From assembly GCA_049840735.1 (NCBI GenBank), contig JASGJN010000017.1:384001-448000 (forward strand): DNA of 64,000 bases, in the 5' to 3' direction. Positions 1 to 64,000 of the stretch are shown in pieces. Position numbers and translations under genes: made by a program. A model generated the notes under the pieces. That model made no database searches, was not told the origin of the DNA, and saw only the letters and a list, made by a program, of their open reading frames with translations. How positions within the stretch are numbered: position 1 is the first letter of the stretch; every line of letters begins with the position of its first letter. Origin of the DNA: Anaeromyxobacter sp. (lineage in GTDB: Bacteria > Myxococcota > Myxococcia > Myxococcales > Anaeromyxobacteraceae).

Positions 1-3000
1 GTCGTAGGTGGTGGAGGTCCCCTCGACGTTGACCTCGCTGCGCAGGTGACCGAGGCCATCCCAGTCGGCGGTGGAGGTCTGCACCTCCCCGCTGAAGCCG
101 GTCTTGAGGGTGGCCAGGCTGGTCGTGGCCGTGATGGTCACGTTGGCCGCCACGGCGCTGGCGTAGCGCGTGGTCTGCACCAGCTTGCCGTTCGCGTCGT
201 AGGCGAGCTCGGTCAGGTAGCGCTTGGGATCGACCTCGGCCACCTTCTGACCGCGCGCGTCGTAGTAGGTGAACGTGACCAGATCGTCCGTAGCGACGGA
301 CGCAGGGCGAAGGCCAGTCAGATCGCCCGTGGACCGGGCTGTGGCGACCTGGGCGGCGATGCTGGCCGCGTTGATGAAACCGGACACCTTGGTGGCGTAG
401 GCGGTCGACTGCACCTGGCGTCCGGAGGCGTCGTAGACGAACTCCGTCAGGTAGCCCTCGCCATCGATGGAGGCGCGCAGCAGCCCGTCCCGGTCCAGGA
501 TGCGGACCGCGGCGCGATCGGTGGCGTCCTGCACCACCTGCACCGCCATGGTGCCGGCGGTCACGGTCTCCACCAGAGCGCCCGAGACCGCAGTGGCGTT
601 GCTCGAGTCGCCCGCGTACACGGCGGAGAGGCTCTGCGAGCCGGTCGCCAGGGACACCTGGCTCACGGTCAGCGTGGCCACACCGCTCACCAGGCTGGCC
701 GTTCCGAGCACGGTCGTGCCGCTCAGGAAGGTCACCTTGCCGGTCGGCGAAGTCCCGGTCACGCTCGCGGTCAGCGTGAGCGCCTCGCCCTGGGCAACAG
801 ACGCCGCCGAGCGGCTGAGCGTCACCGACACCGGGGCAGCCATCACCTTGAGCACGGTGGTGGCCGAGGAGCTGCCCAGGTTGGTCGCATCGCCTCCGTA
901 CACAGCCTTGAGCGCATGGCCCATCGCCGACAGGTTGCTGACCGTGACCGACGCGACCCCGTTCACCAGGCTCGCGCTCGCGAACGGCGAGTTGCCATCC
1001 CAGAAGAGAATGGTGCCGGTGGCATCCGGGTTCGCGACCTGCGCAGTCAGGACCACCGGCGTTCCGACCGCCACCGAGCCGGCCGGCGAGACCGTGAGCT
1101 TGGTCTCAGGGCCGGCCTTGGTGACGTTGCGCGAGAAGGTGACCGCGCTGGCCGCGTTCTGCCCGTCGCCGGAGTAGGCGGCCGTGAAGGTGCCGGCACC
1201 CGTGGGCAGCGTCACGCCCGTCAGGCTGGCGATCCCGTCCACCACCTGCACCGTCCCAAGCACGGTCGAGCCCAGGAGGAACGTGACCGTGCCGGTGGGC
1301 TTGGTGCCCTGGACCTGGACCTCGAGCGGCCCGCAGCAGGAGACATCGCCCGTTGCCAGCGCAGTGACGCTGCTGGCCGGCCGCTCCATGAAGACGGTGA
1401 CCGCGCCGGACGCCGCCGACGCGTTATCCCGATCGTCAGCCTGGTAGGTGGCCGTGAGCGACAGGCTGCCCGCGCCGAGCTGCGTCGTGGTGAGCGTGGC
1501 CACTCCGTTGACCGTGTCCACCGTGCCGATCGCGTTGCCCCCGGCGTAGAAGGTCACCTTGCCGGTGGGGTTGACGGCGCCGGACACGCGCGCGGTCAGG
1601 GTGACCTGGGCGCCGACCAGCGCGTTCCGCGTCGAGGCGGTCAGCGTGGTCGTGGGGGTGGCGGCCTGCACGGTGACCGTCTTGGCGGCGGCCGCGCTGG
1701 TCTTGTTGGCCGTGTCTCCGGAGTAGACCGCCGTGATGGATTGCGTGCCCTTGGTGAGGGTCGAGACGGTCAGCACCGCCTGGCCGCTGACCAGGTCGGC
1801 GCTGCCGATGGCCACGCCGCCGGTAAAGAAGGTCACGGTGCCGGTGGGGGTGGTCCCGGCCACGGCGGCCGTCAGGGTCACGGGGTTGCCGGCCTGGACC
1901 GAGGTCGCGCTGACGGTCAGCGTGGTGGTGCTGGCCGGCAGGACCGCGTTGACCGTGACGGACACCTCGGCCGAGGTGCTCGAGGCGTTGACGGTGTTGC
2001 CCGCGTACTTGGCAGTCAGCTTGAACGTGCCCGCCGCGAGCGAGCTGGTGGTGAGCGTCGCCACGCCACCCGAGATGGTACCGGTCCCGATGGAGGCACC
2101 ATCCCGGTAGAACGTGACCGTTCCGGAGGGCTCGAACCCCGTCACCTGCGCGACCAGGGTCACGGAGGCCCCCTGGTCCAGCTTCAGCTTCGAGGCGCCC
2201 ACCTGCACGCGGGTCGGCGTCTTGAGTCCGGTGTCAAGCGCACCCGTGCTGCCAGCGCTGAGCTTGTCGCCCGAGTAGACCGCCAGGAGGTTGCCAAGGC
2301 CGGTGTTGGTGACGGCCAGCTCGGCCTTGCCGTTGATCACCTCGGCGGTGCCGATGAGCTGCATGTTGTCGAAGAAGCTGACCGTGCCGGTGACCACCCG
2401 GTCGGCATCGACCACGGTCAGCAGCGCGCCGGGAATCACCATGGCCGTCAGCTTCGAGGGGGCCCCCTCGACCCCGCCCGCCGTCAGCGTCACCTCGGTA
2501 CGAGTGACCCCAAGCGTAGGACCGGCCCCGGGAGCGGTGCCGCCGCTCACCGTTATGGTGGAGGTGGTCGAGAAGCTCCCGACGTTGCCCAGGTCACCGG
2601 CGTAGCTGGCCCGGACCGTGATCGGCCCGGTGTTCCCGAACTTGACCGCCAGGGTGGCGACCCCGTTCACGACCGCCGCCGTCCCCAGGACCGTGCTGCC
2701 GGTGAGGAAGGTCACCGTCCCCTGGGGCAACTTCCCCGCCACGCGCGCTGTGAGCGTCACGCTGGCGCCCATGGACGCCGTGGCCGGCGCGGTGAGGGTG
2801 GTGGCCGAGATCACCGGCAGGTCGGACTTGCTGGCCGCGTTGCCGGTGTCCCCCAGGTACTCCGCCCAGAGGCTGCTCGTGCCAGCGTCGGTGGTGAAGC
2901 CGTCCGCACCCACCACCGCGCTGGCCGATGGCGTGAGCGAGCCGACGGTCAGCGTGGCCACGCCGCCGTTCAGCGTACCCGTGCCAATCTGGGTGCTCCC

Positions 3001-6000
3001 GTTCCAGAAGCGGACCGTCCCGCTGGGCGCGAGGATCCCCGCTCCCGTCACCCGGGCGGTGAGCCGCAGGGGGAGCGCCGCCGTGCTGGTGGTCGCAGCG
3101 GAGGTGAGCACCAGGCTGGTCGGCGCGGGCTTCACCGTGCCCTCGAGCTTGCCGATCGAGGCCGCGTCCTCGGCGCTCCCGCCGTAGACCGCCGTGATGG
3201 TCCCATCGCTCGCGGTCAGCTCCGTGGCAAGCGTGGCCTTGCCGTAGGACAGCGCGGCAGTCCCGATCACCCGCGTGCCGGACAGGAACGTGACGGTCCC
3301 GACCGGCTCGAAATTCTCCCGTCCGCTCACCGTCGCGGTGAGCAGCACGTTCGCGCCGACCACCATTCCCGCTGGAGGCGTGGAGCTCGTCACCACCAGC
3401 GACGTAGCGTGCGGCGCCACGGTGGTCACCTGGGTGACCTCACAGGCCTTGTTCTTCGTGTCGCCGGCGTAGGACGCCTTGAGGGTGACCGCTCCGGCCG
3501 GCAAGGCGGAGGTGACCAGGGTCGCCTGGCCGTTCACGACCGATGCGGTCCCGAGCGAGATGGCCCCAGCGTAGAACGTGACCACACCGCTCGCGTTCAC
3601 CCCGGCGACCGAAGCCGTGAGGGTTGCCTCCTCGCTGAACACCAGACTGGAGATCGTCAGGCTGGCGGTGGTCGTGACCTGCTGCACGGTGACCGACGCG
3701 GTTCCCGCGCTCGAGGTCGTGCTGGTGTCGCCGGAGAAGACAGCGCGCAGCGAGGCGGCTCCCACCGGAAGTGACTTCACCACCAGGGCGGCGGTGGAGC
3801 CGCTCAGCGTGACACTTCCAAGGAGGGTCGAGCCGTTGAAGAAGCTAACGGTCCCCGTGGGCGATCCACCGGTCACCGTGGCGGTGAGTGTCACCGGGGT
3901 CCCGAAGGCCGGCGTGCTGCTGGACACGGACAGGCCGGTCGTGGTGGTGGTGCGCGCCGCCGAGACCGTCACGGCCGCGACGGTGGAGGTGGAGGGCCCG
4001 TTGTTCGAGTCGCCCCCGTAGGTCGCCTTGATCGAGTGGCTGCCCGCCGCCAGGGAGGCGGTGGTGAAGGTGGCCAGCCCGTTGACGATGGTGCCGGTCC
4101 CGAGGGCCGTCGCTCCGTCGTAGAAGGTCACCGTCCCGCCGGGCGTTGCGCCAGTGACCTGGGCCACGAAGGTGGCCGAGCCCGCCGGGATGGTCGCGCC
4201 CGGAATGAAGAGCGTCGTCGCGGTCGCAGCTGTCGTCACGGTCTCCGTGACGGCGGCTGAGGTGCTGTATGCCGCCGAGGCGTCGCCGGAGTAGACCGCC
4301 GTGATGGCGTTGGCTCCCACCGGCAGGTCCGAAAGCGTGAGCGAGGCCTTGTTGCCGGTCCCGACAGTTGCGCTGCCGAGCAGCGTGGTGCCCTTGAAGA
4401 AGGAGACCGTCCCAGTCCGGGTCGTGCCCGATCCGCCCGAGACCGTACCGGTGAGCACGACCGCTGTCCCGCGGGCGGTGGTCGCGCTGGAGAACGTCAG
4501 GACGGTGGTGCTGGCGGCAAGCGAGGAGGTCGGCCAGCTGGTGTTTCCCGGGCCGGGTGAGGTGGCAGAGGCCGCGCTGGAGACGCTGGTGGCGTTGTTC
4601 GCGTCACCTGCGTAGACCGCCGTGTAGGAGACGGCGGTGCCGACGGGGGGGTACACCACCAGCGAGGCGCGCCCACCGCTCACCGTTGCGGTACCGAGCG
4701 CACGCAACCCGGCAAAGAAGGTCACCAGGCCGGTCGGGGAGCTGCCGGTGATGGTTGCCGTGAGCGTGACGTTGTTGGTGTAGGGTCCTCCCGCAACCGC
4801 CGTGAGAGCCGTCGTGGTGGTCCGCGAGATGGTGGGCGTGACGATGTTGGAGGTCGCCTGGGCGTTGTTGGTGTCGCCCAGGTACTTGGCGGTGATTCGC
4901 GGAGCCCCCACCGCGAGCGACGTGACCGTCAGGGCCGCCACCCCGTCCACCACGTCCACTTGCGCGAGCTCGGTGGCGCCCGAGTAGAACGCCACCTTGC
5001 CCGTGGCCAGCGTCGCGCCCGTGGCCTGCGCCAGCTTGGCCGTGAAGGTGATGGCCGAGCCCTGCGCCGCCGCCGTGGCCGAAGACGATAGCGTGACCGT
5101 CACCGGCGCGGTGGTCACCGTCCTGTTGAGCGCCGTGCTGGTGGCGCTCGTGGCGCAGTTGGTGCTGCCGGTGTAGGTGGCCGACAGGGCGTTGCTGCCG
5201 CCAGGCAGGCTCGAGACGGTCAGCGTGGCCAGGCCGTTGCTGATGGTCGCCCGGCCCAGCACCGTGGTGCCGGTGAAGAAGGTCACGGTGCCGGTCGGCA
5301 CCACACCGTTCGTGCCCACCACGGTTGCCGTCAGCGTCACCGAGTTGCCGTGGATGATGCTGGCTGGGGCGCTGAGGGTGGTGGTGGTCGGCGCCGTGGC
5401 CACCGTCTCCGCCACCACGGCCGACGTGCTGGTGGCGTTCCGGGTGTCGCCGACATAGGTCGCCTTGAGGCTGGCGGTGCCCACCGTGAGGTTGGTCACG
5501 CTGAGCGTGGCCACGCCGCCGGTCAGCGTCGCCGTCCCCAGCAGCGTGCCGCCGCTGTAGAACGAGACCGTGCCGGCCGGGTTGTTTACGCCGCTCACGG
5601 TCGCGGTCAGGGTCCGGGCGGCACCGAGGCCGTCGGCGGCGCGGGTCACGGCCAGAACGGTGGTGCTGGTGGCGGGAGAGACCGTGGTCGAGGCGGCGGC
5701 CGAGATCGCGCCGGTGTTGACGCTGTCACCGGAGTAAACCGCCGTGAGGCTAGCGGTCCCGGAGGCAAGGTCATCGGTGATGAAGGTGGCCACGCCGCCC
5801 GTCACCGCCGCGCTGCCAAGCAGCGTGCTGTCGCGGAAGAAGCTGACCGTGCCGCTGGCCGTGCTGGAGCTGATGGTCGCCGTGAGGGTCACCGGCGCGC
5901 CCGCCACCACCGAGCCGGAGGAGACCGCCAGCGTGGCCGTCACCGCCGTCAGCTGGGTCACGTCGATCAGCGCCGAGGTGCTGGCCTGGTTCGACCCGTC

Positions 6001-9000
6001 ACCCTGGTAGACGGCCTTGACGGTCGACACGCCGGCAGGGAGACCGCTGGCCACGTAGCTGGCCACACCGTTCACCACCGCCACCGTCGCCAGCTCCACC
6101 GAGCCCCGGAAGAACTTGACCGTGCTCCCGGGGTTCGCCCCGGCCACGATGGCCGTGAGCGTCACGCTCCCGCCTGGCGCGATCCGGGCCGTCGAGACGC
6201 GCAGCTCGGTGGTGGTGTTGGGGGCCGCGTCTACCGTGGCCGCCACCACTGCCGAGGCGCTCCCGGCGTAGGCGCTGTCGCCGCCGTAGACGGCGGTGAG
6301 CTGCTGGCTGCCCACCGGCAGGCTGGTCACGGTCAGCGTGGCCACGCCGTTCACGACCTCGGCCGCGCCCACGCAGGTCTGGCCGGCGAAGAAGCTGATG
6401 GTCCCGGTCGCGCCCAGGTTCGGAAGCCCATCGGCCCCCAGCACGGTGGCCGTCAGCAGGCGGGTTGCGTACTGCCCGGTGCTGCCGGAGACCATCTCGA
6501 GCCGCGTGGACGTCGCCGTCCCGGCCAGCGTCAGCGTGACCCCGATGCCGTTGCCGAGCTTGGACGTATCGACCGGGGTGGCAAGCTTCGTGACCGAGAG
6601 CACCCGGGAGGCGCCATCGTACTGCGTCTGCGTCACGTACCCCAGGCCATCCACCTGCCAGGCCAGGCGACCGGCCGCGTCGTAGAAGCTCCAGGACTTG
6701 ACGTCCTGGGCGCCCGCCGCCACATCCGGGAGCGCCATGATGCTCTCGGGCGAGAGCCGCGCGATGGCGTCCCACGCCGTCCCGATGGCGGACGGCATGG
6801 TCGAGATCTCATACGTGCTGTCCGCGACGTTGGCGTACTGGAAGTAGCCACCGGCCGTCCGGAGCTGCTCAACCTCGCCCAGGTATTTGAGCCAGTTCGC
6901 CTTGTCCCCGAGTTTGTAGAACGCGACCGCTGCCCCGAGCGTGCCCTCCGACCACACGGTGCTTGCGGCCCCCGGATACTCGTCCTGAGCCGAGTAGGGC
7001 ATGAAGCCCTCGACCCCGTTGACGGTCGTTCCATAGACCGCGACCGCACGCTGGAGGGAGCTCCTGGCCTCGGCCATCCGGCCAGTGGCAGCGAGGAAGT
7101 AGGCCCCCCACGTCAGGCAGTCCAGCGCGCTTCCCGTGTCCACGGTGCTGGCGTCGGCGAGCCCCTGGTAGAAGTAGCCGCCCGCCACATTGAAGTGCGA
7201 CCGCATCAGGTTCTTGTCGATGCCTTCTGCCGCCCGCGCGTAGCGGTCGTCCTTGAACACCTCATAGGCCCACCGGAGCGCGAAGAACGCGTCGATGTTG
7301 TGCTCGGTGGACGCCCAGGGGAGCACGTAGCCGGCGTCCAGCTCGCCGTTCACGTACCGCCCTCGGCCGGCCGTGATGCTACCGGCCTGGATCCCGGTCG
7401 TCGCCTGCTGGGTCAGCAGGTAGTCCGCCGCCTTCTGCGCCGCGACACGCACGGCCTCAGGCGCAGCCGAGCCGCGGAGCGCCAGATACCGGGTCAGGGA
7501 ATAGAGACACCAGGCGACGGAGCCGTTCCGGACGTAGGCGTCCCCCTCCCCGGACAGCATGTTCACCGAGAACGGGAACGAGCCGTCGGCGAGCTGCGTC
7601 CCCACCAGCCCCATCACGGCACGGTCCAGCGCCGCGCCCTCCTTTGCTTCCACGAGGGCGCAGATGTAGACCGCCTGATCGTAGGTGTAGGTCCGGTTAC
7701 GGAGGCTCCCGTAGGCAGGATCCGTCGTGGCGACCTCGTAGGAGCGGATCCTCCCCGTGTTCTCGGAGTAGATGGCCTTCGTCGCGCCCGTGGACGTATC
7801 GATGAGCCGGACGAGCTTGACTCCGGCGTGCAGCGGAACCGTGAAGTCGACACGGCCATCGGCCGCGATCGCCAGCTCCTGCTGGACGTACTCGATGTCT
7901 GCCACCAGGACGTACTGGAGCTTCAGGTTCTGATAGTAGCCGCCTGAGACCTGGTACTTGGACGGGAGTCCGGAAACCTGGACGCTGGGCACCGCATTCT
8001 GGCCGTCGTTGAGGACGGTCAGGATCTCGCCTTCGTTCAGGTAGTTTTCGGAGAGCGCCGGCAGGTAGTTGGACCGCGCTGCCAGCGCCGCGAGATCGGC
8101 CTGCACCTTGGCGGCCTCGACGCCGTCGAGCGCCGGCCGTTCGGGGGCGGCGCTCGGGCGGAGGGCGTCCAGCGTGACGGCAGAAGCCGAGGCGCCTGGA
8201 TTCCCGTTGAACGCGATGGTCGGATTGCCCGACGAGTCGACCAGCCGGGCCGTGTCGACCGGGTTTGCGTACCGGATCTGCTGGGTGACCCGGTTGCTGG
8301 CGTCATGGATGTACTCGGTGAGCCCGCCGGCGGGGTCGATGTCCGCCACCTTGCGACCGGCCGCATCGTAGAGGACCCATGACCGCTGACCGGTGGGGTC
8401 CTGCGTCATCACCAGCCGATCGTCCCGGTCGTAGAAGTAGCGCGTGGTCCCTAGCTCGGTCCCTGCGTTGGACTGGACCACGCTCACCAGCCGGCCAGCG
8501 GCGTCATACGTGGACAGCGTGACGAGGCCATTCGCCAGGGTCGTCGTGGTGCGGTTCGCGGCGTCGTCGTAGAGCGTGGCGCTCTGGTTCGCGACCCCGA
8601 ACTCGCTCGACAGCTCCAGCTTGCCGATCAGCCGGCCGAAGCCGTCGTACCAGCAGTCCACCTCGGCCTTGGTGTCGGCCGAGACCGTCTTCACCAGCCG
8701 GCCGCGCTCGTCGTACACGAAGACCGTGGTCGCGCCCGAACCCACGCCCACGCCGGCTGCGTCCACGGCGGTGTAGCTGGTCTGCGCGCTGAGCTGGCCG
8801 CGCAGATCGAAGGCGTAGTCGGTCCGGACCGTCTGGGTCCGATCCGCTGCGGCCGTCCACGCGACCAGGTCGCTCTCGGCCGCGCTGCCGCTGTAGGTCC
8901 CCGCGCGATACTCGATGGAAGCGACGCGCTGCCCGTTCGCGTCGTAGCGCTGCTCGGTCACCCTCCCCTCCGCCGAGATGACGAAGCGGAGCTGGTTCTT

Positions 9001-10273
9001 CCCGAGCGCGTCGTAGACGTAGCGGGTGGTGAGCGGGTCCGTGCTGCTGGCGCCCGAGTAGATGGTCTCGGACAGCAGCTGGTTCTGGGCGTCGTAGGTG
9101 CGGACCAGGCGGTTCCCGGCGCTGTCCACCTGCTCGGTCAGGTTGCCCTTCACGAACGTGGTGGTGACCGTCCGGCCCATGCCGTCGGTGGCAGTCTGGA
9201 CGTCCTGGGTGGCGTCGTAGCTGTAGTCGACCCGCGTCTTGCCAGCGGCAGACTGGATCGACTTGAAGTTCCCGGCCGCGTCGTAGTCGCAGACCGTGAC
9301 CAGTCCCAGCGCGTCGGTGACCGCCGTCCGCTTCGCCGCCGTGTCGTAGGCGAAGGTGGTGACCTGGTCGAGCGCGTCGGTCACCTTGCTGACGCGGTAG
9401 CTGCCGTCGACCAGCGTGTACTCGAAGGAGAGCGAGGTCCCGTCGGACTGCGTGATCTTCGCGACCCGCGTGCTGGTCCCGTCGTAGGTGTAGGTCGTGG
9501 TGTAGGTGGACTGCGCCAGCCCCGCCGCCACCTGCGCGTCGTTCTTCGGGTTGAGCTTGACGCTCACCGTGCTCAGCCGGTTCTGCGCGTCGTAGGTGTA
9601 GCTGACGTCCACCACCGTCAGCGCCCCACCGATTCGACAGGACGGTGCTCACGCTGGTGAGCGTGCTTCCCGAGTAGGTGTAGGTGATGGACTCGCCGCT
9701 CGAGCTGAGGATCTCGGTGAGCAGCCCGTTCGTGTAGTTGAACGCGAGCGTGTTCCCGGCCGTGTCGACGGCCGAACGGATCCGCCCGAAGGTCCCGGCG
9801 TCGTAGTTCTCGCGCGCGCCCGTCGCGCCGTCGGTCCACGTGTAGGTGCCGTCGCCGTTGAGGACGATGACGTCCTGCGCCGAACCGTAGGTCGCCAGCG
9901 CCACGTAGCGATTGGGGTCGCCGGTGCCGACGTTGGAGTAGTCGACGAACGAGCCGTCGTAGTCGTACCGGCGCAGCGTCCCGCCGCCCAGGTCCTGGAT
10001 GGCCCGCGTCTGCGTGCCCTGCCAGTTGTCGCCGTTGCCGTCGAAGTCGTAGCCGCCCTGGCTGTTGTAGGTGCGGATGGTCGAGCCATCCGGCCCGCGG
10101 CCCGCCAGGACCGAGTCCACGTCCTGCAGCACCAGGTTGCCGGTCGCGATGTTGACGTACGCCCGCTCGCCGCTGCGGCCCTGGGTCGCCGAGCCGAGCA
10201 CCCCGCGACCGCCGAGGTTGGTGAGCGAGCTGAGGTTCAGGCCCAGCGAGTTCCCACTGAAGATCGCGACCAT
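1..10273 (-). CDS. Giant YD/RHS-repeat protein (>3,400 aa, 3' end outside window) with DUF6531-like N-terminus, inserted glycosidase-like helical domain and 21 Ig-like repeats; one +1 frameshift at ~9633, probably a sequencing error
   Basis: ATG at 10273 gives MVAIFSGNSLGL...VNIATGNLVLQDVD...RTYNS (RHS N-terminal motif). Removing one base in GATTC at 9631-9635 gives ...VLSIGGALTVVDVSYTYDAQNRL. Spot translation stays in this frame to base 1, with many YD repeats (YDAAGRL, YDARGQK, YDANGKL). Confidence 0.9.
555..6520 (-). repeat. 21 tandem bacterial Ig-like (Big_3_5-type) domains, ~90-105 aa each, inside the giant protein
   Basis: Recurrent G-T-V-x-F-x-x-G...LG...V..G.A.L....L..G...TAxYxGD pattern. 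YxGD-type motifs counted near 6290, 6005, 5735, 5455, 5175, 4885, 4615, 4290, 4020, 3735, 3470, 3185, 2860, 2600, 2275, 2005, 1725, 1445, 1175, 900 and 618. Confidence 0.85.
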
Positions 10274-10388
10274 GGTGTGCAGACCCCGTCGTCATGCCGC
10301 GATTTGCCCCCCGGAGCACCTGCCCCTCTGGCCGATCGCAGCTGGCGGATGGGTTATCCGCAGCCGCGCGCAGATGTTTAGGGCGGCC

Positions 10389-10404
10389 TGGCAGAAATCT
10401 TGAC
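10389..10404 (+). promoter_or_regulatory. Possible sigma54-like -24/-12 element (or sigma70 -35 TTGACG) upstream of the glycosyltransferase gene
   Basis: TGGCAGAAATCTTGAC has GG and TTG at sigma54 spacing, but the -12 is GA rather than GC. Lies in the divergent intergenic region. Confidence 0.25.
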
Positions 10405-10548
10405 GACGAGGGGAAACCCGAGGCCCGGGAGCGCTCGGCGCCGGAGAAGCGCCCGTTCGAGGCGTTCTGTCGCAGCGCGCTGCGACCGTTGCGACCCTCA
10501 CAGCGCGCGTGCCACCCTGCCCCTCCTCACCAGCGGGGGCGGCGCAGC

Positions 10549-13419
10549 ATGATCGAGCGGGTCATCCACCAGATTTGGCATCCCTTCACCTCGAAGGAGA
10601 TGCCGCGCGACTGGCAGCGCTTCTCGCGCAGCTGGAAGCGGCAACACCCTGCGTACGAGCACCGGATTCGGGGCATCGACGAGAGCCGTCGCTTCGTGGC
10701 GACGCACTTCCCGGACTTCCTGCCCACCTACGACGGCTACGACGACCCCATCAAGCGCGTGGACACGCTGCGCGTGCTGCTGCTCGCGCACTTCGGCGGC
10801 CTCTACGTCGACCTGGACGTCGAGTGCCTGCGCCCTGTGGACCCGCTGCTCGCCGGCCAGCGGCTGGTCATCCCGGCAGAGCCGCCGGTGCACGCGGAGG
10901 GCTGGCGGAAGCGCGGCTACGATCACCGCCACGTGCTCTCCACCGCCTTCATGGCCTCGCAGGCTCGCCACCCCTTCTGGCGCGCGGTGATCGAGGAGTT
11001 CAAGCGCTCCACGCACCTGCCCGGCGTGATGGACAGCACCGGCCCGTTCGTCATCACCCGCTGCTACGAGCGCGACCCGGATCGCACCGCCATCGCGCTG
11101 GCGCCGCCCGACACCATCTACCCGGTGCACGGCGGCGAGTGCCAGACCGGCGCGGCCTACGACGTCGAGTACTGGGTGAAGCAGACCGCCCACTCCTACG
11201 CGGTCCACCACTGGGCCAGCACCTGGAACCGCCCCGGCGCCAAGGACCTGCCGGCGCTCCGTCCATACCTCGAGGGCCTGCCGGTCAAGTACCGCCACCC
11301 CAGGCTGCACGCGCAGCGCCCCGGCCAGCTCCTGCAGAAGGGGCCACTGGTGAGCTGCATCATGGTGAGCCGCGGCCGGGCCATGCCAGCGCGCTGGGCC
11401 ATCCAGTGCTTCCTCAACCAGACCTACGAGGACCGCGAGCTCCTCATCGTCACCACCCACGGCGAGGGCGACCTGCCTTCGCACATCCGCGAGCTGAACG
11501 ACCCGCGCATCCGCGTGGTGGGCGTCCTGCCGCCGGGCACGCCGGTGGGCACGCAGCGCAACGTGGCGCTGGATCACGCCAAGGGCGACTTCGTCTGCAC
11601 CTGGGACGACGACGATCTCTCCGGCGCGGACCGGCTGGCGGCCGGCGTCACCGCGCTCGCAACAGGCGCGGCCGCGGCGGCCTTCCTGGAGCGGATCCAC
11701 CTCTGGTGGCCGGGCCGCAAGCACCTGGCGGTGTCTGCGCGGCGCCACTGGGAGAAGACGGTCATCGCCCGCAAGGCGGTGATGGGCCGCTTCGACGACG
11801 TGGATCAGGCCGAGGACGCTGGCCTGATGGCGCGGCTCCTGGAGGAGCACCCGATCGTCGCGGTGGACGATCCCAACCTGTACACCTACGTGGCCTGGGG
11901 CGGGAACACCTCCACGCCGGAGCAGCTGGAGCGGCTCTTCGGCCAGGCCACCTTCCACGCCCGCGGCGCCGAACACGACCTCGCCGTGTCGGTGCTGGAC
12001 AAGCACGTTCCGGCGCTCGAGTACCTGGACTGGCTGGCGCGGCGGGATCCCAAGAGCTTCGAGCCGCCGCCCGATGCGGCGCCGCCGGCCCCTGCAGGCG
12101 AGCCGAGCCGGTCCCGGCTGGTCCCGGGCCCAGCCCGCCTCGGCCAGTCCCGCCCAGCGGGCAGCCCTTCCCTGCGCATCCTCTTCGCCTGGGAGCTGGG
12201 CGGTGGCCTGGGCCACACCGTGCCGCTCTCCCAGATCGCCCGGCCGCTTCTCGAGGCCGGCCACGAAGTCCACATGGCGCTGCTGGATTTCAGCTCCACC
12301 CGCGCTGCCCTGGGCAAGCTGGCCGGCCACCCCCGGCTGCACCTCTGGCAGGCGCCGTGCTGGCCGGCCAAGCTGAGCGGCCTGCCCGATCCGGCCTGCC
12401 ACGCCGAGCTCCTGTTCCACGCCGGCTTCCTCGACGCCCGGCGCATCGCCGGGCTGGCCGACGGCTGGGACAGCCTTTTCCGGCTGCTGCAGCCGGACCT
12501 GCTGGTGGCCGACAACGCGCCCACGGCGATGCTCGCCGCGCGCGGCCACGCCTTCAAGACCGCCATGGTGGGCACCGGCTTCTTCCTGCCCATGGACGGC
12601 GCGCCCATGCCCAGCTTCCGCGAGTGGGAGCCGGTGGCCCGGGAGCGGCTGGAGCAGGCCGAGGCGCGCGCGCTGGAGACCTGCAACACGCTGCTCCGGG
12701 CGCGCAGCCTGGCGCCGTTCCGGCAGCTGAGCGAGCTCTACCAGGTGGACGAGCGGTTCCTGATCACCGTCCCCGAGCTGGACCACTTCGAGGCCCGGGG
12801 GCGCGAGCCCTCGCAGAGCTACTACGGCATCCTGCCCGCGGCGACGCAGGGCCAGGCGGCCGAGTGGCCGCGGGGCACGGCCCCGGCCGTCTTCGCCTAC
12901 CTCAAGGCGGAGTACGAGCCGGTCCGCAAGGTGATCGCCGCGTTGCAGGCCAGCCCCTTCCGCGTGCTGGCCTACGTGGCCGGCATGTCGGCGCAGGCCG
13001 CAGCCGAGCTTTGCTCGGACCGGACCCGCATCGTGACCGACCCGGTGGACATGTCCGAGGTGGCCCGGACCGCCGATGCCATCCTCTGCCAGTCCGGCTC
13101 GTCCACGGTCGCCACGGGGCTGCTCGCCGGCAAGCCGCTGGTGATGCTGCCCATGCACGTGGAGCAGGCGCTGGTGGCCCGCCGCGTCCGGTCGATGGGC
13201 GCGGGGCTCTACGTGCTGGAGGACGCCATCGACCGGGTCGGCCCGGCGCTGCAGCGCGTGGTGACCGACCCGGCCTTCGGCGAGGCGGCCCGGGCCTTTG
13301 CCCGGCGCCATGCCAGCCCGCAGGGGAACCACGTGGCAGAGGCGGTCGCGGCCCGCTGCGAGGAGCTGGCCTCCGAGACCCGTAGCTCGCGCGCCGCGCG
13401 CCCGCCCTCCGCCGCATGA
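10549..13419 (+). CDS. Three-domain glycosyltransferase fusion: GT32/OCH1-like DxD domain + GT2 (GT-A) + GT-B (GT1/GT28-like)
   Basis: MIERVIHQIW...FGGLYVDLDVECLRP...STGP...HHWASTW (GT32); PLVSCIMVS...NQTYEDRELLIV...RNVALDHAKGDFVCTWDDDD (GT2); ILFAWELGGGLGH...GKPLVMLPMHVEQ (GT-B). Start taken at ATG 10549. Confidence 0.85.
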   Translation: MIERVIHQIWHPFTSKEMPRDWQRFSRSWKRQHPAYEHRIRGIDESRRFVATHFPDFLPTYDGYDDPIKRVDTLRVLLLAHFGGLYVDLDVECLRPVDPLLAGQRLVIPAEPPVHAEGWRKRGYDHRHVLSTAFMASQARHPFWRAVIEEFKRSTHLPGVMDSTGPFVITRCYERDPDRTAIALAPPDTIYPVHGGECQTGAAYDVEYWVKQTAHSYAVHHWASTWNRPGAKDLPALRPYLEGLPVKYRHPRLHAQRPGQLLQKGPLVSCIMVSRGRAMPARWAIQCFLNQTYEDRELLIVTTHGEGDLPSHIRELNDPRIRVVGVLPPGTPVGTQRNVALDHAKGDFVCTWDDDDLSGADRLAAGVTALATGAAAAAFLERIHLWWPGRKHLAVSARRHWEKTVIARKAVMGRFDDVDQAEDAGLMARLLEEHPIVAVDDPNLYTYVAWGGNTSTPEQLERLFGQATFHARGAEHDLAVSVLDKHVPALEYLDWLARRDPKSFEPPPDAAPPAPAGEPSRSRLVPGPARLGQSRPAGSPSLRILFAWELGGGLGHTVPLSQIARPLLEAGHEVHMALLDFSSTRAALGKLAGHPRLHLWQAPCWPAKLSGLPDPACHAELLFHAGFLDARRIAGLADGWDSLFRLLQPDLLVADNAPTAMLAARGHAFKTAMVGTGFFLPMDGAPMPSFREWEPVARERLEQAEARALETCNTLLRARSLAPFRQLSELYQVDERFLITVPELDHFEARGREPSQSYYGILPAATQGQAAEWPRGTAPAVFAYLKAEYEPVRKVIAALQASPFRVLAYVAGMSAQAAAELCSDRTRIVTDPVDMSEVARTADAILCQSGSSTVATGLLAGKPLVMLPMHVEQALVARRVRSMGAGLYVLEDAIDRVGPALQRVVTDPAFGEAARAFARRHASPQGNHVAEAVAARCEELASETRSSRAARPPSAA

Positions 13420-13997
13420 CCGACGAGCGCTACCACTTCACCTCGGACTGGTTCACCCGCGTCATCCCCGCCTGGCGGGCGCTCTTCAGCCTCATGAGCT
13501 GGAGCGCCCATGAGCCGCGTCTGGCGGTGGAGATCGGCTCGCACGAGGGGCGCTCAGCGCTCTGGACGCTGGAGCATGTCCCGGGGATGCAGCACCCCGA
13601 CAGCCGCATCCACTGCATCGACATCTGGGACCAGCCGGTCGCCCTGGCAAACTTCCAGGCCAACGTGGCCCGCTTCCACCGGCCCGAGCAGATCGTCATG
13701 CACCAGGGGCCGTCGTCCGAGGCGCTGGTCCGGCTTCCGGCGGGCTGCGCTGACATGGTGTACGTGGACGGGGACCACACCGCGCCGGGCGTCCTGTCCG
13801 ATCTGGTCCTGGGGTTCCGGGTGCTCAAGCTGGGCGGGGTGATGATCTGCGACGACTACCTGTGGAGCCGCAGCACGGACATCCTGGAGTCGCCGAAGCT
13901 GGCCATCGACATGTTCACCAACATCTACCGGGCGAAGATCGCTCTGGTTTCTGACCTGCCGCTCTACCAGATCATGTTCCTCAAGATGGGTCACTAG
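13416..13997 (+). CDS. Class I SAM-dependent methyltransferase (Methyltransf_24-like)
   Basis: VEIGSHEGRS, CIDIW, DMVYVDGDH, LKLGGVMICDDY. ATGA overlap with the upstream stop. Confidence 0.85.
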   Translation: MTDERYHFTSDWFTRVIPAWRALFSLMSWSAHEPRLAVEIGSHEGRSALWTLEHVPGMQHPDSRIHCIDIWDQPVALANFQANVARFHRPEQIVMHQGPSSEALVRLPAGCADMVYVDGDHTAPGVLSDLVLGFRVLKLGGVMICDDYLWSRSTDILESPKLAIDMFTNIYRAKIALVSDLPLYQIMFLKMGH

Positions 13998-14201
13998 GAA
14001 CCCGTCGCGGCCGGCCCGGAGGCGATTCTGCGCCTGGTCGCTAAACTGTGGCCGCGGCCGGAGGATAACTCTCCATCACCCCCGAACATCCCTGTCTGAT
14101 GGTCCCCGGTGCCCGGCACCGGTGGCGCGATCCTTCCATCGCCTGACCGCGCCGCCCGTGCCGAACGGGCGGATCTGGGCCAGGGCGGACTGGAGCCGGA
14201 C

Positions 14202-15242
14202 GTGCTGGAATACAAGAACGACCTCCTGGAGCACCTCCGCTGGCTGCGCGAGGCGGTCCTCGGCGCAAGCGCCGAGCTGATCGTGGCGGGCCACTCGGTC
14301 CAGGCGCTGATCCGCCGCGAGCCGGCGGTCCTGGCGCTGGAGCCGCTGTTCAAGGGCAACGTCGACGGGCAGACGCTCTTCACGCCGCAGCTCCACCCGC
14401 AGGCGGATCGGTTCATGGGCTGGCTGCCCTACCCGCCCCGCCGCTGGGACGCGGCCGCCGACCGGCTGGCCTTCAAGGCGCACGCGCAGAAGGTGGGGCT
14501 GCGCGTGCCGGGGACCTTCACCGAGGCCAAGGGAGCGCCGGCGGACGTGGTGGTGAAGCGCCCCCAGCCCTCGGCCGACCACCCGCCCCGGGGCCCCTAC
14601 CGCTCCGCCTTCGAGCAGCCGCTCTCCGAGGCCGACGGTGAGTACTACGAGCCGCTGGTGATCGGCGACCGGCTCAAGGTCTGGTTCTGGTGCGGGCAGG
14701 CGGTCTGCGCCGAGTTGGACCGGCTCCCCTCGGTCCTGGGCGACGGCGCGTCGTCGCTGCGCGACCTGGTCATCCACCGCGCCAGCTTCACCGGCCCGCG
14801 CACCGACCGCGAAGCGCAGCTGCTGCTCGCCCGGGTCGAGACCGTGCTCCAGTTCTTCCGCACCACCCCGAGCGCCGTGCTCCCCGCCGGCCAGCGGCAG
14901 ATCGTCGACCTGCACCACGGCTCCGAGCTGGCCCACCCCTCCGACCGGCAGCACATCGACTTCCTCTCCGCGCCGGACGAGGGCTGGTTCGCCGAGATCC
15001 GCAAGGCGGGCCCGCTGCTGCTCGAAGCGCTCCCGGAGGCGCAGCGCGGCGACGCGCTCTTCACCGCCGACATCGTCCTCGACGAGGAGGGCCGCCCCTG
15101 GTTCCTGGGGATGAACAGCGTCTTCGCCGTGCACCCGCTGGTCTACCGGGCCATGATCCCCGCGCTGCTGGAGCGACGGGGAGCTTCCCTGCCTGAGCCG
15201 CTGCCCGAGCAGGCGCCCGCGACCACGGCGGACGCCAGCTGA
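14202..15242 (+). CDS. ATP-grasp-fold protein, atypical (start uncertain; ORF extends to 14109)
   Basis: DRLAFKAHAQKVGLRVP, VVVKR, LPSVLGDGASSLRDLV (cyanophycin synthetase/GshF-like insert), FTADIVLDEEGRPWFLGMNS. GGAG precedes GTG at 14202. Confidence 0.6.
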   Translation: MLEYKNDLLEHLRWLREAVLGASAELIVAGHSVQALIRREPAVLALEPLFKGNVDGQTLFTPQLHPQADRFMGWLPYPPRRWDAAADRLAFKAHAQKVGLRVPGTFTEAKGAPADVVVKRPQPSADHPPRGPYRSAFEQPLSEADGEYYEPLVIGDRLKVWFWCGQAVCAELDRLPSVLGDGASSLRDLVIHRASFTGPRTDREAQLLLARVETVLQFFRTTPSAVLPAGQRQIVDLHHGSELAHPSDRQHIDFLSAPDEGWFAEIRKAGPLLLEALPEAQRGDALFTADIVLDEEGRPWFLGMNSVFAVHPLVYRAMIPALLERRGASLPEPLPEQAPATTADAS

Positions 15243-15280
15243 CCATCGAGCTTCGAAGCCCCGACGCAGCAGGAGGTCAC

Positions 15281-15850
15281 GTGAACGAGACGAACACCGA
15301 CTATTTCCCCGCGCTCATGCAGCGCATCCAGGCCGGCGCGCCGGCCCAGCAGCTCCTGGCGCAGGCGGCGGACGAGTATCCCCGCGACCCGCGGCCGCTG
15401 CTGCTGCTCGCCGCCGAGTTCATGCACGAGGGGCAGGTGGACCGCGCCGAGGCGGCCTACGTCTTCGCCCTGCACCGGGCGCCGGACTTCGCCATCGCCC
15501 GCTTCCAGCTCGGACTGCTCCAGTGGACCAGCGGCCGGCCCGCCGCGGCAATCGCCACCTGGGCGCCGCTCGACGCGCTCGACCCGGCGGAGCCGCTGCG
15601 CCTCTTCAAGCAGGGGCTCACGGCGCTCGCCCAGGACCAGTTCGAGGACGCGCGCCGGTGGATCCTCGAGGGCATCGCGCACAACAGCGTGAACCTGCCG
15701 CTCAATCGCGACATGCAGATGGTGCTCGACCGCATGGCCTCCGCCGGCCTGGGCGCCGGGGCGCCTCCTGCGCAGCCCCCTGCGGCCGCGCCGCCGGCCG
15801 AGGGCGGCCAGGAGCACGTGCTCATCTCCGGCTACCGCTCCGGACGCTGA
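15281..15850 (+). CDS. TPR-like helical protein
   Basis: YPRDPRPLLLLAAEF...AEAAYVFALHRAPDFAIARFQLGLL TPR pattern; AGGAGG RBS before GTG. Confidence 0.75.
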   Translation: MNETNTDYFPALMQRIQAGAPAQQLLAQAADEYPRDPRPLLLLAAEFMHEGQVDRAEAAYVFALHRAPDFAIARFQLGLLQWTSGRPAAAIATWAPLDALDPAEPLRLFKQGLTALAQDQFEDARRWILEGIAHNSVNLPLNRDMQMVLDRMASAGLGAGAPPAQPPAAAPPAEGGQEHVLISGYRSGR

Positions 15851-15862
15851 CCCAGCAGCCCG

Positions 15863-16246
15863 ATGAGCCCCATCGATCCCACCAGTCCCCTGCTGGCGCA
15901 GATCCGCGCCCAGGCCGTCGCCTGGGCGCGGCAGGCCCAGGGCAAGGAGCGGCCCGGACAGCAGGCCGGGGCCAGGCGCGGGACGCCCCGGGCACCGGGA
16001 GACTGGCTGGGGCACGTCGCCACCTCGGTGGCGGCGATCGACCGCGAGGACCCGAACCGCCAGCGCAAGGCCTTCCGCTGCTACCTGCAGGCGCTGCTGG
16101 CCCGCGAGTGCGGCATCGAGGACGACGGGGCGCCCGACTTCCAGCAGCTGGTGGACCGGGTGCTGGAGACCATGGAAGGGGAGCCGCAGCTCCAGGCTGC
16201 CATCCAGAAGGCCGGCGAGGCGCTGCTGAGGACGGCGAGCCCCTGA
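15863..16246 (+). CDS. Small helical hypothetical protein, co-oriented with the TPR gene
   Basis: 127-aa ORF 12 bp after the TPR gene, typical codon usage. Confidence 0.7.
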   Translation: MSPIDPTSPLLAQIRAQAVAWARQAQGKERPGQQAGARRGTPRAPGDWLGHVATSVAAIDREDPNRQRKAFRCYLQALLARECGIEDDGAPDFQQLVDRVLETMEGEPQLQAAIQKAGEALLRTASP

Positions 16247-16266
16247 GCTCGCCCCCCGGGGCCTCC

Positions 16267-16950
16267 TCAGGGCATCCCGCCCATCCCGCCACCGCCCATG
16301 CCGCCGTGGTGGTCGTCGCAGCCCATCATCCCGCCGTCGGTGCAGGGCATCGGCCAGTCATCCGGGTGGTCCTCGCAGGTCACGCCGCTGGGCGTCGTTC
16401 CGGGCGTCCACGGCTGGCCGTTGATGGTGAAGGTGCCGTCGCCGTCGTCCACGCAGGTGAAGGTCTCGCCGGAGGCGCCGCCCATCATCCCGAGGTGCTC
16501 GCCGCACTGCTCGTAGCGGACCCGCTGGTGGTCCATGAAGGCGGACATGATGCAGTGGTGCCCGGCGGCCTCCGCCTCCTGACCGGCCGGATCCGCGGCG
16601 GTGCACGCGTGCGTGTGGTGGTAGGCCATCTGCGCCTGCATCGCTGCCACCATGCACTCCAGGTCGGCCGGCGTGGCGGCGGGCATGTGCGCGTCCATCC
16701 AGCCGCTCATGCCTTCCATCCGCGTGAGCATGCCGTCCATGGCGCTCTCATGCCGCTGCTCCGCGTCCTCGCAGGTGGCGGTGTCCGGCAGCGACGCAGT
16801 CTCGCCGGCGTAGGTGGTCAGCTCCCCGCTCACTTGCTGCCCGAGGGCCTGGTACGCGGCCATGCGCTGCTCCGCCGTGGCGCCCGAGCCACCCCCGGAC
16901 CCGCACCCTGCCGCCACCAGCACCGCCACGAACCACGCATGCCTGGTCAT
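16267..16950 (-). CDS. Met/His/Cys-rich putative lipoprotein
   Basis: MTRHAWFVAVLVAAGC lipobox, AGGAGG RBS, many M/H/C residues (HHTHAC, GHHCIM, MMGCDDHH). Confidence 0.75.
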   Translation of the reverse strand: MTRHAWFVAVLVAAGCGSGGGSGATAEQRMAAYQALGQQVSGELTTYAGETASLPDTATCEDAEQRHESAMDGMLTRMEGMSGWMDAHMPAATPADLECMVAAMQAQMAYHHTHACTAADPAGQEAEAAGHHCIMSAFMDHQRVRYEQCGEHLGMMGGASGETFTCVDDGDGTFTINGQPWTPGTTPSGVTCEDHPDDWPMPCTDGGMMGCDDHHGGMGGGGMGGMP

Positions 16951-17370
16951 GACCCGCTCCTCCTGGCGCGCCGGGCGCGCGACTGCCTCGCGACGGCAAG
17001 TCCTGCGCGCTGCGGCGCCGATCCGCGGCGCAGCACTTGGCGTGCCAGACGCTGCGGAGCGCCACACTCGGACCGCAGTTCGGCTCCACGGGGGCGGGAG
17101 CGCACACCCCTCGGTCGCGCCTTGCAGCGCCGTCCCGTTCCTCCAGTCCGCCAGAATTGCGCGAAGGCGCCCCGGCGGCCAGCCCTCCCCCTGGCCGCGC
17201 ATGATCCCGGGCCTGGAGGGCGAGGAGCGTGTGTTGGACGGCTCGAACCGGAAGTCCTAGCCGTCCGGCATCACGTTCGTCAGGCCCATGCAAGCGAAGA
17301 GCCCTCGCCGCCGCGTGGCGCGCCGGCACTGCGCGCTTGCGAAACGAGCCCGGACCAGCATGATGATTCG

Positions 17371-17844
17371 ATGCCCGCCACAGCCACGGTGACGCTCTTC
17401 CCGGTGGCCGCCTTGCCGGCGCTCCGCGAAGCCGCGGAGCAGCGCCAGCCGGGCGCGGCGCAGGGCACCTTGCGACGGACGGTCGCCCAGCACGGACGCC
17501 CGGTCGCGGCATATGGCTGGGCTGGTTATGTGCTCGCCACCCTCCTCGCCTGCCTGGAGGAGCTGCGCGCCATCACGCTCGACTCGGACCTGGACGACCT
17601 GGCGCTCGGGCTGGCCGAGAAGCAGAACGCCTCGTTCATCTTCCTCACCCCCGAGCACCGCAGGTGGCTGCCCGAGCTGGAGCCGGCGCGCTTCACCGAG
17701 CAGGAGCTGTGCGCGTACTTCAATGACTTCAACGAGTGCGAGGAGCCGGACTCCGGCCGCCCCATGCTCGAGGGCGTCGGCTTCCTCCAGCGCGCCATCG
17801 CGGCGGTCGAGCCGGACACGGTGGGGCTGCTGGTCATCGGCTGA
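17371..17844 (+). CDS. Hypothetical protein (157 aa)
   Basis: Protein-like C-terminal part of track ORF 15523..17844, from ATG 17371 (MPATATVTLF...GLLVIG). Confidence 0.65.
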   Translation: MPATATVTLFPVAALPALREAAEQRQPGAAQGTLRRTVAQHGRPVAAYGWAGYVLATLLACLEELRAITLDSDLDDLALGLAEKQNASFIFLTPEHRRWLPELEPARFTEQELCAYFNDFNECEEPDSGRPMLEGVGFLQRAIAAVEPDTVGLLVIG

Positions 17845-17863
17845 GCGGGCCGTCCCCGGTCGG

Positions 17864-17907
17864 CCTTCGACTCCGCCCCGCCTGCGGCGGGGCTACGCTC
17901 AGGATGA
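17864..17907. repeat. REP-like palindromic element
   Basis: CCTTCGACTCCG-(hairpin)-CTACGCTCAGG, the same family as at 23406, 32136, 54138 and 62433. Sits between convergent genes. Confidence 0.75.
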
Positions 17908-17934
17908 CCGGGAACTCCACTCACCCCGCCCTCC

Positions 17935-18819
17935 TCACCGCAGGAGCTGCTGCAGCGCCTTGCGCACCGTGCGGGCGACCGTGGCGGGCACCGGCGCCTC
18001 GCCGGCCGTGCGGCAGAGCTTGAGCGTGGAGCGCAGGCTGTCGCAGCGGCGCTGGCAGGCCTGGCAGCCTTTGAGGTGCTCCTCCAGCTCGGCGCACAGG
18101 CTGGGCGCGATCTCTCCCTCCAGCCGGCGGGAGAACGCCTCCACCACGTCGCGGCAGCCCGCATCCGTTCGCGGTTCGACAGGCTCACCGCGAACGGTGT
18201 CGACGGGACCAGCCCGGGCGGGGACCAGCTCGGGCAGCCCGGCCTCGAGCACCGGGGCCATCCGCTCCCGGACCGCCACCCGGGCGCGGTGCAGGCGGCT
18301 CTTCACCGCCTCCACGGTGAGGCCCAGGATCTCCGCCACCTCGGGCGCGGTCAGCCCCTCCACGTCCCGGAGCACCAGCACCTCCCGGTACATCGGCTCG
18401 AGCGAGCCGATGGCATCGTCCAGCGCCGTCTCCAGGCGGCGGCCCTCGAGGTGCTCGTCTGGGCCGCGGGCGGGATCGGCGAGCTCGAGCGCTGCGCGGG
18501 CCGGCTCGCCCTGATCCAGCGACTCCACCACCTCCGGCGCGAACCTGGACCGGCGCCGGTGCTTGATGCAGAAGCTGCGGGCGATGGTGAAGAGCCAGGT
18601 GGAAATCGACGAGGCGCCGCGGAACTCGGGGAGGCTGCGGGCCGCGGCCAGCAGCGTCTCCTGGAGCACGTCCTTCGCGTCCTCCTCCGCGCGGCACATC
18701 TTCATGCCGAACCGGAACACCCGGGCCTGGTGGCGCACCAGCAGCCGCTCCAGCGCCTGGCGATCGCCGCCACGGGCAGCCTCCACGAGCTGGTCGTCGC
18801 TCTCCATGGCCAGCGTCAT
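17935..18819 (-). CDS. ECF sigma-70 factor with fused C-terminal zf-HC2 (ZAS-type) zinc finger
   Basis: DAKDVLQETLL...STWLFTIAR (sigma2); REVLVLRDVEGLTAPEVAEILGLTVEAVKSRLHRAR (sigma4); C-terminal C...HLKGCQAC. Confidence 0.9.
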   Translation of the reverse strand: MTLAMESDDQLVEAARGGDRQALERLLVRHQARVFRFGMKMCRAEEDAKDVLQETLLAAARSLPEFRGASSISTWLFTIARSFCIKHRRRSRFAPEVVESLDQGEPARAALELADPARGPDEHLEGRRLETALDDAIGSLEPMYREVLVLRDVEGLTAPEVAEILGLTVEAVKSRLHRARVAVRERMAPVLEAGLPELVPARAGPVDTVRGEPVEPRTDAGCRDVVEAFSRRLEGEIAPSLCAELEEHLKGCQACQRRCDSLRSTLKLCRTAGEAPVPATVARTVRKALQQLLR

Positions 18820-18846
18820 ACCCGAGGGTCGGCCGGGGCTCAATCG

Positions 18847-19275
18847 CTACCGCTGGAACGCTGCCCTGAACACCTCCGGCATGTGCCCTACCTTGCCGGT
18901 CCGGTAGTCGAAGAAGACGATGCCGGTCTTGGCGCGCACCATCTCGGTCCCGCTGGCGCGATCGGTGATCCGGTAGTAGAGCTCGCAGCCGCGCGAGCGC
19001 AGCGCCGTCACCGCCACCTCCACCAGCAGCGACATGCCGTACTTCACCTCGCGGGCGTAGACCGCGGCGGTGTCCACGATGGCGATGCCGATCCCGCCCG
19101 CCACGTCCAGCTCGGACCAGCCCTGCGAGGCGAAGAGCTGGGCCCGGGCCTCGTGGGTGTAGCCCAGCAGCTTGTCATGCCCGACGTGGCCGCCGTAGTT
19201 CAGGTCCTGGATGCGGACCGGCAGCTCGGTGGTGAAGTCCCAGCGATCCGGCAGCTCCAGCTCCACCCGCGCCAT
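18847..19275 (-). CDS. Hotdog-fold thioesterase (4HBT family)
   Basis: VRIQDLNYGGHVGH...HEAR motif. Confidence 0.85.
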   Translation of the reverse strand: MARVELELPDRWDFTTELPVRIQDLNYGGHVGHDKLLGYTHEARAQLFASQGWSELDVAGGIGIAIVDTAAVYAREVKYGMSLLVEVAVTALRSRGCELYYRITDRASGTEMVRAKTGIVFFDYRTGKVGHMPEVFRAAFQR

Positions 19276-19293
19276 GCGTGCCTCCGCTCAGTC

Positions 19294-19327
19294 CCGTTCG
19301 CGGTTCGACAGGCTCACCGCGAACGGT
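19294..19327. repeat. REP-like palindrome, identical to the copy at 18165-18198
   Basis: CCGTTCGCGGTTCGACAGGCTCACCGCGAACGGT. Confidence 0.8.
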
Positions 19328-19369
19328 CTTCTTCGCCGCGAACGGTCCCGCCTCGGAGCGCCGCGGCCT

Positions 19370-21518
<2,149 letters not shown>

Positions 21519-21775
21519 CCGTCCTCCAGCCACCCCGCGGGCAAGCGTAATGGAGACTCCCTTCGGGACGGAGGAATTTCGCCTGCCTCCGGCGTCGCGC
21601 CTTCATGGTGCTCGCCCGGTATCCGGGCAACACCCTGCACGCGTGCACGGCCCGACCCGCCCCGCGCCTACCCCCGCAAGGCCACCCCGCGTGCCCGCGG
21701 CGGGGCTGCGCGAGCACGCGCACCCTGGTATCTCTTCGGTCCACGGGCAGGCACCTGGCAGCGGCGGAGGCCTCG

Positions 21776-23392
21776 ATGCAGCAGCTCGACTACCTGATCA
21801 TCGGCTCCGGCTTCGGCGGCAGCGTCAGCGCGCTCCGGCTGGTGGAGAAGGGCTACCGGGTCGCGATGCTGGAGAAGGGCCGGCGCTGGGCGCCGGAGGA
21901 CTTCCCCCGTTCCAACTGGAACCTGCGGCGCTGGCTCTGGATGCCGGCGCTCGGGTTCCACGGCATCTTCAAGATGACCTTCCTCCGCCACCTCACCGCG
22001 CTCTCCGGCGTGGGCGTGGGCGGCGGCTCGCTCGTCTACGCCAACACCCTCCCCACGCCCAAGGACGCCTTCTTCCAGGCGCCCACCTGGCGCGAGCTGG
22101 CCGACTGGAAGCGCGAGCTCGCGCCGCACTACGAGACCGCGCTGCGCATGCTGGGCGCGACCCAGAACCCGCACCTCGGCCCGGCGGACGAGGTGATCCG
22201 CGCCATCGGGCGGGACCTGGGACGCGAGGACGGCTTCCAGCCGGTCCGGGTGGCGGTCTACTTCGGCCAGCCGGGCGTGACCGCGAAGGACCCGTACTTC
22301 GGCGGCGAGGGGCCGGACCGGATCGGCTGCACGCTCTGTGGTGGGTGCATGGTGGGCTGCCGCCCGGGCGGCAAGAACACGCTCGACAAGAACTACCTCT
22401 GGCTGGCCGAGCGGCGCGGCCTGCGCATCGAGGCCGACACCGAGGTGACCTGGGTGCGGCCGCTCCCCGGCGGCGGCTACGAGCTCGAGGCCAGGCAGGG
22501 GCGCTCGCGCCTCTTGCGCAAGAGGGTCCGCTTCACCGCGCGCCAGGTGATCTTCTCCGGCGGCGTGCTCGGCACCGTGCCGCTGCTGCTCAAGGTGCGC
22601 GCCAGCCCCAACGGCCTGCCGCTCCTCTCGCGGCGCCTGGGCGAGCGGGTCCGGACCAACTCGGAGGCGCTCATCGGCGTCACCACCCTGCGCAAGGACC
22701 TCGACCTGTCGAAGGGGCTGGCCATCACCAGCATCCTCCACACCGACGAGCACTCCCACCTCGAGCCGGTGCGCTACCCGGCCGGCTCGGGCTTCTTCCG
22801 GCCGCTGATCGCGCCGCTGGTGGCGGGCGAGAGCGCGCCCATCCGCGTGCTCCGGACCTTCATCACGTTCCTGCGCCACCCCTTCCGGCAGCTGCGCATC
22901 CGGCTGGTGCCGGACTTCGCCCGCGCCACCACCATCCTGCTCTACATGCGCACGCTGGAGGGGACGCTGCGGCTTCGCCGCGCCGCCGGCGGCCGCCTCA
23001 CCACCTCGCTGGCGGGTGGGCCGGCGCCCTCCGCGTCGATGCCCGAGGCCTTCGACCTGGCGCGGCGGGTGGAGGAGAAGATCGACGGCGTGGCCGGCAC
23101 GCTGGCCACCGAGACGCTGCTGGGGACGCCGACCACCGCGCACATCCTGGGCGGCGCCTGCATGGGCAGGAGCGCCGAGGATGGGGTCATCGACCACCGC
23201 CATCGGGTCTTCGGCTACGAGGGGCTCTACGTGGTGGACGGCTCGGCGGTCTCCGCCAACCCGGGCGTCAATCCCTCGCTCACCATCACCGCGCTGGCCG
23301 AGCGGGCCATGAGCTTCATCCCGCCCGCCACCGAGGCGGCCGCGAAGGCGCCCGCCAGCCACGCCGTGCTGCAGGCGGTGCCGGCCAGCTGA
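21776..23392 (+). CDS. GMC oxidoreductase, cholesterol oxidase-like
   Basis: IIGSGFGGSVSALRL, GVGGGSLVYA, CTLCGGCMVGC, KNTLDKNYL, TAHILGG, NPGVNPSLTITALAERA. Confidence 0.88.
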   Translation: MQQLDYLIIGSGFGGSVSALRLVEKGYRVAMLEKGRRWAPEDFPRSNWNLRRWLWMPALGFHGIFKMTFLRHLTALSGVGVGGGSLVYANTLPTPKDAFFQAPTWRELADWKRELAPHYETALRMLGATQNPHLGPADEVIRAIGRDLGREDGFQPVRVAVYFGQPGVTAKDPYFGGEGPDRIGCTLCGGCMVGCRPGGKNTLDKNYLWLAERRGLRIEADTEVTWVRPLPGGGYELEARQGRSRLLRKRVRFTARQVIFSGGVLGTVPLLLKVRASPNGLPLLSRRLGERVRTNSEALIGVTTLRKDLDLSKGLAITSILHTDEHSHLEPVRYPAGSGFFRPLIAPLVAGESAPIRVLRTFITFLRHPFRQLRIRLVPDFARATTILLYMRTLEGTLRLRRAAGGRLTTSLAGGPAPSASMPEAFDLARRVEEKIDGVAGTLATETLLGTPTTAHILGGACMGRSAEDGVIDHRHRVFGYEGLYVVDGSAVSANPGVNPSLTITALAERAMSFIPPATEAAAKAPASHAVLQAVPAS

Positions 23393-23405
23393 GCGGGGGG
23401 CCCTG

Positions 23406-23676
23406 CCCTTCGACTCCGCCGCGGCTTCGCCGCGGCTACGCTCAGGGCGAACGGAGGCTGAGCGTAGCCACAGCGTAGCCACGGGCGAACGGAGCCTTCA
23501 TCCGTTCGGGCTGAGCGTGGCCACGGGCAAACGGAGCCTTCATCCGCCCGGCTGAGCGTAGCCACGGGCGAGCGGAGCCTTCATCCGTCCGGGCTGAGCC
23601 TAGCCACGGGCAAGCGGAGCCTTCATCCGTTCGGGCTGAGCGTAGCGAGCCCGCAGGGCTCGCGGAGTCGAAGCCC
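23406..23676. repeat. REP/BIME-like cluster with four ~42-bp tandem units (23472-23638)
   Basis: Unit AGCGTAGCCACGGGCGAACGGAGCCTTCATCCGTTCGGGCTG x4 (degenerate), bracketed by inverted TTCGACTCCG / CGGAGTCGAA ends. Confidence 0.85.
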
Positions 23677-23833
23677 AGGCCCTGCTCCCCGCAGGCCAAC
23701 CCTGCGAGCGGACGGGCCTTCCTCGCCCTTGCCGGCGGGCCGGCGCGGCCACCGGCAGGTGCTCCGGTGGGTCTGGCGAGCCGCGTCGTCCATTTTCCAG
23801 GTGACAGGTCCGCTCGAAGTGAGCACGATGCGC

Positions 23834-23851
23834 GCTGTAATCGTTTACAGC
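23834..23851. promoter_or_regulatory. LacI-family operator 1
   Basis: GCTGTAATCGTTTACAGC near-perfect palindrome with central CG, upstream of the PTS operon that ends in a LacI gene. Confidence 0.75.
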
Positions 23852-23923
23852 GATGCGGGCCAGGTGATTTCAACCTGACCGGGACGCAGCTGGCAGGTTG
23901 GGCCCGAGAACGCGGGCCATCCC

Positions 23924-23937
23924 TGTAATCGATTACT
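23924..23937. promoter_or_regulatory. LacI-family operator 2
   Basis: TGTAATCGATTACT with perfect core GTAATCGATTAC, about 88 bp from operator 1. Confidence 0.75.
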
Positions 23938-23985
23938 GACGAATCGGGGACTGCACGCAGGACCAACCATCGAGGAGCAGCTGCG

Positions 23986-25053
23986 ATGATCCGAGAGCGC
24001 CTTCAGAAGTTCGGCGGCTTCCTGGCCGCCATGGTCATCCCGAACATCTCCGCCTTCCTGGCCTGGGGGCTCATCACCGCCCTCTTCATCCCGGTCGGCT
24101 GGTGGCCCAACGAGCGGTTCGCGGCCCTGGTCGGGCCGATGATCACCTACCTGCTCCCGCTGCTGATCGGCTACACCGGCGGCAAGCTCATCCACGACGT
24201 GCGCGGCGGCGTCATCGGCGCTGCAGCCACCATGGGCGTGGTGGTCGGCGCCGGCGTCCCGATGTTCATGGGCGCGATGATCATGGGCCCGCTCGGCGGC
24301 TGGCTGATGAAGAAGGTCGACGAGGCCCTCGAGGACCATATCCCGGTCGGCTTCGAGATGCTGGTGAACGTCTTCACCGGCGGCTTCCTGGCGGTGGGCC
24401 TGATCCTGATCGCCAACGTGCTCATCGGCCCAGCGGTGCAGGGCGTCACGAACGGCTTCGGCCACGCCGTGCGGGTGATGGTCGACAACCGCATGCTGCC
24501 GCTGGCCGACCTGGTGATCGAGCCGGCCAAGATCCTCTTCCTCAACAACGCCATCAACCACGGCATCCTGGCCCCGGCCGGCGTCGCCGAGGTGCAGCAG
24601 TCCGGCAAGGCCATCCACTTCCTGCTCGAGACCAACCCCGGCCCCGGCCTGGGCATGCTGCTGGCGTACTGGGTGGCGGGCAAGGGCCTGCTCAAGGAGA
24701 ACGCGCCCGGCGCCGCCATCGTCCACTTCCTGGGCGGCATCCACGAGATCTACTTCCCGTTCGTCCTGGCCCACCCGATCATGCTGCTCGCCATGTGGGC
24801 CGGCGGCATGTGCGCCGACCTCTGGTTCGTGATCACCAACGCCGGCCTGGTGGCCACCCCCGCCCCGGGCTCGATCTTCGCGTACCTGGCGGTCATCCCG
24901 AAGGGCTCGCACGTCGCGGTGCTGGGCGGCGTGCTGATCGGGACCATCGCCTCGTTCCTGGTGGGGTCCTTCATCCTGAAGGTCTTCCCGGTCCGCAAGC
25001 TCGCAGGTGAAGAAGAGGCTGCGGGCACCCCGTCCGCCACCGCCGCGGCCTAG
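23986..25053 (+). CDS. mtlA: PTS mannitol-family EIIC
   Basis: QKFGGFLAAMVIPNISAFLAWG, PMFMGAMIMGP, EPAKILFLNNAINHGI, ETNPGPGLG, FLGGIHEIYFP. Confidence 0.9.
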   Translation: MIRERLQKFGGFLAAMVIPNISAFLAWGLITALFIPVGWWPNERFAALVGPMITYLLPLLIGYTGGKLIHDVRGGVIGAAATMGVVVGAGVPMFMGAMIMGPLGGWLMKKVDEALEDHIPVGFEMLVNVFTGGFLAVGLILIANVLIGPAVQGVTNGFGHAVRVMVDNRMLPLADLVIEPAKILFLNNAINHGILAPAGVAEVQQSGKAIHFLLETNPGPGLGMLLAYWVAGKGLLKENAPGAAIVHFLGGIHEIYFPFVLAHPIMLLAMWAGGMCADLWFVITNAGLVATPAPGSIFAYLAVIPKGSHVAVLGGVLIGTIASFLVGSFILKVFPVRKLAGEEEAAGTPSATAAA

Positions 25054-25080
25054 CGCGCGGTCCAGTCCCCGGAGGACGCC

Positions 25081-25404
25081 ATGGCCACATCCATCCCAGC
25101 GAAGCAGGTGGACACCGTCATCGTCGCGTGCGAGGCCGGCATGGGCTCGAGCGTGATGTGCGTCAGCGCGATGAAGAAGAAGCTCAAGGCCGCCGGCCTG
25201 GACGTGAAGGTGGTCCACTCGCCGGTGCGGGCCCTGACGGCCAGCGCCAAGCTGGTGCTGGTCCACCGCGGGCTCCTCGCCACGGCGCGCAAGACGGCGC
25301 CGGGCGCGGTGGTGGTGGCCTTCGACCACTTCATGAACGACCCCGTCTTCGACACCGTCGTGAAGACGCTGGCGGCGGGCGGCGACGTGGTCGAGGTCGG
25401 GTGA
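25081..25404 (+). CDS. PTS mannitol-family EIIB
   Basis: VACEAGMGSS phosphocysteine loop. Confidence 0.88.
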   Translation: MATSIPAKQVDTVIVACEAGMGSSVMCVSAMKKKLKAAGLDVKVVHSPVRALTASAKLVLVHRGLLATARKTAPGAVVVAFDHFMNDPVFDTVVKTLAAGGDVVEVG

Positions 25405-25409
25405 CGGCC

Positions 25410-25844
25410 ATGGCGATCCTCACCACTGAGCTGGTCCGGCTCTCCGCCCGGGCCGCCGACAAGGCCGAGGCCATCCGGCTGGCGGGCGAGCTGCTGGTGA
25501 AGGCCGGCTGCGTGGCGCCGGCCTACGTGGACGGGATGCTCGCCCGCGAGCAGACCATGTCCACCTTCCTGGGCTCCGGGGTGGCCATCCCCCACGGCCA
25601 GTTCGGCGACAAGGAGCTGGTCCACCGCACCGGCATCTCGGTGCTGCAGGTCCCCGGCGGCGTGGAGTGGGAGCCGGGGGAGCAGGTCTACCTGGTCATC
25701 GGCATCGCCGCCCAGCACGACGAGCACGTGGACGTGCTCCAGCGGCTGGCCGAGGTGGTCGAGGACGAGGCGCTGATCGGGAGCCTGCGGTCGGCGACCG
25801 ATCCCGCGGCGGTCGTGGCGTGCCTCGACCAGCCCGCGGCGTAG
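25410..25844 (+). CDS. mtlF: PTS mannitol/fructose-family EIIA
   Basis: REQTMSTFLGSGVAIPHG, VIGIAAQHDEH. Confidence 0.88.
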   Translation: MAILTTELVRLSARAADKAEAIRLAGELLVKAGCVAPAYVDGMLAREQTMSTFLGSGVAIPHGQFGDKELVHRTGISVLQVPGGVEWEPGEQVYLVIGIAAQHDEHVDVLQRLAEVVEDEALIGSLRSATDPAAVVACLDQPAA

Positions 25845-25938
25845 GGCGGACGGCACCGGCGGCCCCGGCCCGCGCGCGGCGCGGCGGGTCGGGGCGCGCG
25901 GGCCGAGGCGAAGCGGACATCGACGCACCGAGGTGAGC

Positions 25939-27972
25939 ATGCAAGCCGGGATCGAGCTGGTGATCCAGAACCGGACCGGGCTCCACGCCAGGCCGGCCCG
26001 CGAGTTCGTCAACCTGGCCAAGAAGTTCCAGGCCGACGTGCGGGTGCTGCACGGCGGCCGCAAGGCCAACGGCAAGAGCCTGGTGTCGCTCCTCACGCTG
26101 GGCGCGAAGCAGGGCGCCGCCATCCGCATCGAGGTGGACGGCCCGGACGCCGAGGCGGCGCTGGACGCGCTCACGGCAGCGGTCGCGAGCGGCCTCAACG
26201 ACGAGCCGGCCGCCGCCGCCGCGCCTCCGGCTCAAGCGCCCGTCCCCCTCCCCTCACCGGAGGCCCAGGCGCCGCTGGCGGCGGGGGCGCTGCGCGGCAT
26301 CCCGGCCGCGCCCGGCGTGGCCATCGGGCCGCTGCACCAGCTGGTGCGCGCCGCGGAGCCGATCCGCCGCGATGAGCAGCTGGACGATCCCTACGCCGAG
26401 GCGGGCAAGCTGCGCGAGGCCATCGCCACCGCCCGCCACCAGGTCGCGGCCATCCGCGAGCGGCTGGCCGGGCAGGCCACCGCCGCCGACGCGGCCATCT
26501 TCGACGTGCACCTGGAGATCCTGGAGGACCCGGACCTGCTGGCCGCCGCCGCTGCCCGCGTGACGCGCGGCGAGGGCGCGGTGCGGAGCTGGCAGTCCGC
26601 GCTGGAGGAGCGCGCGGTCCAGGTGGCGGTGCTGGAGGACGCGCTGCTGGCGGCCCGCGCCGCCGACCTGCGCGACGTGGCCGCCCGGGTGGTGCGCATC
26701 CTCACCGGCGTGGTCGAGGACGCCCTGGCCGCCCTCCCCGACCGGCCGGTGATCCTGGTGGCGAGCGACCTCTCGCCCTCCGAGACCGCCTCGCTCGATC
26801 GGACCCGCATCCTGGGGCTGTGCACGGCCGCCGGCGGGCCCACCTCGCACGCCGCCATCCTGGCCCGCGCCCTGGCCCTCCCCTCGGTGGTCAACGCCGG
26901 GCCGGAGGTGCTCACCTGGCCCAACGGGACCACGGTGGTGCTGGACGGCGAGGCGGGCGTCATCGAGCGCGATCCCGACCCGGCCCGGGTGGCCCGGGCC
27001 CAGGAGGCGCAGGCTGCCGCCGCGGCGCGCCGGCGCGAGGCCGAGCGCACCGCCAGCGATCCGGCCGTGACCCGAGACGGCCACCGGGTGGAGGTGGTGG
27101 CCAACGTGGGCAGCGCCGAGGAGGCGGTCCGGGCCCAGGCGGCCGGCGCCGAGGGCGTGGGGCTCCTGCGCACCGAGTTCCTGTTCCTGGAGCGCACCCA
27201 GCCGCCCGGCGAGGACGAGCAGCACCGGGTCTACGCCAACGTGGCCAGCGCGCTGCGCGGGCAGCCGGTGATCATCCGCACGCTCGACGTGGGTGGCGAC
27301 AAGCCGCTGCCCTACCTGGACCTGCGCCCCGAGGCCAATCCGTTCCTGGGTGAGCGCGGCATCCGGCTCTGCCTGGCCCGTCCCGCGCTCTTCCGCGAGC
27401 AGCTGCGCGCCATCCTGCGGGCCACCACCGCCGGGCGCATCCGCATCATGTTCCCCATGATCGCCGACCTGCGCGAATGGCGGGCCGCCCGCGCCCTGGT
27501 GCGGGAGGTGGCCACCTCGCTCAAGGTGCAGGAGGTCGAGGTGGGCATCATGGTGGAGGTCCCCTCCGCCGCCCTGCTGGCCGGGGCCTTCGCCCGCGAG
27601 GTGGACTTCTTCTCCATCGGCTCCAACGACCTCACCCAGTACACCCTGGCCATGGACCGCGGCCACCCCGGCCTGGCCGCGCAGGCCGACGGCCTGCACC
27701 CGGCGGTGCTGGCGCTGATCGCCCGCACCGTGGAGGGCGCCCACCGCGAGAAGAAGTGGGTGGGGATCTGCGGCGAGCTGGGCTCGGACCCGGTGGCGGT
27801 GCCCATCCTGGTCGGGCTGGGCGTGGACGAGCTCTCGGTCAGCGTGCCCGCCATCGCGGCGGTCAAGGCGCAGGTCCGGGGGCTCGGCTTCGATGACGCG
27901 AAGAAGGTGGCCGAGGTGGCGCTGGCGTGCAGCACCGCGGCCGAGGTCAGGCAGAAGGCGAGGCTCCCATGA
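25939..27972 (+). CDS. HPr-Enzyme I fusion (PEP-protein phosphotransferase)
   Basis: GLHARPA (HPr His15), TSHAAI (EI His), GVGLLRTEFLF, NPFLGERGIR, SIGSNDLTQY, GICGE. Confidence 0.92.
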   Translation: MQAGIELVIQNRTGLHARPAREFVNLAKKFQADVRVLHGGRKANGKSLVSLLTLGAKQGAAIRIEVDGPDAEAALDALTAAVASGLNDEPAAAAAPPAQAPVPLPSPEAQAPLAAGALRGIPAAPGVAIGPLHQLVRAAEPIRRDEQLDDPYAEAGKLREAIATARHQVAAIRERLAGQATAADAAIFDVHLEILEDPDLLAAAAARVTRGEGAVRSWQSALEERAVQVAVLEDALLAARAADLRDVAARVVRILTGVVEDALAALPDRPVILVASDLSPSETASLDRTRILGLCTAAGGPTSHAAILARALALPSVVNAGPEVLTWPNGTTVVLDGEAGVIERDPDPARVARAQEAQAAAAARRREAERTASDPAVTRDGHRVEVVANVGSAEEAVRAQAAGAEGVGLLRTEFLFLERTQPPGEDEQHRVYANVASALRGQPVIIRTLDVGGDKPLPYLDLRPEANPFLGERGIRLCLARPALFREQLRAILRATTAGRIRIMFPMIADLREWRAARALVREVATSLKVQEVEVGIMVEVPSAALLAGAFAREVDFFSIGSNDLTQYTLAMDRGHPGLAAQADGLHPAVLALIARTVEGAHREKKWVGICGELGSDPVAVPILVGLGVDELSVSVPAIAAVKAQVRGLGFDDAKKVAEVALACSTAAEVRQKARLP

Positions 27973-29717
27973 CGGACAAGTTCACGCAGTACCGCGCCAC
28001 GCCGGTGCCCGTTCCGGCGCGGACGCTCACCTGGAACATGTACGGCGCCGGCCTGGAGAACGTCGGCCGCGCCGGACGGCCCGAGACCTTCCCGGTCCCC
28101 TCCCCCGGCCCCGACCAGCTGCTGGTCCGCGTGGACGCGGTGGGCATGTGCTTCTCCGACGTGAAGCTCATCAAGCAGGGCGGCAAGCACCCCAAGCTCT
28201 ACGACCGCGACCTGTCGCACGAGCCCACCCGGCTCGGGCACGAGGTGGCGCTGACGGTGGTGGAGGCGGGCGAGAAGCTGCGCGGCCGCTTCCGCCCGGG
28301 CCAGCGGCTCGGGCTGCAGCCGGACATCTACCAGGGCGGCCGGTCCACGGCCTACGGGTACACCATCCCCGGCGGCCTGACCCAGTTCCACCTCCTCGGC
28401 CCGGAGGTGCTGGACGCCGAGGGCGCCTGCTTCGTGCTGCCGCTCGAGGGCGACCTGGGCTACGCCGCCACCGCGCTCACAGAGCCCTGGGCCTGCGTGG
28501 AGGGGGCCTACCGGCAGCGCCGGCGGCTCGAGCCCAGGCCCGGCGGCGTGATGTGGCTGGTGGGCCGCCCCGGCGACGCCACCGCCTACACCTGCTCGCG
28601 CGGGCTGGAGGCGCCGGCCACCTTCGTGCTGACCGACGCGCCGCCCGCCGTGGCCGCGCTGGTCGAGAAGGAGGCTGCTCGCCGCGGCGCGAAGGTGATC
28701 CGCCGCGACGGCGTGGCGCCTGCGGGCTTTGCGGCGCTCTCCACCGAGCTGACCGGCGGCGCCGGCTTCGACGACGTGGTGCTGCTCGAGCCGCGCTCGG
28801 CCGAGGCCGTGGGCGCCGCGGGCCGGGTGGTGGCCCGCCGCGGCACGCTCAACCTGGTGGGCCGGACGCCGCTCGACGGCCCGGTGCAGGTGGACGTGGG
28901 GCGCATCCACTACGACTACACCGCCTACGTCGGCAGCCCCGGGCCGGACCTGGCCGCCTCCTACGGCGAGGCGCGCAACCGGGCCGAGCTGCGCGACGGC
29001 GGCCTGGCGGTCTACGTCGGCGCCGGCGGCCCCATGGGCCAGATGCACGTGCAGCGCGCGCTGGAGCTGCCCGGTGGCCCGCGCACGCTGCTGGCCAGCG
29101 ACGTCAACGGCGAGCGGCTGGCGGTGGTGGGCAAGGCCTTCGCCTCCCTGGCCCGCGAGCGCGGCAAGGAGCTGGTCCTGTTCCACCAGGCGCCCGGCGC
29201 CGAGCCGCTGCGCGAGGTGGTGGACCGGCTCTCCGGCGGGCGCGGCGCCGACGACGTGATCGTCTCGGTGCCGGTGGGCGAGGTGATGGCCGACGCGGCG
29301 AGGCTGATGGCACCGGACGGCATGCTGGTGCTCTTCGCCGGCGTGCCCAACGGCACCTACGCCCCGCTGGACCTGTCCGCGGTCTACCTGCACAACGCCC
29401 AGTACACCGGCACCTCCGGCTCCACCCTGGACGACCAGCGGCTGGTGATCCGCAAGGCGCTGGACCACACGCTGTCGCCGCAGCGCTCGGTGGGCGCGGT
29501 GGGCGGCCTGCACGCCGCGGTGGAGGGCGCGCGCGCCATGATGGAGGGGCGCTTCCCGGGCAAGATCCTGATCTTCCCGCAGCTGCCGGACCTGCCGCTG
29601 CTCTCGCTCCCGGAGCTGGCGCAGCGCTACCCGGAGGTCGGCGGCAAGCTCGACGCCAGCGGCGGGTGGACGCCGGAGGCCGAGAAGGCCCTCATCGAGA
29701 GGTTCTGGGCGCCGTGA
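27969..29717 (+). CDS. Zinc-binding MDR-family polyol(-phosphate) dehydrogenase, SorE-like, extended (~580 aa)
   Basis: GMCFSD, LGHE, LTEPWACV, GAGGPMGQMH, GTSGS; an extra middle Rossmann-like segment. Confidence 0.75.
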   Translation: MTDKFTQYRATPVPVPARTLTWNMYGAGLENVGRAGRPETFPVPSPGPDQLLVRVDAVGMCFSDVKLIKQGGKHPKLYDRDLSHEPTRLGHEVALTVVEAGEKLRGRFRPGQRLGLQPDIYQGGRSTAYGYTIPGGLTQFHLLGPEVLDAEGACFVLPLEGDLGYAATALTEPWACVEGAYRQRRRLEPRPGGVMWLVGRPGDATAYTCSRGLEAPATFVLTDAPPAVAALVEKEAARRGAKVIRRDGVAPAGFAALSTELTGGAGFDDVVLLEPRSAEAVGAAGRVVARRGTLNLVGRTPLDGPVQVDVGRIHYDYTAYVGSPGPDLAASYGEARNRAELRDGGLAVYVGAGGPMGQMHVQRALELPGGPRTLLASDVNGERLAVVGKAFASLARERGKELVLFHQAPGAEPLREVVDRLSGGRGADDVIVSVPVGEVMADAARLMAPDGMLVLFAGVPNGTYAPLDLSAVYLHNAQYTGTSGSTLDDQRLVIRKALDHTLSPQRSVGAVGGLHAAVEGARAMMEGRFPGKILIFPQLPDLPLLSLPELAQRYPEVGGKLDASGGWTPEAEKALIERFWAP

Positions 29718-30637
29718 TCTACACGCTCACGCTCAACCCGGCCCTGGACCGGGAGCTCCAGGTGCCGGAGATCGCCTTCGACGCCGTGCTGCGCGCCAGC
29801 TCGCAGCGCGTCGACTGCGGCGGCAAGGGCTTCAACGTCTCCCGCGCGCTGGCCGGGCTGGGCGCGGAGAGCGTGGCGCTGGGGCTGGTGGGCGGCTTCG
29901 CCGGCCAGCAGCTGACGGCCGGGCTGGCCGCGCTCGGCATCCCCACCGACTTCGTCTCCATCGCCGGCGAGACCCGCACCAACGTGACCATCGTCGGGCC
30001 CGGGCACCACATCAAGGTGAACGAGGCCGGCCCCACCATCCGCCCGGAGGAGCTGGCGCGGCTGGTGTCGGCGGTGAAGGCCACGGCCCGCGCCGGCGAC
30101 TGGTGGGTCCTCTCCGGCAGCCTGCCCCCCGGGGCGCCGGACCGGCTCTACGCCGACCTGATCGCCATCCTGAAGGCGGCCGGCGCGCGCGCCGTGCTCG
30201 ACACCAGCGGCCCGGCCCTGCGCCACGCCTGCGCCGCGGGGCCGTTCCTGGCCAAGCCCAACGCGGCCGAGGCGACCGAGCTGACCGGTCACCGCGTCGA
30301 GTCGGCCGACGACGTGGGGCCCGCCCTCGACGCCATCCACGCCGGCGGGGTGAGCACGGTGCTCGTCTCGCTGGGCAAGCGCGGGGCGGTCCTCTCCGAC
30401 GGCACGAACCGCTGGCGGGCGCGGCCGCCGGCCATCGAGGAGCGGAACCCCATCGGCGCGGGCGACGCCATGGTGGCGGGGCTGGTCTGGGCCCTGTCGC
30501 GGAGCCTGGCGCCGGAGGAGGCGCTGCGCTGGGGCGTGGCCAGCGGCGCGGCCGCCGCGGCCATGGACGGCACGGCGGCCGGGTCGCGCGAGGCGGTGGA
30601 GGCGCTCACGCGCCGGGTGGAGATCGCGCCGCTCTGA
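29714..30637 (+). CDS. 1-phosphofructokinase/LacC-type PfkB sugar-phosphate kinase
   Basis: IYTLTLNPALD, GGKGFNVS, GETRTNV, SGSLPPG, KPNAAE, GAGDAMVAG; GTGA overlap with the upstream stop. Confidence 0.88.
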   Translation: MIYTLTLNPALDRELQVPEIAFDAVLRASSQRVDCGGKGFNVSRALAGLGAESVALGLVGGFAGQQLTAGLAALGIPTDFVSIAGETRTNVTIVGPGHHIKVNEAGPTIRPEELARLVSAVKATARAGDWWVLSGSLPPGAPDRLYADLIAILKAAGARAVLDTSGPALRHACAAGPFLAKPNAAEATELTGHRVESADDVGPALDAIHAGGVSTVLVSLGKRGAVLSDGTNRWRARPPAIEERNPIGAGDAMVAGLVWALSRSLAPEEALRWGVASGAAAAAMDGTAAGSREAVEALTRRVEIAPL

Positions 30638-30658
30638 GCGGCGCAGGTGGAGGGCGTC

Positions 30659-31021
30659 ATGGGCTACGAGGTGAAGGGCACGAGGAGCTACGCGAAGCCC
30701 GCTGCGGCGGTGGCCGCGGCCGCGGCAGAGGTACTGGCGGCCCTCGGCGGCAAGGCGGCCAAGACCTCACGGCCGGCCGACGGGCACCTGGAGGCCATCT
30801 TCAACAAGGAGGTGGCGGGCAAGGCCTTCATGAACCGCTGCCAGCTGGTGCTTGACGTCGCCGCCTCGGGCGAGCAGGCCTCGCTTTCGGCCGGTTGCTG
30901 GCCCATCGACCCCATCGGCAAGAAGCTCCTCTTCGGCGTGATGGGCGAGCCGGCCAAGCTGGTGCTGGACACGTTCCTGGCGCGGCTGGACGCCGCGCTG
31001 GGGCAGACCGCCGGCGCCTAG
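30659..31021 (+). CDS. Hypothetical protein in the PTS operon
   Basis: 120-aa ORF with GGAGG RBS, host-like codons. Confidence 0.7.
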   Translation: MGYEVKGTRSYAKPAAAVAAAAAEVLAALGGKAAKTSRPADGHLEAIFNKEVAGKAFMNRCQLVLDVAASGEQASLSAGCWPIDPIGKKLLFGVMGEPAKLVLDTFLARLDAALGQTAGA

Positions 31022-31077
31022 CGGCTTGGCGGCCGGCGGAGCCCGGGCTATGGTCCCGCGGCCTTGGAGGGCGAGAC

Positions 31078-32094
31078 GTGGCACGGATCCGGGACGTGGC
31101 AGAGCGCGCGAAGGTGTCGGTGGCCTCCGTGTCACGCGTGCTGGCCGGCCACGACCAGGTGAGCGACGAGGTCCGCCGCCGGGTGATGGAGGCCGTCAGG
31201 GCGCTGGACTACCGGCCGGACATGGCCGCCCGCCGCCTGCGCTCCCGGCGCACCGACACCATCGGCCTGGTCGTCTCGGACATCCGCAACCCGTTCTTCA
31301 CCGACGTGAGCCGGGCGGTCGAGGACCTGGCGTCGGCCCACAAGATGCGGCTCATCCTCTGCAACACCGACGAGGACCCGCGCAAGGAGGCCGCCTGCCT
31401 GGCGCTGATGCGCGAGGAGAACGTGAGCGGGGTGATCCTCTCGCCCACGCTCAAGCTCCTCTCCAGCCTGGACGCCACGGCCTACGGCTATCCGCTGGTG
31501 CTGGTGGATCGCTGCGAGCGCGGCACGGCCGCCGACGCGGTGGTGATCGACAACCAGGCGGCCGCCCACGAGCTCACCGACCACGTGCTGGCCAGCGGCC
31601 GCCGCAAGGTGGCCTGCCTCTACGGCGCCACCAGCGCCACCGGGCGCCAGCGGCTCGAAGGCTACAGCGCGGCCATGAAGGCCAGCGGCCTGCGCCCGCA
31701 GGCGGTGGGCGTGCAGCCGGTCATCGAGGCCGCCCGCGAGGCGGCCCTGGCCCTGCTCCGCGGCCCTGCCCTGCCCGAGGCCATCCTGGCCAGCTCCGGC
31801 CTGGTGCTGCTGGGCGCGGTGGAGGCGCTGCGCGAGACCCGCCGCGCCGTCCCGCAGGACGTCGCCGTCGCCGGGTTCGACGACCTGCCCTGGACGCGCC
31901 TGGTGGAGCCGGGCGTGACCGTGGTGGCCCAGCCCACCTACGAGATGGGCCGGACCGCCACCGAGCTGCTCCTGCAGCGCATCGCCTCGCCGCAGAAGCC
32001 GGTCCGCCGGGTGGTGCTGCGCGGCACGCTGGTGCCGCGCGGCTCGACCGCCGCGGTGGACGGGCCGGCGCGGCCGCGGGCGCGGGCGCGGTAG
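31078..32094 (+). CDS. LacI-family transcriptional regulator
   Basis: IRDVAERAKVSVASVSRV, NPFFTD, VAGFDD, VAQPTYEMG. Confidence 0.92.
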   Translation: MARIRDVAERAKVSVASVSRVLAGHDQVSDEVRRRVMEAVRALDYRPDMAARRLRSRRTDTIGLVVSDIRNPFFTDVSRAVEDLASAHKMRLILCNTDEDPRKEAACLALMREENVSGVILSPTLKLLSSLDATAYGYPLVLVDRCERGTAADAVVIDNQAAAHELTDHVLASGRRKVACLYGATSATGRQRLEGYSAAMKASGLRPQAVGVQPVIEAAREAALALLRGPALPEAILASSGLVLLGAVEALRETRRAVPQDVAVAGFDDLPWTRLVEPGVTVVAQPTYEMGRTATELLLQRIASPQKPVRRVVLRGTLVPRGSTAAVDGPARPRARAR

Positions 32095-32135
32095 ATCGAC
32101 TCCGCGGCCCGGTGTTCAGGGCGCCCGTCCCCTGC

Positions 32136-32351
32136 CCGGGCCGCTACGCCCAGGACGAACGGAGAGGGCCATGCATGCCGCCGCTCCCCGTTCGGGCTGA
32201 GCGTAGCGAGCCCGCAGGGCTCGCGAAGTCGAAGCCCAGCCCCTCCCCGGGCCGCTACGCTCAGGACGAGCGGAGAGGCCATGCATGCCGCCGCTCCCCG
32301 TTCGGGCTGAGCGTAGCGAGCCCGCAGGGCTCGCGGAGTCGAAGCCCAGCC
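32136..32351. repeat. Two tandem ~105-bp REP-containing direct repeats
   Basis: CCGGGCCGCTACGC.CAGGACGA.CGGAGAG...CCGTTCGGGCTGAGCGTAGCGAGCCCGCAGGGCTCGCG.AGTCGAAGCCCAGCC occurs twice; the 3' half matches 23627-23678. Confidence 0.85.
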
Positions 32352-32357
32352 GCTGCC

Positions 32358-32708
32358 CTACCGCGGCATGTCGCCGAGGCCGCCGGCGTTCACCACGTCG
32401 GCATAGCCGGACCGCTGCAGCAACGCCGCCGCCGAGGCGCTGCGCATGCCGGACGCGCAGTACACGACGATGGGCTTGCCCTTCGGCACCTCGGAGAGGC
32501 GCGCCCCGAGCTCCTGCACCGGGATGTTCTTCGCGCCGGGATAGGCCCCGCCGGCAAACTCGCCCGGGGTCCGCACGTCCAGGATCAGCGCACCAGCGGC
32601 CAGCTTCTGCTTCACGATCTCGCTCGACACCTTCAGACCTCCCTTGAGCCGGAACAGGACGAACAGCACCGCCAGGGCACCCAGCCCCAGCCAGACCATC
32701 GAGCTCAT
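32358..32708 (-). CDS. Membrane-anchored rhodanese-domain protein
   Basis: N-terminal TM segment, ILDVRTPGEF, VYCASGMRS. Confidence 0.88.
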   Translation of the reverse strand: MSSMVWLGLGALAVLFVLFRLKGGLKVSSEIVKQKLAAGALILDVRTPGEFAGGAYPGAKNIPVQELGARLSEVPKGKPIVVYCASGMRSASAAALLQRSGYADVVNAGGLGDMPR

Positions 32709-34372
32709 GCACCCTCCACGTCGAAGCCGCCCTCGGCCTGCAGGCTGGTCCAGCCGCCGGTGAGGTTCACCACTTCGGTGAAGCCGTGCGCCTTCAGGAT
32801 CCTCACCGCCAGGTGGGCCCGGAACCCGGACTTGCAGTGGACCACCACGCGGCGCCCGCGCGGCAGCGTCTCCCAGCCGGCGCGCAGCGCGTCGATCGGC
32901 ACGTGCACCGCGCCCCTGAGGTGGCCGCGGTCCCACTCTCCCTGCGTGCGCACGTCCAGCACCAGCGGCGGGCTGCCAGAGGCCAGCTCCTGCTTGAGCG
33001 CCGCGGCGGTGAGGAGCGGGCTCGCGCCGGAGACGTCGTTCTGGGCCACGAAGGCCACCAGGTTGAGCGGGTCGTTGGCCGAGGAGTACGGCGGCGCGTA
33101 GGCCAGGTCCAGCTCGGCCAGGTCCTCCAGGGTGAGCTTCCCCTGCAGCGCCGTGGCCACCACGTCGATCCGCTTCTCCACGCCGGCCCGCCCGAAGGCC
33201 TGCGCGCCCAGCACGCGCGAGGTCTTGCGGTCGTAGACCAGCGCCAGCGACAGCTCCTGCGCGCCGGGGTAGTAGCCGGCGTGGTGGTCCTTGTGGATCA
33301 CCGCCACGCCGGCGTCGAAGCCGGCCTCGCGCGCCGCCCGCTCGGTGAGGCCGGTGGAGGCCGCGGTGGCCTCGAAGATCTTCACCACGCTGGTGCCGAG
33401 CGCGCCGCGGTAGCGCAGCTCGCCGCCCAGCGCGTTGGTGGCGGCGATGCGACCCTGCCGGTTGGCCGGGCCGGCCAGCGGCACGCGCACCCGGCGGCCG
33501 GAGACCTTGTGCTCCACCTCGACCATGTCGCCGGCGGCCAGGATGTCCGGGTCGCTGGTGCGCAGCCGGTCGTCGACCTTGACGGCGCCCGAGGCGCCCA
33601 GCTCCAGCCCCGCGGCGCGGGCCAGGGCCAGCTCCGGCCGGACGCCCACCGAGAAGAGCACCACGTCGGCCGGCACCTGCCGCCCGTCGGCCAGGACCAC
33701 CGTCCGCGCCTGCCCATCGACCGCCTGGACGCCCACGCCGGTGAGCACCTTCACCCCGGCCGCCTCCAGCTCGCGGCGGACCTGCATCGAGAACGGGTGG
33801 TCCATCACCGCCATCACGTCCGGCAAGAGCTCTACCACCGTGGTCTCGAGCCCGCGCTTGCGGAACGCCTCGGCCATCTCCAGGCCGATGAAGCCGCCGC
33901 CCACCACCACCGCGGACCTCGGCTTCCCCTGCTCCAGCGCCTGGTGCAGCCGGTCCATGTCCGGCACCGACCAGAGCGTGAACACGTGCGGCGCGTCGGC
34001 GCCTGGGAGCGGCGGCCGCACCGGCGTCCCGCCCTGCGCCAGGATCAGCTTGTCGTAGGCCAGCCAGCGCTCACCCTGCGGACCGCGGACGCGGACCCGG
34101 TGGCCGGCCCGGTCCAGCTCCAGCGCCTCGGTCTCGACGTGGGCGTCCACCCGGTAGCGGTTCTTGAAGCCCTGGGGCGTCTGGAGCAGCAGCTTGCCGC
34201 GCTCCTGGATGTCGCCGGAGATGAAGTAGGGCAGCCCGCAGTTGGCGTAGGAGACGTACGGCCCGCGCTCCAGCAGCGTGATCTCGGCCGTCTCGTCCAG
34301 CCGGCGCGCCCGCGCCGCGGCCGTCGCCCCGGCCGCCACTCCGCCCACGATGACCAGCTTCCTCGGTGCCAT
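32705..34372 (-). CDS. CoA-disulfide reductase-rhodanese fusion (Npsr/CoADR-RHD type)
   Basis: GGVAAGATAAAR, SYANCGLPY, GGGFIGLEMAE, LAYAPPYS, C-terminal rhodanese HCKSGFR. Confidence 0.9.
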   Translation of the reverse strand: MAPRKLVIVGGVAAGATAAARARRLDETAEITLLERGPYVSYANCGLPYFISGDIQERGKLLLQTPQGFKNRYRVDAHVETEALELDRAGHRVRVRGPQGERWLAYDKLILAQGGTPVRPPLPGADAPHVFTLWSVPDMDRLHQALEQGKPRSAVVVGGGFIGLEMAEAFRKRGLETTVVELLPDVMAVMDHPFSMQVRRELEAAGVKVLTGVGVQAVDGQARTVVLADGRQVPADVVLFSVGVRPELALARAAGLELGASGAVKVDDRLRTSDPDILAAGDMVEVEHKVSGRRVRVPLAGPANRQGRIAATNALGGELRYRGALGTSVVKIFEATAASTGLTERAAREAGFDAGVAVIHKDHHAGYYPGAQELSLALVYDRKTSRVLGAQAFGRAGVEKRIDVVATALQGKLTLEDLAELDLAYAPPYSSANDPLNLVAFVAQNDVSGASPLLTAAALKQELASGSPPLVLDVRTQGEWDRGHLRGAVHVPIDALRAGWETLPRGRRVVVHCKSGFRAHLAVRILKAHGFTEVVNLTGGWTSLQAEGGFDVEGA

Positions 34373-34547
34373 CTCTCGAGCCCCTCCCGCCCCGTTCCTG
34401 GGCGGCTCCTGGGGTACGAGCCTACCCGGGCGGAAAGGGTTCGGCCTGCAGGAAGATCGAGGGATCTTCGTGGCCCACGGGAGTGGGACACCGCCCATGG
34501 ACGGCGCGGACCCCGGCGGATGAGCGCCGGGAACGCGCCTCCGGCGC

Positions 34548-35690
<1,143 letters not shown>

Positions 35691-35700
35691 GGCTTGCCTC

Positions 35701-36534
35701 CTAACCCTTCACTGCTCCGGCCGTGAGGCCCGAGACGATGCGGCGCTGGAAGATGAGGACCAGGACCACCAGCGGCACGGTGACGATCACCGAGGCCGCC
35801 ATGATGCGCCCCCACGGCAGCTCGAACCGCGACGCGCCGCTGATCAGGCCGATGGCGGCGGGAACCGTCCGGTTCTCGTTCGAGAGCGTGAAGGTGATGG
35901 CGAACATGAACTCGTTCCAGGCCGTGATGAAGGCCAGCAGGCCGGTGGTGGCGAGCGCGGGCCACATCAGCGGCATGAACACGCGCAGGATGATGGTGAG
36001 GGGGCCGGCCCCGTCCACCAGCGCCGCCTCTTCCAACTCCTTGGGCAGCTCACGCACGAACGTGGTGAGCACCCAGGTAGTGAAGGGCAGCGTCAAGATG
36101 AGGTAGGAGAGCGCCAGGCTCCACAGGGTGTCGTAGAGGCCAAACTTGAAGACCAGTTCGAACATCCCGGAGAGCACGGCGATCTGCGGGAACATCGAGA
36201 CCGACAGCACGGTCAGAAGCAGGAGCGCGCGGCCGCGAAAGTCGATCCGGCCCAGCGCGTAGGCCGCGGTGACCGAGAGCGCCAGCGAGACCGCCACCAC
36301 GCCGCCGGCGACCATCACCGAGTTGCGGATGTTCTTCCCGAATGGCTGTTCGCGGAACACCGCCGCGTAGTTGCCCCAGGCCGGCCGGCTGGGCAGGAAC
36401 TCCACCTTGTAGAGCTCGCTTCCCTCCTTCAACGAGGAGACCACCGCCCAGTAGAAGGGGAAGACGGTGTAGACGATGATCACCGCCACGAGGGCGTAGA
36501 AGATGGTCCGGCCGATGATTCTGCGCGCGCGCAT
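35701..36534 (-). CDS. Sugar ABC permease (MalG/ThuG-like)
   Basis: [14 protein letters not shown] loop, AWNEF. Confidence 0.9.
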
Positions 36535-36537
36535 GGG

Positions 36538-37501
36538 CTAGCGCCCTCCCGAATCGAGCCGGACACGTGCCACGACGATGTACAGGACCGTGAACACGGC
36601 CACGACCGCGAACAGGAACGTCGAGGCCGCCGAGCCGTAGCCGACCCGCCCGTTGCCCGCGAGCTCTTGCTGCGCATAGACCGCCATGGAGGTGGCCCCG
36701 CGGCTCCCGCCCGTGAGGACGTATGGCAGGTCGAAGATCCGCAGCGCATCCAGGGTTCGGAAGATGATGGCCACCATCAGCCCCGGCTTGATGAGCGGCA
36801 GCGTGATCTTCCAGAACACCTTCACCGGGTGGATGCCATCGATGCGCGTGGCCTCGTAGATCTCGGTGGGAACCAGCTGCAGCGCCGCCAGGATCAGCAG
36901 CGTCATGAAGGGCGTGGTCTTCCAGACGTCGACGATGACGATCGACCAGAACACCAGGTCACGAGAAGCGGTCCACGCCATGGGGCCGTCGATGAGTCCC
37001 ACCCTCATCAGCAGGAAGTTCAGGACGCCGTAGATGTCGTTGTACATCCAGTTCCACATCTGGGCAGAGACCACCGTCGGGATGGCCCAGGGGATGAGCA
37101 CGGCGGCCCGGACCAGGCCGCGGCCCGGGATGTGCGCGTTCAGCACCAGCGCGATTCCCAGCCCGAGCACGGTTCTCGATGCTCACCGACACGAGCGCGA
37201 AGCCAACGGTGTTCCGGACCGCGCGCCACCAGCCCGAGTCGTCCCAGAGCTCGCGGAAGTTCTCGAGCCCCGTCCACGCCCACGTATCCGAGGCCCGGGT
37301 GGCATCCGTGAACGCAAAGTAAATGGTGCGGAGCAGCGGCCACCCGGCCACCGTCGCGAGCACCAGCAGCATGGGGATGACGAACAACCAGGCGGCGCGG
37401 CGCCGCTGCCTCGTGAGCTGCGACGCCGCGCCCGGCGCGGGGAACGGGCCCGCGGACGGAGGCGAGGAGACTTCCACTTCCGATCCGCGGGCCTGCTCCA
37501 T
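36538..37501 (-). CDS. Sugar ABC permease (MalF/ThuF-like); +1 frameshift at ~37173
   Basis: Frame 1 ...NTVGFALVSVSIE joins frame 2 VLGLGIALVL...PWAIPTVV...WKTTPF...YEATRIDG. Confidence 0.85.
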
Positions 37502-37511
37502 CACGCGCTCC

Positions 37512-38793
<1,282 letters not shown>

Positions 38794-39198
38794 GGAATCT
38801 CCTGGTGTGGAGTTGCCGCGGTTCGAATCGGCCCGCGGACCAGCCGGCGCGCGGATGCGCACTTCCCCGGAGGCCCCGCTTGTAACACCGCGTGTACCTC
38901 GGACCGGAGTCCCCGGAGGGGACGTTCCACACCAAAGGGCAAACGCCCTTTCCTGCCCGTGCGTGGCTGCGGCGACCTGATGCAGCCCAAAGCAGCGGGT
39001 TTCCTGCGCTGGATCACGTTTGGCTGGCTCGCCCGATGCATCCCGAGCGGCGCGTCGCCAAGCAACCAGGGGTCAACCCCTGGAAATGGAACACCCGGGG
39101 CGATCGAACCCGGCGAGCCATCCGCCAGCATTCACCCCGGGTGCCTTGCTGCTCCTGCCGTCCGGCCTCGGGCGGTGAGCGGTCAGACCCCGCCTGAC

Positions 39199-39225
39199 CG
39201 CTCATCCTGAGCTTGCCGAAGGATC
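39199..39225. repeat. Single degenerate REP-like element
   Basis: CGCTCATCCTGAGCTTGCCGAAGGA resembles the TGAGC...GTCGAAG REP core seen elsewhere in the window. Confidence 0.45.
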
Positions 39226-39248
39226 GCTCACCCTGCCCGCCGAAGCGG

Positions 39249-39591
39249 TCAGCGCGCCAGCGCGACCGGGGAGGCGCCGGCCTGCGGCTGCGGCTGCGCC
39301 GGAGCCTGAGGGCGGGGCTCGATCCGCTCGCCGGCGGCGAGCATGCGAAGCGAGAGCGCCAGCAGAGACGAGATCGAGCTCGCCCGAGCCCGGCACGTCC
39401 AGCTTCCGGTAGATCCGCTTGCGGCGCGCGCGGATGGTCTCCGGCGAGACGTTGGCGGCGGCAGCAGAGTCCTTGCAGGCGAAGCCCTGGGCGAGGCGGA
39501 GGACCTCCGACCGCTCCGCGGGCGTGAGGTTGGTCCCCTCGAGGAACTTGGCCGTGAAGGGCGCGAGGATCTCGACATCGATGTGCGGCAT
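39249..39591 (-). CDS. Small stand-alone LuxR/GerE-type HTH regulator; +1 frameshift at ~39376
   Basis: LTPAERSEVLRLAQG...NVSPETIRARRKRIYRKLDV; corrected frame continues ELISSLLALSLRML to the stop at 39249. Confidence 0.75.
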
Positions 39592-39894
39592 AGGGCTTCT
39601 CTCTCCTGCGGCGCACATGGCGCCGGCTTCGGACGACCGTCCCCACCCAACCGCCTGGCTTCCCCTTCGGTCGCCCGCCTGGTGGTGGCGTCACGTTAGG
39701 CACGGCCCGCCAGGACACAACCCCCCACCTGGCGCTCGAGTGGAGGGCACCCCACAAGACGGCTGGACCCGGGCCTGCCGGTCGATCCTTGACGCTGTCC
39801 AGGAATTCCACGCTGAGGCCGGGTGAGCCGAGCAGACCGGCGGACGGCCGACCGGGACTGCGCGTCAAGACTCCACGTGAGCGCGAACAATGGG

Positions 39895-40686
39895 CTAGCG
39901 CAGCGCCGCCTCGAGCGCTGCCGCGCGGTCGGCCCGGCCGTCCTCCGCCGCGCGCGCCGCGATGAGCGCCCGCAGCAGCGCGTCCACGTCCGCCTGGCTG
40001 GCCAGGTACCAGCGGGCAGCCGAGCGCGCGCTCCGCCCCACCCTCACGCCCACCGCGACGCCCTCGGCGCGGAAGGCGTCCTCGTCCGAGGGATCGTCGC
40101 CCACGTACAGCGCGGTCTCCAGCTCCTCGCGGCGCAGCAGCGCCTCCAGCGCCCGCCCCTTGTCCGGCGCCTCCTCGGGCAGCACCTGGACCACGTCGCG
40201 CCCCAGCAGCACGCGCGCACCGGGCAGCGCCGAGGCCAGCCCGACCAGCCGCCGGCGCAGCGCGTGGGGCGCGCCGGCGCCGCGGTGGTGGAGCGCCAGC
40301 GAGAGCCCCTTGTCCTCCAGCCGCACGCCGGGCAGCGCGGCCAGGACGGCGGCGACCCGCTCCCGCCAGCCCGCCACCTGCGCCCGCAGCCCCGCGTCGA
40401 GCGGGCCGAACCCGGGCTCGCTGCCGTGCCCGCCCACCACCGCCACCAGCGGGATCCCCTCCAGCCGCCGGGCCGCGTCGGCCCGCCGCCGGCCGGAGAG
40501 CACCGCGCACGGCGCCAGCAGGGCCAGCACGCGCAGCAGCCGGCGCGTCTCGGGCCGCAGCCCGGCGGCGGCCGGGTCGGCCACCAGCGGGGCCAGCGTG
40601 CCGTCCAGATCAAAGGCCAAGAGCGCGCGGCGGCGCGCCAGGGCGCGCAGCACCGGCGCGGCCTCGGCGGTGAGGATCGGCTCCAT
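39895..40686 (-). CDS. otsB: Trehalose-6-phosphate phosphatase
   Basis: [39 protein letters not shown]. Confidence 0.9.
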
Positions 40687-40688
40687 GG

Positions 40689-42959
<2,271 letters not shown>

Positions 42960-43058
42960 CCATGCACGCTACGGCACCAGGCAGGCGAGGCGACCGTACG
43001 ATCGGGGCCCTGCCCGACCGGTACTACCCGTGAAGGTGAGGCCACGGGGAGCGCCCGG

Positions 43059-44453
43059 TCACGTGCGCGACGCGGCCGCCGCCTTCGCGTCCTGGTCCGC
43101 GGCGCGGTCCAGCCTGCGCAGGCTCCAGCGCAGCGCGGGCGGCGTCACCAGCGTGGTGACCACCACCACCAGCACCACCGCCGAGTAGGTGGCGGCGTCC
43201 AGCAGCGGCCGCCCGCCGATCCGGAGCGTGAGCCCGATGTTGGCGAAGATGAGCCCCACCTCGCCGCGCGGGATCATGCCCAGCCCGACGGTGAGCCGGT
43301 CCACGCCGCCCCACACCGCGCCGCCGCAGGCCTGCTTGCCGGCGATGGCGGCCGCGATCAGCCCAGCCGCCAGCCCCAGCACCCGCAGGTCCAGGAACGC
43401 GGTCAGGTCGGTGCGCATGCCCATGACCACGAAGAAGACCGGCACCAGGAAGGATGCGATGGGCTTCACCAGCTCCTCCAGCCCATGTTCGCCGCGCCGG
43501 GTGAAGTCGCGGTAGTGGAGCTGCTCCAGGATCAGCCCGGCCGCGAACGCGCCCACGATGGGGGCGAGCCCGATCGCGCCGGAGAGCCAGCTCATGAGGA
43601 AGCAGAAGGCCAGCCCCAGCGCCAGCAGCACGCCGCGGGTCTGCAGCTTCGAGGCCACCCGGAACATGCGCGGCGAGAGCCAGACGCCCAGCACCAGCGC
43701 GCCCACCAGGAAGAGGCTGGCCTTGGCCACCATCCCGCCCACCGCGAGGAGCGAGAGGGCCCTCCCGGCGTCGGCGGCTGCCACCAGCCCGGTCACCACC
43801 GCCAGCACCACCAGCCCCAGCACGTCGTCGATCACCGCCGCGCCCAGGACGATGCGGGCCTCCCGCGTCTGCGCGCGCCCCAGATCCTGCAGGACGCGGG
43901 CGGTGATGCCCACGCTGGTGGCGCTCAGCGCGGCGCCGAGGAAGACGTGCACGTAGACGCTCGCCTCCGGCAGCAGGAGCCGGCCCACCAGCCAGCCCAG
44001 CAGCATGGGGAAGACCACGCCCACCGTGGCGACCGCGAAGGAGGGCGCGCCGACCTTGAGCATGTCGGCGACGGTGGACTCCAGCCCCACCTCGAAGAGC
44101 AGCAGGATCACGCCCAGCCCGGCCAGCGCGCCCACCACCGGATCGCCGGGGATGGCGTGGAAGACGGGGAGGCCGACGTGGTGCGCGTTGCCCAGCAGGA
44201 TGCCGACGACAAGCTCGCCCAGCACGGCGGGCTGGCCGATCCGCGTCACCACCTCCCCGCCCAGCTTGGCCGCCAGCAGGATGACGGCCAGGTCGAGCAG
44301 CACCAGGCCGAGGTCCTCGCCGTGGGGTGCGCCGTCCTGGCCGAGCGCGAGCCCAGGGAGCACCGCGAGGGCCAGGACCAGCAGCGGGAGGCGGCGGAGC
44401 AGCGAGGAGCGGGCGGGCATCGTGCGCGGGAGTCTGGCCTGGTTCGTGTCCAC
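43059..44453 (-). CDS. Cation:proton antiporter (CPA2, KefB/NapA-like)
   Basis: GQPAVLGEL, LLFEVGLES, ATSVGIT, AVIDDVLG, GMIPRGEVGL. Confidence 0.9.
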   Translation of the reverse strand: MDTNQARLPRTMPARSSLLRRLPLLVLALAVLPGLALGQDGAPHGEDLGLVLLDLAVILLAAKLGGEVVTRIGQPAVLGELVVGILLGNAHHVGLPVFHAIPGDPVVGALAGLGVILLLFEVGLESTVADMLKVGAPSFAVATVGVVFPMLLGWLVGRLLLPEASVYVHVFLGAALSATSVGITARVLQDLGRAQTREARIVLGAAVIDDVLGLVVLAVVTGLVAAADAGRALSLLAVGGMVAKASLFLVGALVLGVWLSPRMFRVASKLQTRGVLLALGLAFCFLMSWLSGAIGLAPIVGAFAAGLILEQLHYRDFTRRGEHGLEELVKPIASFLVPVFFVVMGMRTDLTAFLDLRVLGLAAGLIAAAIAGKQACGGAVWGGVDRLTVGLGMIPRGEVGLIFANIGLTLRIGGRPLLDAATYSAVVLVVVVTTLVTPPALRWSLRRLDRAADQDAKAAAASRT

Positions 44454-44474
44454 GATCCACGCCTTCCCGCATGA

Positions 44475-45203
44475 TCAGCCCGCGCGCCTCCCCGCCGCCG
44501 CCTCGTCGGCGAGGACGCGCTGCTCGCCGCTCGCGCGGATCCGCGCCGCAGGGATGAGCGGCGCGCCCGCCGCCGGCGAGAGCAGCTGCGCCAGCGCGGG
44601 GGCCTTCTCCGCTCCGGAGACCACGAACAGCACCGCCCGGGCGGCGTCGAGCACCGGGTAGGTGAGCGTCAGCCGCTGCGCGCCCAGGTGCGGCACGAAG
44701 GGCGCGGCCACCCAGCGCTGCCGCTCCTCCAGCGCCGGGCTTCCGGGGAAGAGCGAGGCGGTGTGACCGTCCGGCCCCAGGCCGAGCAGGACCAGGTCCA
44801 GCGCCGGATCCTCGCCCAGCTCCCGCCGGAGGTGCGCCTCGTAGCGATTGGCGGCCTCCGGCGGCGGGCGCTCCCCCTCCAGCCGGTGCACCGCGCCGGC
44901 CGCCACGTGCCGCAGCAGCGCCTGGTGCGCCATCCGGTAGTTGGAGTCCGGGTGGTCGGGCGGCACGCAGCGCTCGTCGCCGAACCAGACCGTCACCTGG
45001 CCCCAGGGGAGCCGGGTGCGGTAGGGGCCCGCGGGATCGGCCAGGCGCTCGTACAGCGCGCGCGGCGTGGACCCACCGGCCAGCGCCAGCGTGAACCGGC
45101 CGCGCGCGGCCACCGCCTCAGCCATCCGGCGCGCGACCTCCGCGGCCGCCGCCTGGGCCACCGCCGCGGGATCGGAGTGGACCTCGAGCGCGGGCGGCGC
45201 CAC
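44475..45203 (-). CDS. pgl: 6-phosphogluconolactonase
   Basis: LAGGSTP, GDERCVPPDHPDSNY, LGLGPDGHTASLFP. Confidence 0.92.
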   Translation of the reverse strand: MAPPALEVHSDPAAVAQAAAAEVARRMAEAVAARGRFTLALAGGSTPRALYERLADPAGPYRTRLPWGQVTVWFGDERCVPPDHPDSNYRMAHQALLRHVAAGAVHRLEGERPPPEAANRYEAHLRRELGEDPALDLVLLGLGPDGHTASLFPGSPALEERQRWVAAPFVPHLGAQRLTLTYPVLDAARAVLFVVSGAEKAPALAQLLSPAAGAPLIPAARIRASGEQRVLADEAAAGRRAG

Positions 45204-45204
45204 G

Positions 45205-46700
45205 TCAGCCCCCGTCCGCCCAGCGCCGCCCGTCGCGCGACAGCAGCTCGTCGCCGGCGCGAGGCCCGCGGGAGCCGGAGTCGTAGTTGGGGAAGTCGCG
45301 GGCCGGCAGCGTGGCCCACACGTCCAGGATGGGCGTGGCGATCCGCCAGGCCGCCTCGACCATGTCGGCGCGGTGGAAGAGCGTGGCGTCGCCGGTCATG
45401 GCGTCGTGGAGCAGCCGCTCGTAGCCGGTGGACGCCGGGACCGCGCCGAAGTCGGCGTAGCTGAAGTCGAGCCGCACCGGCTGGAGCTGGATGGCGGCGC
45501 CGGGGCGCTTGGCCCACATGCGGACGCAGATGGCCTCCTCCGGCTGGATCAGGATGTCGAGCCGGTTGGGATCCACGTCCCCGATCCCCTCCCCCTGGAA
45601 CAGGAGCAGCGGAGGCCGCCGGAACTGGATCGAGATCTGCGTGTCGCGCCGGTCGAGCCGCTTGCCGGAGCGCAGGTAGAAGGGCACGCCCGCCCAGCGC
45701 CAGTTCTCCACCTGCAGCTTGAGCGCGGCGTAGGTCTCGGTCTGCGAGGTGGGCGAGACCTTCGGCTCCTGCCGGTAGCCCGGCACCCGCTTCCCGTCCA
45801 CGGCGCCCTCCGCGTACTGGCCGCGCACGGTGTTCCGGATCACCTCCTCCGGCGTCATGGGGCGGATGGCGTCCAGCACCTTCACCTTCTCGTTGCGCAC
45901 CGCCTCGGCCGCCAGCGACGAGGGCGGCTCCATGGCCACCAGGGTGAGCAGCTGGAACATGTGGTTCTGGACCATGTCCCGCAGCACGCCGGCCTGCTCG
46001 TAGTAGGCGCCGCGCCCCTCCACGCCCAGCTCCTCGGCCACGGTGATCTGCACGCTGTCCACGTAGCGGCGGTTCCAGATGGGCTCGAAGATCCCGTTGG
46101 CGAAGCGGAAGACCAGCAGGTTCTGGACCGTCTCCTTGCCGAGGTAGTGGTCGATGCGGAAGAGCTGGTCCTCCCGCGCGATGGCGGTCAGCTCGCGGGT
46201 GAGCGCCACCGCGGAGTCCAGGTCGCGGCCGAACGGCTTCTCGATCACCACCCGCCGCCAGCCGGCGGCCTCCTCCAGCAGGCCCGCCGCCCCCAGCCCG
46301 CGCACGATGGTGCCGAACTCGCTGGGCGGCGTGGCCAGGTAGAAGAGCGCGTTGCCCGAGGTGCCGTGGCGCTCGGCGGCGTGCGCCAGCGCGCTCTTCA
46401 CGCCCTCGTAGGTGGCCGGGTCCTCGAAGTCGCCCTGCAGGTAATGGATCTTGTCGAGGTAGTCCTTCCAGACCGCGTCCTCCACCGGCCGGGTGGCGAA
46501 CTCGCGCAGCGCGGCGTCGGCGTGGGCGCGGTAGCCCTGCGTGTCCATGGGCCGGCGCGCCACGCCCACGATGGCCACGTCGCGCGGCAGCAGCTGGTTG
46601 GCGCGCAGGTTGTAGAGCGACGGGAGCAGCTTGCGCTGCGTGAGGTCGCCCATGGCCCCGAAGACCACGAAGGCGCAAGGGCCGGCGGGGCGGGGGCCGC

Positions 46701-46704
<4 letters not shown>
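45205..46704 (-). CDS. zwf: Glucose-6-phosphate 1-dehydrogenase
   Basis: [42 protein letters not shown]. Confidence 0.94.
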
Positions 46705-47688
<984 letters not shown>

Positions 47689-47723
47689 GTGGTCCTCCGG
47701 GCGCTCCGCGCGCCCAATCGTCC

Positions 47724-48173
47724 TCAGCCGGCGCGCGCCTCGAGCGCCTGCACCAGGCCGAACCGCCGCACGTGCCGCTCCTCGTCGCTGGGCCGGGCCG
47801 CCAGGAACGCCAGCGTGATCTCCAGCGCCAGCGCCGTCCCCACCACCCGGGAGCCCAGCGCCAGCACGTTCATTCGATCGTGCTCGACGCCCTGGTGCGC
47901 CGAGTAGGTGTCGTGGCAGAGGCCGGCGTAGATGCCGCGCACCTTGTTCGCGGCCATGGCCGCGCCCACGCCCGAGCCGCACACCAGCACCCCGCGCTCG
48001 GCCTGCCCGGCCAGCAGCGCCCGGGCCAGCGCCTCGGCGTGCACCGGGTAGTCGCTGGGCGTGGTGTCGTGGGTGCCGAGGTCCAGCACCTCGTGGCCGG
48101 CCGCACGGAGCTGGCCGGCCAGGTGCTCCTTCAGCCCGAGCCCTGCGTGATCGGCAGCCACGGCGACGCGCAT
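47724..48173 (-). CDS. rpiB: Ribose-5-phosphate isomerase B
   Basis: AADHAG, DYP, CGSGVG, ANKVRGI, EHDRMNVL, RHVRR. Confidence 0.92.
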   Translation of the reverse strand: MRVAVAADHAGLGLKEHLAGQLRAAGHEVLDLGTHDTTPSDYPVHAEALARALLAGQAERGVLVCGSGVGAAMAANKVRGIYAGLCHDTYSAHQGVEHDRMNVLALGSRVVGTALALEITLAFLAARPSDEERHVRRFGLVQALEARAG

Positions 48174-48271
48174 CCCCTCTCACTACTGGAAGGCGCAGCC
48201 CGCCGGGGGGCCCTGGCGGGTTGGACCCCGGCCACGCCCGCCGCAGAATCCGAGGCCTTCCGCCACTATGA

Positions 48272-54103
<5,832 letters not shown>

Positions 54104-54137
54104 CAGGCTACCAGTCACCTCGGTGCCGTTTCACCCT

Positions 54138-54270
54138 CCGTTCGGGCTGAGCCCTTCGACAGGCTCAGGGCAGGCGGAGTCGAAGCCCAGGGGCCGCGCC
54201 CGGCCATGGTTCGACTCCGGGCGCGCCCAGGGGGCTGATGACCTCCACCAGCGCGCCCTACGCTCACCAT
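54138..54270. repeat. REP-like cluster between convergent genes
   Basis: CCGTTCGGGCTGAGCCCTTCGACAGGCTCAGGG...GGAGTCGAAGCCC...TTCGACTCCG...CTACGCTCA. Confidence 0.75.
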
Positions 54271-54340
54271 GACCGGGTGGCTCAGAAGGCGCCGCCGTCG
54301 GATCCTGTTCGCCCGGACAGGGCTGGCGGGCTCCGCCCCT

Positions 54341-55001
54341 TCACCCCTTCGTCACCAGCATCGGACTCCCCTGCTGCAGCGCCTCCAACGCCGCCAGGAA
54401 CCCCGCCTCCCCTTCCCTCAGGATCCGCTCGCGCACGGCGCCCTCGACGCCCACCAGCAGCAGGAACGCCACCCGGCCGTGCTTGGTCCGCAGCGGCGGC
54501 AGCCCCGGGGCGTCCACCACCAGGAACGCGGTCAGCGGGTTGGCGGGGATCACCGTCGATGGGCCCGGAACCGAGCGTCTGGCCCACGGCGAGCCGCTCC
54601 CCCGCCAGCTCGGCGCGCGCCGCGTTCACCAGCACGGTGATGGGCCACCGGGGCGGCTCCGCCTCGCCGGGGCGCTTGGCCACGCGCAGGGTCAGCTCGT
54701 GGCCGAGGCCGCTGTCCGGGCCGGGGGTGGTCTTCTCGAAGAGGTCGGACAGGCCCAGGCCGACGTAGTGCCAGTGGGTGTCGGCGTCGAAGGTCCAGAG
54801 CTGGTCGAGGGGGTTCTCCGGCGGGACGCGCTTGTCCTCGTGCCGGCTCAGCCCCTGCGGCGCGGTGATGCGGGGCGAGACGCCGGCGTGGAACGCGGCC
54901 AGGCAGAGCTCGATGGCGTCCAGGCCGGCGGCGGGCGGGACCTCCTCGAGCTTGGTGGAAGGCGCGGCCTTTCCGCGCTTGAACAGGTCGAAGAGGCCCA
55001 T
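54341..55001 (-). CDS. Suppressor-of-fused (SUFU) domain protein; +1 frameshift at ~54552
   Basis: HWHYVGLGLSDLFEK...SGLGHELTLRV...PPRWP...GPIDG, then IPANPLTAFLVVDAPGLPPLRTKHGRVAFLLLVGV. Confidence 0.78.
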
Positions 55002-55097
55002 GGCCTCCAGCAGACCAGGGCGGCGGACCGGGCGCAAGCCCGCCGGCACCTCGCCGCAGCCTGGCGCCGGCCGCCCCTGCTAGACTCCTCCGCCCGC

Positions 55098-55955
55098 ATG
55101 CTCAAGAGCCGCCTCCAGCTCCTCGCCGCCGCCGCGCTCTGGTCCACCGCCGGGGCGGCCATGAAGCTGTGCCACCTCTCCGGCTGGCAAATCGCCGGGG
55201 GGCGCTCGCTCATCGCGGGGCTGTTCCTGCTGGCGTTGGTGCCGGAGTCGCGGCGCCGGCCCACCTGGCCGGTGCTGCTCACGGCGCTGGCCTACGCGGG
55301 CACGGTGATCCTGTTCGCGATCTCGAACAAGCTCACCACCGCCGCCAACGCCATCTTCATCCAGGACACCGCGCCGCTGTGGGTGCTGCTCCTCTCGCCG
55401 CTGGTGCTGGGCGAGCGGCCGGCCCGGGGCGAGCTCTTGGCGGTGCCGGTCTTCGGCATCGGCCTGGCCATGTTCTTCCTCGACGAGCTCTCCCCGGGCC
55501 AGCTCAACGGCAACCTGGTGGCGCTCGCCTCCGGCGTGGCCTTCGCCTTCTGCATCCTGGGGCTGCGCAAGGTGCACTTCCACGGCGCGGCCGCGCTGGT
55601 GTGGGGCAACCTGATCGCCGCGGCCATCGCCCTGCCGCTCTGGACCACCGGGCCGGCAGCCCGCCCGCTCGACCTGGGGCTGCTGCTGTTCCTGGGCGTC
55701 TTCCAGCTGGGCCTCTCCTACCTGCTCTTCGCGCGCGGCGTGTCCGGCGTGACGGCGCTGGAGGCCTCGCTGCTGGTGCTGCTCGAGCCGGTGCTCAATC
55801 CCATCTGGACCTTCCTCTTCACCGGCGAGGTGCCGGGCCCCTGGGCGCTGGCCGGCGGCGCGGTGGTGCTGGGGGCCACGGTCTGGCGGACCGTCGGCCC
55901 GGCCCTGGCCACCCGGATCCGTCCTGCGGGCGCCGGGGACGCTGGCCGGGGGTGA
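55098..55955 (+). CDS. EamA/DMT family transporter
   Basis: Multi-TM pattern, LWSTAG, TTAANAIFIQDTAP, LLEPVLNPIW. Confidence 0.88.
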   Translation: MLKSRLQLLAAAALWSTAGAAMKLCHLSGWQIAGGRSLIAGLFLLALVPESRRRPTWPVLLTALAYAGTVILFAISNKLTTAANAIFIQDTAPLWVLLLSPLVLGERPARGELLAVPVFGIGLAMFFLDELSPGQLNGNLVALASGVAFAFCILGLRKVHFHGAAALVWGNLIAAAIALPLWTTGPAARPLDLGLLLFLGVFQLGLSYLLFARGVSGVTALEASLLVLLEPVLNPIWTFLFTGEVPGPWALAGGAVVLGATVWRTVGPALATRIRPAGAGDAGRG

Positions 55956-56027
55956 GCGGCCCCGGGGCCGTGGTACGTTCGGACCATCTGGCCGCCGCCT
56001 CCGGCAGCGTGGCCGGGGCGCCCTGGC

Positions 56028-56698
56028 TCACGCGCGCAGGGTTCCTCCCCCGGCGCCGCCCCGCCCCGCCGCGCCCGGTCCGCCTCGATCACCGCCAGCG
56101 ACTCCGCGAACGCGTGCTGCACGCCCCGCAGCACCAGCGTCACGCCGGCGATGATCTGGGCCAGCAGCGGGAAGAGCGCCACCGCGGTCACCACCGCCTC
56201 GATCTGCTCGTGCCGCGGGAAGGCCAGCAGCCCCTTCCCCAGCACCTCCTCCGGCAGCCCCGCCAGCATGGCCAGCGTGAAGAGCAGCATCACCGCGGCC
56301 AGGACGCCGGAGAGCGGCCCCAGCAGCAGCGCCGCGAAGACCACCGCCACCAGGCCGTTGGCCACCGGCACGATGCGCAGGCCGAAGAGCAGCGCCGAGA
56401 CCGCGAACACGCCCAGGCCGCCCAGCACGTAGACCCAGGCCCGCACGGCGTAGGGGATGCGCCGCGCCAGCGTCACCGCCACCACCGGCACCACCAGCGC
56501 CCAGCCGAAGGCCACCACCGGCGGGCTCACCTCCAGCACCGCGCCGGTCAGCGCCACCATGCAGGCGAAGGTGATGACCGACTGGATGCGCAAGAGCGTG
56601 TCCAGCGCGCGGGCGCGCCAGGTGGCGAGGTGCAGCTCGGTGGTGGCCAGCTCGTCGGGAGCGAGCTGCGGCTCGGAGGCCGGGGGCGCGTCGGGCAT
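56028..56698 (-). CDS. Hypothetical multi-pass membrane protein (3' end uncertain: as sequenced the frame runs to 55718, overlapping the EamA gene)
   Basis: ATG 56698 MPDAPP..., about six hydrophobic segments. A stop at 56028 needs one extra G in the homopolymer near 56050. Confidence 0.55.
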
Positions 56699-56736
56699 GG
56701 TGGGCTCAGGAAGTGGGACGCCTGGAGGTGGGCGGC

Positions 56737-57991
56737 TCAGCGGACGGCCAGGCCGCGCTTCTCGCCGGCACGGGGCGCCGGGATCGGCGGCGGCTCCGCC
56801 GGCTCGGGCCGCCCGTGCGGCGGCTCCGGGCGCGCCTCCGGCGGCCGCTCCTCGCGGAAGAAGGCCTCCACCTCGTCGCGCCGGGCCAGCGTGTCGGCGT
56901 AGCCCAGCTCCATGGCGCGGCGCAGGTAGACCGGCTCGAAGGCCAGGTAGCTGAGCAGATCCTCGCCGGCGTGGCCGGTGGCGCCGAATCCCCTTGAGCA
57001 GGTAGCGGAGCATGGCCGGGAAGCGGCTGTACTCGTCCGCCGCCAGCAGCCCCAGGTCCTGGGACGGGCGCAGCACCAGCGCCGGGATGGGACGCACGTC
57101 CGTCCCGCCCTGCCCCAGCTTCTCCGGCGGCACCAGCGCCAGCGTCCGGTTGATGCGCTGCAACCGCTCCAGGTCGGAGTCGAGCGAGTCGAGGAAGACC
57201 GCGTTGAGCAGCACGCCCACGATCTCCGAGATGGGCAGGAGGTCGGCCTTGGCCTCCGCCTCCTGCCGCGCCACCTCCACCGGCGCCCGCAGGTGTCGGA
57301 CGCTGATGGCCACCACGCGGTCGGCGCCCAGGTGGATGGCCGGGCTCATCGGGTAGTTCATGCGGACCACCCCGTCGCCGAAGTAGGTCCGGTCGATCTT
57401 CACCGGCGGGAAGAAGATGGGGATGGCGGCCGAGGCCATGACGTGATCGACGTTGAGCCGGGCCCGGACGCCGATGCGGGTGGACCGGGCCCAGGGCTCG
57501 ATGTCGGCGGCGCCCTCGAAGAAGGTGACGCCGTGGCCGGTGAGGTAGCTGGTGGCCGAGACCGCCACGCCGCGGATCCGCCTCGCCCGCAGGTGGTGGC
57601 GCATCCGGCCCATGGGGATCCCGCGCGTGATGAGCTCGCGCAGCGGCGCCGGGTCGAGGAGGTAGTTGATGCCGCTCTTGCCGATCAGCCCGCCCGCGGA
57701 GAGGTCGCGGATCCAGCGCGAGCCGATGCGCGCCAGCCCCAGCGTCCCCGTCTTGTAGACGCGGTCGGGCGTGAGCTGGGCCCAGGTGGCGTGCAGCCGG
57801 GCGGCCATGCCGCGGAAGTCATCGGCGCCGCAGGCCAGCACCACGCTGTTGATGGCGCCGGCGCTGATCCCCGCCAGCACCGAGAATGGCAGCGGCCCCG
57901 CGGGCAATATCTCCGAGAGGGCGCGGATCGCGCCCACCTGGTATGCGGAGCGGGCGCCGCCGCCCGTCAGGACGAGGCCGTAGTGGCCCAT
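56737..57991 (-). CDS. Patatin-like phospholipase; +1 frameshift at ~56988
   Basis: LTGGGARSAYQVG, GISAG, ASAAIP, FGDG; corrected C-terminus KGIGATGHAGEDLLSYLAFEPVY. Confidence 0.88.
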
Positions 57992-58283
57992 CGACTGCAA
58001 CCTAGCCCGTCCGCCGCGCTGCGGCATGCTGCCGAGGACGGAGACCCGTTCCTCGACCGGCGCCGGTGGCGGCGGAGCTGGGGTGAACGGGCTTAGCGCT
58101 GGCCAACGACCCAGCGGAGGCGGAGCGGGGCACGCGTCCTCCCTCGCGACGAGCAGGTGAGCAACCCTTTGCTCCTAAACTGGGGCGCGCGTCCGCGCCA
58201 CAGGACCCAACGCAGCGCGACAGGGGAGCGCAGAAACAACCCTACAGAGACGTGAACCCAGACCCCTCCGGCGTGCCGAGGCC

Positions 58284-59294
58284 TCAGCCGACCAGCTGCG
58301 AGGCGAACGGGAAGAGTCCGAACGCGCCCCCCGTATGGAAGAACACCACCCGCGGCGACGGAAGCCCGCCGGGTTGCTGCGCGCGGGTGGCCACGCCCAG
58401 CATGGCCTTCCCGGTGTAGACCGGATCGAGCAGCACCCCGTCCTCGCGCGCCGCCCGCGCGATCAGCGCCAGCCCCTCCGCCGTGGGCTGCGCGTAGCCC
58501 GGGCCGACGAAGCCGTCGTCCACTGCCACCTCGGCAGGCGGCACCTCCGGCAGCGCCGGCCAGCGGCGGCGGGCCTCCGCGCAGAGCCCGGCGATCACGC
58601 CGCGGAAGTGGGCCGCGTCGCGCCAGACCGCGAACCCGAGCGGCCGCGCCGAGCGCCACCCCAGCAGCCGCACGCCCAGCTCGATCCCGGCGCCGGTGCC
58701 GCCCGAGCCGACCGCGTAGGCCAGCGTGAGCGGGCCGTCGCGCCAGGCGTCCGGCAGCTGGGCCCGGAGCTCGGCCACCGCCAGCACGTAGCCCAGGCAG
58801 CCCAGCGCGGAGGAGCCGCCCTCGGGGATGACGTAGGGGCGCCGCCCGCCGGCGCGCAGCTCGGCGGACACGTCCTCCATGAGCGCGTCGCGCCGCTCGT
58901 ACTGCGCCGGCCCGATGAAGCGCAGCTGCGCCCCCGCCAGCCGGTCCAGCAGCACGTTGGCCTCGGGCGGCGGCGGGTGGGCCGGGTCGGCCGTGCGGAG
59001 CAGCAGCACCGTCTCGAGCCCGCGCCGCGCGGCGGCGAAGGCGGTGGCCCGGCAGTGGTTGGACTGGATCCCGCCGCAGGTCACGACCGTGTCGGCCCCC
59101 TGCCGCTCCGCCTCGGCCAGCAGGTACTCCAGCTTGCGGGCCTTGTTGCCCGAGAGCTCCAGGCCGGTCAGGTCGTCGCGCTTGTAGAGCAGGTCGATCC
59201 CGAGCGCGGCCCCCATCCGCGCGGACGGCTCGAGGGGCGTGGGCAGGCGCGCCAGCGGCGCGCGCGGCGGCAGGTTCACGCGCGGGGGGAGCAT
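58284..59294 (-). CDS. D-cysteine desulfhydrase / ACC deaminase family PLP enzyme
   Basis: KRDDLTG...SGNKARKLEY, GGIQSNH, IPEGGS, GSGGT, LDPVYTGKA, HTGG. Confidence 0.9.
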   Translation of the reverse strand: MLPPRVNLPPRAPLARLPTPLEPSARMGAALGIDLLYKRDDLTGLELSGNKARKLEYLLAEAERQGADTVVTCGGIQSNHCRATAFAAARRGLETVLLLRTADPAHPPPPEANVLLDRLAGAQLRFIGPAQYERRDALMEDVSAELRAGGRRPYVIPEGGSSALGCLGYVLAVAELRAQLPDAWRDGPLTLAYAVGSGGTGAGIELGVRLLGWRSARPLGFAVWRDAAHFRGVIAGLCAEARRRWPALPEVPPAEVAVDDGFVGPGYAQPTAEGLALIARAAREDGVLLDPVYTGKAMLGVATRAQQPGGLPSPRVVFFHTGGAFGLFPFASQLVG

Positions 59295-59548
59295 GGACGC
59301 GGAGCCTAGCACCTCGGCGCGGCTGCCCCGGCGCCGCCTGGGGTGGGTGCGTGCGCCCGGGCACCGACCGGCCTGCCGAGGAGCGCCGGCGGTCCGGAGC
59401 GGAAGGCGCGTTCCACGGTTGGTGACGGCCAGGCCCTGCCCGGCGGCGTCCGGCCCGCGCAAGACCTCGGGACGCGCGCTGGCCCGGAGGTCGCAAGGCG
59501 AGCGCGCCGGGGACGGCCGCCCTGCAGGCGACCGCCCGGGGAGGATCG

Positions 59549-61108
59549 ATGATCCGGGGCATCACCTGGGCGGGCGCGCTGGCGCTCGCGGTGGCGGTGG
59601 TCGGCATGGGCTGCGGGGTCAACTCGGGCGGGCCGGAAGGCTCCACCGGCAACACCGGGCCGACGGGCCCGACCGGGCCGACAGGTCCAACCGGACCGAC
59701 CGGGCCCACGGGGCCCACGGGGCCGACCGGCCCGACCGGCCCCACTGGACCGACGGGTCCCACCGGGCCCACCGGCCCGGCCGGCTTCGAGTTCGGCACC
59801 CCCGGCCCCTGGCCGGTGGCCAACACCTCCTACGGCCCCGCCGACGGGCTGCGCGAGTCGCCGGTGGTCGGCTTCACCACCGACGAGGATCAGAATCGCT
59901 GGATCGCCACCCACGGCGCCCTCTACCTCCTCCGCCCCGGTGACACGGCGCTCCACCGCTACGACGAGACGGACGGCCTTCACATGGGCGGCAACCGCGT
60001 CCACTACTGCAACGGCCGGCAGATCGCGACGAACAGGGTCTGCACCGGCATCGAGGGCTGGGGCTCCGCCGCGCCTCCCGGGATCACCGCCATCGTGGGC
60101 GGCGGGCCGGGCGAGGTGTTCGTCGGCTACGCCGCCACCCACCCGGACGAGAACGACTGCGGCGGCAACGGCAACGGCGAGGACTGGTGCGATCCGTACA
60201 AGCACACCGGGAAGATCGACCGGGTCCGGCTGCAGCCCGACGGCACGCTGCTGGTCGACCGCATGGACCTGGTGGCCATCAACCACGGCGGCAAGTACTG
60301 GCACGACCGCTGGATCCTGCGCCTCGTCTACGACCACCACATCCACCCGCACACGCTCTACGCCGGCACCGAGCACGGCGTCACCTTGCTCTTCCCGGAC
60401 AGGTTCCGGCTCCCCAACGACGGCGAGTGGTTCAACGACGCCTACAAGGAGTGGATGGGCGACCACCTCCACGCCCAGGTCTGCTTCGAGCGCGCATGCG
60501 ACGGCACCGGCGGCCAGCGCATGGGCGACTGGTACGGCCTGGCCATCGACGCGGAGGGCGACCTCTGGCTCGCCGGGCGGTGGGCGGCGGGCGCCATCAC
60601 CTGGGACCCGGATCCCTCGAACTGGGTGGCGCGCAACGGCGCCGCCTTCAAGGCCGCCTTCGGCGACCCGTACGACGGCCCGGGCTCGGGCAGCGTGCCG
60701 GTCTTCCCGGTCGCCAAGGAGGGACACTCGGTCTGGCTGACCTCGGTGGCGGTCTGCCCGGACGGCCGGGTCTGGTTCGGCAGCCTGGGGCCGGACGACG
60801 GCGTCCCGTACACCCTGGCCGCCTGGGACGGCCGGACCTTCCAGTACTTCAACGCCGGCGCGACCGGCCTGCCGGAGCAGGCGGTGAAGGACCTGGTGTG
60901 CCTGCCGGACGGCCGGCTGGTGCTGGCCTCGTCCTACAGCGGCGCGGTGATCTGGGACCCCGGCACCGGCGCCTCGAGGACCCTGCGCGGCGGGCGGGAG
61001 CTGCCCAGCGACGTGATCCTGAACCTCGAGGTGGACACCATGCCCGACCCGCCCACGCTCCACGTCTCCACCGCCGGGGGAGCGGCCGCGCTGCGGGTCC
61101 TGCCCTGA
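59549..61108 (+). CDS. Lipoprotein with collagen-like (GPT)13 stalk and probable beta-propeller
   Basis: VVGMGC lipobox; 17 Gly-X-Y triplets at 59630-59782; repeated D.EG.LW / PDGRVWFG / PDGRLV blade motifs. Confidence 0.82.
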
Positions 61109-61226
61109 GCCGGGCCGGCTCCGGGGGCGCCTGTCCGGGCCCCCGGGCCGATGTCGGGCACCGTCCCACCCGAATCCGCCGCTCGGGAATGGCCTGCAAC
61201 CGCCAGACCCTGGTAAAAATGCGCCC

Positions 61227-62411
61227 ATGGCTCGAGTGGCGCAGGTGCTGGACAGGATCTCCTTGCGGTTCTGGATCACCGGGCTGGTCGCGGCGGGCGC
61301 CGTGGCCACCGCGCTGGTGCAGTGGCTGGTCATCTCCTCGCAGGGGGCGACCCGCAGCGCGCTGGTGGGGGGCTTGGTGGTGGCGCTGATCTCGTCGGCG
61401 CTCTCCTTCCTGGCGCTGACCCGGCTGCTCTCGCCGCTCCGCACGCTGGGGGCGGCGGCCCGCGCCATCAGCCGCGGCGACCTCTCCGCCAAGGTGGACA
61501 GCCGCGGGACCGCCGAGCTGGGCGAGCTGGCCAACGGCATGAGCAACATGACCACGCGCCTGCAGGCCACGCTGGGCGAGCTGCGCCAGGCGGCGCTCTC
61601 CACCCGGACCGGCGCCGGCGGCATCCAGGAGAGCGTGGCCCACCTGGCCGCGATGAGCGCCCAGCAGGCCGCGGCGGTCAACGAGACCACCACCACCGCC
61701 TCCGAGATCGCCCAGACGTCCAAGGCCGCCACCGCCCACGCCGACTCGGTGATCGAGATGACGCAGCGGTCGGACGACCTCTCGCGCGAGGGCCTCAGCA
61801 CCGTCGAGGAGGCGGTCAAGGCCAGCGCCAGCCTGGGCGACCAGGTGAACAAGATCGCCGCGGTGATGTCCGAGCTCTCCGAGCGGACCCAGCAGGTGGG
61901 CGAGATCATCGCCTCGGTGAAGGACCTGGCCGAGCAGTCCAACCTGCTGGCCCTCAACGCCTCCATCGAGGCCTCCAAGGCCGGCGAGCACGGCCGCGGC
62001 TTCTCCGTGGTGGCCATGGAGATGCGGAACCTGGCCGAGCAGTCCAAGCAGGCCGCGGTCCAGATCCGCGCCATCCTGCAGGAGATCCAGCGCGGCGCCC
62101 GCGAGGCGGCGGCGGCCACCGACGAGGGCGCCAAGCGCGCCGGCGCGGCCGTGACGCTCTCCCGCAGCGCGGGCGACGCCATCGAGGGGCTCGCGTCGGT
62201 GATCAAGGAGTCGGCCCTGGCCGCGCGCCAGATCGCCGCCAACACCCGGCAGCAGACCATCGGCGTCGAGCAGATCGTCTCGGCCATCTCCGAGCTCTCG
62301 ACGGTGATCAACGAGAGCGCCGAGCGCACCCGGTCCATCGAGCAGAACTCGGCCTCGCTGGCCTCGGTCTCCGAGCAGCTGGCGGCGACGCTGCAGAGCT
62401 ACCGGGTGTGA
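61227..62411 (+). CDS. Methyl-accepting chemotaxis protein (2 TM + HAMP + MCP signal domain)
   Basis: PLRTL...ISRGDLS...ELGELA (HAMP); [30 protein letters not shown]. Confidence 0.92.
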
Positions 62412-62432
62412 TGCGGGGGCGTCAGGCCCCTG

Positions 62433-62858
62433 CCCTTCGACTCCGCGCCCGCTGCGCGGGCGCTACGCTCAGGGCGAACGGGGGCCGCGCAGGCCGGAGG
62501 CCCGTTCATGCGAACGGGGGCCGCGGCCGGCTCGCCCATGCGGACGCTTGCGCAGGCTGGAAACCCGCTCGTGCTGAGCGTAGGGCGCCGGCGGCTGCGC
62601 CGCGCGAACGGAGCCTCCCGGGACCGCCACGGCTTCCTCCCGTTCGTGTTGAGCGTAGCGCCGGCGGCTGCGCCGCGCGAACGGAGCCTCCCGGGGACCG
62701 CCACGGCTTCCTCCCGTCCGTGCTGAGCGTAGGGCCCGGCGGCTGCGCCGCGCGAACGGAGCCTCCCGGGACCGCCACGGCTTCCTCCCGTTCGTGCTGA
62801 GCGTAGGGCCGGCGATCTCGACACCCGGAACAGTGGGCCGGCCCGGAGTCGAAGCACG
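62433..62858. repeat. REP/BIME-like cluster with three ~74-bp tandem units (62571-62793)
   Basis: GTGCTGAGCGTAG..CCGGCGGCTGCGCCGCGCGAACGGAGCCTCCCGGGACCGCCACGGCTTCCTCCCGTTC x3, bracketed by CCTTCGACTCCG and CGGAGTCGAAG. Confidence 0.85.
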
Positions 62859-62870
62859 AGAAGGGGCGGC

Positions 62871-63497
62871 TCACCGCCTGCGCCCCGCCCCCACCTTCCT
62901 GGCGGCCTCGGCCAGGTTCTCGTAGCGCTGGCATCCCACCACGCGGACCGGGTCGTCCGCGCCATCCGCCACGAAGTCGAACGTCGGGACGCCGCGCACG
63001 CCGGCGGCCAGCGCCTGCGCGCGCGCCTGGTCGACGCGGGCCAGCAGCGCCGGCTCGGCGGCGGCCTGGACCGCGGCCTCGGGATCCAGCCCCACCTCGC
63101 GCGCCAGCCAGCGCAGGTCCTCGTCCTCCTCGATGCCCCAGCCGCGCCGCCAGTAGGCGTCGAAGGCCAGGGCGCGGAAGGGCTCCAGCCGGCCCTGATC
63201 GCGGGCGTGCTCGGCCGCGGCCAGCGCCCGCCGGGTGGAGGCCAGGTGGGCGGGGGGGCGAAGGTCGTCGATGCCGAACCCCTCTGCGAACCCCTTCACG
63301 TAGCCCAGCATGGCCCCGGCCTGGGGGAAGACCTGGGCCAGCGGGACCCCGCCGCGCGGCGTGCCGGGGTGGAGCTCGTAGCCAATCCACTCCACCGGCA
63401 GCTCGAACTCCTCCACCAGCCGGACCAGGCTGCTCCGCTCGGCGACGAAGCAGAACGGGCAGATGAGGTCGGAGTAGAGCCGGAGGCGCGCGGGCAC
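62871..63497 (-). CDS. DsbA family (FrnE-like) thioredoxin-fold protein
   Basis: YSDLICPFCF, YELHP, GVRGVPTF. Confidence 0.88.
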   Translation of the reverse strand: MPARLRLYSDLICPFCFVAERSSLVRLVEEFELPVEWIGYELHPGTPRGGVPLAQVFPQAGAMLGYVKGFAEGFGIDDLRPPAHLASTRRALAAAEHARDQGRLEPFRALAFDAYWRRGWGIEEDEDLRWLAREVGLDPEAAVQAAAEPALLARVDQARAQALAAGVRGVPTFDFVADGADDPVRVVGCQRYENLAEAARKVGAGRRR

Positions 63498-63608
63498 GGC
63501 GGTGAGTTAACCCGCCGGTGCCCCCCGCACCACCTTCGCTCACCCGCCGCGGCCTCCCGCCGCGCCCGGGCTGAACCGACGCCGCCGGCGTGATAAATCT
63601 CCACCCCC

Positions 63609-64000
63609 TTGCCGGTCCGCTGCCATCGCTCCCACCGCTGTCCCCGCTGCTGCTTCCCGCCCGAGCTGTGCCTGTGCGCGGAGGTGCCGGCCCTCACCCC
63701 GCCCTGCCCGTTCGTCATCCTGCGCCACATGAGCGAGCGCGAGCGGCTCACCAACACCGCCCGCTGGGGCGCCCTGGCGCTGGCGGGCACGCAGGTGGTG
63801 GAGCACGGCAACCCCAGCGGCGCGGTGGACGGGGAGGCGCTGGCGGTGCCGGGCAGCGTGCTGCTCTTCCCGGCGCCGGGGGCCCCGCCGCTGACGACCT
63901 TGCCGTCGCGGGTGATCGTGCCCGACGGCACCTGGACCCAGGCGCGCCGGATGATCCAGCGCGTGCCTGCGCTGCGCACCCTCCCCCGCCTGCCCCTGGC
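63609..64000 (+). CDS. DTW-domain tRNA-uridine aminocarboxypropyltransferase (partial, runs off window; start uncertain)
   Basis: Manual translation, absent from the ORF track: RCPRC..PPELCLC...ILRHMSERERLTNTAR...LLFP...VPDGTWTQARRM. Confidence 0.82.
   Translation, partial: MPVRCHRSHRCPRCCFPPELCLCAEVPALTPPCPFVILRHMSERERLTNTARWGALALAGTQVVEHGNPSGAVDGEALAVPGSVLLFPAPGAPPLTTLPSRVIVPDGTWTQARRMIQRVPALRTLPRLPL

Follow-up and report, generated by a model that had tools for sequence, protein, structure and literature searches.

Domains inserted into the repeats of YD-repeat shells have been described before. In the mosquito protein SGS1, structurally known domains interrupt the YD repeats and lie on the shell exterior, and the portion of the report consulted presents them as receptor domains (PMC9935623). 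Exterior loop domains on YD shells are therefore already known, and the principle is not new. In the literature searched, we found no enzyme-like passenger within YD repeats. Here we analyze a window (the whole stretch of 64,000 nucleotides from an Anaeromyxobacter sp. contig) in which a giant RHS gene carries a predicted glycosidase-like module. The fusion is real and unusual.

The non-repeat module comprises 477 residues (window 8142-6712, minus strand) and lies in frame within the open reading frame 9615..1. It starts after RPSAAP and ends before AQDVKSW, and its length is 478 residues when aligned to an insert-free homologue. A first-pass annotation of this DNA had described a non-repeat stretch of about 470 residues within the YD repeats, and this stretch proved to be real and in frame, with empty sites in four paralogues. 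The coordinates given for it, 6720..8135, were off frame by one base. Five of its six quoted motifs read correctly, whereas AYVRNGSVAWCVY is really AYVRNGSVAWCLY, WCLY having been misread as WCVY. The module had also been called absent from the ORF track; the minus-strand ORF 9615..1 holds it, and would be missed if window-edge ORFs are unlisted. The placement of the module in the loop equivalent to that of an Ig array, one repeat unit earlier, was confirmed. In gene order, the carrier protein is laid out as follows.

9616..10273, minus strand: carrier N-terminus of ~217 residues (MVAIFSGN...), in a different frame, with a weak DUF6531 match
8143..9615, minus strand: YD/RHS repeats upstream of the insert (ORF and Pfam scan)
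6712..8142, minus strand: inserted module, 477 residues (in-frame translation, alignment to paralogues and an empty homologue)
6541..6711, minus strand: single YD repeat unit separating barrel and Ig array (sequence pattern, paralogue alignment)
520..6540, minus strand: Ig-like (Big_3_5) array of 2,007 residues in the next long loop (Pfam scan, sequence pattern)
1..519, minus strand: YD repeats resume and the gene runs on past the window (ORF continuation)

The carrier gene starts at 10273, changes frame near 9630 and then continues for 5,243 codons. A second frame break lies near C17:378150, beyond the window, and the gene includes a LysM-like segment and a variable extension before it ends at ~C17:374450, for a total of ~6,600 residues. 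The Pfam scan found RHS repeats flanking the insert on either side (PF05593, E 2.9e-38) and 21 Big_3_5 stretches in the Ig array; six YD motifs precede the barrel and 41 follow it. In RHS proteins, DPxG(L) is the autoproteolysis motif ahead of the C-terminal extension. A comparison by eye alone sets PYDQSRIVGSTTP, which follows LysM, against a family consensus of PYDPSxxxGDxTP. The extension at C17:374450 follows LysM and a glycine/alanine-rich hydrophobic segment, carries no annotation and may be a toxin domain. The carrier is most likely an exported adhesin-toxin. Upstream of it lie genes for an ECF sigma factor with a zinc-finger anti-sigma domain (window 17935-18843), an isoamylase-like GH13 protein (19314-21533) and a GMC oxidoreductase (21605-23392), with no link to the barrel shown for any of the three.

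A tolerated, role-less passenger in a permissive loop, or part of a decaying gene, might be expected to look like this locus in some respects: the barrel fusion is a singleton, the carrier gene has two frame breaks, and its downstream region contains IS-like ORFs as well as an orphan RHS fragment. We nevertheless judge this explanation improbable. The module contains no stop and no lost invariant residue across its 477 residues, and its third-position GC is 0.89 compared to 0.91-0.94 in the flanks. Moreover, rpoB, rpoC, dnaE and secA are likewise split across frames in the same assembly, so both carrier breaks are probably sequencing noise and the one near 9630 is probably an assembly error. 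The assembly also contains a further rpoB-rpoC locus, in fragments, on another contig (G000:C23), a possible contamination or duplication.

Four same-genome paralogues (C17:346.8k, C11, C13 and C19) cross the insert site as LRPA-x3-5-D-x-K-x-W, and these also lack the Ig array. The gene region is present in 3 of 91 other genomes of the family, each giving one unbroken match across the site, and the insert was not found in the 36 same-genus genomes searched, which are of mixed completeness. Because genome G015 has an Ig array that starts as in the carrier and an empty preceding loop, the barrel would most simply have arrived after the Ig array, loss in G015 being the alternative. No second fusion was found among 37 metagenome and 10 viral loci (ORF inspected in 38 of 39 new ones), and the fusion is known from one copy in one noisy assembly. 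An indel-rich assembly and the lack of a second copy in the loci searched would suit a chimera of an RHS gene with a phage read, which we consider very improbable: the reading frame is kept across both junctions, alignment of the flanks to paralogues shows neither loss nor duplication, and no Mu-like tail gene was matched in the genome at E 1e-6. The insert also starts just ahead of predicted helix 1 and ends where its phage relative ends (ALPDVAAG versus SLPVAG-stop).

The same genome holds at least six giant YD genes or fragments (C17, C13, C11, C19, C4 and C22), and a giant YD gene occurs in only 3 of 36 same-genus genomes. The neighbouring paralogue C17:348672-339148 has a short stalk (VTLALAP-TAGTVQV) precisely at the Ig-array site, which looks as if an array had been lost, and a copy at C4:235304 is 96.9% identical to this paralogue over 446 residues. 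The stretch that separates the two C17 copies contains IS-like ORFs as well as an orphan C-terminal RHS fragment (C17:357127-354170).

The idea that the shell loops are plug-in sites for passenger domains gained support from other giant YD proteins. A region search gave 191 giant homologues. The 120 that were listed, the carrier itself among them, were each aligned pairwise to the first 3,600 residues of the insert-free P0170. Insertions of at least 150 residues occur in 97 of the 120, with 25 at the Ig loop and 61 near position 2,700, although pairwise alignment may misplace inserts in divergent members and the latter cluster may in part be a deletion in P0170. This second hot spot (P0159-P0277) takes up to 2,300 residues, mostly without annotation. 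Cataloguing inserts in or beside the barrel loop, as first suggested, gave four including the carrier, with three CBM5/12 modules in exactly the barrel loop of P0224. The barrel is in none of the 119 other listed homologues. Among the ten of these that were Pfam-scanned, the other internal inserts are Ig, FG-GAP, RTX and DUF4214 domains, none catalytic, and enzyme domains such as muramidase and nucleases are solely C-terminal.

Such neighbours are what one would expect if the barrel binds glycan without cutting here, as a lectin-like adhesin like other loop passengers; the CBM5/12 modules of P0224, the non-catalytic inserts of the ten scanned homologues and the receptor domains reported in the consulted part of PMC9935623 all fit. 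We regard this as unlikely. Four near-invariant carboxylates plus an Arg and a His are kept at the inner helices, which would exceed the usual needs of binding. Stand-alone members of the family also reside in synthase operons, where hydrolases are typical.

Structure prediction and structural alignments (model residues 1..472) support the six-hairpin glycosidase fold proposed in the first-pass annotation, and the module is a predicted six-hairpin (alpha/alpha)6 glycosidase barrel. Residue numbers follow P0002 (window 8136-6718), and the predicted elements and candidate pocket residues are these.

8077..8124, minus strand: predicted barrel helix 1, residues 5-20 (DSSP of the model)
7765..8025, minus strand: predicted all-beta subdomain, residues 38-124, between helices 1 and 2 (DSSP; Atlas blank)
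6754..7686, minus strand: predicted barrel helices 2-12, residues 151-461 (DSSP, structural alignments)
7678..7683, minus strand: Y152-D153 at the start of helix 2, likely sugar-binding Asp (DSSP, conservation)
7300..7305, minus strand: E278-H279 at the helix 5-6 junction, likely general acid (DSSP, conservation, GH15 comparison)
7120..7122, minus strand: D339 at the start of helix 8 (DSSP, conservation)
6946..6948, minus strand: E397 at the start of helix 10, likely base or nucleophile (DSSP, conservation, MmpH alignment)

The beta subdomain carries a conserved [TA]DxxY motif. The ends of helices 1 and 12 should adjoin on the face opposite the pocket, and a barrel with its termini together there should be graftable into loops with the pocket facing away. 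Adjoining termini would also explain ready insertion into unrelated scaffolds.

Conservation was counted over 155 homologues, with denominators giving the rows that have a residue at the position. Conserved residues retained in the insert are Y152 (152/152), D153 (150/152), R203 (138/153), E278 (154/155), H279 (151/155), D282 (150/155), D339 (153/155), W395 (150/152), E397 (151/152) and W455 (147/149). Even-numbered inner helices line the pocket in (alpha/alpha)6 barrels, and by the DSSP string the conserved candidates cap helices 2, 4, 6, 8, 10 and 12. The glutamates of STEHN and WSEGT, singled out earlier for mutation, are near-invariant (154/155 and 151/152), and in the model they would cap pocket-lining inner helices.

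GH15 enzymes place their acid in the helix 5-6 loop and their base in the helix 11-12 loop, according to the part of PMC12446779 consulted. By helix count E278 fits the general-acid site, whereas the base site has no clear counterpart: E443, in the helix 11-12 loop, is Glu in just 80/150, and the invariant Glu is instead E397 at helix 10. The GH15 members compared, namely dextran dextrinase 9JU0, isomaltose glucohydrolase 5Z3A, glucoamylase 1LF6 and glucodextranase 1ULV, have the (alpha/alpha)6 barrel in common with the module at 12-15% identity. Unlike them, the module has a beta subdomain inserted after helix 1 and its second Glu at helix 10. It matched no Pfam family at E 0.1, hence not Pfam GH15, and a profile search of solved structures (A1) returned no GH15 chain among eight matches at E 10; membership of GH15 by sequence was rejected on these results. 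The endo-mannosidase MmpH (7QSJ) is 17% identical to the module, and loss of its Glu262 abolishes activity, as stated in the consulted part of PMC9883506. E397 aligns within one residue of Glu262, in a weak HMM alignment (E 0.11). The equivalents of MmpH Trp49/Asp50 and Glu262 were compared in this weak alignment, with its one-residue offset at E397. The acid proposed for MmpH is Asp47 or Asp50 in the text consulted (PMC9883506), versus the invariant E278 of the barrel family.

On this evidence, the conserved residues would allow the module to work like a clan-L-type glycosidase, and this is its predicted activity. An enzyme that is no simple hydrolase (a transglycosylase, phosphorylase, lyase or sugar epimerase) appears distinctly unlikely, since tail-tip fusions of the barrel suit depolymerisation better than monosaccharide chemistry and a single His is conserved. 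AGE and cellobiose 2-epimerases have at least two catalytic His on inner helices, and only H279 is conserved in the barrel family, so this class was rejected. Squalene-hopene and class II terpene cyclases, marked by a DXDD motif, were also rejected, the motif not being found.

The barrel family has 658 representatives at E 0.001 or better and is without a Pfam or NCBIfam model. The C-terminal heads of tail fibres in PHROG 7032 and 13714 match residues 80-459 (E 1.6e-38 and 7e-38) and share the module's motifs; the module differs in being grafted into a bacterial RHS loop, and the PHROG label denotes a fibre rather than an activity. Of 50,697 phage records, 16 match; a lambdoid side-fibre gene is among them, as are Microbacterium minor tail genes. 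Alpha/alpha toroids are rare in annotated phage depolymerases, at 11 of 984 in the part of PMC11326577 consulted, and we also drew on part of PMC8594841.

The closest relative shares 55% of its amino acids and, over 842 bp, 66.7% of its nucleotides with the insert; it is joined to the end of gp46, which is encoded in a Mu-like tail operon that is intact. Its identity to the insert by codon position is 68/71/44%, which argues for an old split and a protein under selection. A FastTree analysis of 148 barrels (330 columns, five rows skipped, midpoint root) groups the insert with this phage protein and P0011 (support 0.998), within a tail-fusion-rich branch (support 0.85) that also holds a bacterial member. 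The likely donor of the module is a phage tail gene. A C-terminal barrel on a Mu-like baseplate wedge gp46 (L036:5488-7422) is at an unusual site for a phage enzyme. In P0040, P0044 and P0121 the barrel lies inside T7-like nozzle/tail proteins, at two different positions, and host sequence resumes afterwards; P0045, P0073 and P0076 carry it N-terminal to other RHS proteins. Small viral contigs (L037-L043, L046, L056 and L060) encode a PhoD-like phosphatase fused to the barrel, ~1,250-1,460 residues long.

Gene neighbours were counted in the best 80 of 304 confirmed genome loci, which span several phyla and include close kin. A GT2 gene with QxxRW lies within the fetched flank at 23 of these 80 loci (at most 600 bp away in 15), a PIG-L deacetylase at 15, and both together at 13; random 17-kb windows of the carrier's own genome contained such a GT2 in 94 of 20,000 draws. 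Three same-order genomes have a barrel gene with a lipoprotein-like N-terminus between TPR and HEAT genes, and in the two of them examined further a GT2 comes next. The neighbouring GT2s have PgaC_IcaA as their best match, at a score below cut-off; for the TPR protein there is a weak match to YaiO. This gene set of PgaC-like GT2, HEAT, PIG-L, TPR/YaiO barrel and glycosidase-like barrel forms a widespread, uncharacterised operon (L032, L033, L061-L131); at 12 other loci a conserved 600-residue gene directly follows the barrel (e.g. L101:9134-10930). These neighbours of stand-alone members suggest a GlcNAc-rich polymer as substrate, but the insert's own tree branch is not the GT2-adjacent one. 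Neither these polysaccharide-synthase operons nor the kinship of the module with phage tail parts had been recognised in the first-pass annotation.

Long loops recur after every four-strand unit in the sequence pattern, so neighbouring loops should share one edge of the sheet. The Ig loop would lie outside, because 21 Ig domains exceed the cavity size reported for a bacterial teneurin-like shell in the part of PMC13018210 consulted. These points and the predicted position of the barrel's termini lead us to read it as outward-facing. Encapsulated cargo that is set free at the target, in the manner of a C-terminal RHS toxin, is highly unlikely: a shell of ~3,000 residues of YD repeats could have a cavity larger than those of solved shells, but both ends of the module are tethered and no cleavage site is evident, 21 Ig domains occupy the equivalent loop of the next unit, and solved inserts are exterior in the text consulted (PMC9935623).

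Our preferred reading, to which we give a probability of roughly 55%, is that the barrel is an outward-facing depolymerase on an RHS shell, derived from a phage tail and cutting the surface polysaccharide of other cells. The barrel would hang outside the shell with its pocket facing away and cut bacterial surface polysaccharide, likely a GlcNAc-rich polymer, with E278 as the putative acid and E397 as the putative base or nucleophile. Cutting would let the carrier reach or stick to the target cell. The module itself would have been donated by a phage tail gene. A bolder version is possible but doubtful, namely that the module founds a new glycoside hydrolase family, in which the acid is of the GH15 type and the base of the MmpH type. 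Such a family may have begun as the processing enzyme of the widespread, uncharacterised GT2/YaiO GlcNAc polymer, been acquired time and again by phages as a plug-in depolymerase (on a fibre tip, on a baseplate wedge and in a nozzle loop), and then passed from a phage tail into a bacterial RHS protein, giving a toxin shell with an exterior capsule-cutting enzyme.

With these results, a widespread, unnamed family becomes a glycosidase candidate that can be tested, for which catalytic residues are named and a candidate substrate is proposed. They also indicate that loops of giant DUF6531-YD-LysM proteins accept passengers of up to ~2,800 residues. Should the enzyme act outside the shell, RHS proteins would bear surface enzymes borrowed from phage tails in addition to hidden C-terminal cargo.

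BcsZ, PgaB and PelA are hydrolases of synthase-dependent exopolysaccharide operons, where hydrolases are typical. Like them, stand-alone barrel members lie beside GT2, deacetylase and TPR/YaiO barrel genes and have N-terminal lipoprotein-like signals; unlike them, the barrel belongs to a different sequence family and the polymer is uncharacterised. The carrier resembles SGS1 in having inserts within its YD repeats, those of SGS1 including a CBM and a lectin (PMC9935623, in part). In contrast to the carrier's barrel, the SGS1 inserts described in the consulted text are non-catalytic and eukaryotic, with no toroid and none phage-related (PMC9935623). With canonical RHS/Tc toxins the carrier shares YD repeats, DUF6531 and a variable C-terminal extension. 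It differs from these toxins, whose cargo is C-terminal, in that its enzyme-like domain lies inside the chain with both ends tethered, in a protein of ~6,600 residues.
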